Positions 1 through 64,000 of a DNA stretch of 64,000 nucleotides are shown here, one piece after another. Within the stretch, counting starts at the first letter, position 1. Every line of letters starts with the position of its first letter. Source of the DNA: Candidatus Altimarinota bacterium (GTDB taxonomy: Bacteria; Patescibacteriota; Gracilibacteria; CAIRYL01); NCBI GenBank assembly GCA_965250085.1, contig OZ252287.1, positions 1,088,001 through 1,152,000 of the forward strand. Reading direction: 5' to 3'. The notes below the pieces were generated by a model. The model did not search any database. It was given only the letters and a program-made list of their open reading frames with translations, and had not been told where the DNA came from. The translations under genes were made by a program, and so were the position numbers.

Positions 1-477
1 CTGAGATATAAGGGCAATATTTCCTTTGTTCGGCATTCCTTCTGCAAAAGAAGCATTCAGATCTTTATGGATATTCAAGACTCCCAAGCAGTTGGGTCCC
101 ACAAGGTTCATCTTATGTTTTTTTACAATTTTTTGGATCTCTTGCTCCATGGCAGCTCCTTCTTTACCGGTTTCTTTAAATCCTGCAGATATAATGACGA
201 CATTCTGAATTTTTTTCACAGCACATTCTTTGAGCACTGTTATTACAACAGAAGCTGGGACCGCAATGATCGCTAGGTCTATTTTTTCGGCTACCTTCAG
301 TACTGAAGGAAATGTTTTTTTCCCCAAAATCTCATCAATTTTTGGGTTGATCGGATAAATCTTTCCATCAAAGTCAGAGTGCACCAAATTGCTCAAAATA
401 TCGAATCCCAGCTTCCCTGGAGTAGCGGAAGCTCCTATAAGTGCTACTGATGAAGGACAGAAAAGTTTCTTCAGCAT
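1..477 (-). CDS. Acetate--CoA ligase (ADP-forming) family, N-terminal CoA-binding domain; runs off the window edge
   Basis: Manual translation from ATG at 477: MLKKLFCPSSVALIGASATPGKLGFDILSNL...IYPINPK...IISAGFKE...LVGPNCLG; not in the ORF track because it is truncated. Confidence 0.88.
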   Translation of the reverse strand, partial: MLKKLFCPSSVALIGASATPGKLGFDILSNLVHSDFDGKIYPINPKIDEILGKKTFPSVLKVAEKIDLAIIAVPASVVITVLKECAVKKIQNVVIISAGFKETGKEGAAMEQEIQKIVKKHKMNLVGPNCLGVLNIHKDLNASFAEGMPNKGNIALISQ

Positions 478-562
478 ATGTTTTTGTATTTGTTCAAGCC
501 ATTATACCAAATTTTCCTCGAAAAAACGAGGAAGAAAGGGGTAAAGATCGTGAGCGTTATGG

Positions 563-590
563 TTGACAAATCAACAGTATTGGGTATAAA
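563..590 (+). promoter_or_regulatory. sigma70-like promoter pointing into IS30 copy 1
   Basis: TTGACA (563-568), 16 bp, TATAAA (585-590); an ATG follows at 604, just before the IS end. Confidence 0.45.
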
Positions 591-607
591 TTAACCTACG
601 AATATGT

Positions 608-1649
608 CCCGCATTCTGTGGTGAAGTGCACCACTTGGGATAAAAAGATATTAGAGATTGTTATAGAAGTCAAAGACATGGGTGGGAGTTCTAAAGCCGA
701 GAACTTTCATGGGAGTGTTGTTAAGAGTATCAACAAAGGATTGTAACTGGTTTTGAGAGAAATTCTTGAGGTCAGCTTTCTTAGGGACAAATTTTCTAAG
801 TTTTCCAATGGCGTTTTCTACAGAGCCTTTTTGCCAAGAAGAGTAGGGGTCACAAAAATAAATAGGGATTCTTAAGTCTTTATATCTTGTGTTTTCTACA
901 CCGTTGTCCAAGGTAAGTGAGTATGCAGGGAGTTGGTGCAGAATGTCTCCAAATCCCTGCATGGATTCTCTGAGCCGAGACACCTTCTTCACGAATATTT
1001 TACGAGAGAGTCGTTCTCTAACGATGACAAGAGTTTGTGGGGAAGCTTTCTTGGGTCTGCCCATGGTATCTCCTTCGTAGTGTCCAAATCTTTTCTTCTG
1101 GTTGATATGCTGAGGTCTTTGGGCAATAAACACTCTATCTTTGATGATTTCATGCTTTGATTTCTTCTTTCTCCGTTTACGCTTCCTATATCTCTTGCGA
1201 TAAAGAAGAGGACATAGGTCTTGTCCGTGTGCACTGTAGAGATATGTATAGATGGCATCTTTCCCAATACGAACTCTCTTCTCCAAGTACAGTACTCCTG
1301 CAATCTTCTCTGGTGACCATTTTAACAACATCTTTTCTCGCATATACTTCTCTATCTCATCATCCTCACGTACCTTCATTCCTTGGTATTTACTAAATCT
1401 TCTTTTGTTCTGTGCTTTTTGATGAGCCTTACACGCATCGTATCCTCCTCTCTTCATCTTCCGCTTGAGCTCTCTGATGATTGTAGAGTGACTCCTGTTC
1501 ATCGCTTTGGCTATCGATCTCATCGAATACCCTTTGGAGTGGAGTATTAAGAGTTCTTGTCTCTCGCTCTTACTGAAGTGTTCATAGTTGTTCATGCACC
1601 TAGAGTATTAAATTCTTCCGAGGTGGTGCACTTCAAACTCGAATTGAGG
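608..1649 (-). mobile_element. IS30-family insertion sequence, copy 1 (1042 bp)
   Basis: Imperfect 27-bp terminal inverted repeats CCCGCATTCTGTGGTGAAGTGCACCAC / CCTCAATTCGAGTTTGAAGTGCACCAC; near-identical to 43891-44932. Confidence 0.93.
651..1595 (-). CDS. IS30-family transposase
   Basis: N-terminal HTH (SMRSIAKAMNRSHSTI), WSPEKIAG, GHYEGDT, TLDNG, DPYSSWQKGSVEN DDE motifs. Confidence 0.93.
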   Translation of the reverse strand: MNNYEHFSKSERQELLILHSKGYSMRSIAKAMNRSHSTIIRELKRKMKRGGYDACKAHQKAQNKRRFSKYQGMKVREDDEIEKYMREKMLLKWSPEKIAGVLYLEKRVRIGKDAIYTYLYSAHGQDLCPLLYRKRYRKRKRRKKKSKHEIIKDRVFIAQRPQHINQKKRFGHYEGDTMGRPKKASPQTLVIVRERLSRKIFVKKVSRLRESMQGFGDILHQLPAYSLTLDNGVENTRYKDLRIPIYFCDPYSSWQKGSVENAIGKLRKFVPKKADLKNFSQNQLQSFVDTLNNTPMKVLGFRTPTHVFDFYNNL

Positions 1650-1823
1650 ATTATTAGTTCCAAGGAATAGAAATTTGCAGATCTAGCCACTTCGAAAGAC
1701 GAGTCCGATTCAATTCATCTTGCCCCCGTTCCAATATCCAATCCTGAATATCCCGCCGGCTCGGAAGAACAGTCAGAAGAAACGATTTCTGATGCTCAGA
1801 GAATAGAAAACCTCTGTTCAGAG

Positions 1824-2426
1824 ATGACCAGTACAGGAGCAGAGCTGACCGACCCTTGGCTGAGGGAAGTCGTCACCGGTCTGAGCCGCACTGTCCGTTG
1901 GGCGGCCAGTGAAGTACTGGATGCAATCGAACCTGAACGGTACTACTGGACGAAAGAAATGCTGGAAAAAGCATACAATGATGGGCGTCTTAGAAAATAT
2001 CATCCCGGTGAAGGTTTCCAGAGAGCGCTCGGCATTTTGAAGTATGACTACGGGGAAAGGCTCGGCCTCATTGGCTTCTTCTCGCAGGGCACAACCGAGC
2101 ACGATCGCGTGGTGCTGTCGACAATTGCGAAGTTTGATCTGAAACTCTATGAAGCACTCAAGATGGGACTGCGGAACCGGAAGAAGTCTCGGAAGACTCA
2201 CCAAGTCCGTTTGGAACTCAGCGATGGATCGGTGACCACGCCGGTCCGTACGCTTTCAGATCTGGTGCTCTCAATCAGGAGCATCGCGTACCGAGATCTT
2301 GAAGATCGTGGAATGTTGTGGATATCCGAAGTCGAGGAGATTTCAAAAGCTATCCAAGATCTCTATGCCTCGCGGCGAAAGAACATGGCCAGAGCTACCC
2401 ACGCCGGGTTGCCCTCAGATCAATAG
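1824..2426 (+). CDS. Hypothetical protein (orphan; frame is open upstream to 1671)
   Basis: 200-aa ORF, visibly GC-richer than its surroundings, followed by hairpins; no recognisable motif. Confidence 0.55.
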   Translation: MTSTGAELTDPWLREVVTGLSRTVRWAASEVLDAIEPERYYWTKEMLEKAYNDGRLRKYHPGEGFQRALGILKYDYGERLGLIGFFSQGTTEHDRVVLSTIAKFDLKLYEALKMGLRNRKKSRKTHQVRLELSDGSVTTPVRTLSDLVLSIRSIAYRDLEDRGMLWISEVEEISKAIQDLYASRRKNMARATHAGLPSDQ

Positions 2427-2432
2427 TAACTT

Positions 2433-2494
2433 AACCCTTCATCTTCGCCGTTCAAGGGTTGACAACCTACGTTGGTTCAGGTTTCCAACCTGAA
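2433..2494. terminator. Two hairpins after the orphan ORF (possible terminator)
   Basis: AACCCTT...AAGGGTT and TTCAGGTT-TCC-AACCTGAA. Confidence 0.35.
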
Positions 2495-2553
2495 TCTTTA
2501 CATTTCCATTACTTTTCACTCTAGGAAGATAATAAAGTATATTTCTTCATTCA

Positions 2554-2755
2554 TATTTTTTCGATTCATGTAGAGGACACTTTTTGTCTTATAAGATTTT
2601 TGGAAAGTATAGAAATACCTGATTCAAGTTACCCTTCAAAGGCGGGCAGGCTAAACTTGAACCATCGACAGTGCCCTCAATACCTCGTGCCTCAGTCTCC
2701 TAGTAGGTGTTCTGACATGGATATTGGCTTCACAGGAATTCATGGCGAAAAAATA
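2554..2755 (+). ncRNA. Candidate structured RNA or recA 5' leader (family unknown)
   Basis: Perfect 10-bp closing stem TATTTTTTCG (2554-63) / CGAAAAAATA (2746-55), nested stems, and an upstream TTCACT-17-TATATT promoter (2515-2543). Confidence 0.4.
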
Positions 2756-2877
2756 AACTCTGTTCTTTCCAGCATAAAACACAATTCTCGTAATGTTTTC
2801 TTAAATGCACACCAGAAAATACTTTTAATTTTTCTTAAGTTCTGGCATCCTGTTTTGGCATATTTCCCCTTCCTTTC

Positions 2878-3912
2878 ATGGTCACAGATCAAAAACAAAA
2901 GGCGTTAGAAAGCGCTCTTTCACAAATTCAGAAACAATTTGGAGAAGGCTCTATCATGAACCTTTCCAGTGCTGGTAAGATGAAAATAGAAACGATTCCC
3001 ACAGGAGCACTTTCGCTTGATATCGCACTTGGCGGAGGTATTCCCAAGGGGCGCGTTGTTGAGATTTATGGTCCTGAATCTTCAGGGAAAACAACCCTGA
3101 CTCTTCACATTGCTGCTGAATGCCAGAAGCAAGGAGGGCAGGTAGCATTTATTGATGCAGAGCATGCACTGGACCCACAATACGCAAAAAATATTGGTCT
3201 GGATGTAGAGAAATGCACTATTTCTCAACCCGACTCTGGAGAACAAGCCCTTGAAATCACTGAGATGTTGGTGCGATCCGGAGCCGTAGATCTGGTGATT
3301 ATCGATTCAGTAGCAGCTCTGGTGCCCAAGGCAGAGATAGAAGGTATGATGGGAGATTCTCACATGGGACTTCAAGCGAGACTGATGAGCCAAGCTCTCA
3401 GGAAGCTCACAAGCATCATTGGCAAATCCAAATGCACGGTGATTTTTATCAATCAAATCCGTATGAAAATCGGTATCGTGTTTGGCAATCCCGAAACAAC
3501 GACTGGAGGCAATGCACTTAAGTTCTATTCTTCTGTGCGGCTCGATATTCGTCGCCGTGCCAAGATTGATCAGGGAAGTGGTGATGACAAAGAAGCGGTG
3601 GGGAATCGTGTGAAGGTCAAGGTGGTGAAAAATAAAGTAGCACCTCCATTTAAAGTCGCGGAATTTGATATCATGTTTAACGAAGGGATCTCCAGAGAAG
3701 GAGATGTATTGGACATGGCGGTCAATTATGACATTGTCAAAAAATCGGGAGCATTTTTCTCTTATGGAGATACAAAACTTGGTCAGGGTAGAGAAAATGC
3801 AAAAAAATTCCTCAGAGAAAATGTAAAAACAGCAGAAAAAATAGAAAAAGAAGTTCTGAGGAGAGTAGAAAAGGGAGAAGAACCAGGAGAAGAAGTCGCA
3901 GAAGAAAAATAA
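2878..3912 (+). CDS. recA: Recombinase RecA
   Basis: GPESSGKTT Walker [32 protein letters not shown]. Confidence 0.99.
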
Positions 3913-3928
3913 TTTATGGAAATGATAT

Positions 3929-5200
3929 ATGCACCACCAACACAATTTCTCTGATAATCTTCGTCTTATTACTGCCCCAAGAAATGGAACGGAGGCCGTA
4001 ACTCTTTTGGTGCTTACAGGGGCTGGATCTCGAAATGAATGTGAAAACGAAAGAGGGATCTCCCACTTCTTAGAACACATGTTTTTTAAGGGCGGAAAAA
4101 AGTTTCAAAGCGCAAAACAAGTTGCTGAGGCGATAGACAGCGTAGGCGGAGATTTTAATGCCTTTACCGGCAAGGAATACGCTGGATACTATGTAAAAAC
4201 TGCAGCAGAAAATGCAAAAGTTGCATTTGATGTACTCTCAGACATGCTGCTCCACGCCACCTTCCCGCAAAATGAAATTGAAAAAGAGCGAGGCGTTATC
4301 CTCCAGGAATACAACATGTATGAAGACACGCCGATGTATAAAATCGGCTGGGATTTTGAAGAACTTCTTTTTAGTAATGATCATCCTATGGGATGGGATC
4401 AAATTGGTACCAAAAAACTTATTACTACGGTTAATCAAGATGATTTTCAAGCGTACAAAGCATCACTCTATACGCCGGACAATACGGTCATCATTGCTGC
4501 AGGAAATATTGAAAAAGAAGCAGCTAAAGATCTTACAGAAAAATATTTCATATTCGATAAAACCTCTCAATCACGCCATCATATTCCATTTATTTGGTCA
4601 GAAAAAAACAAAAGAATTCATATTCGCGATAAAAAAACAGAGCAAGCCCATCTCGTCATGGGATACCCTGGGCTTCCTATGGAACACAAAGATGAATACG
4701 TCATGCAACTTCTTGCAGTAATACTCGGGGGGAACATGAGCTCTCGCATGTTTCTCAATATTCGCGAAGCTCATGGACTGTGCTATTCCATTTCCACAAG
4801 TACTGACCGATACACTGATTGTGGAGTGATTTCCACTCATGCTGGAGTTGATATTCCTCGCGCTGAGAAAGCCATTATTGCTATTAAAAGAGAGTATGAA
4901 CGAATGACAGAAGAAAAAGTCTCTGATCAAGAACTTCAAAAGGCAAAAAACTTTCTCAAAGGAAAAATCACTTTGCGCATGGAAGATAGCGAGCAGATCG
5001 CAAGTTTTTTTGGAACACAAGCGCTCCTGAGATCTGAGGTCAAAACATTGGACGATGTCTTTAACGCGGTCAATTCAGTGACAGCAGATGATATCTTCAG
5101 AGTGGCTCAAGAACTGTTTGTTCCTGCCAAGCTTTCTTTGGCGATGATTGGTCCATTCTCTGGCCAAGAGGAGAAATTTGAAGCGTTGCTCAGAGATTAG
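3929..5200 (+). CDS. M16 family zinc metallopeptidase (pitrilysin/insulinase)
   Basis: HFLEHMFFKG (HxxEH), NAFTGKEY, GGNMSSRMF. Confidence 0.93.
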   Translation: MHHQHNFSDNLRLITAPRNGTEAVTLLVLTGAGSRNECENERGISHFLEHMFFKGGKKFQSAKQVAEAIDSVGGDFNAFTGKEYAGYYVKTAAENAKVAFDVLSDMLLHATFPQNEIEKERGVILQEYNMYEDTPMYKIGWDFEELLFSNDHPMGWDQIGTKKLITTVNQDDFQAYKASLYTPDNTVIIAAGNIEKEAAKDLTEKYFIFDKTSQSRHHIPFIWSEKNKRIHIRDKKTEQAHLVMGYPGLPMEHKDEYVMQLLAVILGGNMSSRMFLNIREAHGLCYSISTSTDRYTDCGVISTHAGVDIPRAEKAIIAIKREYERMTEEKVSDQELQKAKNFLKGKITLRMEDSEQIASFFGTQALLRSEVKTLDDVFNAVNSVTADDIFRVAQELFVPAKLSLAMIGPFSGQEEKFEALLRD

Positions 5201-5254
5201 TTTTTATCAGTACTGTGTCTGGTTCCTTTAAAAATTTAATCGAAGAGTTGGTTT

Positions 5255-5342
5255 AATTCCCCGACCCTCAGGGTTGGAAAGATTTGTTTGCGAAGCAAAC
5301 TTTCCTTCAGCAATACCTCGAGGCTCTGCCTCGGGGTAGTTT
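5255..5342. repeat. Cluster of three GC-rich hairpins (REP/MITE-like; resembles IS200/IS605-type ends)
   Basis: CCGACCC-TCA-GGGTTGG; GTTTGC-GAA-GCAAAC; TACCTCGAGGC-TCT-GCCTCGGGGTA. Confidence 0.5.
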
Positions 5343-5369
5343 ATTCTCCACACAACCTCATAACCCCCG

Positions 5370-5395
5370 TATACAGCATACTAGTATGCTGTATA
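5370..5395. repeat. Perfect 26-bp palindrome
   Basis: TATACAGCATACTAGTATGCTGTATA is its own reverse complement. Confidence 0.9.
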
Positions 5396-5508
5396 TGGAT
5401 TGACGGTAGATGCTAAACTAAATGGAGGGTGAGTAATGGAGGGCAAAGGTTTCTTCTTTTTCATATAGAGAGTATTATCAAGTACACCTCTATATTTTTT
5501 ATAGTCAT

Positions 5509-5898
5509 ATGTCCAAACCAAAACTCAATTTTGCACATCTGTGTGATAACGCATTTCTTTCACAAGACAATAAGCTCAATATTATCGGTATTTTTCGTGA
5601 GATCTATTCACAAAAATTTCCCTTTCGCTATCCCAAAATGGCAGTGGTGATGAATGTAACAGTGGAGAAAGGCATGCATCCATTCGCAATCCATATGATG
5701 AAAGAGGGAACCACAGATCCGGTAATGAAGATGCAGGGCGAGGTAAAATCAAGCGAAACAAAGGATTTTAATCTTATCATTGATCTCGCAAATATCGCTT
5801 TTGAAGACCAACGAAAATATAGAATAGATATTCTTATGGAAGATGAAGTTATCGGAGCCATTCCATTCGAGATAAAGCTTATGCCACAGAAAAAATAG
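5509..5898 (+). CDS. DUF6941-like hypothetical protein
   Basis: FAHLCDNA...KLNIIGIF...FP pattern and beta-rich 129 aa. Confidence 0.65.
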   Translation: MSKPKLNFAHLCDNAFLSQDNKLNIIGIFREIYSQKFPFRYPKMAVVMNVTVEKGMHPFAIHMMKEGTTDPVMKMQGEVKSSETKDFNLIIDLANIAFEDQRKYRIDILMEDEVIGAIPFEIKLMPQKK

Positions 5899-7174
5899 TC
5901 TCTATTTTTATATATTCGAGCGCAGTTGGAATAGAAAAATTAAGAAGATGATGAATCTTAGAAAGGGTATTTGCGGAGTAGACACAAATGCGTATTTCCG
6001 TGTCTTTGTAATCTGCTCCATATCCGGCTTGGATAAGAGTATGGAGAAGAGGACCTTCCTTCATGTGTTTTATAAGATCTTGAGCAGAAATACTTTCTGG
6101 TAATCTCATGACATGAGAAGTAGTGGATTGTATTCTTGGATCCTCAGTAACCATACTAATGCCTTTTTTTCCTAGTTCCCCTTCACGTACTGCTTCAGTA
6201 ATGAGCCTTCTTGCTTCTAATTGTAACTCCGCGACTTCTTTCCATCTTTCATCAGTACCATACATACGTTCTAATATAATTCGCTCACGATAGAGCTCTC
6301 CCATGGGTGGAGTCTGCATTGTTTGCCCCCTCTCTGCCATCCTTTTTTCATTTGTTCCATACGCCGCCTGTATCCCGAGCTTACCTCCCGTATCAAGTCC
6401 AGATCTTTGTACTTCTTGAGCTCGTGCCAGTGCTCTGTTATTAAACAGTAATATTCCGGAACCAGGTCCAATTGCCGGTTGTTTTTGGTTTGCCCAAAAA
6501 ATAATATCGGGAATATACTCTCTTTCTGCTCCAATTATTTGCGAAGACACTGCATCAACAACTATTACTGTATTTAGCTCTTCCTTATCCCTTATCCTTA
6601 CTAATTCTTGGATAGCCTGTGATTGATTGGCTCCTGTGGTGGTTCCGTTTTCTGTGAGATAAAGGGTTGCAATACTTTCATCTCGCATTCCTTCCACAAT
6701 ACCTCGAAACTCTCGCTGCTCCTTTCCAACAAGAGCATGACCCCTCTGGAATCTAATCGCTTTATATCTTCTCCCCATAGCCTTCATTTCACTTTCAGCG
6801 ACTCGAGAAAAGTTATCAGTATCTACTAGTACTGTGCTCTCTGCAAAGCAAGCAGCGCGTATAGTTCTTTCCATCCCATCTGTTCCAGAGTTTGTATGAG
6901 CCACATGCCACCCTTCAGGAGTTTCTGAAAAATCTGTAAAATCAGCGTCTCTTAAATCTTCAGAAATACCAAGCATATCAAATACTCTTATATTAATTCC
7001 CTTTATGAGGAACTGTGCAAATTCACCCCTGTGGCTTTCTTCTCTAGCGAGTTCAAGTATTTTTCGAAATTCCCAATCCTCTTTTATACAAAGACGATGT
7101 ATTTTACTTGGCCCCGCTGTATATCGTTCTATATCTTGAGGGGTAGGTAATTCCAAAGATTGTCCAATTGCCAT
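5879..7174 (-). CDS. PLP-dependent aminotransferase class V (divergent, phosphoserine aminotransferase-like)
   Basis: TAGPS, SGTDGME, VVDAVSS, ANQK (PLP lysine), QTPP motifs. Confidence 0.7.
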   Translation of the reverse strand: MAIGQSLELPTPQDIERYTAGPSKIHRLCIKEDWEFRKILELAREESHRGEFAQFLIKGINIRVFDMLGISEDLRDADFTDFSETPEGWHVAHTNSGTDGMERTIRAACFAESTVLVDTDNFSRVAESEMKAMGRRYKAIRFQRGHALVGKEQREFRGIVEGMRDESIATLYLTENGTTTGANQSQAIQELVRIRDKEELNTVIVVDAVSSQIIGAEREYIPDIIFWANQKQPAIGPGSGILLFNNRALARAQEVQRSGLDTGGKLGIQAAYGTNEKRMAERGQTMQTPPMGELYRERIILERMYGTDERWKEVAELQLEARRLITEAVREGELGKKGISMVTEDPRIQSTTSHVMRLPESISAQDLIKHMKEGPLLHTLIQAGYGADYKDTEIRICVYSANTLSKIHHLLNFSIPTALEYIKIETIFSVA

Positions 7175-7247
7175 ACATATTTAAAATAAAGCATCGATAC
7201 CATCTCAAATTGCACAAATTTTCGTCAAAACATTTATTTATTTTCTG

Positions 7248-10203
<2,956 letters not shown>

Positions 10204-10671
10204 CTAAGTATTGATAAGAAGAAAAGCAATGGCACATCCTAAAAATATTCCAGCCAACATTTCATAAAACGTATGCCCCAATCTCTCATCCAATTTTTTC
10301 TGTCCGAGAAGATAGTTGAGAACTTTGGCGTGTTGACCCGCTTCCCAGCGAATCTTTACCGAATCATATATTACCAGGAGTGCAAAAGCAGCACTAATAG
10401 CAAATTCAATAGACTCAGATCCCTTCAGGAGAAATGCTGTCATTGCAATACTGGAGGCGAGTGTAGAATGACCCGAAGGCATACCTCCACTGTGTCCAAA
10501 TTCGCCAAATAAGATCGCCCTTTTTTTGCAGCTGGCAATGGCAAACTTCAAACTTTCTGCTACAAATACTGCAACAAGTGGCACAAAGACAGGATAGGTA
10601 GCAAAAAAACTCACGTTCGGTGGGGAGGAAAAGTACAACTCCATTGTTTCAAAAAACAACAGTTCTCTCAA
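10204..10671 (-). CDS. Divergent PAP2 family protein (DUF212)
   Basis: SGGMPSGHS, VIYDS..IRWEAGQHA, LGHT..E. Confidence 0.88.
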   Translation of the reverse strand: MRELLFFETMELYFSSPPNVSFFATYPVFVPLVAVFVAESLKFAIASCKKRAILFGEFGHSGGMPSGHSTLASSIAMTAFLLKGSESIEFAISAAFALLVIYDSVKIRWEAGQHAKVLNYLLGQKKLDERLGHTFYEMLAGIFLGCAIAFLLINT

Positions 10672-10775
10672 GGTAACCGCTTCTCTCTTGAGGAATACGG
10701 AAGACCATATTTTTTGACATAATTTCTATTTTCAGTTTATAGTAAGTGTATCTTTTTCCTTTTACCCCCTTTTCT

Positions 10776-11192
10776 ATGGAGATGCTCTTTCCTGGCGGCG
10801 CAGACTACGTCGCGTTATTGGCAACTACTATTGTTGTCTTTTTGTTTGGATTTATTTGGTATTCTCCTGGTGTTTTCGGGAAGACCTGGATGAAGCTTGT
10901 TGGTGTGAGCGAAGGCAAAAAAGAAGACATGCCCAAAACGATGTTGATGGGTTTTCTTAATACCCTTGTGGGAGTGTATGTCGTATGGCTCCTTATGGGC
11001 ATGGTAAATCTTGGTAGCACGCAGGAAGCATTTATGTTTGGGTTTATCCTCTGGCTTGGGTTTCAGGCAACCATGCTCGTTGGCGGATGTTTATGGGAAA
11101 AAAAGCCGGTACAACTCTTTTGGCTCAATGGTGCATATTATTTATTAGCCATTTGGATTACCATTCTGGTACTCATGAACTGGAAATGGTAA
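10776..11192 (+). CDS. DUF1761 family membrane protein
   Basis: GFIWYSPGVFGKTW motif, four TM helices, LFWLNGAY. Confidence 0.8.
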   Translation: MEMLFPGGADYVALLATTIVVFLFGFIWYSPGVFGKTWMKLVGVSEGKKEDMPKTMLMGFLNTLVGVYVVWLLMGMVNLGSTQEAFMFGFILWLGFQATMLVGGCLWEKKPVQLFWLNGAYYLLAIWITILVLMNWKW

Positions 11193-11313
11193 TCATTTCT
11201 CCTCTTTTTTCATAAAGGGGTATTGAACGGACTAAAATCTTTTTTATTCCTCTTGAACAAGGGAATGGCATTGATGTCGATTTTAAAAAACAAGTGATAT
11301 ACACTTATTATTG

Positions 11314-12123
11314 ATGAGTAATAAAATTGCATTTCTTGGTGCTGGGAACATGGGGGCATCAATACTTTCTGCCCTTCTGGCAAAACAAGTAGTTGCTCCA
11401 GAGGAGCTGAGTGTATGTGACAAAAGTGCTGAGAAACTCAAAATTTTTTCCCAACAGAGAATAACAGTTTCTCAAAATGCAGAAGAAATTCTTTCTGATG
11501 CCAAATTTGTATTTCTGGCCATAAAGCCGCAGGACTCAGGAGATTTTCTCACCACACTTTCTGGAAGTTTTGATCCACAGACAGTACTGGTATCTATTGC
11601 AGCTGGGCTCAATATGAGTTTTTTGAAGAAAAAAAGTGGACTTCAAAAAATTGTACGCGTTATGCCCAACACACCGGCAATGGTGCATATGGGAGTTTCA
11701 GGAATGCATGTTTCTGAAGATGTTTCTCCAGAAGAAAAAAGCTTTGTACACACTCTTTTGGAAAGTTTTAGTACGGTGATCATGTGTGAGAGTGAAGATA
11801 AAATTGATGCGATCACCGCTCTTTCTGGCAGTGGACCAGCATATTTTTTTCGTATTCTTGAGATTTTTTCTCAGAAAGCTCAGGAATTAGGATTTAGCAA
11901 AGAAGAATCAGACAGTATTGCTCTAGAAACACTTCGAGGAGCAGGCACATTAGTCTCATTGTCTGGAGAGGAGTTTTCTGTACTTCGAAAAAAAGTTACT
12001 TCTAAAGGTGGTACCACTGAAGCAGCATTAAAAGTATTTGAAGAAAAAAAGCTTGAAGAAATACTCAATGCTGGAATTGATGCGGCAGTGGAGAGGGCGA
12101 AGGAATTAGGAGATGTACATTAA
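11314..12123 (+). CDS. proC: Pyrroline-5-carboxylate reductase
   Basis: GAGNMG, RVMPNTPA, ALSGSGPAY, VTSKGGTT. Confidence 0.96.
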   Translation: MSNKIAFLGAGNMGASILSALLAKQVVAPEELSVCDKSAEKLKIFSQQRITVSQNAEEILSDAKFVFLAIKPQDSGDFLTTLSGSFDPQTVLVSIAAGLNMSFLKKKSGLQKIVRVMPNTPAMVHMGVSGMHVSEDVSPEEKSFVHTLLESFSTVIMCESEDKIDAITALSGSGPAYFFRILEIFSQKAQELGFSKEESDSIALETLRGAGTLVSLSGEEFSVLRKKVTSKGGTTEAALKVFEEKKLEEILNAGIDAAVERAKELGDVH

Positions 12124-12177
12124 CTTAAATTCTCTTTCTGAGTTCTAAAAAAATGTTTTGGTAGAGTAAATATACTC

Positions 12178-12212
12178 AAAAACACTCCTTGGTTATTGTA
12201 AGAAGTGTTTTT
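12178..12212. terminator. Putative bidirectional terminator between convergent proC and groEL
   Basis: AAAAACACT...AGTGTTTTT inverted repeat. Confidence 0.4.
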
Positions 12213-12215
12213 ATT

Positions 12216-12248
12216 AAATCCCCCTAGCCCCCTTTTTTAAAGGGGGAA
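12216..12248. repeat. REP-like repeat, family A (single hairpin)
   Basis: AAATCCCCCTAGCCCCCTTTTTTAAAGGGGGAA. Confidence 0.75.
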
Positions 12249-12259
12249 TAAATTTTGTA

Positions 12260-13927
<1,668 letters not shown>

Positions 13928-13948
13928 TTAAAAGTAAAAATAAAAAAA

Positions 13949-14215
13949 TTAAAGAGTTCCGAGAATGTCTTCTTCTTTCATGAGGAGATATTCTGTGCCT
14001 TCTATTGTAATTTCTGTAGGAGAAGGAGAATAGGTTTTAAATAATACGGTGTCTCCTTTTTTGACTGCTTTGCAGTCTGGCCCAACAGAAAGAACAGAGC
14101 CTTGTTGAGGTCTATCTTTAGAGACAGTGTCAGGGATCACAATACCTGAAGCACGAACTTCTTCGGCATCCTCAGCTCTGACAACTACATTGTCAAAAAT
14201 AGGTGTAATCTTCAT
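13949..14215 (-). CDS. groS: Co-chaperonin GroES
   Basis: P..DNVVV, SGIVIPDT, EEDILG; upstream of groEL. Confidence 0.96.
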   Translation of the reverse strand: MKITPIFDNVVVRAEDAEEVRASGIVIPDTVSKDRPQQGSVLSVGPDCKAVKKGDTVLFKTYSPSPTEITIEGTEYLLMKEEDILGTL

Positions 14216-14243
14216 ATATTTTTAATGTAAAAGAAGCTAAAAT

Positions 14244-14270
14244 TTAGCACTCTTTTATTTCGAGTGCCAG
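14244..14270. promoter_or_regulatory. CIRCE element (HrcA operator) upstream of groES
   Basis: TTAGCACTC-N9-GAGTGCCAG versus consensus TTAGCACTC-N9-GAGTGCTAA; minus-strand TTGACG-16-TAAAAT promoter at 14301-14274. Confidence 0.92.
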
Positions 14271-14432
14271 AACATTTTATAGAAAACCAAACAAGCGTCA
14301 AGAGTTTTTTATCTTTTATGCAGTGAGAATTTATACAAAGGCACCCCACCAATTTTTGACTTTATATGCAAAACATATGTACAATCATACTCAAGTAATC
14401 TTCTCTTTTTTTCTCCTTTTTTCTTTTTTCTT

Positions 14433-15917
14433 ATGGCAACTCGTCAAAAATGGCCAAGTCGTTATATCTATATTCTAGCGGCTATTGGTTGTGCTGCTGG
14501 TCTTGGGAATTTTTGGCGATTCCCTATGTTAGCGTATGAATACGGTGGCAGCGCCTTTATTATAGCCCTTCTTATTTCTAATATTTTAATCGTGTATCCA
14601 CTGGTCATGTTTGAAACCATTATTGGTCAGCGCTTTCAAGCAGGTGCTCCCAAGTCTATGGAAAAACTCAAAAAAGGTACTGCTTGGATCCAATGGATTC
14701 CCTTGTTCGCACTCATATTTATCCTTATGTACTACGCGCCAATCATGGCGTGGGGAGTTAAGTATCTTTTTCAGGCATTTTCTGGAGAGTTTTTAGCGGA
14801 TCCATCGACCTATTTTGCGACCGATATTTTGCACCTGACGGATTCTGTAGGAGAGAGAGGAATGTTTAATTCAGGCTTATTTCAAGCACTCCTGGCTTCA
14901 TATGCAGTAGTAGCCGTCTGTATGTGGAAGGGCATTGGTTCTGTCTCACATGTGGTCAAATTTACGGCAACAGCTCCTTTTATTCTCTTGTTTATTTTGC
15001 TGCTGAGAGGGGTTACATTGCCAGGGGCAGAAGAAGGACTCAGGGCATTTTTTGTGCCGGATTGGAGTGCTCTCAAAGATATCAAGCTTTGGCAAGCAGC
15101 TATAGGGCAGAGTTTTTTTAGTGCTTCTTTAGCTTTTGGATACTTTACTATGGCGGGAAGTCATCGAAGCCAAAGAGCAGAAGTTCCCAAATCAAGTATC
15201 TGGATCATTGCTGGAAATTTTGGAGTTTCGCTCTTGGCAGGAATTGCGGTCTTTTCTACACTTGGCTTTATGGCCTTGCAACAGGGTGTACCGGTGTCCG
15301 AAGCGGCACAAGGTGGGCCGATGCTTGCCTTTTCTGTCATGCCTACAGCAATTTCTATGATGCCGGCGTTTAAGATCTTACTGGCAGTACTTCTCTTCTT
15401 AGTCATCATCACTCTCGCCATAGATTCTATCTTTGGAATTGTGGAATCTATTTCTGCAGGATTTTTGGATCTCAAAAAGAAATATTCTCATGAGCTTCAT
15501 ACTACTCTCTCTATTTTACTTGTTTGTTTTCTCGGAGGAATTCCTTTTATGTTTGGAGCAGGTCTCTATTACTTGGACATCTTGGATCATTTTGTAGGAG
15601 GGTATCTCCTGGTGTTTATTGGATTTTTGGAATGTTTTGTTGCAGCGTATTTAGTGGGTCCAGAAAAAATACGTGGGTGGATCAATGAGACAAACACGAC
15701 ACTTAAAATTGGGAAAACATTCAACTATCTCCTGTATATTATTCCCATTGTACTCGGGTACATTTTGTTTGCAGTATTGGGACAGGAGTTCAAAACTCCT
15801 TATGAAGGATATCCAGCATGGGCACTTACGTGGATAGGAGGAGTGCCGCTTGCGATGGTGATTATCCTCTCTCTCATTTTTGGATATCTCACTTCTCGGA
15901 AAGAGAGTGGCAAGTAG
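14433..15917 (+). CDS. Sodium-dependent transporter, NSS/SNF (neurotransmitter:sodium symporter) family
   Basis: AAIGCAAGLGNFWRFP...YGGSAF, LLRGVTLPGA, AAIGQSFFS. Confidence 0.93.
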   Translation: MATRQKWPSRYIYILAAIGCAAGLGNFWRFPMLAYEYGGSAFIIALLISNILIVYPLVMFETIIGQRFQAGAPKSMEKLKKGTAWIQWIPLFALIFILMYYAPIMAWGVKYLFQAFSGEFLADPSTYFATDILHLTDSVGERGMFNSGLFQALLASYAVVAVCMWKGIGSVSHVVKFTATAPFILLFILLLRGVTLPGAEEGLRAFFVPDWSALKDIKLWQAAIGQSFFSASLAFGYFTMAGSHRSQRAEVPKSSIWIIAGNFGVSLLAGIAVFSTLGFMALQQGVPVSEAAQGGPMLAFSVMPTAISMMPAFKILLAVLLFLVIITLAIDSIFGIVESISAGFLDLKKKYSHELHTTLSILLVCFLGGIPFMFGAGLYYLDILDHFVGGYLLVFIGFLECFVAAYLVGPEKIRGWINETNTTLKIGKTFNYLLYIIPIVLGYILFAVLGQEFKTPYEGYPAWALTWIGGVPLAMVIILSLIFGYLTSRKESGK

Positions 15918-16009
15918 GGTAATTACATTCAAAGGAGAGGTAGGATATATTACAGATTTTGTGAGAAACAAATTTCTTTTTTTTTGAAAAACCTCCACAA
16001 TGCAGATAC

Positions 16010-16100
16010 AATTTTGAATTATAAATTTTGAATGTTGAATTCAAAATCTCGTTTCTTGCTTCAATCTAACGTTCAAAATTCATCATTTAACATTTTGAAA
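16010..16100. repeat. AT-rich, roughly 7-mer-periodic imperfect inverted repeat (family H)
   Basis: AATTTTGAATTATAAATTTTGAATGTTGAATT ... AACGTTCAAAATTCATCATTTAACATT. Confidence 0.5.
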
Positions 16101-16102
16101 GT

Positions 16103-17107
16103 ATGCTCAAAGTTGCTCTGAACGGATATGGTCGTATCGGTCGTAATTTGCACCGAATTCTCATTGAAAATGATAATATAGAGGTCGTAGCCATTAATAA
16201 CCGGAGCAAAAATGCAAAAATGCGGGCGCATTTACTCAAGTATGATTCGCTTCACGGTAAATTGGATGCAGAAGTATCTCATACGGATGACGCACTCATT
16301 GTGAATGGGAAAAAAATAACTCTCCTTGCGCATTCAGATCCTGAAGAAGCACCATGGGGGGATTTTGATGTTGATGTTGTGGTTGCTGCGACTGGGCATG
16401 TTCGCACAAAAGAGAAAGCACAATCATTCTTGAGAGCTGGGGCCAAGAAGGTGCTCATCTCTGCTCCTATGAAGGATGACACTCCGACCTTTGTCTTTGG
16501 TGTCAATGACCATGAAATCACTGATGATATCAAGATCTTGAGTAATGCCTCATGTACCACCAATTCTATTGCTCCGCCCATGAAGGTGTTGGAGGAGCAC
16601 TTGGGAATAGAAAATGCATTTGTGACGTCTATTCATTCATTTACCAGTTCACAAAATCTTTTGGACAACGCCGCATCAGATTTTCGTCGAGCACGAAGTG
16701 CAGTCCAAAGCGTAATCCCAACTACTTCTGGAGCAATGAAAGCGATTTCACTAGTGATCCCTTCACTGGAAGGCAAGGTGGATGGACTCGCTTTTCGCGT
16801 TCCTATCGCGACCTCCTCTGTCAGTGATGTGCGATTTGTATTCAAAAAGGAAACGACAGAAAAAGAACTCAATGCTCTCATGAGAGAAGCCGCAGCAGGA
16901 TACATGAAAAACGTTCTTGCCGTTTCAGATGAGCCCCTCGTGTCTATAGACTTTAAGACCGACCCTCATTCATCGATTGTGGATGCCATGTCAACTAAAG
17001 TCATTGACGGGAAGTATGCCCAGATGCTGTATTGGTACGATAATGAATGGGGATATGCCAATCGATTAAAGGACTTTTTGGAAAAACTGGCGAGTTTCAA
17101 GAAATAA
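16103..17107 (+). CDS. gap: Type I glyceraldehyde-3-phosphate dehydrogenase
   Basis: NGYGRIGR, SNASCTTN, WYDNEWGY. Confidence 0.97.
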   Translation: MLKVALNGYGRIGRNLHRILIENDNIEVVAINNRSKNAKMRAHLLKYDSLHGKLDAEVSHTDDALIVNGKKITLLAHSDPEEAPWGDFDVDVVVAATGHVRTKEKAQSFLRAGAKKVLISAPMKDDTPTFVFGVNDHEITDDIKILSNASCTTNSIAPPMKVLEEHLGIENAFVTSIHSFTSSQNLLDNAASDFRRARSAVQSVIPTTSGAMKAISLVIPSLEGKVDGLAFRVPIATSSVSDVRFVFKKETTEKELNALMREAAAGYMKNVLAVSDEPLVSIDFKTDPHSSIVDAMSTKVIDGKYAQMLYWYDNEWGYANRLKDFLEKLASFKK

Positions 17108-17119
17108 AATATCTAAAGA

Positions 17120-17252
17120 AATTTCTAATGACTAATTGCTCTAATAACTAATGAATATCCAATGTCAAAATGCCTAAAAATAAAAAACAGAGTATTGTTT
17201 ATTTGTGCATTCGTCATTAGGATTTGATTAGACATTAGGTCAATTAGGAATT
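17120..17252. repeat. AT-rich, roughly 7-mer-periodic imperfect inverted repeat (family H)
   Basis: TTTCTAATGACTAAT...CCAATGTCAAAATGCC / GCATTCGTCATTAGGATTTGATTAGACATTAGGTCAATTAGGAA. Confidence 0.6.
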
Positions 17253-17266
17253 TTTATTTCATTTTT

Positions 17267-18190
17267 ATGTCTCAGCCATTTTTTCTTCATAATTTTCTTC
17301 AGGAGCATTCTGATGATGCAGATCTCAGATCGCTCATATCTCATATTGCACGTGCGGGAAAATATGTAGTCCATGCGCTGCAGCATGAGCATCTCGGACT
17401 TGCTGGAAGCACCAATGTGCAAGGGGAAGAGCAGCTCAAACTCGATGTTTTGGCGGATCAAATCTTCTGCCGTCATATCAGCGAAAGCAATGTGGCATGT
17501 GTTTTGGCGTCTGAAGAGCAGGAGGGAGAAATGGAGCTGATGGGAGAAATCGGAAAATATTCAGTTGCCTTTGACCCTCTTGATGGATCTTCATTGGTGG
17601 ACTGCAATTTGGCGATTGGAAGTGTGTTTGGTATCTATCAGGGAAGAGGATTTGTAGGAAAGACGCCTCGTACTATGGCGGCGGCTGGGTTTATCATTTA
17701 CGGTCCGCGTACCACGATGATGCTTTCTGTGGGAGACGGAGTACATGAGTTTCTCCTGAATGACTTTGGAGAATTTGAACTCATCAAAGAAAACATTACA
17801 GTAGGAGCTGATGCCGGTATTTTTGCCCCAGGAAATCTCCGTGCAGCAGCAGAAAGAAAGGACTATAAAGATCTGGTAAATTCCTGGATGAGTGACACCC
17901 TTACCCTCCGATACTCTGGAGGAATGGTTCCGGACATTAATGCTATTTTTTCCAAATCACATGGCATTTTTTGCTATCCATCCCATAGTAAGTATCCAAA
18001 AGGAAAGCTTCGTTTACTCTACGAATGTGGTCCCATGGCATATCTCATGGAACAATCTGGAGGCAGTGCCAAAGATGAAAAGGGGACAAAAATTCTCGAT
18101 CTTCCCATAGAAGATATTCACCAAAGAACCACTATTTTTATCGGTTCTTCGCATGCGGTAGATCAGGCCTTGAAGAAATTAAAAAAATAA
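17267..18190 (+). CDS. fbp: Class 1 fructose-1,6-bisphosphatase
   Basis: NVQGEEQLKLD, SEE, FDPLDGSS, RYSGGMVPD, GKLRLLYEC. Confidence 0.96.
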   Translation: MSQPFFLHNFLQEHSDDADLRSLISHIARAGKYVVHALQHEHLGLAGSTNVQGEEQLKLDVLADQIFCRHISESNVACVLASEEQEGEMELMGEIGKYSVAFDPLDGSSLVDCNLAIGSVFGIYQGRGFVGKTPRTMAAAGFIIYGPRTTMMLSVGDGVHEFLLNDFGEFELIKENITVGADAGIFAPGNLRAAAERKDYKDLVNSWMSDTLTLRYSGGMVPDINAIFSKSHGIFCYPSHSKYPKGKLRLLYECGPMAYLMEQSGGSAKDEKGTKILDLPIEDIHQRTTIFIGSSHAVDQALKKLKK

Positions 18191-18271
18191 CATTTCTTTT
18201 CGTAGAGGATGGTTTATAATCATCTTGGACAAGTTTCAAACCTGTCCCTACAATTTCAACACAATGCACCC

Positions 18272-18823
18272 ATGAAAAAAAATTACCTTCTTGCAATTAT
18301 CCTTGGAACAACCTCAGGATTTTTGTCTGCCTGGCTTTCAATTATTGAACAAGAGGGTCGTAGAGAAGATATACTAGCGTTTTCACCAGGCTTTATGTTC
18401 GCTTTTGCAGTACTTGCTCTTTCAATTTTTTGCAGACATCAATGGCCTAAATGGTGGAGGATTATTTTGGTTTTAGCTATTGTTAGTCCTGCTTTTTGGG
18501 TATCTGTTTGGGCCTCTTTAGGTTCTACAGATTGGTTTATAACACAAATGGGAGCACAAGGAGTTGTCATTCTTGCAGGTGCTATTGGTGCAGCAATTGT
18601 AAGTATCAGCTTTTTACTGTTGAACGCACACATAACAGCAATAAGTTGGATAAAACTTGTATGCTGGGGAGCTTTATTGGGAAATTTTGCTATGCCTTTT
18701 GCAAAAAGTATTGGATACCAGGAAAGTCCAAGTTTTGTCGAGACTTTTATTATGCATGGAGTATGGCAAGCTGGTATGGCATTTGCTTTTGTGTATCTTT
18801 TGGAGAAAACAAATTCCAATTAA
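18272..18823 (+). CDS. Hypothetical multi-pass membrane protein
   Basis: About six hydrophobic segments; no known motif. Confidence 0.7.
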   Translation: MKKNYLLAIILGTTSGFLSAWLSIIEQEGRREDILAFSPGFMFAFAVLALSIFCRHQWPKWWRIILVLAIVSPAFWVSVWASLGSTDWFITQMGAQGVVILAGAIGAAIVSISFLLLNAHITAISWIKLVCWGALLGNFAMPFAKSIGYQESPSFVETFIMHGVWQAGMAFAFVYLLEKTNSN

Positions 18824-18838
18824 ATAATTAAAAAGTTT

Positions 18839-18880
18839 TTATTTTTCGTCTCCCAAGTTCCCAAGTAGTTCAGAAATTTG
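18839..18880 (-). pseudogene. Remnant duplicate of the 3' end of the 19931-20401 gene
   Basis: 37/42 nt identical to 19931-19972; encodes QISELLGNLGDEK* versus QISELLENLGDEK*. Confidence 0.75.
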
Positions 18881-18952
18881 GAATCAATTTCCCCATCGGA
18901 CTTGGTTTTTTAAACTAAACCCATAAAGAAACACACGCGTTCTAAACGCGCG

Positions 18953-19771
18953 CTAGCGAGAGGAAAACCATTTTTTAAAAGTTTTTAATTTTGGTGATGG
19001 AAATAGCTCATGAAAATAATACAGAAGAGGAATTCCTATCAAAAGCTTAAAAAAAATAGAATTTGATATACTCAAAAGAACCATTATGATCATTTCAAAA
19101 AATATGTCTAATTTCTCATTGAGACCATAGTTTATATTCAGCCATTCTGTGTATATGACGAAAAGACTCATTATAAAGAGAAATAGCAATTTCATAACAC
19201 TTTCTCTTGTGTTCTTTTTTGGGATAAGTTTTTTTATTAATTTTACTTGAGGTGCAAAATAAAGAAATATATAGAGAAAAGCAATAAGGAAACAGAGAAG
19301 AGGAAATATGAACAAAAAATAACTTACAAAAACTAAAAATATATATGTAAAGAAGTTGATATGTGTAGGCATTGAAAACAAGGTTTCAGGAAATTCAGAG
19401 CCAAATATACTCAAATTACTTACTAACAAATCGATGATTGGAAGACTCTGATCATGGCCACCGCTACTGAGTATTACGACAATGGTATATAAAAATCCTT
19501 GAGCATAAAAAAAGAACAAAAGCTCTATTACACGAATTTTTTTGATTCTCCTCCCTTGTATTTTTCGAAAAGAATACGAGATGCCCCATATTACAAAAGA
19601 TATTATCCAAAATGTGGAAAGCGCTTTAAAATGGGATGCATGGACTGTCCCCATTGAGATCGCAACAGCAAAGAATGCTAATATTATTTTTGGAAAATAC
19701 GTCCAGAAAAGTTTCAAAAGAAGGGTAGGTCTATACGTTTCAAAAAATGTAGCTCTTTCTACTTTGCTCAT
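18953..19771 (-). CDS. Hypothetical very AT-rich membrane protein
   Basis: 272-aa ORF rich in F/I/L with several TM segments. Confidence 0.65.
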   Translation of the reverse strand: MSKVERATFFETYRPTLLLKLFWTYFPKIILAFFAVAISMGTVHASHFKALSTFWIISFVIWGISYSFRKIQGRRIKKIRVIELLFFFYAQGFLYTIVVILSSGGHDQSLPIIDLLVSNLSIFGSEFPETLFSMPTHINFFTYIFLVFVSYFLFIFPLLCFLIAFLYIFLYFAPQVKLIKKLIPKKNTRESVMKLLFLFIMSLFVIYTEWLNINYGLNEKLDIFFEMIIMVLLSISNSIFFKLLIGIPLLYYFHELFPSPKLKTFKKWFSSR

Positions 19772-19930
19772 GAAGAAAAAATAATTCTTTTTACAATTTA
19801 TTAAAGTCTACTGCACCAATTATGAAGGTCAAACTCAATCTTTACAGTTCCCCTGTTCGCCAGTGCTTATTTTTAATAAAGACTTCGAGAAATTCATCTC
19901 AAACTCAATTATACTTCTATCATAAAATTT

Positions 19931-20401
19931 TTATTTCTCGTCTCCCAAGTTCTCCAATAATTCAGAAATTTGTGATTGTATTTCAGATATTGGAGACACT
20001 TCCTTCTTATTTCTTAAGCCGGAAACCATAGTGTCTTTCCATGATTGTACGATGGAATAATTTTTTTGCATCCATCGGCTTATGAGTTCAATACTTTTCT
20101 CATCTTTCTTTATATCGTCTATTGCTTCTTGAGCCCATGGTTCATAGTTCGCTGGTATGGAACTTCCAAAGACTTCTATCAGCAGCAAACAGATAACAAT
20201 CTTTTCAATACTATTTTTTTGAGCAAACATTTCGAAAAATTCATTCCGAATCTGGTCAACTTTTCTATCTGTCATTGGCAACCTGCGATCACTCTGAATA
20301 AATCCAGAAAGGCTTATGACATGAGGAGCAAGATGTGACTCCATTTCTTCAAAAAGGTGTAGATATTCTGACTCTGGAGAAGTTTCTAGAGAATCCATCA
20401 T
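19931..20401 (-). CDS. Hypothetical protein
   Basis: 156-aa ORF directly downstream of the M23-SLH gene. Confidence 0.6.
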   Translation of the reverse strand: MMDSLETSPESEYLHLFEEMESHLAPHVISLSGFIQSDRRLPMTDRKVDQIRNEFFEMFAQKNSIEKIVICLLLIEVFGSSIPANYEPWAQEAIDDIKKDEKSIELISRWMQKNYSIVQSWKDTMVSGLRNKKEVSPISEIQSQISELLENLGDEK

Positions 20402-20418
20402 CTATATACTAAAGATTT

Positions 20419-22821
20419 TTATTTTAACAATCGATACATTGCCTCAGCCACTTCTCCTCGGGTGATTTCTCGATTTCCCAAGAATGATCTGTTGAAATCC
20501 AAAAGTCTGTTGTCTTTGGCAAAAAGGGCATAGGATGCAAACCAATCGTCTGCAGAAACATCTTCAAAGGGATCAAAATCAAGATTTCTTCTCAGAGCAG
20601 TAGCATCTGTTTCGAGAAGAATTTTGAAGAATTCAGCGCGATTGATAGTATTTGCCGGGCGGAAGGTTCCATCAGGATACCCACCCACAATTCCATTTTT
20701 TTCAGCTGTAGCAACATAATCAGCGAACCATTGTCCGGGGGCAATGTCCTTTAGTGAGCTCTGTCCTGCTTCAACGGGAATATTAAATCCTTCTAGTAGC
20801 ATCTTGGTCGCTTCAGCTCTATTTACAATTCGGTCGGGCTGAAAGCTGCCGTCAGGATACCCACCTACAATTCCATTTTTTTTGAGATATTCTATGGCTT
20901 TGGCATTTTCGTGACGATCACTAACATCGGTAAAAATATTGTTTGTGTCTTCGTACAATTTGCCACTTTCGCCCACCAGGACCCCAGCTTGTGCTTTGAG
21001 AACAAGTGGCTCCGATTCCAAAGCAATAAGTTCTACCTCTACTTTTCCATCCACAAAATCTTGTGAAGTGAGCTCGTTGGGTTTCACAATTCCTTCTCCT
21101 TCAGTCACAGAGACGCGCACTGTACCGCGAAAAGAGAGGGGAGTTAGATTGCCGACTTCATCGATACTTCTAATCACCACTTTTTCGGGAACACCTCTAA
21201 TAAATTGTTTTTCTGCTTCGATTTCAAAAGCATTGACGGGCTTGAGCTCTCCCAAAACTTCCACCTCTGCACTCCCCAGGCTGCCAGCAGATATGGTAGC
21301 AGTTCCTAATTTTTCTGCAGTAAACCTGACTTGAGCAATGCCGCCTTCAAATTTATCAGCTCTGAGTGAACCAGGACTTACTTGTCCATGACCACTATTG
21401 AGAGCAAATCCTCCCTGTGGAATAAAATCAGTAAGCAAGGTGCCATCGGATGAGACTGCTCTGACTTCAATGTCTATGGATTGTCCCTCCAGAGCGAATG
21501 AAGCTTCGGGGATTATTTCCAAGTGATCAAATTTTCCGTCACCAGAAGTTTCTTCTGGAGCAGAATGGAGCACCTCTTCCTCTACAGTGACCCTCAAACT
21601 ATCATCTATATCGCCATATTCTGCAGCGATCTTCACTCTTCCAGAATTCTGAGTAACAAGATCAAAATCTGCCCTTCCATCATGGAACCTGATGGCGGGA
21701 ATAGAAATATCGGCATCACTTACGGTGACTTGTACATCTGATTCTTCAAAAGAAGTCAGTATATGTCCGTCATCATCAAGAGCCATGATAGAGACTCTCA
21801 TTGTATCGCCTGGAAAAATTCTAGTGGGGCTCGCCTCAATTTCAAATTCCTCCAGGGTTCCAACTGTTGCCGGAGCAGTATTATTTTCTGAAGAGTCTGG
21901 AGTGTCAGAAGAAGAGTTCTCTACCACAAACGATCCGGATCCATCAAAGTATTCCTGCACAAACATCAGAGGGTGAATAGTGTGTTCTTTCGCATTTTCC
22001 AGTCCTAAACCAGCATTAATGGCTTGCCAAAAACTAAGTCCTGCAGCGGAGGCTTCGGTGGAACTAAAAGGCCAGTACGGATGCCATGGAGCAGAGTCAC
22101 GATCAATTTGAAAATGTACATGTGCGGTGGTCGCTGTTCCAGTATCACCCACTTCTCCGATCTTTTGTCCTTTTTCCACCACTTCACCATTACTGACTTC
22201 CACTTTGGACAAATGCGAATAGGTCACATACAGATCTTCTGTGTCGCCATTGACAGGAGCATTGGGGATCTTGTGGACAATGTGATATCCAAATCCATAA
22301 TTCTGCTCTACTGCTTTGGTTACCACTCCATTGGCAACGGCAAATACAGGAGTTCCGATAGGAGCCCTGATATCTACCGCAAGATGTGATCCGACCTCTT
22401 CTACATGGTCAAATTGATAATTTCCTAAGTACGCAACAGTATACGTGATTTGCGCATTGATGGTGTCATCATCATCCCTGCTACTCTGAAGCTCATTACT
22501 ATTATACGGCATAAGAGGTATCAGTTCATTTGCTTGATATGAGCGATAACTTCGATCGTTGTATCCACCTGTTTGAACCCAATTGGGAACTTTTTGGAGT
22601 GGCATGACAGTTCCATCGAATGTGATTTGAGATTCGAGTATGCTTGCTTTAAAAAACTGAGCAGTGTCATCCAGAGTAGAGATGATCCCCATGAGAATGA
22701 AAGTGAGAATCGTATATGAAATAAATGGATGAACCGGAAAGAAGTGAAAAATACGAGAAAAGAAGTCTTCCTTTTCTTCGATACGATTTTTTCTCCTGTG
22801 AGAGGATGTTTTTTTTGGCAT
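20419..22821 (-). CDS. M23 peptidase with Ig-like repeats and C-terminal S-layer homology (SLH) domains
   Basis: HLAVDIRAPIGTPVFA, YSHL, HVHF (M23); FTDV...GIVGGYPDGSFQPDRIVNRAE repeats (SLH); N-terminal TM segment. Confidence 0.9.
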   Translation of the reverse strand: MPKKTSSHRRKNRIEEKEDFFSRIFHFFPVHPFISYTILTFILMGIISTLDDTAQFFKASILESQITFDGTVMPLQKVPNWVQTGGYNDRSYRSYQANELIPLMPYNSNELQSSRDDDDTINAQITYTVAYLGNYQFDHVEEVGSHLAVDIRAPIGTPVFAVANGVVTKAVEQNYGFGYHIVHKIPNAPVNGDTEDLYVTYSHLSKVEVSNGEVVEKGQKIGEVGDTGTATTAHVHFQIDRDSAPWHPYWPFSSTEASAAGLSFWQAINAGLGLENAKEHTIHPLMFVQEYFDGSGSFVVENSSSDTPDSSENNTAPATVGTLEEFEIEASPTRIFPGDTMRVSIMALDDDGHILTSFEESDVQVTVSDADISIPAIRFHDGRADFDLVTQNSGRVKIAAEYGDIDDSLRVTVEEEVLHSAPEETSGDGKFDHLEIIPEASFALEGQSIDIEVRAVSSDGTLLTDFIPQGGFALNSGHGQVSPGSLRADKFEGGIAQVRFTAEKLGTATISAGSLGSAEVEVLGELKPVNAFEIEAEKQFIRGVPEKVVIRSIDEVGNLTPLSFRGTVRVSVTEGEGIVKPNELTSQDFVDGKVEVELIALESEPLVLKAQAGVLVGESGKLYEDTNNIFTDVSDRHENAKAIEYLKKNGIVGGYPDGSFQPDRIVNRAEATKMLLEGFNIPVEAGQSSLKDIAPGQWFADYVATAEKNGIVGGYPDGTFRPANTINRAEFFKILLETDATALRRNLDFDPFEDVSADDWFASYALFAKDNRLLDFNRSFLGNREITRGEVAEAMYRLLK

Positions 22822-22902
22822 AGTATGTATATATGTATTTTTTTGATTCTCAGAAATGAGAATTTTTCATATCATTATAGCAAAAACTCTTCCTTTTTTC
22901 AA

Positions 22903-23961
22903 ATGAATCTCTCCTATATATCAGTTTCTGAAGCCAATACTCTGGGTGCTGGCGCATATCTTTCCCACACGTTGGGTCTGAGACCTGAATGGGGAAGGAT
23001 CGTACTTCTTTCTGGAGAACTGGGAAGTGGCAAAACGCGCTTTGTACAGGGGATTTTAAAAGAATTTGGAATTCAAACAGCCGGAAAAAGTCCGACATTT
23101 ACGTTCTTTCGCGAACATACTTCTCAAGATCACAAAGTACTGCATGCAGACCTCTATCGTCTGGGTGAAGCGGGTGCTGAGCAGCAAAGAGAGTCTCTGC
23201 GAGAAATGCTAGAACATTATTTTTCAGAAGGATATATCCTTCTCATCGAATGGCCGGAACTTCTCGGAAAAGAAAACTTTTGGGACTCGGAAAACAGAGT
23301 GGAAGTATCTTTGGCTCATGGAAAACATGAGGAAGAAAGAGTTTTGAAGACTGTATTTCATAACTCTGGAAGCATCTCGGAAGGCAGCGTTCATGCTCTC
23401 ATGGAGGAGTATTGCACTCCAGTCCATGTGCGAAAACATATTGAAGCGGTCACAAAAGTAGCAGTACAAATCAGTGAAGCGCTCTTTCAAAAAGGTGTTT
23501 TGATGGATCTCAATCTCGTAAAGTGTTCTGCACTCTGTCATGACCTCGTGCGGTATGTAGATTTTCCCAATTTTGAGAACCTCTCGCATTATCAGGAAGA
23601 GATTACAGAAGAAAAATTACGAACTTGGAAAGATCTTCACCAAAAATACAAAAAAATTCACCACGCTGATGCGATAGCAGATATTTTACGAGAAAGGGGA
23701 TTTGATGCCACGGCCAAAGTAGTAGAAGCGCATAATACTTCGCAAATCTTTCGTAAAGAGCCATTTTCTTGGCCTGAGAAAGTGGTCTATTATGCGGACA
23801 AAAGGGCTCTTCATGATACTATTGTAAGCCTCAAAGAACGCTTTGCCGATGGGAGAAAAAGGTATAGCTATGAAGCAAGCCCAGAGCTGGAAAATAAAGT
23901 CTTTGTGCTGGAAAAAGAGATTTTTGAGTACTTGGATATAGAGCCGGAAGATATTTCCTAG
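22903..23961 (+). CDS. tsaE: t6A biosynthesis ATPase TsaE fused to an HD-domain protein
   Basis: GELGSGKTRF, SPTF, HADLYRL, LIEWPE; followed by H...V..VA, LCHDL, HH, EAH, YYADKR. Confidence 0.88.
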   Translation: MNLSYISVSEANTLGAGAYLSHTLGLRPEWGRIVLLSGELGSGKTRFVQGILKEFGIQTAGKSPTFTFFREHTSQDHKVLHADLYRLGEAGAEQQRESLREMLEHYFSEGYILLIEWPELLGKENFWDSENRVEVSLAHGKHEEERVLKTVFHNSGSISEGSVHALMEEYCTPVHVRKHIEAVTKVAVQISEALFQKGVLMDLNLVKCSALCHDLVRYVDFPNFENLSHYQEEITEEKLRTWKDLHQKYKKIHHADAIADILRERGFDATAKVVEAHNTSQIFRKEPFSWPEKVVYYADKRALHDTIVSLKERFADGRKRYSYEASPELENKVFVLEKEIFEYLDIEPEDIS

Positions 23962-24038
23962 ACGCTATCCTGAATCTGGTTCAAGATCGCTGGCTCGTCT
24001 ATGAATGTTACATAGGATAGCTTTTTTAGATCACAAAA

Positions 24039-25379
24039 CTATCTTAGCTTGTCTGTTAAATAATATTGGCGTTGCCGCCCTACTTTTTTTGAGCGGACGT
24101 ACTCCAATTTCTCAAGTGCGGTCAAATCCTTGTGAGCTGTAACTCTTGAAACATTATAAATAGTGCTATGTGTACTCATGGTTGTATATACACTCTCATT
24201 TTCTGCTAATAAATAATGCAATAATTGTTTTTGCCGATCATTCAATACTATATCCTTACTCACTCTCCTATCAATTTCCTTATTTTCAGAGACTTTTCTC
24301 TGTATATATTGGTCAAAATCCCTTACTGCTTGAATGATTTTTCGAATATGATAGTCATAAAAATAAGTTATGTCGCCATCGTCTTGTTCAGTGTATAAAT
24401 AGGCATTTCCATACTGCGCAGCAGATTTTTTTATAACCGTTGAGATCGGAAGATATGCAATCCCCCAATAATTTTTTCGAAGAAGATACCAATAAAATAA
24501 AGTTCTTGCTATCCTTCCATTTCCATCTGTAAATGGGTGTAAATACCCGATCCAAAAATGTAAGAAAACAGCTTTAATGAGTGGATGAGTGAAAGTATCT
24601 GCATCTTGATCATTTGCATAATCAATAAGACGCAGAAGTTCTTCACGCATAAAGGATTCAGTTGGTGCAATGTGAGCAATCATTTGCTTGTTTTCATCTA
24701 CGACAACTATTTCATCTTTATCAAGTCTAAATCTTCCTTGCTCTTTTTTTGGTATTTCAAGATCCTGATCTGTCAAAACATGGTGTAACTCTAAGAGTAA
24801 ATTCTCACTCAATTCTCTATCTTTAAAGTCGTCTTCAATAAGCTGCATTGCCTTGTAATTATTAATAATCATTCTTTCCCCTCTATTGGTAGGTTTTCTT
24901 TTTTCTAGAATCATTTTCCTCGCTGCTTTACGCGAAGTATTTGCACCCTCTAATTGGCTAGATGCTATGGCTTCTTCAATTAAGCCATTAGATAAGAATC
25001 TTTGTTTATTTTGATCTGAAAGCATGGAATATGGGGCAAAAATACCGCCACCTATCGCAGTATCAATTTTATGATGCCATTTGTCGCTATCAGGAAGTGA
25101 TAGAAAGGTAAACGGTTTACCATTTTCTTGGCGCAAAAAAGTGTTTCGTGAAAAAAGACTACGCATTTCTCGAGTTGCGACCCAAGACTCCTCAGGACTT
25201 AAACCTTTGGGCGGTACACGATGCTTGACTTTGTCCCAGTAAAGATACTTCGGGTCTACAGAATCAAAAAAATATTTACGCTGAATATGAGTATCAAGTG
25301 CTGAGAATTTCTGTAGAGCCCCCTTTCTATTCTTCGAACTAAGCTTCGGTTTTTCCAACTTAATTTTATTCATATTCAT
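24039..25379 (-). CDS. Fic family protein with C-terminal HTH
   Basis: HPFTDGNGRIAR Fic motif, ASSQLEGA, VSRVTAHKDL. Confidence 0.93.
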   Translation of the reverse strand: MNMNKIKLEKPKLSSKNRKGALQKFSALDTHIQRKYFFDSVDPKYLYWDKVKHRVPPKGLSPEESWVATREMRSLFSRNTFLRQENGKPFTFLSLPDSDKWHHKIDTAIGGGIFAPYSMLSDQNKQRFLSNGLIEEAIASSQLEGANTSRKAARKMILEKRKPTNRGERMIINNYKAMQLIEDDFKDRELSENLLLELHHVLTDQDLEIPKKEQGRFRLDKDEIVVVDENKQMIAHIAPTESFMREELLRLIDYANDQDADTFTHPLIKAVFLHFWIGYLHPFTDGNGRIARTLFYWYLLRKNYWGIAYLPISTVIKKSAAQYGNAYLYTEQDDGDITYFYDYHIRKIIQAVRDFDQYIQRKVSENKEIDRRVSKDIVLNDRQKQLLHYLLAENESVYTTMSTHSTIYNVSRVTAHKDLTALEKLEYVRSKKVGRQRQYYLTDKLR

Positions 25380-25461
25380 ATGTAAAGTGTTTACATAAAG
25401 TTTACATATTCTTTATATATTAATAAAATATATATGTAAAGTGTTTACATAAAGTTTACAT
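25378..25461. promoter_or_regulatory. Two perfect 30-bp direct repeats with internal palindromes upstream of fic (putative operator)
   Basis: ATATGTAAAGTGTTTACATAAAGTTTACAT at 25378-25407 and 25432-25461. Confidence 0.7.
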
Positions 25462-25501
25462 GTTCTTTGCATTTATCAATATTAAACATTAAAAAAATTA
25501 T

Positions 25502-26211
25502 GGCTCTAGAGTAGGAGATTTTAAAAATCTCTGATAATTTTGGACATTATAACAAAAATATCTTGATCTTTATAGTTCCATCGCCACTCACATTCTTTGA
25601 GGTGAAAGTTAAACTTGTGAGAAGCAATTCCGTTAAACTTAGAGAGTCTTCTTTTCGCAAAAGACCAAAAGGATTCAATACCATTTACATGACATTTTCC
25701 TCGTGCAAATTCATTTTCTGAGTGATGAATACGATAGTGATCATATCCATTGAGAATGAGTCCATCATAAGCTCTCCATCCATCAGTATGAATAGTTGAT
25801 CCTTCTAGTATTTTTCCTTGAATAATAGGTAGGAGCTCTTTTCTGGAGCAATCTTTTACAATAGAAACAAATACCCTTCCTTCTCTTTGAAGGATTCCAA
25901 AGACAGGAGTCTTTCCTGCGGCTCCTCTTCCTCTCTTTCCTCTCATTCTCTTTGCTCCAAAGTAACTTTCATCAAGTTCAAATTCTCCAAAACTCTTTGA
26001 CTGTGCTAAAGAGAACTTTGCAATCTTTTCTCTAAAAATATTAAAATATCGATCAACCGTTCTCCGATTGAGATCTAGAATATTTGCTGTTTTTGATGCA
26101 TTGAGATCTTCACAAAAACACTTCAATATTTTTTTGATCTTATAATTCGATATTTTACTGTGTTTAAGCATGTTAAGAGAATAATTGAAGTAATTATTCT
26201 ACTCAAGAGCC
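25502..26211 (-). mobile_element. IS1595-family insertion sequence (710 bp) with 8-bp target duplication
   Basis: Inverted repeats GGCTCTAGAGTAGGA / GGCTCTTGAGTAGAA; AAAATTAT at 25494-25501 and 26212-26219. Confidence 0.93.
25521..26171 (-). CDS. IS1595 (ISXO2-like) transposase
   Basis: ELDESYFG, RGRGAAGKTPVFG, TDGWRAYD, HVNGIESFWS. Confidence 0.93.
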   Translation of the reverse strand: MLKHSKISNYKIKKILKCFCEDLNASKTANILDLNRRTVDRYFNIFREKIAKFSLAQSKSFGEFELDESYFGAKRMRGKRGRGAAGKTPVFGILQREGRVFVSIVKDCSRKELLPIIQGKILEGSTIHTDGWRAYDGLILNGYDHYRIHHSENEFARGKCHVNGIESFWSFAKRRLSKFNGIASHKFNFHLKECEWRWNYKDQDIFVIMSKIIRDF

Positions 26212-26237
26212 AAAATTATATACAGAAAAAAGCCTTA

Positions 26238-26354
26238 TCTTGGCGACGACCTACTCTCCCAAGGGCAAGGCCCTAAGTACCATCGGCGCGGAAGGACTTA
26301 ACTACTGAGTTCGAGATGGGATCAGGTGTACCCCCTTCGCTATAGCCACCAAGA
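26238..26354 (-). rRNA. rrf: 5S rRNA
   Basis: Plus strand GGCGACGACCTACTCTCCC...AGTACCATCGGCGC...GTTCGAGATGGGATCAGGTG; terminal helix; ends approximate. Confidence 0.95.
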
Positions 26355-26577
26355 TAAGACCTTTTTCATGATTTTGAGTGAAGTGGTATGTCTTATCTCA
26401 CCGAAAAGAAAGCTATTCATGTATATTACAAACTTCTCTTAAAAAAGAGGTAATTAAGAAAAAAATTCTGTCTGCCACGACTCCAAGAATTGGATGAAAC
26501 GTCTGACAAGTCAGACATCTCAATGTATTCCTGGAGTATTTTTTCTAAGAATTTAAAAAATTCTTAGAAAAAAGCAG

Positions 26578-29807
<3,230 letters not shown>

Positions 29808-29903
29808 CTGCCTGTTTCATGACAGACAAAGTCTTTTTCTCATCAGTGCTCTTCTTATTGATGAAATTTGCAATATTTTATGATAACTTTCTTTATCCAG
29901 TGA

Positions 29904-30019
29904 TGTAAAAGATCAAGCTCAGAACTTTCTCTGAGCTCCTCAAAAGCCAAATATATGGCTTCTCAAAAGCTCCGAGAAATGAAGCTGACAGATTGTAAAG
30001 ATATGAAGGGGAAAGTCAA
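29904..30019 (-). promoter_or_regulatory. rRNA-type promoter plus boxB/boxA-like antitermination elements directly upstream of 23S
   Basis: TTGACT (30019-14), 16 bp, TACAAT (29997-92); hairpin at 29916-29937; TGATCTTTTACA (29915-04) resembles boxA TGCTCTTTAACA. Confidence 0.7.
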
Positions 30020-30230
30020 GGATTTTTCTTGAGTTTTTGCCCTTCGATTTACTGTCATTCACTCAGAGCACTCGACTCAATGTGAATAATAAATAGTTGC
30101 GGGCTTAGTGCGTGAGTAGTAATTGAATGGTGGACTCAGACTTTCAAAAGTAGAAACATTTTTGAAAGATCATTGGCATGAGTTTTTGAAGGAACTACAA
30201 AGATGGGATCTTCTTTTTGGGAACTGAATA

Positions 30231-30719
30231 TTATTTATAACTTTTAAAAATTTCCGAATAATTATCTTTATTTACCGTCTTTCCTGTTTCTATGTAATAT
30301 TTCAAACCAAAAAGATGTTTAACTAGAGCTTTTCCCAATTGACCTTTCATCAAATATTTCATAAAACCAGGAGAGAATGAAACAAAAGAAGTCATTCTTA
30401 CTTCTGTTTTTTTGTTTCCAATCGAAGACAATTCATAGGTAGCAGACATTTCTTTTATAAATGGGAGATTATGCTCGGTAACTATTACGGTAAAGCTATT
30501 ATTTTCATTTACTTCTGTGATTTTTTCGTCTAGAGATAACTTATCATCAAATTGGCAATGTCTCACACAATTTAATTCTCCATTCGAAGCTTTGTGCATG
30601 TAATGGGATGATTGCATGCCTGGATTATGTATATGAATATCTCCATATTGAACAAATAGCACCTCCCACGTTTTCTCTTTTGAGGCATGAATTACCTCTG
30701 TAAATTCTGATTTGTTCAT
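30231..30719 (-). CDS. SRPBCC (START-like/polyketide cyclase) family protein
   Basis: IHASKEKTWEVL...YGDI...NP, VRHC, EKITE. Confidence 0.75.
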   Translation of the reverse strand: MNKSEFTEVIHASKEKTWEVLFVQYGDIHIHNPGMQSSHYMHKASNGELNCVRHCQFDDKLSLDEKITEVNENNSFTVIVTEHNLPFIKEMSATYELSSIGNKKTEVRMTSFVSFSPGFMKYLMKGQLGKALVKHLFGLKYYIETGKTVNKDNYSEIFKSYK

Positions 30720-30754
30720 ATGTTTTAAATTAAAGTGTATCCTTAATTTTCAAG

Positions 30755-30831
30755 TGGTGGAGCATATCGGAGTCGAACCGATGACCTCCTGCGTGCAAGG
30801 CAGGCGCTCTAGCCAGCTGAGCTAATGCCCC
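30755..30831 (-). tRNA. tRNA-Ala (TGC)
   Basis: GGGGCATTAGCTCAGCTGGCTAGAGCGCCTGCCTTGCACGCAGGAGGTCATCGGTTCGACTCCGATATGCTCCACCA. Confidence 0.97.
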
Positions 30832-30925
30832 AGAAAAGAGTTATCAGGTAGAAAGTTATAAAGTTCCAAGGTTAAAAATCCAATGCCGGAAAAGTGTATG
30901 AAAAAAAGAGATAAGTGGCAAGAAA

Positions 30926-32071
30926 TTATATTTTATATTCGCATGGAAACCTTGAAAGTATTTTATTTTTCTTCTTCTGCACGAGCACCACATCTTCTAT
31001 TCGAATTCCAAATTTCTCTGGAAAATACAGCCCTGGTTCTACTGTTATCACCATGTTTTCTTTGAGTACCTCCTTTGACTTTTGACTGAGTGATGGCGAT
31101 TCATGGATTTGAAGTCCTACTCCATGCCCCAGAGAGTGAATGAAATATTTTTCTTGTTTGCCAAATATTTTTCTCACTTCTGAGTCTATCTTGGCACATG
31201 TATTTCCACTAATAGCGAGTTCGATTCCTTTTTGTTGAGCTTTTTGCACGAGGTCAAATGCATTTTGCCACTCTGCATTTGGAGATCCGTAGAAAAAACA
31301 TCGTGTCATATCTGAGCAGTATTTTTTGTATGTCACTCCAGCATCAATAAGCACTGGCATATTCTTTTTTAGTTTCATAGCGCCACTGTGATGATGGGGG
31401 ATTGCGGAGTTCTTCCCAAAAGCAATAATAGGCGGAAAAGAGAGTCCTTCTGCTCCCAGTTTTTCCCGTGCAATACGTTCAAAAATCCAGGCAATTTCTT
31501 TTTCTGTAACTCCTGTTTTGAGATAGGGAAGTATTTTTTTAAATGCTCTGTCATTTATCTTCGCAGATTTTTCTAGAGAGCGTATTTCGCCAAGCTCCTT
31601 TTGCAACCTCAGTTTCTCCACGATATTTTCCATCGGTCTTAGGGAAACCCCTCGACCAAATGCTTTCTTCATTTTCTTCAGATGAGCCACGGAAATATGC
31701 TCAGCTTCGAATCCAAGTGAAGCAATTTTGAGATGTACACAAAGCTTTTTCCAAAAATCTTTTGATTGACCTAATACTACAAAAGAAATCCCCATCTTTC
31801 CTCCTTTGTCAAAGGGGGAGGGATCTTTTCTTCCCCTCTTTGCTAAAGAGGGGCTAGGGGAGATTTTTTGAATAACCTTCTTTGCTACTTCTGCATACCG
31901 CCCGTCGCTGATAAGCACTACTTTTTTTCTCGTAACGATGAGCCTTCCATATGTTCCCCAAAAACCGGTGAGGTATCCAATATTTGTCATGTCGGAAATA
32001 AGAACTCCATTTATTTGAGGACGAAAGGTTTTTTGAAAAATTATTTTTTGAAAGTTTTGAATTCTTGTCAT
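30926..32071 (-). CDS. Xaa-Pro aminopeptidase (M24) with an in-frame repeat insertion
   Basis: YLTGF, DGRY, SAIPH, DAG...YCSDMTR, HSLGHGVGLQIHE, TVEPGLY, GIRIED. Confidence 0.93.
   Translation of the reverse strand: MTRIQNFQKIIFQKTFRPQINGVLISDMTNIGYLTGFWGTYGRLIVTRKKVVLISDGRYAEVAKKVIQKISPSPSLAKRGRKDPSPFDKGGKMGISFVVLGQSKDFWKKLCVHLKIASLGFEAEHISVAHLKKMKKAFGRGVSLRPMENIVEKLRLQKELGEIRSLEKSAKINDRAFKKILPYLKTGVTEKEIAWIFERIAREKLGAEGLSFPPIIAFGKNSAIPHHHSGAMKLKKNMPVLIDAGVTYKKYCSDMTRCFFYGSPNAEWQNAFDLVQKAQQKGIELAISGNTCAKIDSEVRKIFGKQEKYFIHSLGHGVGLQIHESPSLSQKSKEVLKENMVITVEPGLYFPEKFGIRIEDVVLVQKKKNKILSRFPCEYKI
31786..31868. repeat. REP-like family A doublet inside the peptidase CDS
   Basis: Reverse complement AAAATCTCCCCTAGCCCCTCTTTAGCAAAGAGGGGAA...ATCCCTCCCCCTTTGACAAAGGAGG...GGGGATTT aligns with the intergenic copy at 37856-37938. 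Confidence 0.85.
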
Positions 32072-32091
32072 ACAAAAAAATATCGAACCTT

Positions 32092-32143
32092 GTAGGGGTG
32101 AGTTTTAAACTCACCCGAGGACAGATTATAAACCTGTCCCTAC
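32092..32143. repeat. GTAG-type REP doublet (REPIN-like)
   Basis: GTAGGGGTGAG-TTTTAAA-CTCACCC ... GGACAG-ATTATAAAC-CTGTCCCTAC. Confidence 0.7.
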
Positions 32144-32154
32144 GAATGAAAAAT

Positions 32155-32499
32155 CTATGCTTTGTTCAGATCTACTCTTCCTCCTCCCAAGAGATGGAGA
32201 TGCACATGAAATACTACCTGCCCTCCATCCTTTCCGACATTAAAGAGGAGTTTGTATCCTTCAAGCCCTTTTTCAGCGGCAATATTTTTGGCAGTCATAA
32301 TGAGCCTTCCCATCAGAGACAGATCTTCATCGCTCGCATCCATCACTGTCGGAATTGGTTTTTTGGGAATGATCAAAATATGTACTGGCGCCTTGGGTGC
32401 AATATCCTGAATGGCAATCACCTCGTCATCTTCATATTCAATCATCGCCGGAATTTCCCGATCGATTATTTTTTGAAAGATCGTTTTTTCTTCAGTCAT
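32155..32499 (-). CDS. hinT: Histidine triad (HIT) nucleotide-binding protein
   Basis: TIFQKII, DIAPKAPVHILIIPK, GQVVFHVHLHLLGG. Confidence 0.93.
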   Translation of the reverse strand: MTEEKTIFQKIIDREIPAMIEYEDDEVIAIQDIAPKAPVHILIIPKKPIPTVMDASDEDLSLMGRLIMTAKNIAAEKGLEGYKLLFNVGKDGGQVVFHVHLHLLGGGRVDLNKA

Positions 32500-32599
32500 G
32501 AAATAATATTGAAAACGAAAGAATTATACGCTTTTTCAAGAATTGATGAATTCAATTTCTTCTTTCATTTGGCATTGTTCATTTGTAATTCGTAATTGA

Positions 32600-33724
32600 T
32601 TATGCACTCGTTTTAAAAAGACATACTTCTCCATCCTGCATTATATATTCTTTGCCTTCACTACGCACGAGACCTTTTTCACGACAATGGGTCCAGCCTT
32701 TATGTTCTACAAAATCCTTCCATCCTGTTACATCAGCTTTAATGAAATGTTTTTCAAAGTCAGTATGAATGATGCCAGCGCACTGAGGGACCGTAGATCC
32801 TTTTTTGAATGTCCACGATCGCGCTTCTTTTTCACCAGCAGTGAAATAACTTTGCAATCCAAGAAGTTCATACGCGCTGCGGATCACCGAAGCAAGTCCG
32901 CTTTGTTTTCCTCCAGAGGCGGATCCACCTTCGGCGGACATTCCGAGGCTCTCTAAATACTCTGTTGCTTCTTCATCAGAAAAACTCACGAGGTCCGCTT
33001 CTATTTTTGCCGAAATCGGAATCAGAATTTCGTCTGCACCTACTCCTGCTTTTTGCTTTGCCGCACGTATATCAAAGCTCGATATCTCTGTTTCGCTTAC
33101 ATTGGCAAGAAAGAGGAATGGCTTTGTGGTCAGGAGATGTAGTTCCCTGAGAAGTGGCAATTCATCTTCTGTGAATTCTAGTGAACTCGCCCTGTCACCA
33201 TTTTGCAATGCCTGTTCAATACGCTGACACATTTCATATTTGAGAGCGGCTGTTTTATCCCCGCTCTTTTTTTCTTTCCCGAGACGCTGAATATTTTTTC
33301 CCACTGTCTGGAGGTCAGCCAAAATAAGTTCGGTCACAATCACCTCCATATCACTTTTGGGATCAACATTTCCGTGTACATGATGGACATCAGTATCTTC
33401 AAAAAACCTGAGGACCATAGCGATCGCATTGCATTCGCCAATATGATGAAGGAACTGATTTCCGAGACCTTCTCCTTTGGATGCTCCTTTGACAAGTCCT
33501 GCAATATCTACAAATTCAACGACAGAAGGAATCACCTTTTGAGGACTTACGACTTTTGCAATCTTCTCCAGTCTCTCATCCGGTACATTCACTATTCCCA
33601 CATTGGGATCAATGGTACAGAATGGAAAATTTTCTGCCGCGGCAGATTCTGACTTGGTAAGCGCATTAAAAAGGGTGGATTTTCCCACATTTGGCAGACC
33701 AACAATTCCAATTTGAAGCCCCAT
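32600..33724 (-). CDS. ychF: Redox-regulated ATPase YchF with a 10-aa repeat-derived insertion
   Basis: GLPNVGKSTLFNALT, FPFCTIDPN, DIAGLVKGASKGEGLGN, AGIIHTDF. Confidence 0.97.
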   Translation of the reverse strand: MGLQIGIVGLPNVGKSTLFNALTKSESAAAENFPFCTIDPNVGIVNVPDERLEKIAKVVSPQKVIPSVVEFVDIAGLVKGASKGEGLGNQFLHHIGECNAIAMVLRFFEDTDVHHVHGNVDPKSDMEVIVTELILADLQTVGKNIQRLGKEKKSGDKTAALKYEMCQRIEQALQNGDRASSLEFTEDELPLLRELHLLTTKPFLFLANVSETEISSFDIRAAKQKAGVGADEILIPISAKIEADLVSFSDEEATEYLESLGMSAEGGSASGGKQSGLASVIRSAYELLGLQSYFTAGEKEARSWTFKKGSTVPQCAGIIHTDFEKHFIKADVTGWKDFVEHKGWTHCREKGLVRSEGKEYIMQDGEVCLFKTSA

Positions 33725-33780
33725 AGGAAAATTTACACATCAAAAAAGCACGCGACATGATACAGGATTTTATTTTTATG

Positions 33781-34290
33781 TCACAAATCTGATCTTCCCT
33801 TCAGGAGAAGAGTTTTCAAGGCGCGCCGAAAAGAGTACCTCCCTTCTTCTATAGCCTCTTTACATTCTGTGCTCATGCCAGGAGAAACGACTCCTTCGCC
33901 CTCTATTGGCTGGAATTCTGTACTTGAGGCTCCTTTGCCAGACTCAGGAAAAGATCGACAAGATATCACATTTCCTTCGGCGTCTGTTCTGGTAAGTTGT
34001 ATGTTTCCCATGATGCCTCTCCAGTCTTCTAGTCGTAGCATTCTTCCGTCACCTGAACATTCTATGCCAAGTGGAGATCCATCCTCCAAAGATAAGCTGC
34101 TACAAGCTATGCCATCCTCCCACTCTTCTTCTGCTACCCGTAATCCTCTTTGAGCACTGACATTAATAGCATTTGCGATTTCTGCAAGCTCTTTTAATCC
34201 CTTTTCTGGAGAACTAGCTTTTATTGGAACAGGTGCAAGTAATGCAAGAGACGCAGCCAGTACTGAAAGCCTAGAAGATGATTTTTTCAT
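33781..34290 (-). CDS. Hypothetical secreted protein
   Basis: Signal-peptide-like N-terminus (MKKSSSRLSVLAASLALLAP), four Cys. Confidence 0.6.
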   Translation of the reverse strand: MKKSSSRLSVLAASLALLAPVPIKASSPEKGLKELAEIANAINVSAQRGLRVAEEEWEDGIACSSLSLEDGSPLGIECSGDGRMLRLEDWRGIMGNIQLTRTDAEGNVISCRSFPESGKGASSTEFQPIEGEGVVSPGMSTECKEAIEEGRYSFRRALKTLLLKGRSDL

Positions 34291-34389
34291 GACCACAACT
34301 ATAAATGTGAATTTCTTGCATTCTATCACTTTTCTTTAAAAAGACAATATCTTGTCAGAGCGCAAAAAAATAAGGATAATTATCAGGCA

Positions 34390-34803
34390 ATGCAAATTAT
34401 CCAAGTTCATACTGAAGCGCAGAAGCAATTCATAAATATTTCTTCCCAACTCCAGAATCTTGTTTCCAAAGAAGGATGGCGGGATGGAGTATTGACCGTA
34501 TATGTGCCGCATACGACTGCAGGAGTAACGATTAACGAAAAGGCGGATCCAGATGTGCCACGCGATATCTTTCAGCATGTGCAAAAACTGGTTCCACGAG
34601 AGGCTGATTTTGCTCATGGAGAAGGAAATTCCGACGCGCATATTCTGAGTTCATTTTTTGGTTCCAGTCAGCAAGTGATTGTAGAAAACGGGAAACTTCA
34701 ATTTGGCACCTGGCAAAGTGTTTTCTTTTGTGAATTTGATGGACCCAGAAAACGTAATGTTTGGCTGGAATTTACTCCAGCTGTAAATACAACAGCATCT
34801 TGA
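34390..34803 (+). CDS. yjbQ: YjbQ/UPF0047 family protein
   Basis: PHTTAGVTINE..DPDV, HGEGNSDAHI, GTWQ..FFCEFDGPR. Confidence 0.92.
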   Translation: MQIIQVHTEAQKQFINISSQLQNLVSKEGWRDGVLTVYVPHTTAGVTINEKADPDVPRDIFQHVQKLVPREADFAHGEGNSDAHILSSFFGSSQQVIVENGKLQFGTWQSVFFCEFDGPRKRNVWLEFTPAVNTTAS

Positions 34804-34918
34804 ACTTTTAACTTTTAATTTTAAATTTTGAATTTTAAATTTTTAAACAAATTCCAATTTCTTAATTTTTTAAACTCCTCACTCTCATCTCCCCGTTCCT
34901 GACTCAAGTGGTTTTCTC

Positions 34919-34946
34919 TTGACTTTCATCCTGCAATCTCTACAAT
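34919..34946 (+). promoter_or_regulatory. sigma70-like promoter of rpsP
   Basis: TTGACT-16-TACAAT. Confidence 0.6.
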
Positions 34947-34989
34947 CTTTTGGCTTTTTTGATTTACACTTTTTTACCGGAATAATTTC

Positions 34990-35664
34990 GTGCTAAAAAT
35001 TCGATTACAACGAGCCGGAAGGCGAAAAAGACCATTTTATCGTATTGTTGTTGCAGAACATGCTCGCCCTGTAAAAGGGAAGTTTGTGGAGATTTTGGGT
35101 CACTACAATCCACTTGTGGAGCCTAAAATTTTGGAGTTCAAGCAGGATCGAATCGAGTATTGGATCTCTGTGGGGGCACAGCCATCACAGACGATGGCAC
35201 GGATGCTGGTAAAAAGTGGAGTCGCGGCGGCAGAAAAATTTGTTGAAGAGCGATTTATGAAGCCAACACGAGCAGAAAAAGAAAAAATGGATAAAGAAAA
35301 AGCTCAAAAGGAAGGGAAAGAAGAGCCTGAAGCAGTGGCACCTGATGGTGAAAAATCGGAAGACAAGCCAACTGAGGAAGCAGCGAAAGATACACCTGCG
35401 GAAGAAAAAACTGCAGACAAGACAGGGAAAAAAGCACCTTCTACTGAAGCTGCGGAAGAAAAATCATCTGACGAAAAGGATGACAAAGGTGAAGAAAAGA
35501 AAGAATCAGTGGACACCAAAGATGCAGAAAAAGGTGCCCAAGAAAAGGATGCAGAAAATATGAAAGAGAAAAAAGAAGAGTCACCCGATAGCACTTCCGT
35601 TGACAAAACTCAGGAGGAACAAAGTGAATCTTCTGAAAAAAAGGATTCAAAGGAAGAAGCATAA
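34990..35664 (+). CDS. rpsP: 30S ribosomal protein S16 with long charged C-terminal tail
   Basis: KIRLQRAGRRKRPFYRIVVA, GHYNP, WISVGAQPS; about 130-aa E/K/D/S/A tail. Confidence 0.95.
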   Translation: MLKIRLQRAGRRKRPFYRIVVAEHARPVKGKFVEILGHYNPLVEPKILEFKQDRIEYWISVGAQPSQTMARMLVKSGVAAAEKFVEERFMKPTRAEKEKMDKEKAQKEGKEEPEAVAPDGEKSEDKPTEEAAKDTPAEEKTADKTGKKAPSTEAAEEKSSDEKDDKGEEKKESVDTKDAEKGAQEKDAENMKEKKEESPDSTSVDKTQEEQSESSEKKDSKEEA

Positions 35665-35709
35665 ACTCTTTTACCTTCTAGACTTTTAACTTTTTAATCA
35701 AAGTTTCCC

Positions 35710-35967
35710 ATGTCTGAATTTACAGAGCTTAATTTTTTAGAGCTTGTTCTCAGAGACCTTCTGGATGAGCCAGATCTTATGGAGCTGAAGAGAACAGAAG
35801 ATGATCTTGGCGTGTTACTCGAAGTGAAAGTTTCTGAAGGAGATATGGGGAAACTCATAGGAAAGGGAGGGCAGACCGTTAAAGCATTGCGAATACTCCT
35901 AAGACTCATTGGTGCCAAGCAAAACAAGAGAATCAATCTCAAAGTGCTAGACCCAGAGGCACAATAA
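35710..35967 (+). CDS. khpA: KH domain RNA-binding protein (KhpA/YlqC)
   Basis: DMGKLIGKGGQTVKALR; follows rpsP. Confidence 0.88.
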   Translation: MSEFTELNFLELVLRDLLDEPDLMELKRTEDDLGVLLEVKVSEGDMGKLIGKGGQTVKALRILLRLIGAKQNKRINLKVLDPEAQ

Positions 35968-35988
35968 GTTTTATAATTTATTTTGATT

Positions 35989-36357
35989 ATGGTCACAGAA
36001 CTTACCGCCGTCGGAGATGAAGTGAATTTTGTTCAAATTGCGAATATGTTTGTAGCATTGGCGATCATTGTCGCTGGAGCCCTTTCAGTCATTTACATTT
36101 TTATTGGCGGGATTTCTTTTATTCTTTCTGCGGGGCAAGAAGACAAGATCAAGAGCGCTGTACACACCATTCGATATGCAGTCATAGGACTCATTGTTAC
36201 GATTTTTGCAATTGTTGCCGTACAAATTATCGGACGGCTGTTTGGATTTGACCTTATCCCATATTTGAGTTGGGATGGGATGAAAGACATGACGTCTGTG
36301 ATTTTTGATCGACTCTTGGGACCTGGTGGAAATACTTCTGGTGGAGGATTTCAGTAA
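35989..36357 (+). CDS. CPR-type pilin (TrbC/VirB2-like)
   Basis: IYIFIGGISFILSAG.EDKIKSA..TI.YAVIGL two-TM pattern. Confidence 0.8.
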   Translation: MVTELTAVGDEVNFVQIANMFVALAIIVAGALSVIYIFIGGISFILSAGQEDKIKSAVHTIRYAVIGLIVTIFAIVAVQIIGRLFGFDLIPYLSWDGMKDMTSVIFDRLLGPGGNTSGGGFQ

Positions 36358-36418
36358 TCAATTACGAATTACAAATTACAAGTTACGAATGAAATAAGTC
36401 GTCTTTTGTTGGACCTTT

Positions 36419-37195
36419 ATGAAAAAAGCAGCACTGGTACTTTCTGGAGGAGGAAGTTTGGGAGCGGCACATATTGGAGCACTCAGGGTTCTGGAAAAAC
36501 AATATGAGTTTGATTTTTTGGCTGGTGTTTCTGCTGGAGCGGTAGTGGCGGGTGCTATTGCTTGCGAGAAAACTGCGGATGAAATTTCTGACGTTCTTCG
36601 TAAACAAAAACTCTTCCAAATCGCATTCGATTTTGCCAAAGGAGACTACGGGCTCCTCAGAGGGGAGAAGATACTGAAGGTTTTGAAAGAATTTTTGAAT
36701 AATAAGACCTTTGAAGATATTCAAGACAAAACACTTCAGCTCGGAGCCACGGATTTCTCTACTGGCGAAAGAGTAATTTTGGGATCTGGTCCTCTTGCAG
36801 AATCTATACGAGCTTCGCTCTCAGTTCCGCTTGTATTTGAACCCTATGAACTGGGTGGCAGATGGCTTGTAGACGGAGGATTGTCTCAAAACTTCCCCCT
36901 TGATCTTGCCATTGAAGAGTATACTGGAGACACTATTATTGCGATCGACGTGGGCACAAGCTTTGAGCACAATAAGAATTTTTCTGAGTCAGAGTTTTTT
37001 GGAAAGGCAAAAAAAGTGCGAAAGATGTTGGAACGCACCTTTCGAATTTTTTATCTCCATCAGCAAAAGTTTGATCCAGATCCTCGAGTGCAAATAATCC
37101 GCCCAGATCTTACCGAATTTACCACTCTTAATATCTATAAACTCTCTCAAATTGAAGCAGCTGGAGAGGAGGCGGCAAAACAATTTCTAAAATAA
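36419..37195 (+). CDS. Patatin-like phospholipase
   Basis: LSGGGSLGAAHIG, GVSAG (GxSxG), DGG. Confidence 0.93.
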   Translation: MKKAALVLSGGGSLGAAHIGALRVLEKQYEFDFLAGVSAGAVVAGAIACEKTADEISDVLRKQKLFQIAFDFAKGDYGLLRGEKILKVLKEFLNNKTFEDIQDKTLQLGATDFSTGERVILGSGPLAESIRASLSVPLVFEPYELGGRWLVDGGLSQNFPLDLAIEEYTGDTIIAIDVGTSFEHNKNFSESEFFGKAKKVRKMLERTFRIFYLHQQKFDPDPRVQIIRPDLTEFTTLNIYKLSQIEAAGEEAAKQFLK

Positions 37196-37789
37196 TTTTT
37201 TCCATTTTCCAAAAATGAAAAATCGGAAAAAGTAAAAAAGAACGAGAAAACAGAGAAAAAATGGAAGAAGAATAAAAAGCTCAGATGCGACGACAAAATA
37301 TCGCCAAGTGATTTCTAAAACTCCAAAAGGATGGATAAACATGTCCCATGAATTGAGTCGTTCAAAAAGACCAAGCATTACCCCAAGACTCGAAAGAAGT
37401 ACCAAGATTGGAGGAGTTATGAAAAGCCAATTTTTATGAAAGACGCGTGCAAACAGTTCTGATATTTTTTGGATAACAATTACAAAAAACGGAATTGCCA
37501 AAGTAGCATACACAAAAAAGAGGGGAATGCTCCAGGGCGCTTCAGCACATCTTTTGTATCGGTCTGCACCCGAACAATGGTCGAGGACATGGCGTGCATC
37601 GGTAAAGACATACGCAATATTTGGGAGAAACAGAATGATAAGCAGGATTCCAAGAAGGAATACTATTTGTTTTCCAAATGAAAGTTTTTTCCAAGAATTT
37701 TTTCCGATTTTGTGTTCCAAAAGCACCACTCCAACGACAGGAAGAATCATTAAGAACACATTCCACAGAGCACCATCAATTCCAAGCAT
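37187..37789 (-). CDS. DUF1361 family membrane protein
   Basis: WNVFL, LFLPNIAYVFTD..H, GLFERLNSWD. Confidence 0.8.
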   Translation of the reverse strand: MLGIDGALWNVFLMILPVVGVVLLEHKIGKNSWKKLSFGKQIVFLLGILLIILFLPNIAYVFTDARHVLDHCSGADRYKRCAEAPWSIPLFFVYATLAIPFFVIVIQKISELFARVFHKNWLFITPPILVLLSSLGVMLGLFERLNSWDMFIHPFGVLEITWRYFVVASELFILLPFFLCFLVLFYFFRFFIFGKWKKLF

Positions 37790-37855
37790 TGGATTTTTTT
37801 TAAAAATTGCCGAGGCATTGTGGCAGAAAAAAGAGCAATTTTGAAGAATACTTGT

Positions 37856-37938
37856 AAAATCTCCCCTATCCCCTCTTTGAAAAAGAGGGGAATATAATCT
37901 TATCCCTCCCTTTTTTAAAGGGAGGTTAGGAGGGATTT
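37856..37938. repeat. REP-like family A doublet abutting the radA stop codon
   Basis: AAAATCTCCCCTATCCCCTCTTTGAAAAAGAGGGGAA...ATCCCTCCCTTTTTTAAAGGGAGGTTAGGAGGGATTT. Confidence 0.85.
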
Positions 37939-39306
37939 CTACTCAAATATCTTTTTGAGTACTTCTTGCAGGGTTTTACCACTGATTACCTGCATTTTTG
38001 TTTTCACTTTTTTCGCTTGAGACGCAGAAAGAACGGCTTCAGAAAATCCAAGTTTCTCCGCTTCTTTCACTCGCTTGTCTATATGAGAAGCAGCGCGTAT
38101 TTCTCCCGAGAGTCCAAGTTCTCCTATAGCTACCAGTTTTTCCGGAAGCGGTTTTTTGAGTTTAGATGACGCGAGAGAGAGGGCAATAGCAAGATCTGCT
38201 GCTGGTTCTGACAGGCGAAAACCTCCCACCACATTCGCAAAAACATCAGCGTTATCGAGTTTGATCTTGGTGTGTTTTTGTAAGATAGCGAGCAAAAGGT
38301 TCAGCCTGTTTACATCTACTCCTGTGGCGGTGCGTTTGGGGTATCCAAATTTGGTAGTACTCGTAAGTGTCTGAATTTCCACAAGAAATGGACGAGTCCC
38401 TTCTATAGTAGGAAAAATAATTGATCCAATAGCATCTTTGAGCCTTCCAGAAAGAAATGCTTCACTGGGATTTTTGACTTCTTGTAATCCTTTTTCCGTC
38501 ATTTCAAATACCCCCACTTCAAAAACAGATCCAAACCTGTTTTTCGTAGACCGCAGGAGCCTGAACTGATGAAACTGATCTCCTTCTAAATGAAGAAGAG
38601 TATCTACCAGATGTGCCAATGCCTGCGGCCCTGCCATTTCTCCAGATTTGGTGACATGTCCTACGAGGACAGTGGGAATCTTTTTTGCTTTTGCGATGTG
38701 CATTATCTTTTCGGTCACCATGCGGATCTGACTTACTGATCCGGCAGCGGAAGGGATTGCTCCACTGGCGATGGTTTGCACAGAATCGAGAATAAGAAAT
38801 GCGGGTTTTTCTTTTTCCAGAGTGGCGATGATATTTTCTACCAGAAACTCAGAAAGGATCACTAAGTTCTCTGGCACATCTCCAAGTCGATGTGCACGTT
38901 CGGATATCTGACCAGCGGATTCTTCACCAGAGACAATCATTACGAGATCTTTTGTATTCTGCGCTGCTATTTGCAGTGCCCATTGGAGAGTAAGGGTGGA
39001 TTTTCCAATACCGGGATTGCCGGTAATCAGCACGAGAGAGTCTTTGAGAAGTCCGCCTCCCAATACTCGATCAAGCTCTTCTATTCCGCTTGTAAGGCGA
39101 ACATCTTTTAAGTCTTTTTTTTGAGTGATTTTAATAGGACTCGCAGCTTTGCCTTCCACTTTTTTCTTTGCTCCTGGGAGTATTTCCAAAGTTGCAGAGG
39201 ACTCTACAAGCGTATTCCATGCGGCACACTCGTAGCACTGCCCAGCCCATTTTGGACTCTGCGCTCCGCACTTTGTACATTCATAGAGTGTTTTTACTTT
39301 TGCCAT
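37939..39306 (-). CDS. radA: DNA repair protein RadA/Sms
   Basis: C4 zinc finger, GNPGIGKSTL, KNRFG, Lon-like C-terminal domain. Confidence 0.97.
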   Translation of the reverse strand: MAKVKTLYECTKCGAQSPKWAGQCYECAAWNTLVESSATLEILPGAKKKVEGKAASPIKITQKKDLKDVRLTSGIEELDRVLGGGLLKDSLVLITGNPGIGKSTLTLQWALQIAAQNTKDLVMIVSGEESAGQISERAHRLGDVPENLVILSEFLVENIIATLEKEKPAFLILDSVQTIASGAIPSAAGSVSQIRMVTEKIMHIAKAKKIPTVLVGHVTKSGEMAGPQALAHLVDTLLHLEGDQFHQFRLLRSTKNRFGSVFEVGVFEMTEKGLQEVKNPSEAFLSGRLKDAIGSIIFPTIEGTRPFLVEIQTLTSTTKFGYPKRTATGVDVNRLNLLLAILQKHTKIKLDNADVFANVVGGFRLSEPAADLAIALSLASSKLKKPLPEKLVAIGELGLSGEIRAASHIDKRVKEAEKLGFSEAVLSASQAKKVKTKMQVISGKTLQEVLKKIFE

Positions 39307-39358
39307 GTACCTTCAAAAATGCGAAAGACATTGTCTCGCATCCTCTTTCAATCTGCAA

Positions 39359-39556
39359 TCAGTCTTCTGTGCTTTCTTCTGGTAATGATGCTACAAATTC
39401 ACTCATATCATATTTAAGATCAGCTGCTGTCACTGGAATAGAAGCACCGGGGATTTCACCTTCTTGAAATTCGGCCCCAAGCCGAGCTATTACATATTCG
39501 GCACCAACCGAATCAGCTTCTGGACCTGTAATGCGTTGAACGCTTCTTGCTTCCAT
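39359..39556 (-). CDS. Small acidic hypothetical protein
   Basis: 65-aa ORF co-oriented upstream of radA. Confidence 0.35.
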   Translation of the reverse strand: MEARSVQRITGPEADSVGAEYVIARLGAEFQEGEIPGASIPVTAADLKYDMSEFVASLPEESTED

Positions 39557-39797
39557 ACCATTCCCATTAAGTATATTTGTATTTTAATTATAAATTATAA
39601 AATGTCAAGCTCTTCTTAAGAAGAAACTTCTTTCGTATTTTTGAAATCTAAAAATTAAGTGGGAATAACTCACCCTCGGGTGATCTCTGTAGATCTCGTT
39701 ACCTGAATGCAGGTGATTGGCACCGAAAAATTGACAAAAAAATTTAAAAGGTGTAGAAACAAAAGGATCATCTCCTTTTGTATTTTTTCCTTTGCAA

Positions 39798-40352
39798 ATG
39801 GCAAAAAAAGAATTGCCTTCTAGAGAAAGTGGAAGACATGCAGAGAGTACGAACCCTCTTGCCGTTCGAGAGTATTTTCCTAAAGGACCGTCACCAGAAA
39901 ATGTTGGGCTCGATACTCATCAAGAGCTCCAAAATGTTCTTCCCGAATGGAGAGAGCATAACCCAGAGAATGTTGAACATACCACCTTGGCAGAGCAAGG
40001 AGGAGAAGAAGGAAGGACTACCACAAACTCGATGGAGACTGTCTCGAATGAGGCTATTGCCTATAACAACCTAGGCGATACTCTTCATAAACAAGGAAAA
40101 TATAAGGAGGCAGAGGATGCTCACAGAAAGGCGATACAACTTTCCCCGGGACATGCTTTATTTTATTTCTACTTGGTAGGCACCCTTTTAAAGCAAGGCA
40201 AAAATAAAGAGGCAAGAGAGGCTATTAGAACCATGCAGGCTATCCCGAATACTGTCTATAAGAATCTTGTCTTTTATGACAACTTAGGAGATGCCATCTG
40301 CTCTTTCCCGGAAGGGAATGCAATCTCTTCCGATTCAGGCGCACACATATAA
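39798..40352 (+). CDS. Tetratricopeptide repeat protein
   Basis: AYNNLGDTLHKQGKYKEAEDAHRKAIQLSP TPR; TTGACA upstream at 39731. Confidence 0.75.
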   Translation: MAKKELPSRESGRHAESTNPLAVREYFPKGPSPENVGLDTHQELQNVLPEWREHNPENVEHTTLAEQGGEEGRTTTNSMETVSNEAIAYNNLGDTLHKQGKYKEAEDAHRKAIQLSPGHALFYFYLVGTLLKQGKNKEAREAIRTMQAIPNTVYKNLVFYDNLGDAICSFPEGNAISSDSGAHI

Positions 40353-40371
40353 GAGGGAACAAAAAGAAATA

Positions 40372-43074
40372 TCACCACATCAAGTACTTCTCTACAAATT
40401 GATTTCCCTGACGTGCGAAATATTTGCGTCCTTCACCCCAAGCAAAGATCAGCACGGCAAATGGAATACCCAGACTGAGTTCAAAGAGCGTAAGTGAATG
40501 AGTGCCAAACAGAGTGTTCATTGCTGGGAGATACACAATTGCAGCAAGGATGAGAAGCTCTGACACAATACCCAGAAGGATCAATTTGTTCCCAAAAAAA
40601 CCAATAGTAAAGACAGACTGTCTCCTCGTGCGACAGATATAGACATCAGCAATTTGGCATACGATGATACTTGCAAAGAAGGCACTTACAGATTTTAGGT
40701 ACAATGGGTCATTGATCGCAAGTTCGGCTCCCCAAGTCCATCCTCCTTGGAAGAGCACATAAAAATAGGCAAAAAACCCAGCAGCTGCCTGCATCATGCC
40801 CACAATACCATATGACATAAAGAGCAGATTGTTGGTCAGGAGCCGTTCACTGCGAGATCTCGGAGGTTTGTTCATTACGTCACTTTCAGATTTTTCGGTT
40901 CCGAGTCCCAGTGCCGGCACGATGTCTGTTCCCAAATCAATAGCGAGGATAAGCACCACCGTGAGCGGGAGAGGGATTCCCAAAAGTGCAAAAGCAATAA
41001 ATGGCAAAATTTGCGGCACATTACTCGTCAGGATGTAAGCAATAAATTTTTTGATGTTTTCAAAAATGGTGCGCCCTTCCCGCACAGCATCTACAATGGT
41101 GGCAAAATTATCATCGAGAAGCACCATATTGCTCGCTTCTCGTGCAACCTCTGTACCGCCCACTCCCATAGAGACCCCCATATCCGCATTTTTGAGTGCC
41201 GGTGCATCATTGACTCCATCTCCTGTCATCGTTACCACTTCACCCATCGCTTGCAGTGCTTTCACCACTCTGAGCTTCTGGATAGGATTGATGCGAGCAA
41301 AGATAATATGTTTCCTTTCTAAAACTTTTTTGAGGTCTGTGTCACTGAGCTCTTTCATCTCCTTTCCCGTTTTGACCATCGCTTCTACTCCTTCAGGAAT
41401 CATGCCAACCTTTCGGGCAATGGCCTCAGCAGTGACAGCAAAGTCTCCGGTCATCATAATGACCCGTATGCCGGCGGTTTGACACTTGGCAATCGCTTCA
41501 GGAATTTGTTTTCTCGGAGGATCCATCATGCCGATGAGACCGGTGAAGATAAAATCCTGCTCTTCGGTTTTTTCTGTTGTGGTCGCTTTGTGGGCGAATG
41601 CCAGCATGCGATGACCAGCGGCGGCAATGTCCTTATATTTCTGGATCATTTCCTTTTTGTATTCTTCTGAAAGTTCTTTGACCTCTCCGTGTTCTGAATA
41701 TTTGTTACATTTACTCAGTACCACTTCTGGTGCTCCTTTCATATAAGCGGTCATACTTCCGTTTTCTTGATGAGTCGTGATCATTCGTTTGGTGGCGGAA
41801 TCAAAGGGGGACTCGTGCACACGTGGTAATTGAGCATTTGTTTTCTCCAGATCAAGATGCTTCTGGGCAAATGCGAGCAGTGCGGTTTCGGTCGGATCTC
41901 CTACAAACTCCTTTTTTTGCTCGTCATATCGTGCATTGTTACACAGTGCCATTGTTTTCAGTATTTGCTGAAATTCAAATGATTCTGGATCACTCGCTTT
42001 CCTCACATCACAAGAGTTGCGGTTATAGCAAATGGCTTCTACGGTCATCCGATTTTCAGTAATCGTCCCGGTTTTATCAGTACAGATCACAGTAGTAGAT
42101 CCGAGCGTTTCCACCGATTCCAGATTTTTAATCAGCGCGTTTTTCTTTGCCATGCGCTTGGCGGCAATACTCAGGCATAGTGTTACTGTCGGAAGCAGTC
42201 CTTCTGGCACATTGGCCACAATGATTCCAATAGCAAAGATGATACTCCCCATGAGTTGATGTCCCATGGCGAGGCTTACAAAGAAAAAGACGACTCCAAG
42301 TGAGATGGCAATAGCAGAAATAATGCGAATAAAACGATGCAGTTCTTTTTTTAACGGACTCACCACTCCTTTGGTTTGCTTGGTGAGCGAAACAATCTCT
42401 CCAATTTGCGTCTTCATTCCTGTAGCATAGACAATTGCAGTACCGTTGCCCGATTGCACCAATGTTCCAGAAAATAACATGTTTCGAGATTCCAAAATAT
42501 TTTCATGAGTACATTCGTTTTTCCTCAGTTGCGGCTCACATTCTCCTGTGAGAGCTGAATGGTCCACTTTCATCGCATTTTGCTCGATGAGCCTCGCATC
42601 AGCTGGGACTTTATCTCCTTCGGCGAGAAAGATAATATCGCCTGGGACAAGATACTTCGCTTCCAGCTTCACCTTTTTTCCATTTCTCAGCACTTCCACA
42701 TTGGTCGGAAGCATCTTACGAAATGAATCCATGATTTTTTCCGATTGATACTCCTGAAGGAATGTAAACACGGCGTTGAGCACGACGACTGTTGCCAGAG
42801 CAATGGCGATATAGAGGTGTCCTTGTCCCGGATCTAAATATTCTGCCAAAAAAGAAAGCCCTGCACCAAAAAGAAGAAGCATGGCAAAGAAATTTATAAA
42901 TTGTTTCAAAAATTTCACGAGAGGTGACTCCTTGCCATTAGCACTCAGTTCATTAGGACCATGTGTAACCATTCGCTTCTGAGCTTCATTTGAGGATAGT
43001 CCTTTTTCAGAAGACCCAATTTTCGTGTACAGTTCAGAAATATCGATCTTATGTGCATTGCAAATATCTGGCAT
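40372..43074 (-). CDS. Cation-transporting P-type ATPase (type IIC, Na+/K+-ATPase-like)
   Basis: VANVPEGL, DKTGT, TGDGVND, YILTSNVPQ, IDLGTD, QIADVYICRTRR. Confidence 0.93.
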   Translation of the reverse strand: MPDICNAHKIDISELYTKIGSSEKGLSSNEAQKRMVTHGPNELSANGKESPLVKFLKQFINFFAMLLLFGAGLSFLAEYLDPGQGHLYIAIALATVVVLNAVFTFLQEYQSEKIMDSFRKMLPTNVEVLRNGKKVKLEAKYLVPGDIIFLAEGDKVPADARLIEQNAMKVDHSALTGECEPQLRKNECTHENILESRNMLFSGTLVQSGNGTAIVYATGMKTQIGEIVSLTKQTKGVVSPLKKELHRFIRIISAIAISLGVVFFFVSLAMGHQLMGSIIFAIGIIVANVPEGLLPTVTLCLSIAAKRMAKKNALIKNLESVETLGSTTVICTDKTGTITENRMTVEAICYNRNSCDVRKASDPESFEFQQILKTMALCNNARYDEQKKEFVGDPTETALLAFAQKHLDLEKTNAQLPRVHESPFDSATKRMITTHQENGSMTAYMKGAPEVVLSKCNKYSEHGEVKELSEEYKKEMIQKYKDIAAAGHRMLAFAHKATTTEKTEEQDFIFTGLIGMMDPPRKQIPEAIAKCQTAGIRVIMMTGDFAVTAEAIARKVGMIPEGVEAMVKTGKEMKELSDTDLKKVLERKHIIFARINPIQKLRVVKALQAMGEVVTMTGDGVNDAPALKNADMGVSMGVGGTEVAREASNMVLLDDNFATIVDAVREGRTIFENIKKFIAYILTSNVPQILPFIAFALLGIPLPLTVVLILAIDLGTDIVPALGLGTEKSESDVMNKPPRSRSERLLTNNLLFMSYGIVGMMQAAAGFFAYFYVLFQGGWTWGAELAINDPLYLKSVSAFFASIIVCQIADVYICRTRRQSVFTIGFFGNKLILLGIVSELLILAAIVYLPAMNTLFGTHSLTLFELSLGIPFAVLIFAWGEGRKYFARQGNQFVEKYLMW

Positions 43075-43289
43075 AACAAAGTTAAAATAATCTCGTCATT
43101 ATACCAGTTTGTAAGCCAAACTTGAAGTATTTTGATTTGTAAAAATACACCTTTTATTGTGTAGATTGGTATCCCAATTGCCCACTGGAATTCGTCCGAG
43201 GTGACGTGGCAATCTCCCTTAAAATTAATTATTCAAAAGCTATCTCCTGATAAAAATAGAAAAATATTCACTTTCCCCATAATCTCCTA

Positions 43290-43880
43290 TCACCTTCTCT
43301 CTTCATCCATCTTATCCAAAGCATTCTCAACATTTAGTTGAATTCCATCTCCTTCTTCAAAACGTTGGTCCACTGCATCTAGGCCACATTCACGGTCGTT
43401 CAAATCTTCGGGAGTATCTCCTATATCTGCTGTGGATCCTGGGTATCTGAATATGAGAGAAAAAAGCACAGCTTTTAATGGATCTCTTGTATCTTTAAAT
43501 CCATAAAAGTCCGTGAGATCCTCCGTTTCTAATAGAGATATCATTTTTCTTGCATCGTATATTACGAGTTCCAAAGACTTATCATTTTCTGGCTGATATC
43601 GCATTGCATCATCTGCAAGAGATCCTGTTCCCAGAACCTCTACTGTCCCACAGAAAACTCCGGAGTGAGAATTCTTCGTAGAAATATAAATTTGACCCGA
43701 TAGATTATTTCTACGGGCACCAATCATTCTGACTAACAAGTTTTTTTCATCAATTTTTAATGCTTTGATCCTTTGTCTAATTTCTAATTTTAGTCTTTCA
43801 GCGATGATTTGTGTATTTATAAGATCATCTTTTCTGAGATGTAATCTTACCCTTTCGAATGGAAGTTTATTTTTGGACAT
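43290..43880 (-). CDS. Hypothetical protein
   Basis: 196-aa ORF; IS30 inserted 10 bp upstream of its ATG. Confidence 0.6.
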   Translation of the reverse strand: MSKNKLPFERVRLHLRKDDLINTQIIAERLKLEIRQRIKALKIDEKNLLVRMIGARRNNLSGQIYISTKNSHSGVFCGTVEVLGTGSLADDAMRYQPENDKSLELVIYDARKMISLLETEDLTDFYGFKDTRDPLKAVLFSLIFRYPGSTADIGDTPEDLNDRECGLDAVDQRFEEGDGIQLNVENALDKMDEERR

Positions 43881-43890
43881 GTTTTTAATA

Positions 43891-44932
43891 CCTCAATTCG
43901 AGTTTGAAGTGCACCACCTCGGAAGAATTTAATACTCTAGGTGCATGAACAACTATGAACACTTCAGTAAGAGCGAGAGACAAGAACTCTTAATACTCCA
44001 CTCCAAAGGGTATTCGATGAGATCGATAGCCAAAGCGATGAACAGGAGTCACTCTACAATCAGCAGAGAGCTCAAGCGGAAGATGAAGAGAGGAGGATAC
44101 GATGCGTGTAAGGCTCATCAAAAAGCACAGAACAAAAGAAGATTTAGTAAATACCAAGGAATGAAGGTACGTGAGGATGATGAGATAGAGAAGTATATGC
44201 GAGAAAAGATGTTGTTAAAATGGTCACCAGAGAAGATTGCAGGAGTACTGTACTTGGAGAAGAGAGTTCGTATTGGGAAAGATGCCATCTATACATATCT
44301 CTACAGTGCACACGGACAAGACCTATGTCCTCTTCTTTATCGCAAGAGATATAGGAAGCGTAAACGGAGAAAGAAGAAATCAAAGCATGAAATCATCAAA
44401 GATAGAGTGTTTATTGCCCAAAGACCTCAGCATATCAACCAGAAGAAAAGATTTGGACACTACGAAGGAGATACCATGGGCAGACCCAAGAAAGCTTCCC
44501 CACAAACTCTTGTCATCGTTAGAGAACGACTCTCTCGTAAAATATTCGTGAAGAAGGTGTCTCGGCTCAGAGAATCCATGCAGGGATTTGGAGACATTCT
44601 GCACCAACTCCCTGCATACTCACTTACCTTGGACAACGGTGTAGAAAACACCAGATATAAAGACTTAAGAATCCCTATTTATTTTTGTGACCCCTACTCT
44701 TCTTGGCAAAAAGGCTCTGTAGAAAACGCCATTGGAAAACTTAGAAAATTTGTCCCTAAGAAAGCTGACCTCAAGAATTTCTCTCAAAACCAGTTACAAT
44801 CCTTTGTTGATACTCTTAACAACACTCCCATGAAAGTTCTCGGCTTTAGAACTCCCACCCATGTCTTTGACTTCTATAACAATCTCTAATATCTTTTTAT
44901 CCCAAGTGGTGCACTTCACCACAGAATGCGGG
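43891..44932 (+). mobile_element. IS30-family insertion sequence, copy 2, with 3-bp target duplication ATA
   Basis: Same inverted repeats as copy 1; ATA at 43888-90 and 44933-35. Confidence 0.94.
43945..44889 (+). CDS. IS30-family transposase
   Basis: Same protein as copy 1 except STISRE versus STIIRE. Confidence 0.93.
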   Translation: MNNYEHFSKSERQELLILHSKGYSMRSIAKAMNRSHSTISRELKRKMKRGGYDACKAHQKAQNKRRFSKYQGMKVREDDEIEKYMREKMLLKWSPEKIAGVLYLEKRVRIGKDAIYTYLYSAHGQDLCPLLYRKRYRKRKRRKKKSKHEIIKDRVFIAQRPQHINQKKRFGHYEGDTMGRPKKASPQTLVIVRERLSRKIFVKKVSRLRESMQGFGDILHQLPAYSLTLDNGVENTRYKDLRIPIYFCDPYSSWQKGSVENAIGKLRKFVPKKADLKNFSQNQLQSFVDTLNNTPMKVLGFRTPTHVFDFYNNL

Positions 44933-45031
44933 ATATACAGTTGAATACTATAATAACAGAGAAATAAAAAATATCAATACAGCAAGATAAACAAAAATCT
45001 TTCTTGTACTTACTCATAGCATTGTTTATCT

Positions 45032-47140
45032 CTATTCCTGAACAGCGTCTTTCATGGAAAGCCGTACGCGTCCTTCTCGGTCGATTTCGGTAAGCTTTAC
45101 TTTTACAATCTGACCCATTTTGACGTATTTACTCACATCTTCCACACGCTCATTGGCAATGAGTGAGACATGAATGAGACCTTGCTTGTTGGGCATATAC
45201 TCGGCAAAAGCTCCATAGGCTTCGATTCGTACTATTTTTGCTTCATAGGTTTTCCCCACTTCTGGCTTGGCCACAATGGCCATGACCATGGCTTTTGCTT
45301 TTGCCATCGCGTCCCCATCGTTTGAAGCGATAGTGATGGTGCCATCATCTTCAATATTCATTTCAACCCCTGTATCTCCAGTAATTTTCTGGATCGTTTC
45401 TCCTCCTTTTCCAATTACGAGACGAATATCTTCGGTCTCGACTTTGATCGTCTCAAGTCTTGGAGCATATGGTGATAGTTCCTTCCTTGGTTCACTGATC
45501 GCATCAGTCATTGCTTTTAAGATTTCAAGTCGCCCTTGATGAGCTTGCGCAAAAGCGTCTTTGAAGATCTCATCAGCAATTCCCAAAAGTTTGATGTCCA
45601 TTTGGATAGCAGTGATTCCTTTTTCGGTTCCAGTCACTTTGAAATCCATATCTCCTCCAAAGTCTTCTTCGTCCTGAAGGTCGGTAAGGACCTTATATTC
45701 TCCTGTATCAGGGTCGGTCATCAGTCCCATGGCAATGCCTCCAACAGGGGCACTAATGGGAACGCCGGCGTCCATCAAAGCCAGAGTGCATCCACATGTA
45801 GCCGCCATAGAACTCGAACCATTGGATTCTAAGATTTCACTTACCACGCGGATAATATATGGGAAATCGGCTTGAGCAGGAAGTACGGGCTCGAGGGCGC
45901 GCTGAGCAAGTGCTCCGTGTCCGATTTCCCGATTTCCAGTAAAGAGCCGATTGGAGCACTCTCCTACAGAAAATGGTGGAAAGTTATAATGATGCATAAA
46001 TCGTCGTTTGCTTTCTCCTTCAATTCCATCAACAATCAATTCATTTCCTGGCGCTGCCAGAGTTGCGACCGCAAGGTTTTGCGTTTCTCCACGGTTGAAG
46101 AGTCCGGATCCATGAGTTCTTTCCAGAATCCCAACTTCACAATTGAGCGGTCTGATCTCGGTCAATTTTCTTCCAGCGATTCGCTTTTCATCTTTCAAGA
46201 TAGAATTGCGAACAATAGTCTTAAAAATTGTATCTGCTAAAGCTTTAAATTGAGAGAGATCACGCTCTTCTCCAAAGTGTTCTTCCGCTTTTTTTTGAGC
46301 ATCTTCTATAATCTGCGCTTTTGTGCGGAATCGCTCTTTCTTTTCAGGGATAGTAAAAATGCAATCTCTCATTTTTTCCGAAACTTCTCCTTCAAGCCAC
46401 TTCTTAAGCTCTTCATCTTCTTCAGGAACACTAAATTCCATCTTTGTTTTTCCAATTTTACTTTGAATATCAGAGATAAATCCGCAGATCTTTTGTCCCC
46501 ATTTTTTTCCAAATGCGAGTGCTTCGAGCATTTTCTCTTCGGGGATTTCATTCGCACCTGCTTCAATCATAATAATATTTTGTGCGGAAGAAGAGACGAT
46601 AAGATCAAGATCTGAAGTACTTCGAGCTTCTCGTGATGGATTTAAAACAAATTCTCCATTTATCATTCCGACCCGCACACTGGCACATGGTCCATTCCAT
46701 GGGATGTCAGAAATACTCAGAGCGATCGAAGCTCCCACGGCCGCTACCATATCATGCTCATTCTCCCCATCATATGAGAGAGTGGTCAGCATGACCTGAA
46801 CATCCTTTTTGAGTCCTTTTGGAAACAAAGGTCTGATGGTTCGATCGATCACACGTCCCATGAGTATCTTGTCATCAGCAGGTCGTCCTTCTCGTTTCAT
46901 AAAACGGCTACTTTTGATGAGTCCAGCCGCGTACATTTTTTCCTGATAGTTGACCATAAGAGGAAAAAAACCAATGTCGCGTTCATTTACCGACATCGTT
47001 GCCGTTGCTAATAGAGTAGTTCCACCCATAGTAATAACGACAGAACCATTGGCCTGCTGAGCCAATTTTCCGATTTCCACTACAAGTTCTTTGTCCCCAA
47101 GGGAAAGAGTGTATGTTTTAAGCTTTGGATAATACGACAT
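45032..47140 (-). CDS. pnp: Polyribonucleotide nucleotidyltransferase
   Basis: FFPLMVNYQE, REIGHG, SNGSSSMA, GDMDFKVTG, KH and S1 domains. Confidence 0.98.
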   Translation of the reverse strand: MSYYPKLKTYTLSLGDKELVVEIGKLAQQANGSVVITMGGTTLLATATMSVNERDIGFFPLMVNYQEKMYAAGLIKSSRFMKREGRPADDKILMGRVIDRTIRPLFPKGLKKDVQVMLTTLSYDGENEHDMVAAVGASIALSISDIPWNGPCASVRVGMINGEFVLNPSREARSTSDLDLIVSSSAQNIIMIEAGANEIPEEKMLEALAFGKKWGQKICGFISDIQSKIGKTKMEFSVPEEDEELKKWLEGEVSEKMRDCIFTIPEKKERFRTKAQIIEDAQKKAEEHFGEERDLSQFKALADTIFKTIVRNSILKDEKRIAGRKLTEIRPLNCEVGILERTHGSGLFNRGETQNLAVATLAAPGNELIVDGIEGESKRRFMHHYNFPPFSVGECSNRLFTGNREIGHGALAQRALEPVLPAQADFPYIIRVVSEILESNGSSSMAATCGCTLALMDAGVPISAPVGGIAMGLMTDPDTGEYKVLTDLQDEEDFGGDMDFKVTGTEKGITAIQMDIKLLGIADEIFKDAFAQAHQGRLEILKAMTDAISEPRKELSPYAPRLETIKVETEDIRLVIGKGGETIQKITGDTGVEMNIEDDGTITIASNDGDAMAKAKAMVMAIVAKPEVGKTYEAKIVRIEAYGAFAEYMPNKQGLIHVSLIANERVEDVSKYVKMGQIVKVKLTEIDREGRVRLSMKDAVQE

Positions 47141-47361
47141 AATATAAAAAGAGAAAGAGATATAAAAAAGTCCTACAAAACAGGACCATCTTGATGCGAT
47201 TTTGCATCAGCAGTACCTCTTGTCTCTTGAGAATCAAAAAGCGACACTCTTTTTGTCGTCCTTTAAGCAAGTGTCGCTAAAGCAAGAACAACAAAAAAAT
47301 GTAGCTTTTTCTCCTGAAAAAAGAGGAAAATTTATATAAATAATAAGGTATCAAAGAACAT

Positions 47362-47757
47362 TTATCCTCGAATACCGAGCTTTTTAACAAGCTCAGCATA
47401 TTTATCTTTTGATTTCTTTTTGAGATATCCGAGGAGCTTTCGCCTTTTTCCTACCATCATAAGGAGTCCACGCCGAGAGTGATTATCCTTGGCATGCGCT
47501 TTGAGATGCTCTGTAAGAGAGGCAATTCGTTCGGTCAAAATAGCAACTTGAACATGAATAGATCCCGTGTCTTTTTCATGAGACTGGTGATCAGAAATAA
47601 CAGATTTTTTTGATTTTCTTTTTGTGACCGCGCTTTTGGGAGAGTCTACAGCCTTCTTAGAAGCTGTTTTTTTCACTGTTTTCTTTTGAATATCTGTTTT
47701 TTTAGGAGCCGCTTTTTTAGGAGTCGCCTTCTTGGTATCTTCTTTTTTTGCTGGCAT
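47362..47757 (-). CDS. rpsO: 30S ribosomal protein S15 with Lys/Ala-rich N-terminal extension
   Basis: [32 protein letters not shown]; probable start MPAKKED. Confidence 0.95.
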
Positions 47758-47858
47758 AAGTAAAGGGGGAAAAATATCGAGTCTTCTCGGTCCGCATGGC
47801 AGATCCAGAAGAGCGAAAATGCGACAGGGAATATATCGAAACTCTCGAAAAAAAGCAA
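47758..47858 (-). promoter_or_regulatory. rpsO promoter and structured leader (candidate S15 autoregulatory RNA)
   Basis: TTGCTT (47858-53), 17 bp, TATATT (47835-30); hairpin UCUUCUGGAUCUGCCAUGCGGACCGAGAAGA (47812-47782). Confidence 0.5.
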
Positions 47859-47944
47859 CAGTATTTGCACGAAAGAAGGGGAATTTTTCTTTTATTTCCA
47901 TAATTTTCATGACCCTTTATACTCACAAGTGAATTTTGTAACGC

Positions 47945-49648
47945 ATGAATCAACTCGAAAAAAAACTCACTGAACTTTCTGAGGCGCTCACGACAACGCT
48001 CGTGAAGCTAAAATTTCCCGAAAAAGAGATACATTTTGAGTATCCGAAAGAAGAGTCACATGGAGACTATGCGACCAATATTGCTTTTCAACTGAGTAAA
48101 GAACTGGGTTCTTCTCCTCTCGAAATTGCAGAAAAAATTGTGAAGATCTTCCCAAAAATACCAGGGATTGAGTATATACAAGTTGCTGCTCCAGGCTTTA
48201 TTAATTTCTCCCTTTCCGAAGAATACATTACCGATGCACTCAAAAATTTTAATGCCCAAAAAAAGATCGATTCAGGGAAAGAGATTAAAATTTGTATTGA
48301 TTCTTCACATCCCAACATTGCAAAACCACTGCATTTTGGACACCTCAGAAGTACAATTCTCGGAGAGTCTCTCGCACGTATTTTTCGTTATACCGGAGGT
48401 GAAGTACTCCAAGACAACTTTTTGGGAGATTGGGGAACGCAGTTTGGAAAACTCGTGGTGGCGATACATAAATGGGGAGATAGAGAATCTATTGATAAAA
48501 ATCCAATCAAAGAACTTACTAAGCTGTATCAAAAATTTCATAAAGAGGTAGAAGATGATCCAGAATTGGAGAAACAAGGAGCAGAAGAATTTCGAAAGAT
48601 GGAAATTGACAGAGATGAAGAAAATCTTACACTTTGGAAATGGATCGTGGATGAATCTATGAAAGAAGTGCAGGTGTTTTATGATCTTATGGATGCGCAC
48701 TTTGACTGCATTCGTGGAGAGAGCTTCTGGGAACCAAGGCAGGCAGAAACCTTGAAATTGATGCAAGAGAAAAAGGTGTCCACAGAAGGAGAAGGTGGGG
48801 CACTCGTTGTGCATTTTCCAGAAAAGACAAAGCTCCCTACAATGATTTACAGAAGATCTGATGGAGCAACTCTCTACCAAACTCGAGACCTTACTCGTAT
48901 TCTTTATTATGATAAAGAGGGGTATACCGTACTATCTCACATTGTGGCGAATGATCAGTTTATGCATTTTAAGCGTGTTTTTGAAACGGCAAAAATGCTC
49001 GGAGTCACAGCGAAGTGCGAGCATATTGATTTTGGACTCGTGCGGCTTCCAGAAGGAAAACTGAGTACGAGAAAAGGAGTTACGATTAATCTCATGGAAA
49101 TATTTGATGAAGCCAAAAAAAGAGTTAGAACCTCTTTAGATGAACGCGGTACTGATTTTTCTGAAGAAGAAAAAAATGAACTCGTAAAGATGATTGCAAT
49201 AGGAGCGATTAAGTTTAATGATCTCTCTCAAAATCGGACAACTGATATTACCTTTGATTGGGAACGGATGCTTTCTTTTGAGGGATTCTCTGCACCGTTT
49301 TTGCAATATGCATATGCTCGTGCTCGCAGTATTTTGCGTAAAAAGGAAGCCCAAGAACAGTCTTCCCAAAATTTTAAGATCACTCATCCAGCAGAGAGAA
49401 GGCTCGCAAAAACAATTCTTGATTTTCACCAGAATGTTCTTCTCGCCGCCGAAAAAAGAATGCCACATTTTATTGCAGAATATGTATATGAGCTGGCGTC
49501 TACTTTTAATAATTTTTATGGAGAGTGCCCCATCCTTCAAGCTGGTGAAGATGAAAGAAATTCACGACTCTTTCTCACCACTCAAATGTGTGAAACCTTA
49601 CAACAAGGACTCTTCCTTTTGGGAATAGGGGTGCCAGAGAAGATGTAA
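47945..49648 (+). CDS. argS: Arginine--tRNA ligase
   Basis: HGDYATN, PNIAKPLHFGHLRS (HIGH), GDWGTQFG, KLSTRKG, LQYAYAR. Confidence 0.97.
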   Translation: MNQLEKKLTELSEALTTTLVKLKFPEKEIHFEYPKEESHGDYATNIAFQLSKELGSSPLEIAEKIVKIFPKIPGIEYIQVAAPGFINFSLSEEYITDALKNFNAQKKIDSGKEIKICIDSSHPNIAKPLHFGHLRSTILGESLARIFRYTGGEVLQDNFLGDWGTQFGKLVVAIHKWGDRESIDKNPIKELTKLYQKFHKEVEDDPELEKQGAEEFRKMEIDRDEENLTLWKWIVDESMKEVQVFYDLMDAHFDCIRGESFWEPRQAETLKLMQEKKVSTEGEGGALVVHFPEKTKLPTMIYRRSDGATLYQTRDLTRILYYDKEGYTVLSHIVANDQFMHFKRVFETAKMLGVTAKCEHIDFGLVRLPEGKLSTRKGVTINLMEIFDEAKKRVRTSLDERGTDFSEEEKNELVKMIAIGAIKFNDLSQNRTTDITFDWERMLSFEGFSAPFLQYAYARARSILRKKEAQEQSSQNFKITHPAERRLAKTILDFHQNVLLAAEKRMPHFIAEYVYELASTFNNFYGECPILQAGEDERNSRLFLTTQMCETLQQGLFLLGIGVPEKM

Positions 49649-49651
49649 TAT

Positions 49652-50797
49652 TTGATGTATATGGAACAAAGAATCAAAAATCTCAAAGTAGCAATTGTGG
49701 CTGATTGGCTGACAAATTTTGGAGGTGCAGAAAAAGTAGTTCAGAGTTTTTTGCATGTTTTTCCTAATGCTGATCTTTTTACTACTCTGGCGACAGAAGA
49801 TATACTCAAAAAATTGGAAAGAAAAAACGTACACACCAGCTTTTTGCAAAAACTTCCGAAGTGGATAAGAAAAAAGCATCAACTTTTCCTTACTCTCCTT
49901 CCAAAGGCAATAGAGTGTCTTGATCTCTCTGAATATGACTTGGTGTTCTCTTCTTCCTCATTTGTAGGAAAGGGATGTCTCACCAGTCCGGAGACGTTAC
50001 ATATCTGTTATTGCCATACCCCTACCAGATATCTATGGGATACCTGGCAGGAATATGTCGCAGAATTCCCTCTCCCAAGAGGATGCAATTGGATCAAAAT
50101 TTTTTTGCCGCGCATTCTTTCACGCCTCAGAATATGGGATACCTTTGCCTCAAAACGTCCTGACCATTATATTTCTAACTCTGATTTTATTGCGCGACGT
50201 ATTAGCAAATACTACGGCAGAGGCTCAGAAGTTATTGAACCACCGGTGAACTTTACCTTTTTTAAAAAAGGCATCAAAACTTCTCAAAAAGATCACTACA
50301 TTGCCATGGGAAGACTTACTCCCTACAAACGATTTGATCTTCTCATCAACACCTTTGCCTCACTTCCAGAAAAAAGACTCAAGATTTTAGGAAGTGGACC
50401 GGATGAGAGACGACTCAAAGATTTGGCAAAAAAAGCTCCCAACATCGAATTCCTTGGGTTTGTTCCATATACTGATCTTCCGAGACTCTTAGGAGAAGCA
50501 AAAGGATTCCTTTTTCCACAAATAGAAGATGCTGGCATTTCTCTTATGGAAGCACTGGCAACAGGCACTCCGGCCATTGCCTTTCAAAAAGGCGGATCGC
50601 TCAATGTCATTAAAGACGGAATAAATGGTATTTTCTTTGCAGAACAGAACGCATCATCACTCCAAGATGCGCTCAATCGATTTGAAAATATGAAATTTGA
50701 TACACAAAAAGTTCAAAATTCAGTGAGTAGTTTTGCTCGTGATACGTTTGAAAGGCGAATCAAGGAATTTTGTGAAGAGAAGTGGAAGGAGTTTTAG
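49652..50797 (+). CDS. Glycosyltransferase family 4
   Basis: DWLTNFGGAEKV, CYCHTPTRYLW, GRLTPYKR, EDAGISLMEALATG. Confidence 0.92.
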   Translation: MMYMEQRIKNLKVAIVADWLTNFGGAEKVVQSFLHVFPNADLFTTLATEDILKKLERKNVHTSFLQKLPKWIRKKHQLFLTLLPKAIECLDLSEYDLVFSSSSFVGKGCLTSPETLHICYCHTPTRYLWDTWQEYVAEFPLPRGCNWIKIFLPRILSRLRIWDTFASKRPDHYISNSDFIARRISKYYGRGSEVIEPPVNFTFFKKGIKTSQKDHYIAMGRLTPYKRFDLLINTFASLPEKRLKILGSGPDERRLKDLAKKAPNIEFLGFVPYTDLPRLLGEAKGFLFPQIEDAGISLMEALATGTPAIAFQKGGSLNVIKDGINGIFFAEQNASSLQDALNRFENMKFDTQKVQNSVSSFARDTFERRIKEFCEEKWKEF

Positions 50798-50820
50798 AAA
50801 CTATTCCTGTTCCATTCACC

Positions 50821-50850
50821 AAAACCCCCTCTACCCCTTTGCAAGGGGGA
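50821..50850. repeat. REP-like family A (degenerate single hairpin)
   Basis: AAAACCCCCTCTACCCCTTTGCAAGGGGGA between convergent genes. Confidence 0.55.
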
Positions 50851-50856
50851 GCAAAT

Positions 50857-51708
50857 TTATTTCTTCACGAATGATTTTTGACCTCCTATGTTTTTCCATG
50901 TCCAGAAAAAGATGGTAGCCGAAAGCGCTAACAGAATTAAAAAGATACGTAGTCCACCAATACTTATCTCACTTCCAAAAGCAAGGAGTGACATCAGGCA
51001 TTCACGAAGTGTAATCGCCAAGGTAAAGAGCATGACAAAACCTGAGACAAAGAGAAGAACAAAATGAAAAATAGCACACGCTTCAGATTGTATCTTCGGC
51101 ATAATTCTTTTTTGTCCATAATATGATGGCAACAAAAAGACTCCCAAAAGTGCTGTGGGGACTACGATACTGATAAAGTTCATCAAAAACTTGAGTCCTG
51201 ATTCATGAGTTTCAAACTGATCTGCAAATCCAAATTTCAGAAGCCAATTGGTCAGATACACCAGAAGAAAAACATCAAGGAGAATCAAAATGCCAGTAGA
51301 GAGAAGATGAAATACATGAGATGTATACAATACGGGACTTTTCACTTCATTCTTCTCGGTATCAAAGAGACTTCTTGGGAGAAATTTTTTCCCAATAACG
51401 AGAAGATATCCCCCTACGAGAAGAAGTATGATTTCTAGTCGCAAATTACTCATGGTCCAAAGCCCTCCTGCATCACCCCCAAATCCGATTTGCTCCAATA
51501 GATCATTTGCAAACAATCCGACTGCCAAAAGTATGGCGAGTATTCCACCCCCCCAAACCTTAAATGAAAACAGAGAGGAAAGAATGCGATTGGGTGATTT
51601 GGCAAGGAGGTATATAGCTGGGAAGAAAACGCCCACGGAACTAATAAAAGCGACCCAAAACAGGAGGGCAAGTATTCCAAAAACGGCTGGGAAGAATGCG
51701 GAGATCAT
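50857..51708 (-). CDS. Hypothetical multi-pass membrane protein
   Basis: About seven TM segments; start uncertain (51780 or 51708). Confidence 0.7.
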   Translation of the reverse strand: MISAFFPAVFGILALLFWVAFISSVGVFFPAIYLLAKSPNRILSSLFSFKVWGGGILAILLAVGLFANDLLEQIGFGGDAGGLWTMSNLRLEIILLLVGGYLLVIGKKFLPRSLFDTEKNEVKSPVLYTSHVFHLLSTGILILLDVFLLVYLTNWLLKFGFADQFETHESGLKFLMNFISIVVPTALLGVFLLPSYYGQKRIMPKIQSEACAIFHFVLLFVSGFVMLFTLAITLRECLMSLLAFGSEISIGGLRIFLILLALSATIFFWTWKNIGGQKSFVKK

Positions 51709-51826
51709 AGAGAAAAGAAAAAATTTATGAGTAAATTCTTTCGGGAGAGTAGCAGAAATGCTTCTTTGAGAGCAATACATGATTTCAGCATCCTCAATGT
51801 CTGAATTTTAGAACTGTAAAAAACTC

Positions 51827-51880
51827 TTGACTTTATATTCTTTCATATCTATATTTACTAGTGTTCTAGTAAGATAGTAT
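51827..51880 (+). promoter_or_regulatory. trp promoter and tandem TrpR operator
   Basis: TTGACT (51827-32), 17 bp, TATATT (51850-55); TTACTAGTGTTCTAGTAA (51855-72) plus a third 8-bp-phased half-site; compare E. coli GAACTAGTTAACTAGTAC. Confidence 0.82.
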
Positions 51881-52147
51881 ATGAAGAGCTCTCCAGACTT
51901 TATAAATGAATTGGCAAAAGTCATTGCGCATATTCACAATACAAAACGGGCAGAAGAGTTTCTTCTGGGCATATTAACTCCATCAGAGCGGGAAGAAGTG
52001 GCTCGCAGATTGCAAATATTGAAACTGTTAAAGCAAGGACATTCCCAATGGGAAGTAGCAAAAAAATTGGGTGTAGGAATTGCCACAGTGAGCAGAGGAG
52101 CAAAGGAATTGAAATATGGGAATTCAAAATTTCTTAATACTCTTTAA
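51881..52147 (+). CDS. trpR: Trp repressor family protein
   Basis: LTPSEREEVARRLQI..LL, SQ.E...LGVGIATVSRG; first gene of the trp operon. Confidence 0.88.
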   Translation: MKSSPDFINELAKVIAHIHNTKRAEEFLLGILTPSEREEVARRLQILKLLKQGHSQWEVAKKLGVGIATVSRGAKELKYGNSKFLNTL

Positions 52148-52148
52148 A

Positions 52149-52208
52149 ATGAAATCTTCAAACACAAAATTGCAGGCTTGGTGGATAACTTTTTTCGTAC
52201 GGCATTGA
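52149..52208 (+). CDS. trpL: trp leader peptide MKSSNTKLQAWWITFFVRH
   Basis: Tandem TGG TGG at 52179-84; ATG 1 nt after the trpR stop; followed by the attenuator. Confidence 0.82.
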   Translation: MKSSNTKLQAWWITFFVRH

Positions 52209-52270
52209 GGTGCCCATTTTTCTGAAACTGTAAAAGTTTGTAAACACCTCATCGCCGAGGTGTTTTTTTA
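52206..52270 (+). terminator. trp attenuator (antiterminator/terminator pair)
   Basis: Terminator AAACACCTC-ATCGCC-GAGGTGTTT plus T-run; alternative pairing TGAGGTG (52206-12) / CACCTCA (52245-51). Confidence 0.82.
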
Positions 52271-52283
52271 TTTTTAAAATATA

Positions 52284-53783
52284 ATGATTCAATATAGCAA
52301 AATACACACTGGCATATACGAAGGGTCTGAAGAGATTCCGTATGAGACCGCGCATGAAATATTTTCTCGGTTGTACAGAAATTATGAATTCAAGTTTTTA
52401 CTAGAATCCAAGGACATTTCTCATATCTATGGAAGGCTCAGTCTCATCGGCGTTGATCCCATCTTGAAAATATCTGGAAAAGATGAAAATTTTGAGATTT
52501 CTGTATTACAGGAAAGAGGGAAATCGTATTTGGAACGCATATCGAAAGACGACTTGGCACTTTGTGATCATTGCGAGAGAGGGGAAAATGGTATTACAGG
52601 AAGAATTTCTAAAAAAACTCACGAATTTGACGAAGCAAAACGATCTCAACAAAAAAATATTGCCCAGGTCATCAGAATGGCTTTACAAGGATTAAAACTT
52701 AAAAGGAAGAGCTTTCTTGGCCTCTACGGAGCTCTGAGCTATGACTTTATTCGTCTTTTTGAAGAAATTCCTAATATTTTACCGGAGAACGATGTAAATG
52801 ATTTTACTTTTTTTCTCTATGACACATTTGTCTTCTTTGATCATCTGAAGGAGAAAACAGAAATTATTGCCTTTCGAGGTGATATACAGAGTGCTCAGAA
52901 GGCTATCTCCAAGATCTGTAAACAAGTAAAAGTAAAAAAGAAGCCTTCTTCTTATGAAATCTCAAGAGTGAAATTTTCCCTGAAACAGGATGAATATGAA
53001 AAAATGGTTGAAATCGCAAAGGAGTACACCAAAAAAGGAGAATTGTTTGAAGTCGTCTTTTCAAATATTCTAAACGCTCATTTTAAAGGAGACCCATTTG
53101 CACTGTATCTTGCCTATCGTGAAACAAATCCGTCTCCGTATCTTTTTTATTTTGACTTTGGAAACGAACAACTTGTAGGAGCATCCCCAGAAATGATGGT
53201 GCGTGTGGAAAACAATATCGCCCATCTTCGTCCTATTTCAGGGACAGCTAGAAGGGGTGAAGACGCCATTGAGGATCATGAGAATATGCTTTCTCTTCTC
53301 AGCGATCCCAAAGAGAAGGCCGAACTCGATATGCTTATTGATTTGGGGCGAAACGATCTGAGCAGGATTTGTAAGCCAAATTTAAAAATTAGTGATTATC
53401 GATTTGTTGAAAAATATTCAAAAGTAATGCACACGGTGGCTCATTTGCAGGGTGAATTGAGATCTGGATATATCGCCCTTGACGCTCTCATTGCCTGTCT
53501 TAATGCTGGCACACTTACGGGGGCACCAAAAGTTGCTGCAATGAAGGTAATTGAAAAGCATGAGAAAGAGAGAAGAGGATATTATGGTGGTGCTCTTGGC
53601 TACTTTACCTTCTCAGGCGAAATGGACACTGGGATTATTATTCGTACGGCACACATTCGAAAAAATGCACTGAGATTTCAGGTAGGAGCGACTTTACTCC
53701 ATGATTCTCAGCCAAAGAAAGAATATGAAGAGACGCTGCAGAAGGCACAGGCTTTTTTAAACACATTCGTTCATCAATCTTAA
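52284..53783 (+). CDS. trpE: Anthranilate synthase component I
   Basis: LLES, NPSPY, GASPE, RPISGT, DLGRND, AGTLTGAPK, YGGALG. Confidence 0.95.
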   Translation: MIQYSKIHTGIYEGSEEIPYETAHEIFSRLYRNYEFKFLLESKDISHIYGRLSLIGVDPILKISGKDENFEISVLQERGKSYLERISKDDLALCDHCERGENGITGRISKKTHEFDEAKRSQQKNIAQVIRMALQGLKLKRKSFLGLYGALSYDFIRLFEEIPNILPENDVNDFTFFLYDTFVFFDHLKEKTEIIAFRGDIQSAQKAISKICKQVKVKKKPSSYEISRVKFSLKQDEYEKMVEIAKEYTKKGELFEVVFSNILNAHFKGDPFALYLAYRETNPSPYLFYFDFGNEQLVGASPEMMVRVENNIAHLRPISGTARRGEDAIEDHENMLSLLSDPKEKAELDMLIDLGRNDLSRICKPNLKISDYRFVEKYSKVMHTVAHLQGELRSGYIALDALIACLNAGTLTGAPKVAAMKVIEKHEKERRGYYGGALGYFTFSGEMDTGIIIRTAHIRKNALRFQVGATLLHDSQPKKEYEETLQKAQAFLNTFVHQS

Positions 53784-53784
53784 T

Positions 53785-54372
53785 ATGTCTCATTATAAAA
53801 ACATTCTCGTTATTGATAACTTTGATTCATTTACCTTTAATTTGGTTGATTATCTTACGCAGCTAAATTGTAAGGTCACAACGCTTCGCAACACTATCAG
53901 TATATCCTCTGTAGCGAAAATTGACCCAGATTTAATTGTTCTTTCTCCTGGTCCATCGGTTCCAAAAAACGCAGGGAATCTTATGGGTATTATTGATAGA
54001 TATCATGATATATATCCAATATTCGGAGTCTGCTTGGGACACGAAGCGCTCATTGAATATTTTGGTGGCACGCTTACATTTACTGAACCAGTTCATGGAA
54101 AAGCTTCTCCCATTCGTCATGATGGAAAGACTATTTTTACCGGACTTGAGCAGAATTTTATGGCAGGTCGATACCATTCTCTCATAGCCGACAAAGTGCC
54201 ATCATGCTTCTGCACTTCAGCAAAATACAAAAATATTGTTATGGGAGTGCGTCATAGAAGCCTGCCAATAGAAGGCGTGCAGTTTCATCCAGAGTCAGTT
54301 CTGACCATGAAAGGTCAAAATGGATTTCATATTATTAAAAATCTTGTTTATGGATACGATAGAATTTCTTAA
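53785..54372 (+). CDS. trpG: Anthranilate synthase component II (glutamine amidotransferase)
   Basis: IDNFDSFTFNL, LSPGP, GVCLGH, RYHSL, QFHPES. Confidence 0.95.
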   Translation: MSHYKNILVIDNFDSFTFNLVDYLTQLNCKVTTLRNTISISSVAKIDPDLIVLSPGPSVPKNAGNLMGIIDRYHDIYPIFGVCLGHEALIEYFGGTLTFTEPVHGKASPIRHDGKTIFTGLEQNFMAGRYHSLIADKVPSCFCTSAKYKNIVMGVRHRSLPIEGVQFHPESVLTMKGQNGFHIIKNLVYGYDRIS

Positions 54373-56656
54373 ACGGAGTATCTCCGGTCGGCTTTCCTTG
54401 CATCAGCAAAAGGAATTTTTAGAATCAAAAAAATCACTTACTGCTGAGGAGTTCAGGGATATCGTTGTTTTTTTGCAAAAGGACCTTCCAGAGAAGCGGA
54501 GGTTTTCTGAAGCAATTGATGTTTGTGGCACCGGTGGGTCGGGTCTCCAGAGGATCAACACCTCTACCATTGCTGCTTTTATTTTGGCGTCACTAGGAGT
54601 CAAAGTGGCGAAACATGGGAATAAAGCTGCAAGTGGCCGTTTTGGCAGTTTTGATCTTGTGGAAACACTTGGTATTAATTCTCATAGTTCTGAAACGCTC
54701 TATCATAATCATCATCTTGCGCTTCTTTTTGCTTCGGAGTTTTACCCGGCCATGAAGCATTTCGCGCCAGTCAGGAAAAGTATCGGGAAGCCAACCTTCT
54801 TTAATCTCTTAGGACCACTCTTGAGTCCTGTGCGTGCACAGAAACAAATTATCGGTACTGCGTTTCGAGATAAAATGGAAATCATTGCTCAAACATGCAA
54901 ACTTCTTGGAAAAAAGCATGTTTTTGTGGTTTGTGGGGAAGATGGACTGGATGAAGTGACTCTGACCGGAAAAACATATGTAGTGGAACTCCATAAGAAC
55001 AAAATACAAAAATATATAATTTCTCCAAAAGATTTTGGACTCTCCTCATGTTCTTTCTCTGAAATCAAAGGAGGAACCCCAAAATATAATGTAAAAATGA
55101 CTCAATCTATACTCCAGGGAAAATGTAAAACTAAACATTTGGATCTTGTGCTCATCAATGTTGCTCTTGCGCTTCAGCTCACTGGGAAAGCAGTAAATCT
55201 TAAAGATGGATATCGTTTGGCGAAACAGGCTGCTCAGGAAGGAAAAGCATTCGAGACGCTTCATATCTATCAAGAATATTCTAAAACTCCTCATATTCTT
55301 CAAAAAATCGTTCAACATAAATGTGAGGAATTGGAAAAAAGGAAACTGAAATACTCCTTAGAAAAACTAAAAAAAGAAGCTCCAATCTGCGATAGAAATT
55401 TTATAGCGCGTCTGCAAAGACCAAGATTATCTCTTATTGCCGAAATAAAAAAATATTCTCCCAGCTCGCCAAAAATAGCTTCTGGAAGCTTTTCACCAAC
55501 AAGGATTGCACGACTCTATGAAAAAAATGGTGTTGATGCAATCTCTGTGCTTTGTGATCAAAAATATTTTGGTGGTAGCTTACAGCATCTTCAAAAAGCG
55601 TATGAACATACAAAACATACTCCGATTCTTTGCAAAGATTTTATTATTGATGAATATCAAATCTACGAAGCGAGAAAATATGGTGCTTCCGCAGTGCTTT
55701 TGATTGCAGCAATTTTAAATGAAGATCAGATAAAGAAGTTTCTGAAGGTAGTGGAAAGTCTGAAAATGACGGCTATATGTGAAGTGCATAATCGCGAAGA
55801 ACTTGAAAAAGTACTCAAAACTTCAGCGAAAGCAATTGGCATCAACAATAGAGATTTAAATACTTTTACGACAAGCATGCGGGTAACGAAAAAACTTGCT
55901 CCGCATATACCTGCTGACAAAATTCTCATCTCTGAGAGTGGCATTACTTCAAAAAGTAATATCGATTTACTCCCAGAAAATATTGATGCAGTACTCATAG
56001 GAACATCTTTCATGTCCAGCGAGAATATTTCAGAAAAAATACACAGTCTTTTTCGTTCACAAAAACCACTTTTGAAGATATGTGGTATTCGCACAGAAGA
56101 GGAAGCATATTTTTGTGACGCACTCGGCATAGACCTTATTGGTCTTAATTTTGTCGAAAAAAGCCACAGATCTGTCTCTGTCAAAAAAGCAAATATAATT
56201 TGCGAAAATATTACTCATGCAAAAACAGTTGGAGTTTTTCAAAATCATAAACTGGAAGAAGTAAATAAAATAGCGACTGCGCTTAATCTCGACTACATAC
56301 AGCTTTCCGGCAAAGAGACGCTGTCTTATGTTCAAAAGTGTTGTAAGCCGGTTCTCAAAACTATTCCTCTCAAAACATCAGCAGATATAAAAATAGCTGA
56401 AAAATATTTGCCACATGTGTCTTATGTCATTTTTGATGGCCCCGATCCTGGGAGTGGAAAAATGATGAATACTGATCTTTTGAGAGGTATTTCAGGAAAA
56501 TTCTTTCTGTCGGGAGGAATAAATGCAAACAATATTGGAACAATGATACAAAAATTGCATCCATTGGGAGTTGATATTGCCAGCGGCGCAGAAACAGATT
56601 TAAAAATCGATTTACAAAAAATTTCTTTTCTCTTTCATCACCTTTCACCATGTTAA
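54350..56656 (+). CDS. trpDCF: Trifunctional fusion: anthranilate phosphoribosyltransferase (TrpD) + indole-3-glycerol-phosphate synthase (TrpC) + phosphoribosylanthranilate isomerase (TrpF)
   Basis: TrpD: DVCGTGG, KHGN, FNLLGPL, DGLDE. TrpC: IAEIKKYSPS, LCKDFII, GINNRDL, SESGI. TrpF: KICGI, GLNF, QLSG.E, LSGGI, GVDIASG. Confidence 0.92.
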   Translation: MDTIEFLKRSISGRLSLHQQKEFLESKKSLTAEEFRDIVVFLQKDLPEKRRFSEAIDVCGTGGSGLQRINTSTIAAFILASLGVKVAKHGNKAASGRFGSFDLVETLGINSHSSETLYHNHHLALLFASEFYPAMKHFAPVRKSIGKPTFFNLLGPLLSPVRAQKQIIGTAFRDKMEIIAQTCKLLGKKHVFVVCGEDGLDEVTLTGKTYVVELHKNKIQKYIISPKDFGLSSCSFSEIKGGTPKYNVKMTQSILQGKCKTKHLDLVLINVALALQLTGKAVNLKDGYRLAKQAAQEGKAFETLHIYQEYSKTPHILQKIVQHKCEELEKRKLKYSLEKLKKEAPICDRNFIARLQRPRLSLIAEIKKYSPSSPKIASGSFSPTRIARLYEKNGVDAISVLCDQKYFGGSLQHLQKAYEHTKHTPILCKDFIIDEYQIYEARKYGASAVLLIAAILNEDQIKKFLKVVESLKMTAICEVHNREELEKVLKTSAKAIGINNRDLNTFTTSMRVTKKLAPHIPADKILISESGITSKSNIDLLPENIDAVLIGTSFMSSENISEKIHSLFRSQKPLLKICGIRTEEEAYFCDALGIDLIGLNFVEKSHRSVSVKKANIICENITHAKTVGVFQNHKLEEVNKIATALNLDYIQLSGKETLSYVQKCCKPVLKTIPLKTSADIKIAEKYLPHVSYVIFDGPDPGSGKMMNTDLLRGISGKFFLSGGINANNIGTMIQKLHPLGVDIASGAETDLKIDLQKISFLFHHLSPC

Positions 56657-57633
56657 TTGTCATGCAAAACACCGCTTCTCAGAAGCAAGTCGAAGATGTT
56701 GTGAATGCCATCGAAAAACTCAATCTCAAAGCAGAAAAGATTCCGGGTTCTCAGCGTACGGCCATTGGAGTCATTGGAAATAAAGACTATGTTAACGAAG
56801 GAGGTATTCTTAATTTTCCAGGGGTAAAAGAGATAATCCATGTGACCAAAAAATATAAGTTGGTGAGCAGGGAATATAAAAACGAGGATACTCTGGTAAA
56901 AGTGGGGAACACAGTTGTTTTTGGAGGTAAAAAACCCGTCGTTATTGCTGGTCCCTGTTCTATAGAATCTGAGGATCAATTTCTTACCATCGCCAAGACG
57001 GTAAAAAAACTTGGTGGCGATATGCTCAGGGGTGGTGCGTATAAACCAAGAACTTCTCCCTATTCCTTTCAGGGACTCGGAGAAAGTGGTTTACGAATTA
57101 TGAAAAAAGTATCTCAGCAAGTGGGACTTCCGATAGTGAGCGAAATTATTTCTGCCGAGGATATACCACTGTTTCAAAAGTATGTTGATATGGTTCAAAT
57201 TGGCTCTCGAAATATGCACAATTTTGACCTCATTCAAAAAGTTGCCCTTATGGGCAAACCTATTCTTCTCAAGAGAGGGATGTCGGCAATGATGGAGGAG
57301 TTTTTATTGGCTGCAGAATATATTTTGAATGCAGGGAATCCAAATGTTGTTCTTTGTGAAAGAGGAATACGGACTTTTGAAAATTCCACAAGGAATATAC
57401 TTGATCTCAACACTCTCGCACTCATTAGAAAGGAGTCGCATTTGCCGATTATTGCTGATCCAAGTCATGCGGCTGGTCGTTTTGACCTTATCACACCGCT
57501 TGCAAAATCAGCACTTGCAGCCGGTGCACAAGGACTTATTGTTGAAGTCCATAATAACCCAAGAGAAGCTCTTTCTGATGGCGAACAGTCACTCAATTTG
57601 GACACTTTCCATTCCTTTATGAAACAACTATGA
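56650..57633 (+). CDS. aroF: 3-deoxy-7-phosphoheptulonate (DAHP) synthase, type I-beta with N-terminal regulatory domain
   Basis: IAGPCSIE, RGGAYKPRTSPYSFQG, QIGSRNM, LCERG, DPSH. Confidence 0.93.
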   Translation: MLIVMQNTASQKQVEDVVNAIEKLNLKAEKIPGSQRTAIGVIGNKDYVNEGGILNFPGVKEIIHVTKKYKLVSREYKNEDTLVKVGNTVVFGGKKPVVIAGPCSIESEDQFLTIAKTVKKLGGDMLRGGAYKPRTSPYSFQGLGESGLRIMKKVSQQVGLPIVSEIISAEDIPLFQKYVDMVQIGSRNMHNFDLIQKVALMGKPILLKRGMSAMMEEFLLAAEYILNAGNPNVVLCERGIRTFENSTRNILDLNTLALIRKESHLPIIADPSHAAGRFDLITPLAKSALAAGAQGLIVEVHNNPREALSDGEQSLNLDTFHSFMKQL

Positions 57634-58826
57634 AATCGCTTAAAAAGTACATATTGAATAGATCTGGACACTTTGGGATATATGGGGGCAGATATATTCC
57701 TGAACTCCTCATGCCCATCATGGAGGAATTGGAGCAGGCTTTTTACGAAAGCATACGAGATCGCGATTTTCTTTCTGATCTCAAAGGTTTGTATACCACT
57801 TTTGTTGGCAGACCTACTCCTTTATATTTTTGTGAGAACCTAACGAAAAAGCTAGGAGGAGCTAAAATCTTTCTCAAAAATGAGGGGCTTGCTCACACCG
57901 GGGCACATAAAATCAATCACTGCACAGGACAGGCGCTCCTGGCAAAAAAACTTAAAAAGAAAAGGATTATTGCAGAAACAGGAGCAGGACAACACGGTTT
58001 AGCTACTGCGACCATTGCAGCAAAATTTGGATTTGATTGCACTATTTATATGGGTGCAAAGGACTATAAAAGGCAACGTCCAAATGTGTTCTGGATGGAA
58101 AGACTCGGAGCGACAGTAGTTCCAGTTACAATTGGCGGCCAAATACTGCGAGATGCAATCAACGAAGCATTGCGGGACTTGATTTCGAACCCGAAAGATA
58201 CTCATTATTTACTGGGTACTGTGTGTGGACCTCATCCATATCCAGTGATGAATGCATATTTTCAAAGTATTGTCGGAAGGGAGATGAAAAAGCAACTTCA
58301 GAAAAAACCTAATTATCTCGTTGCCTGTGTTGGCGGTGGGAGCAATGCCATGGGCATTTTTCATGAGTTTTTGGATGATCAGGATGTCAAAATGATAGCT
58401 GTGGAAGCAGGGGGGAGGAGTTTAAAATCGACAAAGAAAGGATGTGAGCACGCTGCTCGTTTTGAAAAAGGAAAAGTAGGAGTAACTGAAGGGTTTAAAT
58501 CGTATTTTCTCCAAGATAAGCACGGACAGATGCGAGAAACACACAGTATTGCCGCAGGATTGGATTATTCTGGAGTGGGACCTCAACTCGCATATCTCAA
58601 AGATATTGGTCGTATTAAAACTTCGTACGCATTCGATAGAGAAGTGCTCGAAGCATATACACTTTTAGCAAAAGAAGAGGGAGTTCTTGCTGCTCTAGAA
58701 TCCTGCCATGCTGTTGCTGAGGTTATCAAGCTTGCTCCAAAGCTCAATAAAGAAGAAGTTATAGTTTTCAATTGCTCTGGAAGAGGGGATAAGGATTACT
58801 TCATTGTTCGGGATAAATTTTCATAA
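57630..58826 (+). CDS. trpB: Tryptophan synthase beta chain
   Basis: HTGAHKIN, AETGAGQHG, ACVGGGSNA, AGLDY, SGRGDKD. Confidence 0.97.
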   Translation: MKSLKKYILNRSGHFGIYGGRYIPELLMPIMEELEQAFYESIRDRDFLSDLKGLYTTFVGRPTPLYFCENLTKKLGGAKIFLKNEGLAHTGAHKINHCTGQALLAKKLKKKRIIAETGAGQHGLATATIAAKFGFDCTIYMGAKDYKRQRPNVFWMERLGATVVPVTIGGQILRDAINEALRDLISNPKDTHYLLGTVCGPHPYPVMNAYFQSIVGREMKKQLQKKPNYLVACVGGGSNAMGIFHEFLDDQDVKMIAVEAGGRSLKSTKKGCEHAARFEKGKVGVTEGFKSYFLQDKHGQMRETHSIAAGLDYSGVGPQLAYLKDIGRIKTSYAFDREVLEAYTLLAKEEGVLAALESCHAVAEVIKLAPKLNKEEVIVFNCSGRGDKDYFIVRDKFS

Positions 58827-58832
58827 TTCCAA

Positions 58833-59570
58833 ATGAAACTCATGACTCACATCGTCGGCGGATATCCCACTATGAAAGAATGTGAAGCTATAGCACTTAC
58901 TATGGTAGAAGCAGGAGTATCATATTTAGAAATTCAAATTCCTTTTTCCGATCCCATCGCTGATGGCAGAACAATCTTGAAAGCTAATACAAAAGCTTTG
59001 CAAAATGGAATTACTCCTGAGGATTGTTTTAGACTTATGAAGAAGTTAAAACGGCAGACAAATATACCTCTTCTGTTTATGACCTATTACAATATCCCCT
59101 TTCGTTATGGGCTTGAAAAGTTCTGCAAAAAAGCAAAAGAGATAGGGTGTTATGGACTTATAATCCCTGATATTCCTATAGATGAAGAAAAATATGAGAA
59201 TTATCTTTCGATTTGTAAAAAACATAAACTGCACGCCATACAAGTGATTTCTCCTCTTACTCCTGAAGCGAGGTTAAAGAAAATAACAAAAGTCGCATCG
59301 GGGTTTGTGTATTGTGTCTCGTCTTCTGGTACCACAGGGGAAAGAAAGAATTTCTCTCCGAAGTTGGATGAATATCTCAAGAGAGTGCGAAAGCATATAC
59401 ATGTGCCAATAGCTTTAGGATTTGGAATTTCCAGGAAAAGCCATATTGGAGTCATTCAAGAAAAAGTGGATATTGCCATAATTGGGAGCAAATTGATCAA
59501 TCTTTATAACACTTCAAAGGAGAATAAGTTACAAACAATAAAAAGCTTTCTCAAAAAACTAACCTCCTAA
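58833..59570 (+). CDS. trpA: Tryptophan synthase alpha chain
   Basis: GYP, LEIQIPFSDPIADG, MTYYN, GTTG, GFGIS. Confidence 0.95.
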   Translation: MKLMTHIVGGYPTMKECEAIALTMVEAGVSYLEIQIPFSDPIADGRTILKANTKALQNGITPEDCFRLMKKLKRQTNIPLLFMTYYNIPFRYGLEKFCKKAKEIGCYGLIIPDIPIDEEKYENYLSICKKHKLHAIQVISPLTPEARLKKITKVASGFVYCVSSSGTTGERKNFSPKLDEYLKRVRKHIHVPIALGFGISRKSHIGVIQEKVDIAIIGSKLINLYNTSKENKLQTIKSFLKKLTS

Positions 59571-59619
59571 AAAGAAAAAATCTGAACTCAAAATCAGTAC
59601 AATTTCTACGAGAATAGCC

Positions 59620-59648
59620 TTGACTCTCACTACCTTCATCAGTAAACT
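59620..59648 (+). promoter_or_regulatory. Promoter of the rplC cluster
   Basis: TTGACT-17-TAAACT, then a leader of about 120 nt. Confidence 0.6.
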
Positions 59649-59771
59649 CCCTTGGCGTTTTGATCTTGCGCAATACATTCGGGTTCAAGTCCTTTTGTTT
59701 TCTAAAAGGGCGAAACAGGGTTTTTATCCTCTCAGAATCTGAATTTTATTTTCAAGCTCTCAAAGACCTTT

Positions 59772-60347
59772 ATGATTGGAATACTTGGAAAAAAACTCGG
59801 TATGTCTCAGTTGATCACAGAAGAGGGACACATGGTTCCTGTGACGTATCTTGTGTGCGAACCCAATACTGTCCATCAAAAAAAAACAGAAGATAAAGAT
59901 GGGTATAGTGCTGTTGTTTTAGGCGCTGGTCCACTCAAAAAGCCAACGAAGACAAAAAAGTTCAAGAAATTGAAAGAATTTAAATGCGACGAAGGAGAAT
60001 ATAAAGAAAAAGATAAGATAAAAGTTGATATCTTTGAACCAAGTGATCTTGTTCGTATCTGCGGAGTATCAAAAGGAAAAGGATTTCAGGGAAGAGTAAG
60101 AAGGCATAATGCTCGTGTTTCACGTCGAACACATGGAACAAAATACACTCGCCATGGATCAACTGGACAATGTGCTATGCCAGGACGAACAAAAAAGGGA
60201 ACGAAGATGCCTGGTCGAATGGGGTGTGACACAGTCACTCTTAGAAACAGACCCATTATGATGGTGGATGTAAAACGAAATATCTTGGCGATCAAAGGAT
60301 CAGTGCCAGGGGCTATTAATTCTCTTGTTGTTATTGAAAAGCAATGA
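59772..60347 (+). CDS. rplC: 50S ribosomal protein L3
   Basis: GKKLGMSQ, DGYSAV, SKGKGFQG, MPGRMG, KGSVPG. Confidence 0.97.
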   Translation: MIGILGKKLGMSQLITEEGHMVPVTYLVCEPNTVHQKKTEDKDGYSAVVLGAGPLKKPTKTKKFKKLKEFKCDEGEYKEKDKIKVDIFEPSDLVRICGVSKGKGFQGRVRRHNARVSRRTHGTKYTRHGSTGQCAMPGRTKKGTKMPGRMGCDTVTLRNRPIMMVDVKRNILAIKGSVPGAINSLVVIEKQ

Positions 60348-60976
60348 TAAAAGCAGCACTTTATTCACAGGCTGGAAAAAAGAAATCGGATGTTACTTTG
60401 AAAAAAGAGCTGTTTGAAGCTTCCATCAAAGAAGATCTCATGCACTTGGCTTATGTGCGACAGATATCTAATGCACGTACTGACACTGCATTCTCAAAAA
60501 CCAGAGGAGAAGTTGTAGGAGGAGGACGAAAACCGTATCGACAAAAAGGGACAGGACGTGCTCGGCAAGGCTCAAAAAGTAGTCCTATTCTTCGAGGAGG
60601 AGGGGTAGTGTTCGGTCCTCGTGCGAATAGAAACTACACAAAAAATATGCCAAAAAAACAAAGACGTGCAGCACTTCTCTCTGCACTGTCTCTCAAGGCA
60701 CAAGGAGAGGAAATCATGATTCTTGATGAGTTCAAAAATGACAAACCCAAAACAAAAATCTTTGCCAAGATGCTTTCAGATTTGAAAGTGCAGAGAAAAG
60801 TGCTGGTGGTCACCGCAGAATCAAACAGTGTACTTGAAAAAAGTGCAGAAAATCTGCCAAGTGTCCGTGTTTTGAGAGTAGAGTATCTCAATATTCGAGA
60901 CTTACTCTGGGCTGACACGGTATTGTTTCTCGAACCAGCTCTCAAAAAAGCAGAAGAAATATTTACCAAAGCATAG
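60344..60976 (+). CDS. rplD: 50S ribosomal protein L4
   Basis: KTRGEV.GGGRKPYRQKGTGRARQGS. Confidence 0.97.
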   Translation: MIKAALYSQAGKKKSDVTLKKELFEASIKEDLMHLAYVRQISNARTDTAFSKTRGEVVGGGRKPYRQKGTGRARQGSKSSPILRGGGVVFGPRANRNYTKNMPKKQRRAALLSALSLKAQGEEIMILDEFKNDKPKTKIFAKMLSDLKVQRKVLVVTAESNSVLEKSAENLPSVRVLRVEYLNIRDLLWADTVLFLEPALKKAEEIFTKA

Positions 60977-61037
60977 CTTTGAAATTGTAAATTTTAGATT
61001 TTACATTATAAATTTTCTCCATGAACCTTCCCTTAAC

Positions 61038-61073
61038 GTCCGTCACGGCCATGCCTACGGCAGACAGGCGGAC
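61038..61073. repeat. GC-rich palindromic repeat in the rplD-rplW spacer
   Basis: GTCCGTC...TGCCTACGGCA...GGCGGAC flanked by AT-rich 7-mer-like tracts. Confidence 0.5.
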
Positions 61074-61110
61074 AAGCTCCATTCATCATTCATAATTCAA
61101 AATTTTATCC

Positions 61111-61452
61111 ATGCAATTGCATCAAATTCTCCTCGGCCCTGTGACAACAGAAAAGTCTGTACGACTGCAGGAAGACAACATGCACACATTTATGGTGCAC
61201 ATGGATGCTACAAAAATAGATGTTCTTAATGCAGTGAAGAGGTTTTATGGAGTGATGCCAACATCTGTTCGGATCATTCGGTTTCCAAAAAAGACTCGAA
61301 TGATTGGGCGTAGTCAACTTATGACAAAACGCCAACAAGGAAAGAAAGCACTCGTCACACTCAAATCTGGAGACACCATAGAGCTTGTGAGTGTGGAGAA
61401 GAAAACCAAAAAGAAATCCTCAGAAAAAACTTCTCAACAATCTAAAAAATAA
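61111..61452 (+). CDS. rplW: 50S ribosomal protein L23
   Basis: PVTTEKS, ATKIDV..AV, KKALVTL. Confidence 0.93.
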
Positions 61453-61462
61453 TTTTATATAT

Positions 61463-62305
61463 ATGGGAATTAAAATCTATAAACCAACAACGCCGGGAAG
61501 AAGAAATATGAGCAGTGTAGACTACTCTGATCTCACCAAAAAAAAGCCAGAAAAAGCCCTTTTGTCTAAAAAGAAGTCAAAAGCAGGAAGAAACGCGCAC
61601 GGTCGAATTACCGTACGCCATCGTGGAGGTGGGGTTAAAAAGCACTATCGTAATGTAGATTTTAAGCGAGTAGATAAGTCAGATATCCCTGCTCATGTAG
61701 CAGCACTTGAATATGATCCCAACAGAACAGCATTTATTGCGCTTTTGCACTATGTAGATGGAGAGAAAAGATACATCCTTGCTCCTGATAAAATGAAGGT
61801 GGGAGATGAAGTCATCACGTCAGAATCTGCAAAACCAAAGACAGGGAATCGTATGAAGATCAAAAATATCCCTGTGGGATATGCACTTCACGACGTTGAG
61901 CTTACTCTTGGAAAAGGAGGGCAGATTGTCAGAAGCGCCGGGAGCTCAGCAAAGCTTATGTCACTTGATGCCGACATGGCGCAGTTGCAACTTCCGTCTG
62001 GAGAGGTGCGATTCATTCATAAGGATTGTTATGCCACTGTTGGAACCGTTTCAAACGCGGATCACATGAATGTAGTCATTGGAAAAGCAGGAAGGGTGCG
62101 CAAGATGGGAAAACGACCTCAGGTGCTCGGAAAGTCCATGAATGCTGCTGATCATCCGCATGGCGGAGGGGAAGGGCACTCACCTATAGGACTCAAGCAT
62201 CCAAAGACACCGTGGGGAGCGCCAGCACTCGGATACAAAACTCGAAAGCGTAAAAATCCTTCTTCTAAATTTATTATTCGCCGTCGTGGTGGGAAGAAGA
62301 GATAG
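61463..62305 (+). CDS. rplB: 50S ribosomal protein L2
   Basis: [36 protein letters not shown]. Confidence 0.98.
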
Positions 62306-62358
62306 TCAATTTTCAACTCTTTTAAACTTTTTACTTTTACTTTTATAATCTAGTTCCT

Positions 62359-62634
62359 ATGCCACGAAGTTCAAAGAAAGGACCGTATGTAGATGAAAAA
62401 CTCCTCAAGAAAGTGATGACTATGGAGTCAACAGGAGGAAAAAAAATTATAAAGACTTGGTCTCGAGCATCTTCTATTCATCCTGCTTTTGTGGGCCACA
62501 CATTTGGAGTTCATAATGGGAAGCAACATGTCCCCGTGTTTGTGACGGAAGACATGGTAGGTCATAAACTTGGAGAATTTGCTCCTACTCGTAAGTTTCG
62601 AAGCCATGGTGGAAGGATGGCAAAAACAGAATAA
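62359..62634 (+). CDS. rpsS: 30S ribosomal protein S19
   Basis: [30 protein letters not shown]. Confidence 0.98.
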
Positions 62635-62664
62635 TATTTATTTATAACTCCTTATTAGTTGCAT

Positions 62665-62988
62665 ATGAAAGCAGTACTCAGACAAGTTCGGATCTCTCCA
62701 AAAAAGGCAAATATTGTAGCGACCATGGTACAAGGAAAAAGTGTATCGGAAGCAGATGAAATCCTGAAGTACCTTCCGAAGAAAGCAGCTAAGATCCTGA
62801 GAAGAGTAATTACTTCCGCAACAGCAAATGCACAAAATAATCTTGGACAAGACACTTCAAAGCTTATGATAAAACGCATTTTGGTAACCAAAGGGCCTCA
62901 AAATAAGAGATGGATTCCTGTATCTCGAGGCCGTGCCAATCCACTCTTGAAACGCACATCTCATATTACTGTAGAGCTGAGTGCATAG
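62665..62988 (+). CDS. rplV: 50S ribosomal protein L22
   Basis: RISPKKA, SATANA.NN, RGRA..LKRTSHITV. Confidence 0.97.
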   Translation: MKAVLRQVRISPKKANIVATMVQGKSVSEADEILKYLPKKAAKILRRVITSATANAQNNLGQDTSKLMIKRILVTKGPQNKRWIPVSRGRANPLLKRTSHITVELSA

Positions 62989-63043
62989 GAAAAATTACCA
63001 ATAAGAATCTTTCTTTTTACTTTTTATTTCATAACTCGATAAT

Positions 63044-63706
63044 ATGGGGCAAAAAATGAATCCGGTCGGCATGAGAATAGGTATCACCAACACTTGGGAA
63101 AGCCGGTGGTTTGTGAGTGATAAAAGGCAATATGCGCAAATGGTAAATCGAGATGCAAAAATACGAGATTTTCTTTTTCAAAAACTAAAGGATGCGGGTA
63201 TTGCAAAAATTGTGATAGAGCGATCGAACAAAGATACACATCTCTCTCTCTATACAGCAAAACCCGGAGTACTCATCGGAAGACAAGGAACACAAGTAGA
63301 TGATCTGAAAGAAGATCTTTTCAGAAAATTTGGCACTCGATTTGAAATTGCAGTAAAAGAAGTAAAAAAGCCAGAATTGGAAGCACGTTTGGTAGCAGGG
63401 AACATTGCTCAGCAGCTGGAGAGACGTATTGCTTTTCGTCGTGCGGCAAAAATGGCTGTCCAAAAAACAATGGAAGCAGGCGCAAAAGGTATAAAAGTGC
63501 AAGTGTCCGGCAGACTTGGTGGTGTAGAAATTGCGCGTAGTGAATACTTTATTGATGGAAAAATCCCTTTGCATACTTTCCGAGCTGATATTTCATATGC
63601 GCATATCAATTCACATACAACATATGGTGCTATCGGAGTAAAAGTATGGATTTACAAAGGAGAGGTATTTAAAAAGGTGAATTCCGATGCTCAAGGCGCT
63701 TCATAA
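63044..63706 (+). CDS. rpsC: 30S ribosomal protein S3
   Basis: MGQKMNPVGMRIG, KPGVLIGR, SGRLGGVEIAR, TTYGAIGVKVWI. Confidence 0.98.
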   Translation: MGQKMNPVGMRIGITNTWESRWFVSDKRQYAQMVNRDAKIRDFLFQKLKDAGIAKIVIERSNKDTHLSLYTAKPGVLIGRQGTQVDDLKEDLFRKFGTRFEIAVKEVKKPELEARLVAGNIAQQLERRIAFRRAAKMAVQKTMEAGAKGIKVQVSGRLGGVEIARSEYFIDGKIPLHTFRADISYAHINSHTTYGAIGVKVWIYKGEVFKKVNSDAQGAS

Positions 63707-63711
63707 AAGGC

Positions 63712-63740
63712 TTGACGTCAACTTTTCTCCTCTCTACAAT
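63712..63740 (+). promoter_or_regulatory. Internal promoter upstream of rplP
   Basis: TTGACG-17-TACAAT. Confidence 0.55.
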
Positions 63741-63785
63741 CTCCCAGCTTTTATTTTTTGATCACACTTTCTTTTTTCTTTCATA

Positions 63786-64000
63786 ATGCTAAATCCAAAG
63801 AAGACAAAATACCGGAAGTGGCATCGCCTCAGGGGGCGCCTTAAAGGGAACGCTACCAGTGGTAGCCGGATTGCATTTGGTGAGTATGGTCTCAAGGCAA
63901 TCACACGAGGAGAAATCAGTGCACGACAAGTAGAGTCCGCACGAAGAGCAATCAACAGATATATCAAAAGAGGTGGAAAGGTTTGGATTCGTGTATTTCC
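63786..64000 (+). CDS. rplP: 50S ribosomal protein L16 (runs off the window edge)
   Basis: [14 protein letters not shown]...FGEYGLKA...[23 protein letters not shown]. Confidence 0.96.

What the first reader, a model, noticed from the sequence alone, without database searches (positions are those of the whole stretch)
51827..59570. Complete, intact tryptophan biosynthesis operon in an apparent CPR/Patescibacteria genome
Seen: promoter-operator, trpR, trpL, trpE, trpG, trpDCF, aroF, trpB and trpA, all open, tightly packed and with catalytic motifs intact. Known: CPR bacteria generally lack amino-acid biosynthesis, and a trpR-led operon with an internal leader and a DAHP synthase resembles what is described for Chlamydiae such as Simkania. 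Inference: the module was acquired horizontally and lets a host-dependent cell make Trp from chorismate or anthranilate, for itself or a partner.
Basis: partly seen in the sequence, partly recalled or inferred. Interest (0 to 1): 0.85.

Follow-up and report, generated by a model that had tools for sequence, protein, structure and literature searches.

The report
Regulated tryptophan operon in CPR bacterium
A small-genome CPR bacterium carries a complete, tightly regulated set of tryptophan-making genes; the same gene block is common in its bacterial class and probably reached this genome from a related CPR lineage, so it is real but not unique.

Summary
Window 51827-59570 (+) reads promoter, TrpR-type palindrome, trpR, a 19-codon leader with tandem Trp codons plus terminator, trpE, trpG, a trpD-C-F fusion, a DAHP synthase, trpB and trpA. 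All are open and packed.

The host is CPR. The nearest L2 proteins are from Peregrinibacteria, Peribacteria and Gracilibacteria MAGs. The genome is a closed 1.37 Mb contig in which L30 was not found.

- The operon is not a one-off. TrpA occurs in 96 of 401 sampled genomes of the class, against 20 of 401 across the phylum.
- The same trpR-E-G-DCF-(aroA)-B-A block stands in other families of the class.
- The genome also has a full shikimate pathway, PRPP synthase and SHMT, so synthesis can be de novo.
- G000's copy is closer to operons of other orders (TrpB 72-75% identical) than to its own family's scattered genes (52-55%). This favours transfer within the CPR class, not from Chlamydiae. AU tests are only marginal.
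- The Simkania operon differs in order, fusion and leader.

The most instructive point is regulation. Operator-like palindromes and Trp-codon leaders recur across these CPR operons.

The parts
51827..51855 (+). sigma-70-like promoter, TTGACT (51827-51832), 17 nt, TATATT (51850-51855)
   Evidence: A 10 of 12 match, the best in the region. TTGAC stands at the same relative place in all 13 parsed related operons (read by eye). The scan as a whole is not enriched over shuffles.
51855..51872 (+). TrpR-operator-like palindrome TTACTAG-TGTT-CTAGTAA, between -10 and the trpR start
   Evidence: Unique in the window and in the genome at up to 1 mismatch. 12 of 18 positions equal the E. coli trpO as printed in PMC13762905. 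GTACTA-type palindromes stand at the same place in related operons.
51881..52147 (+). trpR, 88 aa Trp-repressor-family HTH protein, first gene of the operon
   Evidence: PF01371 5.9e-21. TIGR01321 58.8 bits, below its cut-off of 67.25. E. coli TrpR chains match at E 2.8e-7 with LTPxERE and GIATxxRG aligned.
52149..52208 (+). trpL leader ORF, MKSSNTKLQAWWITFFVRH, tandem Trp codons at 52179-52184, stop TGA at 52206-52208
   Evidence: TGGTGG occurs in 8 of 13 equivalent regions of related operons, against a mean of 0.29 in shuffles.
52206..52212 (+). 5' strand of the predicted antiterminator (UGAGGUG), overlapping the leader stop codon; pairs with 52245-52251
   Evidence: Fold of the stalled-ribosome segment gives -16.1 kcal/mol, against -11.7 for the terminator hairpin. 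Prediction only.
52242..52275 (+). intrinsic-terminator-like hairpin AAACACCTC-ATCGCC-GAGGTGTTT plus T-run, 9 nt before trpE
52284..53783 (+). trpE, anthranilate synthase component I (499 aa)
   Evidence: PF00425 1.5e-75 and PF04715. 62-67% identical to G127, G296 and G372.
53785..54372 (+). trpG, glutamine amidotransferase component II (195 aa)
   Evidence: PF00117 7.7e-47 and TIGR00566 above its cut-off. GVCLG and HPE motifs present.
54320..56656 (+). trpD-trpC-trpF triple fusion (778 aa; a second ATG at 54350 would give the 768-aa form held in the protein database)
   Evidence: PF00591, PF00218 and PF00697 in one frame. P0001 is 768 aa. ATG at 54350.
56650..57633 (+). aroA/aroF-type DAHP synthase, class I-beta, with N-terminal ferredoxin-like domain (327 aa)
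   Evidence: PF18152 plus PF00793; NF006421 471 bits. 45% identical to the genome's second DAHP synthase. 69-75% identical to the operon copies in G296, G127 and G372.
57630..58826 (+). trpB, tryptophan synthase beta (398 aa)
   Evidence: TIGR00263 547 bits. HTGAHK at residue 89.
58833..59570 (+). trpA, tryptophan synthase alpha (245 aa)
   Evidence: PF00290 4.6e-68 and TIGR00262 above its cut-off.

Best explanation
This is a working, self-regulated tryptophan biosynthesis operon in a CPR bacterium of the Gracilibacteria/Peregrinibacteria-type class.

Pathway: the seven Trp-pathway activities convert chorismate to Trp. An operon-embedded DAHP synthase boosts entry into the shikimate pathway, which the genome encodes in full. 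With PRPP synthase and SHMT also present, Trp can be made de novo.

Regulation is inferred to work twice.
(1) TrpR, the first gene, binds the TACTAG-N4-CTAGTA palindrome between -10 and its own start. When Trp is plentiful it shuts off the whole operon, itself included.
(2) Transcripts that start are stopped at the hairpin and T-run before trpE unless a ribosome stalls at the two Trp codons of the 19-codon leader. A stall frees UGAGGUG (which contains the leader stop codon) to pair with the terminator's 5' arm.

Origin: the block is a module shared by many families of the class. G000 most likely received it from another order of the same class, replacing the scattered, unfused trp genes that its own order carries.

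Shown: gene content, architecture, distribution, sequence affinities. Inferred: enzyme activity, TrpR binding, attenuation, and the direction and fact of transfer.
For: Genes and domains.

Supply lines in G000:
- A second DAHP synthase next to aroB.
- aroD type I and aroE.
- An EPSP synthase-shikimate kinase fusion and aroC.
- PRPP synthase and two SHMT genes.

Trp content: the operon enzymes hold 2 Trp in 2,530 residues, while the leader holds 2 in 19.

Operator:
- It is unique in the genome.
- It matches the E. coli trpO at 12 of 18 positions.
- Related palindromes stand before trpR in the other operons.

Attenuator:
- TGGTGG is on the sense strand in 8 of 13 trpR-trpE junctions and in 0 of 13 on the reverse complement. 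In 2000 dinucleotide shuffles the mean was 0.29 and the maximum 3.
- Terminator-like hairpins were found by script in 9 of 13 junctions.
- In all 7 junctions where both elements were found, the stretch after the Trp codons folds onto the terminator's 5' arm. Those folds are -11.8 to -22.9 kcal/mol, against -5.5 to -12.8 for the terminators.

Class-wide module:
- TrpA in 96 of 401 genomes.
- A fused D-C-F match in at least 20 of 401.
- Identical order with aroA in G296, G127 and G372, and the same order without aroA in six others.

Transfer:
- G000 proteins are 57-75% identical to operons of families f24, f25, f27, f33 and f36. They are 36-55% identical to those of its own family and 41-65% to the sister family.
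- G000 lies inside starred clades made only of other orders: TrpB 95/96; TrpB+TrpA+TrpD 96/99 and 97/98.
- A tree holding the whole order together is rejected (p-AU 0.0007).
- The other 19 genomes of the order have unfused genes, mostly scattered. Of the 15 whose trpB neighbourhood was read, only G012 has a full trpR-to-trpA cluster and G014 a trpB-trpA pair.
- None of the 80 relatives' L2 loci has trp genes before rplC.

Not a chimera.
Against: - There is no expression or biochemical evidence.
- AU tests do not cleanly reject G000 grouping with its own family: p 0.17 for TrpB alone; p 0.045 for three proteins under the simpler LG+G4 model with a quick tree. The C20-model test did not finish. 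I also named the groups after seeing identities.
- The own-family clade sits on a long branch (0.8), so rate acceleration could mimic foreignness.
- The leader region does not fold better than shuffles (z -1.04).
- The closest operon (G127) and G012, G064 and G136 show no Trp-codon ORF.
- The genomes compared are kin, so the 8 of 13 are not independent.
- TrpR scores below NCBIfam's TrpR equivalog cut-off (58.8 against 67.25). One DNA-contact position differs from the E. coli sequence in the alignment (residue roles are recalled).
- The donor is unknown: the best match is only 68% identical over 920 columns.
- No named outgroups could be added, so where the class itself got the module is open.
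Confidence: 0.7

Rival explanations
1. Vertical retention. The fused trpR-led operon is ancestral to the class, G000 simply kept it, and the rest of its order split the fusion, scattered the genes and evolved faster.
For: The module is spread over many families of the class. All 20 genomes of the order keep trp genes (TrpA 20 of 20 at E<=0.001). The sister family keeps trpR next to trpE in 8 of 8 genomes, and G012 keeps a whole operon. AU does not reject G000 plus its own family on TrpB (p 0.17) and only marginally on three proteins (p 0.045). The own-family genes sit on a long branch.
Against: It needs the fusion to be undone and the genes scattered at least twice (in the sister family and in the rest of the own family). 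G000 is nested two starred branches deep among other orders, not beside its order. One clade for the whole order is rejected (p 0.0007). Every protein is closer to other orders than to either family of its own order.
Confidence: 0.2
2. One reading: the module came into this CPR cell from outside the CPR, from Chlamydiae-like bacteria such as Simkania.
For: A trpR-first operon with an operon DAHP synthase is described for Simkania, and a leader between trpR and trpB for Chlamydia (PMC3937554 passages; PMC7755916 abstract start in the listing). D-C-F fusions 45-47% identical carry Marinimicrobia and Deltaproteobacteria labels, so the module is not confined to the CPR.
Against: The best matches of the fusion (50-59%) and of TrpR that carry an organism name are Gracilibacteria or Peregrinibacteria. 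Operons of identical order lie in CPR genomes of the same class. Simkania has unfused D, C and F, aroA last, 18 nt between trpR and trpE and no leader. No chlamydial sequence was compared directly here.
Confidence: 0.04
3. Assembly chimera or contaminant contig: the operon belongs to another organism.
For: None found. The operon GC (0.385) is slightly below the genome's (0.401).
Against: It is a single closed 1.37 Mb contig with 0.45% contamination. The operon is flanked by CPR-type ribosomal genes on the same contig. In each of 4 runs a 34,269-bp contig spans both junctions with 0 differences at even depth. Those runs are one sample and probably the source, so this is not independent confirmation.
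Confidence: 0.02
4. The short ORF and hairpin after trpR are not a Trp sensor. The hairpin is just a leaky terminator of trpR, trpE-A have their own start, and the TGG pair is incidental.
For: The fold is not better than shuffles. Four of 13 related junctions lack a Trp-codon ORF. A weak promoter-like site stands at 52123-52150 (9 of 12). There are no RNA data.
Against: TGGTGG occurs in 8 of 13 junctions, against a shuffle mean of 0.29 and none on the other strand. It always lies in an ORF that ends just before or within the strand able to pair with the terminator arm. The leaders differ in sequence but keep this layout.
Confidence: 0.2

Closest known systems
Escherichia coli trp operon (TrpR repression at trpO plus trpL ribosome-mediated attenuation)
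   Same: Dual control logic. The operator half-sites ACTAG/CTAGT have the same 4-bp spacer length, and 12 of 18 positions equal trpO. There is a leader with two adjacent Trp codons followed by a terminator. TrpC-F is fused.
   Different: Here trpR is the first gene of the operon (autoregulated) and the leader lies after it. E. coli trpR is unlinked (recalled). TrpD is fused to C-F, not to G. A DAHP synthase is inside the operon. No clear 1:2 pause hairpin was identified.
Chlamydia trachomatis trpRBA and C. felis/caviae trpR-led operons
   Same: trpR is first, followed by an intergenic region with a Trp-rich leader and a predicted attenuator before the structural genes (PMC3937554 passages; PMC7755916 abstract start).
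   Different: Chlamydia keeps only salvage genes and adds iron-dependent YtgR control. Here the whole pathway is present and the intergenic region is 136 nt.
Simkania negevensis trpR/E/G/D/C/F/B/A/aroA operon
   Same: A complete pathway led by trpR, a class I-beta DAHP synthase in the operon, overlapping genes, and enzymes nearly free of Trp.
   Different: Simkania has D, C and F unfused, aroA last, 18 nt between trpR and trpE and no leader. No sequence comparison with Simkania was made here.
trpR-E-G-DCF-(aroA)-B-A operons of other families of the same CPR class (G296, G127, G372, G064, G075, G041, G053 and others)
   Same: Same genes, order, fusion, trpR-first layout, operator-like palindrome, and in several a Trp-codon leader plus terminator. 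TrpB is 66-75% identical.
   Different: Only G000 has the block directly before rplC. Some lack aroA. In G372, G075 and G097 the Trp pair is in TrpR's own C-terminal tail.

Membership tests
Complete tryptophan biosynthesis operon | All seven activities (TrpE, G, D, C, F, B, A) encoded, open and co-directional | tested here: met
   Pfam and NCBIfam matches for every domain; no stops; junctions overlapping or at most 6 nt apart.
Complete tryptophan biosynthesis operon | Enzymes catalytically active | not testable with these tools
   Only short motifs were checked (TrpB HTGAHK, TrpG GVCLG/HPE; the motif definitions are recalled).
TrpR (Trp repressor) family | Trp_repressor fold/domain | tested here: met
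   PF01371 74.8 bits against a cut-off of 27. E. coli TrpR chains match at E 2.8e-7 to 1e-4.
TrpR (Trp repressor) family | Scores as the TrpR equivalog (TIGR01321) | tested here: not met
   58.8 bits against a cut-off of 67.25. It is still nearer to TrpR than to YerC/YecD (37.6 against 42.2).
TrpR (Trp repressor) family | Palindromic ACTAG-type operator overlapping the regulated promoter | tested here: met
   TACTAGTGTTCTAGTA at 51856-51871, right after -10 and unique in the genome. 12 of 18 positions equal trpO.
TrpR (Trp repressor) family | Trp-dependent DNA binding | not testable with these tools
   Needs EMSA or a reporter.
Ribosome-mediated (leader-peptide) transcription attenuator | Short ORF with clustered codons of the regulating amino acid | tested here: met
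   A 19-codon ORF with TGG-TGG at codons 11-12. It recurs in 8 of 13 related junctions against a shuffle mean of 0.29.
Ribosome-mediated (leader-peptide) transcription attenuator | Intrinsic terminator between the leader and the first structural gene | tested here: met
   A 9-bp stem plus T-run at 52242-52275, 9 nt before trpE.
Ribosome-mediated (leader-peptide) transcription attenuator | Mutually exclusive antiterminator whose formation depends on ribosome position | tested here: inconclusive
   The predicted pairing of 52206-52212 with 52245-52251 (-16.1 against -11.7 kcal/mol) covers the leader stop codon. The whole-region fold is no better than shuffles. There is no covariation test because the leaders do not align.
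Known Rfam leader/riboswitch families (Trp leader, T-box) | Match to a curated covariance model | tested here: not met
   No gathering-level match in the window there. Only chance-level hits at E 0.12-7 in 51780-52330.
CPR / Patescibacteria host | Ribosomal-protein affinity to CPR genomes | tested here: met
   The L2 best 80 loci are 55-70% identical. 70 of 80 carry CPR names and the top hits are Peregrinibacteria, Peribacteria or Gracilibacteria. No tree was built.
CPR / Patescibacteria host | Lacks ribosomal protein L30 (trait recalled from the CPR literature) | tested here: met
   PF00327 was not found in the closed genome, while 13 of 14 control genomes have it.
Class I-beta DAHP synthase with regulatory N-terminal domain | DAHP_synth_1 core plus ferredoxin-like domain | tested here: met
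   PF00793 8.1e-76 and PF18152 1.1e-16; NF006421 above its cut-off.

The most novel reading that the evidence does not exclude
In this CPR class, tryptophan supply is sensed twice. One sensor is an autoregulated TrpR at an E. coli-like operator. The other is ribosome stalling at tandem Trp codons. That would be the first sign that transcription-translation-coupled attenuation operates in CPR bacteria. In some members (G372, G075, G097) the leader has fused in frame to trpR, so the repressor's own C-terminal tail (..WW..stop) serves as the attenuator leader. I found no description of a repressor-leader fusion in my searches.
Probability: 0.45. Interest if true: 0.6.

Novelty: new variant of a known kind. 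Interest (0 to 1): 0.4.

Why it matters
CPR bacteria are usually described as unable to make amino acids. This case, and the class-wide distribution found here, show that one CPR class keeps a full de novo tryptophan route from PEP and erythrose-4-P. That fits published presence/absence notes.

The new content is the design:
- a compact trpR-first operon with a D-C-F fusion and its own DAHP synthase;
- enzymes almost free of Trp;
- a combination of repressor and leader-peptide attenuation otherwise known from Proteobacteria and Chlamydia.

If the regulation is real, these organisms tune Trp synthesis to supply. That argues for an at least partly self-sufficient or Trp-limited lifestyle. It also offers a simple, testable regulatory system for bacteria with almost no experimental genetics.

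The pattern in G000 also suggests that whole pathways move between CPR lineages.

Tried and rejected
- Chlamydiae or Rickettsiales host. This was my first guess, from the unlinked 16S/23S and the missing S10 before rplC. I rejected it after the L2 search.
- Synteny of trp next to rplC in relatives: none of the 80 loci shows it.
- S10 position as an insertion scar. S10 directly precedes L3 in only 34 of 68 loci with enough upstream sequence, so the junction is variable and uninformative.
- The metagenome-contig scan with the D-C-F fusion gave 109 pattern hits, none a relative. I did not take the permitted second scan.
- The Rfam search for a known leader or T-box found nothing above chance.
- The AU test under the C20 mixture model on the three-protein set did not finish in two calls. 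I replaced it with LG+G4, which the tool's own notes say is more prone to long-branch effects.
- Protein comparison on the second TrpR-like gene returned no alignment because I gave the wrong frame. I read it by script instead: it is a YerC/YecD-like paralog. The PF01371 count of 18 of 20 in the order therefore mixes two paralog groups. Only G000 and the 8 sister-family genomes have the trpE-linked type.
- Literature. Searches listed no paper joining CPR, Patescibacteria, Peregrinibacteria or Gracilibacteria with trp operon, TrpR or attenuation beyond presence/absence statements. Only the top 12-25 of each list were seen.
Fig. 5 and the supplements of PMC9166423 may already list these trp genes.
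- No structure prediction, complex prediction, Atlas search or representative search was run, because none would change the verdict.

Full report
**What is there**

On the + strand between 51827 and 59570 lie seven tightly packed protein-coding ORFs.
- trpR, 51881-52147: PF01371 at 5.9e-21.
- trpE, 52284-53783.
- trpG, 53785-54372.
- One 778-aa ORF, 54320-56656, holding the TrpD, TrpC and TrpF domains in that order.
- A class I-beta DAHP synthase with an N-terminal ferredoxin-like domain, 56650-57633.
- trpB, 57630-58826.
- trpA, 58833-59570.

Junctions overlap or are at most 6 nt apart, and a second ATG at 54350 would give the 768-aa form of the fusion held in the protein database. rplC, rplD, rplW and rplB follow directly.

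**Control region**
- TTGACT-17-TATATT (51827-51855) is the best promoter-like site in the region, although such sites are not enriched overall.
- Abutting -10 is the palindrome TTACTAG-TGTT-CTAGTAA (51855-51872).
- Its 16-bp core occurs once in the window (0 of 100 shuffles gave a match). It occurs once in the whole genome at up to one mismatch.
- It shares 12 of 18 positions, including both half-sites and the spacer length, with the E. coli trpO as printed in PMC13762905.
- One base after the trpR stop, a 19-codon ORF (52149-52208, MKSSNTKLQAWWITFFVRH) begins.
- It is followed by a 9-bp hairpin and T-run (52242-52275), 9 nt before trpE.
- UGAGGUG, which contains the leader's stop codon, can pair with the terminator's 5' arm. 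That fold is -16.1 kcal/mol, against -11.7 for the terminator.
- The region as a whole folds no better than shuffles (z -1.04), and no Rfam family matches.

**Host**
- The window lies in a closed 1,368,807-bp contig, 97% complete and 0.45% contaminated.
- 16S is about 1.07 Mb from the 23S-5S.
- The 80 best L2 loci in the named genome collection are 55-70% identical. 70 carry CPR names and the top ones are Peregrinibacteria, Peribacteria or Gracilibacteria. 7 carry other phylum names and 3 only 'bacterium'.
- L30 was not found.
- Some genomes of the same class have in-frame TGA in trpA, as expected for the Gracilibacteria-type class. This last point is my inference.

The CPR call stands.

**Assembly**

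In each of four runs a 34,269-bp contig covers 51001-60500 with no difference. The runs are one sample and one study, probably the source, so this excludes a stitching error rather than giving independent confirmation.

**Metabolic context**

G000 encodes every shikimate-pathway step.
- A second DAHP synthase, 45% identical to the operon copy, sits next to aroB.
- aroD type I and aroE.
- An EPSP synthase-shikimate kinase fusion and aroC.
- PRPP synthase and two SHMT genes.

So Trp can be made de novo, not only from imported chorismate or anthranilate. The operon's enzymes contain 2 Trp in 2,530 residues.

**Distribution**

Within the order (20 genomes):
- TrpA is found in 20 of 20 at E<=0.001, and in 19 above the cut-off.
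- TrpD/TrpC are found in 18 of 20.
- A strong TrpB match is found in 15 of the 19 other genomes of the order.
- These genes are unfused and mostly scattered. Around TrpB in 15 relatives, only G012 has a trpR-E-G-D-CF-B-A cluster, G014 has trpB-trpA, and 13 have trpB alone.
- TrpE orthologs (41-57% identical) occur in all 8 genomes of the sister family. They occur in none of the 11 other genomes of G000's own family, which have only 30-38% paralogs.

Beyond the order:
- TrpA is in 96 of 401 sampled genomes of the class, against 20 of 401 across the phylum, 8 of which are from this class.
- A single match spanning 700 or more residues of the fusion is in at least 20 of 401 class genomes.
- I fetched 20 such loci.
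  - G296, G127 and G372 have exactly trpR-E-G-DCF-aroA-B-A.
  - G064, G075, G041, G053, G136 and G396 have the same without aroA.
  - The others are variants or are cut by contig ends.
- The protein database holds more than 100 clusters with the triple fusion (44-56% identical). Those carrying an organism name include Gracilibacteria and Peregrinibacteria and, at 45-47%, Marinimicrobia and Deltaproteobacteria labels.

**Origin of G000's copy**
- Every operon protein is closer to operons of other orders than to its own order. For TrpB the figures are 66-75% against 52-55% for its own family and 58-65% for the sister family. The other proteins behave likewise.
- In the TrpB tree the own-family sequences form a 100/100 clade on a long branch. 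G000 lies in a 95/96 clade with 12 sequences of other orders.
- The TrpB+TrpA+TrpD tree (32 rows, 955 columns) puts G000 inside clades supported 96/99 and 97/98 that are made only of other orders. Its nearest neighbour is G127.
- AU tests: the order as one clade is rejected (p 0.0007). G000 with its own family is not rejected on TrpB (p 0.17) and only marginally on three proteins under LG+G4 (p 0.045). The mixture-model test did not finish.
- No relative has trp genes before rplC.

I judge transfer from another order of the same class the most likely history, at about 0.75. Retention with dispersal elsewhere is the main rival.

**Comparative support for the regulation**

In 13 parsed trpR-trpE junctions:
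- TTGAC and a GTACTA-type palindrome precede trpR (by eye).
- TGGTGG is on the sense strand in 8 and on the other strand in 0. In 2000 shuffles the mean was 0.29 and the maximum 3.
- The Trp pair lies in a separate short ORF in G000, G296 (WWW), G159, G041 and G162, and as W-A-W in G053. In G159, G041 and G053 the leader ATG overlaps the trpR stop.
- In G372, G075 and G097 the Trp pair lies in a C-terminal extension of TrpR itself.
- A script found terminator-like hairpins in 9 of 13 junctions. In the 7 with both elements, the post-Trp segment folds onto the terminator's 5' arm.
- G127, G064, G136 and G012 show no such ORF.

The genomes are related, so these are not independent trials. But the leader sequences are not alignable, which argues for conservation of the layout rather than of the sequence.

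**Comparison with what is known**
- Simkania's operon is trpR/E/G/D/C/F/B/A/aroA, unfused, with 18 nt after trpR and no leader (PMC3937554, passages).
- Chlamydia has trpR followed by a leader-bearing intergenic region, but only salvage genes.
- E. coli has the same two control layers but an unlinked trpR (recalled).
- Presence of Trp genes in Gracilibacteria (PMC9166423, passage) and of trpA/trpB in 15-18% of larger-celled groundwater CPR MAGs (PMC8672522, passage) is published.
- Ca. Peribacter riflensis was reported to make only Ala, Ser and Gly (PMC4736985, passage).
- My searches listed nothing on TrpR, leaders or operon architecture in CPR. Supplements were closed.

**Verdict**

This is a real and well-read observation in a real CPR genome. 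The headline claim of an exceptional import from outside the CPR does not hold. The block is a common module of this class, and Trp genes there are already noted in print. The value lies in the operon's architecture, its probable repressor-plus-attenuator control, and a likely pathway-scale transfer between CPR lineages.

Noticed in passing
L154 (G372), L155 (G075), L167 (G097): the 3' end of trpR: In three related operons TrpR carries a C-terminal extension with two adjacent Trp residues just before its stop codon, followed closely by a terminator-like hairpin. The repressor ORF itself may act as the attenuator leader.
   Followed up: partly
window 26578-29805 (-), 26238-26353 (-), 30755-30831 (-); G000:C1:13693-15164: The 23S rRNA gene spans 3,228 nt against a 2,925-position model, so it holds about 300 nt of extra sequence. 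No intron family was reported. The 23S-5S pair with an upstream tRNA-Ala is about 1.07 Mb away from the only 16S gene.
   Followed up: no
G001-G011 (own family), e.g. L098-L104, L170-L178, L185-L191: The other genomes of G000's family keep scattered trpD, trpC, trpA and trpB. They have no TrpE ortholog, only 30-38% identical chorismate-binding paralogs. They may start from anthranilate or indole, or use a divergent TrpE.
   Followed up: partly
G000:C1:223699-225570 (-): EPSP synthase and shikimate kinase are fused in one 623-aa protein.
   Followed up: no
G012, G014, G015 (sister family): The classical 3-dehydroquinate synthase domain PF01761 was not found in any of the 3 sister-family genomes searched, although later shikimate steps are present. 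This hints at another route to dehydroquinate.
   Followed up: no
G331, G133, G379, G060, G224, G264 (same class): The trpA matches carry 5-16 in-frame TGA codons. Members of the class that seem to read TGA as sense also have tryptophan synthase.
   Followed up: no
proteins P0004, P0008, P0085, P0093, P0098: Further fusion forms of the same module exist in public data: G-D-C-F, D-C-TrpB, D-C-DAHP synthase and E-G-D-C-F.
   Followed up: no
G000:C1:300938-301282 and window 59570-59772: The S10 gene lies about 840 kb from rplC. In relatives it directly precedes L3 in only 34 of 68 loci. No terminator-like site was found between trpA and rplC, but a TTGACT-17-TAAACT site stands at 59620-59648.
   Followed up: partly
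G000:C1:331457-331705 (-): A second PF01371 gene is a YerC/YecD-like paralog that is present through the order and is unlinked to trp genes.
   Followed up: partly
window 50857-51780 (-) and 43945-44889 (+): The 307-aa ORF diverging from the trp promoter has no Pfam or NCBIfam match. A 314-aa ORF has only an HTH_38 domain.
   Followed up: no

Follow-up and report, generated by a model that had tools for sequence, protein, structure and literature searches.

The window analysed here is a stretch of 64,000 nucleotides from the forward strand of contig OZ252287.1 of a Candidatus Altimarinota bacterium (positions 1,088,001 to 1,152,000), and the coordinates given below count from its first base. 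It carries a tryptophan operon whose genes all lie on the + strand. The operon begins with a trpR-family repressor gene (51881-52147, 88 aa, Pfam PF01371, stop codon TAA at 52145-52147), which is followed, after a spacer of 136 nt, by trpE for anthranilate synthase I (52284-53783, Pfam PF00425 and PF04715), trpG (53785-54372), a trpD-trpC-trpF fusion (54320-56656), a DAHP synthase gene (56650-57633), trpB (57630-58826) and trpA (58833-59570), the last five also assigned by Pfam. In the fusion, trpD, trpC and trpF form a single frame of 778 aa, which overlaps the end of trpG by 53 nt, and the DAHP synthase gene lies inside the operon, with the fusion on one side and trpB on the other. Together the six enzymes encoded by the operon contain 1 Trp in 2,442 residues, as compared with 1.0% genome-wide. 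The host genome is a single contig of 1.37 Mb with 40% G+C and belongs to the Patescibacteria (CPR). TGA acts in it as a stop codon, which ends 101 of the 561 ORFs of at least 300 aa (915 kb in all, table 11). A code in which TGA is read as Gly, as happens in some relatives (G060 has 17 in-frame TGA codons), was weighed for the host genome and ruled out by this count.

The product of the first gene is recognized as TrpR by Pfam PF01371 (E 5.9e-21, 74.8 bits against a cut-off of 27) and by similarity to the E. coli TrpR structures (E about 4e-7). Among the NCBIfam models, TIGR01321 TrpR scored best with 58.8 bits, a value below its cut-off of 67.25, and YerC/YecD reached 37.6. The gene contains a single Trp codon, as the first-pass annotation of this DNA had stated. 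A second, weak TrpR-like match is found elsewhere in the same genome, outside the window (G000:C1:331475-331705, E 4.8e-4, 26% identity). Upstream of trpR there is a promoter-like site on the + strand with 10 of 12 consensus matches, composed of TTGACT (51827-51832), a spacing of 17 nt and TATATT (51850-51855). A TTGAC-type -35 element was seen at a similar place in most of 20 related loci in a by-eye reading without counting. The -10 element and the start region are overlapped by a TrpR-operator-like inverted repeat, TTACTAG-TGTT-CTAGTAA (51855-51872, no strand assigned), and palindromes of the type GTACTAnT...nTAGTAC occur at the same place upstream of trpR in relatives. When compared by eye with E. 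coli trpO, as given in PMC13762905, the palindrome was equal at 12 of 18 positions and had its ACTAG/CTAGT cores at the same spacing. Because a palindrome so similar to trpO is situated at the promoter, repression by TrpR is probably combined, as in E. coli, with attenuation at the predicted attenuator described below.

The spacer between trpR and trpE contains a short leader ORF (MKSSNTKLQAWWITFFVRH, 52149-52208, +) of 19 codons, in which codons 11 and 12 are the tandem Trp codons TGG TGG (52179-52184) and the stop codon is TGA (52206-52208). Its ATG at 52149 is separated from the TAA of trpR by the one nucleotide at 52148, and the description in the first-pass annotation of a 19-aa, WW-containing frame placed 1 nt after trpR therefore holds. 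An in-frame ATG further upstream, at 52116, makes a 30-aa form of the leader possible. Downstream of the leader lies an intrinsic terminator (52242-52275, +), which consists of the stem AAACACCTC/GAGGTGTTT (52242-52265), the loop ATCGCC and a T-tract. The hairpin has 9 bp and an energy of -11.7 kcal/mol, with T7 at 52263-52269. The stop codon of the leader is covered by the antiterminator 5' strand GGCAUUGAGGUGCCCAUUUU (52201-52220, +), the partner of which is the terminator 5' arm together with the loop (52242-52256). The segment TGAGGTG (52206-52212) can pair without any mismatch with CACCTCA (52245-52251) in the terminator 5' arm, which confirmed the earlier claim of a stop codon lying inside a strand able to pair with the arm of a 9-bp terminator followed by a U-tract. 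The antiterminator is longer than was noted at that time, as GGC (52201-52203) pairs with GCC (52254-52256), and UUU with AAA. The duplex between the stop-codon segment and the terminator arm and loop has an energy of -16.9 kcal/mol, which was reached by 0 of 500 shuffles. The region 52140-52285 as a whole was not more stable than its shuffles (z -1.11); therefore, the signal lies in the alternative pairings and not in the total folding energy. At the leader stop codon, the RNA can also form a small hairpin (GGCAU-UGAG-GUGCC, 52201-52214) followed by CAUUUUU (to 52221). A U-run after the stop-codon segment is seen again in most relatives, where it mirrors the 3' side of the terminator and pairs with an A-run that precedes the 5' arm. 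The small hairpin and the U-run could serve as a pause site.

A plainer reading of these elements is that the hairpin merely terminates a monocistronic trpR, that the WW frame is a chance ORF and that trpE has a promoter of its own. Terminators are common after regulator genes, and a weak promoter-like match (TTCAAA-16-TAAAAT, 9 of 12) is present at 52123-52150. However, only 18 nt separate the end of the terminator stem from the trpE start, and since this gap is mostly filled by the T-rich tail, there is no room in it for a trpE promoter, while transcription from any promoter further upstream still meets the terminator. Moreover, an in-frame TGGTGG was found in only 131 of the 20,293 ATG-initiated ORFs of 10-40 codons in this genome (0.65%), and Trp-rich frames of quite different sequence occupy the same place in 20 further distinct loci, each with a matching antiterminator. 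A monocistronic trpR followed by a chance frame is therefore very improbable.

The first-pass annotation had proposed that a ribosome at the leader stop codon masks the antiterminator strand, so that transcription ends, and that a ribosome stalled at the Trp codons leaves this strand free and permits read-through. RNA folding with masked ribosomes behaved in the predicted way. When nascent RNA was folded as far as the terminator loop, a ribosome placed at WW left 9 of 9 bases of the arm paired (antiterminator -16.1 versus terminator -11.7 kcal/mol), and one placed at the leader stop left 0 of 9 paired. In the full-length RNA with the ribosome masked at the stop codon, the probability of the terminator, P(terminator), was 0.997. 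The part of the proposal that needs modification concerns equilibrium: with the ribosome stalled at WW, the full-length fold of the window still favours the terminator (P 0.74), and therefore the switch must be kinetic and not thermodynamic. The same is true of the trpL switch of E. coli.

The conservation of the tandem Trp codons in relatives had been named beforehand as a point on which the proposal depended. When the comparison was carried out, many CPR genomes and metagenome contigs proved to have Trp-rich leaders, with a matching antiterminator and a terminator, in the homologous spacer between trpR and trpE, the related loci coming from Peregrinibacteria, Peribacteria, Gracilibacteria, Roizmanbacteria and other Patescibacteria. 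The TrpR search gave a match in 31 of 61 related genomes, and trpE followed trpR in 10 of the 30 loci retrieved; among these 10, G041 and G053 have an ATGA-overlapping leader with WW or WAW and a terminator. In six loci of family f2 trpR is joined directly to trpE, and in one locus (G015) the two are fused. The latter locus (L006, G015:C1, about 688150-691371) has a 599-aa frame, in which the TrpR domain runs straight into TrpE, an apparent TrpR-TrpE fusion in a family-f2 genome. The scan of genome contigs yielded 70 loci, 19 of them with trpE after trpR. In ten of these 19 a separate leader containing 2-3 Trp codons is present together with a terminator, seven are without a spacer, one (L032) has a spacer of 109 nt without WW, and in one (L042) the tail of TrpR includes a Trp codon. 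From the metagenome scan 80 loci were kept, and in 20 of them trpE lies within 400 nt. This group comprises 10 separate leaders with 2-3 Trp codons, two single-Trp leaders (PWC and CWC), three loci with Trp codons in the C-terminal tail of TrpR (L101, L102 and L107) and five loci without a spacer. The sequences of L002 and L003 are the same as those of L038 and L045.

Twenty-two distinct spacers share one design, in which 1-3 Trp codons are followed by a terminator and an antiterminator strand lies over the leader stop codon; the 22 loci are related, so the counts given for them are not independent of each other. Loci L113, L133 and L134 were left out of this set, because they encode the same leader peptides as L044, L132 and L051. 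The automated scan detected a terminator in 21 of the 22 spacers, and in the one that it missed (L108), a hairpin with one mismatch and T6 is visible in the sequence. For the stalled state, nascent RNA up to the terminator loop was folded with a mask extending 14 nt beyond the first nucleotide of the final Trp codon. Most of the terminator 5' arm was then paired in 21 of 22 spacers, and when the mask stood at the stop codon, the region of the arm was free or only weakly folded in all 22 (MFE 0 to -4.1 kcal/mol). The stalled-state energy was reached by no more than 10 of 200 shuffles in 17 spacers, and the other five failed to beat 95% of the shuffles.

The spacing of the elements was conserved as well. 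Counted from the first nucleotide of the final Trp codon, the antiterminator strand begins at +12 to +21 nt (median +18) in 21 loci. The distance between this codon and the stop is variable (12 to 33 nt), and the strand always stays within -14 to +16 of the stop. This spacing fits a strand which is just free of a ribosome stalled at Trp and is covered by one standing at the stop codon. Read-through might also be set by a trans-acting factor on the spacer RNA, such as a TRAP-like protein, a T-box-like tRNA contact or TrpR itself, for which the small hairpin at 52201-52214 could provide a binding site. However, the conserved distance of the in-frame Trp codons from the antiterminator strand is explained by a ribosome only. 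Moreover, an Rfam scan of 50000-54000 at E up to 10 returned five matches, all of them weak and unrelated and none to a leader, T-box or riboswitch family, the enterobacterial Trp leader family (Trp_leader, RF00513, which covers the E. coli trpL leader-peptide attenuator of trpEDCBA) being among those without a match. Control by such a factor is thus extremely improbable.

Full-length folding at equilibrium predicted the switch in 8 of 11 loci, with a stalled P(terminator) of 0.35 or less. The window, as stated above, was one of the remaining three, together with L044 (0.98) and L060 (0.92), and folds of nascent RNA were the more consistent readout. In naked nascent RNA the antiterminator formed in 11 of 11 loci. 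No conserved region-1 partner, able to sequester the antiterminator strand and so give termination when the leader is not translated, was found in the 11 loci, for which the naked full-length P(terminator) ranged from 0.000 to 0.99. RNAalifold, applied to 19 spacers aligned with MAFFT, returned 0 consensus pairs, because the stems are in different registers. Taken together, the order of the elements, their masked folds and their conserved spacing make it very probable that the locus is, like E. coli trpL, a ribosome-mediated Trp attenuator, predicted to operate inside the operon, between trpR and trpE.

How the ribosome reaches the leader is a separate matter. The first-pass annotation had suggested that leader translation depends on re-initiation by ribosomes that have finished trpR, and had pointed to the missing Shine-Dalgarno (SD) motif. 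The latter argument does not stand, because the genome lacks SD enrichment at all gene starts (SD cores precede 61 of 850 gene starts and occur in 96 of 850 control windows), which makes the missing leader SD uninformative. The coupling to the trpR stop codon itself was supported by the relatives. The stop codon of trpR and the start codon of the leader overlap as ATGA in 16 of 20 separate leaders, and the other four, that of the window included, start 2-16 nt past the trpR stop. In two lineages the Trp codons are in the trpR frame. In the metagenomic loci L101 (255-557) and L102 (1965-2267), TrpR ends with ...HAWWQP(Y/L)SRG (in L101 ...HAWWQPYSRG*), and in L042 and L107 it ends with ...IIWQSPTSKRGRR*, with one or more Trp codons in the C-terminal tail. 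In all four fused loci the stop codon lies in the antiterminator strand, and the terminator is next, so that the frame of the repressor itself seems, as far as its sequence tells, to serve as the leader. Because the two forms fall in different TrpE clades, the Trp-tail fusion probably arose twice. The forms with the Trp codons in the trpR frame indicate that, at least in some lineages, it is the ribosome reading trpR that acts as the sensor.

The attenuator might also work with a leader that is initiated independently, from the ATG at 52149 or at 52116, in which case the closeness to the trpR stop codon would only reflect a compact genome. In a genome devoid of an SD signal, an SD motif is not needed for initiation; the start region is A/U-rich, and AAGGA stands 8 nt before the ATG at 52116. 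ATGA junctions are also usual between trpR and trpE in leaderless relatives, and the four leaders starting past the trpR stop, among them that of the window, do so without overlap. Against this stand the overlaps in most separate leaders and the two lineages with fused forms, in which one ribosome certainly reads both the repressor and the Trp codons. Independent initiation is accordingly regarded as rather unlikely, and a hand-over of the ribosome from trpR to the leader, suggested by the arrangement of the two frames, is moderately probable.

Building on the computed elements, their alternative pairings and their conservation, the following course of events may be proposed for the cell. Transcription would begin at the TrpR-controlled promoter upstream of trpR, and the ribosomes finishing trpR would most likely restart on the 19-codon leader, the ATG of which lies just past the stop codon. 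When charged tRNA-Trp is plentiful, the ribosome would reach the leader stop and cover 52201-52220, which would allow the terminator hairpin at 52242-52265 to form and would leave a terminated transcript of trpR and the leader only. When the ribosome stalls at the Trp codons at 52179-52184, or when no ribosome is present, 52201-52220 would pair with the 5' arm and loop of the terminator as soon as these are made. With the antiterminator formed, the polymerase would continue into trpE-trpG-trpDCF-DAHP synthase-trpB-trpA.

A wider proposal, which is plausible and is advanced here only tentatively, is that the repressor gene and the attenuator constitute one translational unit. In such a unit, which would have a design of three elements, termination would need a ribosome handed on from trpR, and transcription without a ribosome would read through. 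Free Trp would be sensed via TrpR and charged tRNA-Trp via translation, transcripts of trpR only would be made in excess Trp, and the repressors with a Trp-containing tail (L101/L102 and L042/L107) would represent the end point of this arrangement. Because the ribosome would be handed on from trpR, neither a region-1 hairpin nor a pause-and-load step would be needed. Since the trpR frame includes a Trp codon too, read-through in the absence of a ribosome would also be the right and safe response to starvation.

Attenuation by leader peptides is well established in textbooks; it is known chiefly in Proteobacteria and in a small number of other cultured groups. The Patescibacteria (CPR) are tiny, uncultured and mostly symbiotic organisms, which are usually described as devoid of amino-acid synthesis. 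The literature found on such systems dealt only with E. coli, Chlamydia, Sinorhizobium and related bacteria, and for Patescibacteria, CPR or Peregrinibacteria the search returned no relevant literature on trpR or on attenuation of trp genes. The locus offers a clean candidate example of a leader-peptide attenuator in the Patescibacteria. The CPR series, in which the leader follows trpR, is joined to its stop codon and is sometimes fused with it, may help to explain how attenuators synchronise with translation, whether an attenuator can do without the region-1 hairpin if the polymerase is already trailed by a ribosome, and how two Trp sensors combine in one message. It also draws attention to small leader ORFs, which are missed by genome annotation.

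In E. coli, the trp operon has two layers of control, leader-peptide attenuation and a TrpR operator at the promoter, as described in PMC7755916 and PMC13762905. The locus in the window resembles trpL in having a short ORF with tandem Trp codons and mutually exclusive antiterminator and terminator structures directly upstream of trpE. By computation, it also shares the outcome of the two ribosome positions, namely termination with the ribosome at the leader stop and read-through with the ribosome stalled at Trp, and an operator-like palindrome takes the place of the TrpR operator at the promoter. Unlike trpL, however, the leader in the window does not open the transcript, but follows trpR with its start abutting the trpR stop, and it has neither an SD motif nor a conserved region-1 partner for a region 1:2 pairing.

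For Chlamydia trachomatis and C. felis, Merino and Yanofsky reportedly predicted in 2005 that a trpL lies between trpR and trpB. The C. trachomatis ORF has 59 aa with non-consecutive Trp residues and is called a poor, unvalidated attenuator in PMC7755916; the C. felis ORF has 40 aa with WW, and according to PMC3937554 no attenuator structure had been reported for it. As these sources describe the chlamydial operons, trpR is the first gene in them, as in the CPR loci, and is separated from the biosynthetic genes by a short ORF that contains Trp codons and has a predicted attenuator. The chlamydial spacers, however, measure about 230 nt and their ORFs are long, whereas the CPR leaders have 13-27 aa (19 in the window) and 2-3 adjacent Trp codons, are joined to the trpR stop and show clear alternative hairpins. 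The CPR leaders may be seen as a well-formed counterpart to the disputed chlamydial trpL. In Simkania negevensis the operon trpR-trpE-trpG-trpD-trpC-trpF-trpB-trpA-aroA is described in PMC3937554 as autoregulated. It is similar to the operon in the window in being led by trpR, in including a DAHP synthase gene and in its tightly packed or overlapping genes. According to the same source, 18 nt separate trpR from trpE in Simkania and there is no leader, which resembles the leaderless CPR loci and differs from the window. For an attenuator placed after trpR, the chlamydial prediction is the only precedent, to the extent covered by these sources, and the arrangement predicted here, a trpL-type attenuator inside the operon and coupled to trpR, appears to be new.

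The distribution of the operon in the group of the window is patchy, because none of the 11 other genomes searched in its own family (G001-G011) has a close TrpE or TrpR. The best TrpE-like matches in these genomes are 30-35% identical over residues 140-490, the chorismate-binding half, and their TrpR-like matches have E of 1e-6 or worse. The nearest operons occur in other families of the same class, and the trp operon of the window's genome may be either a survivor of loss or acquired by transfer. A TrpE tree was built from 34 rows, without L032, L104 and L111, whose sequences were too short. Explaining the leader label on this tree takes 7 changes, of which well-supported branches force at least 4, so that the leader was lost or gained several times. 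Because L042 and L107 carried the label 'none' despite their fused form, the counts of 'none' and 'leader' are slightly off. The alignment shows shared motifs, CUGAGGYG at the stop codon and CGAGGUG followed by a U run at the terminator, and because of them one origin with several losses and two fusions is suggested.

Two metagenomic loci, L104 and L130, have a single Trp codon beside Cys codons (PWC and CWC), and their close relative L060 has WWW. This looks like a TGG-to-TGT decay of the regulatory codons with the terminator and antiterminator retained. In distant loci of the Microgenomates type, Trp-containing short frames and terminators are also found after trpR. Five loci of the Roizmanbacteria/Microgenomates type (L057, L149, L112, L062 and L152) have longer short frames with scattered Trp codons and a strong terminator, followed by a gene 28-35% identical to TrpE, and these frames may represent a remote variant of this attenuator. 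The motif ...NSWRAICWRV.LW.N is conserved between L057/L149 and L112.
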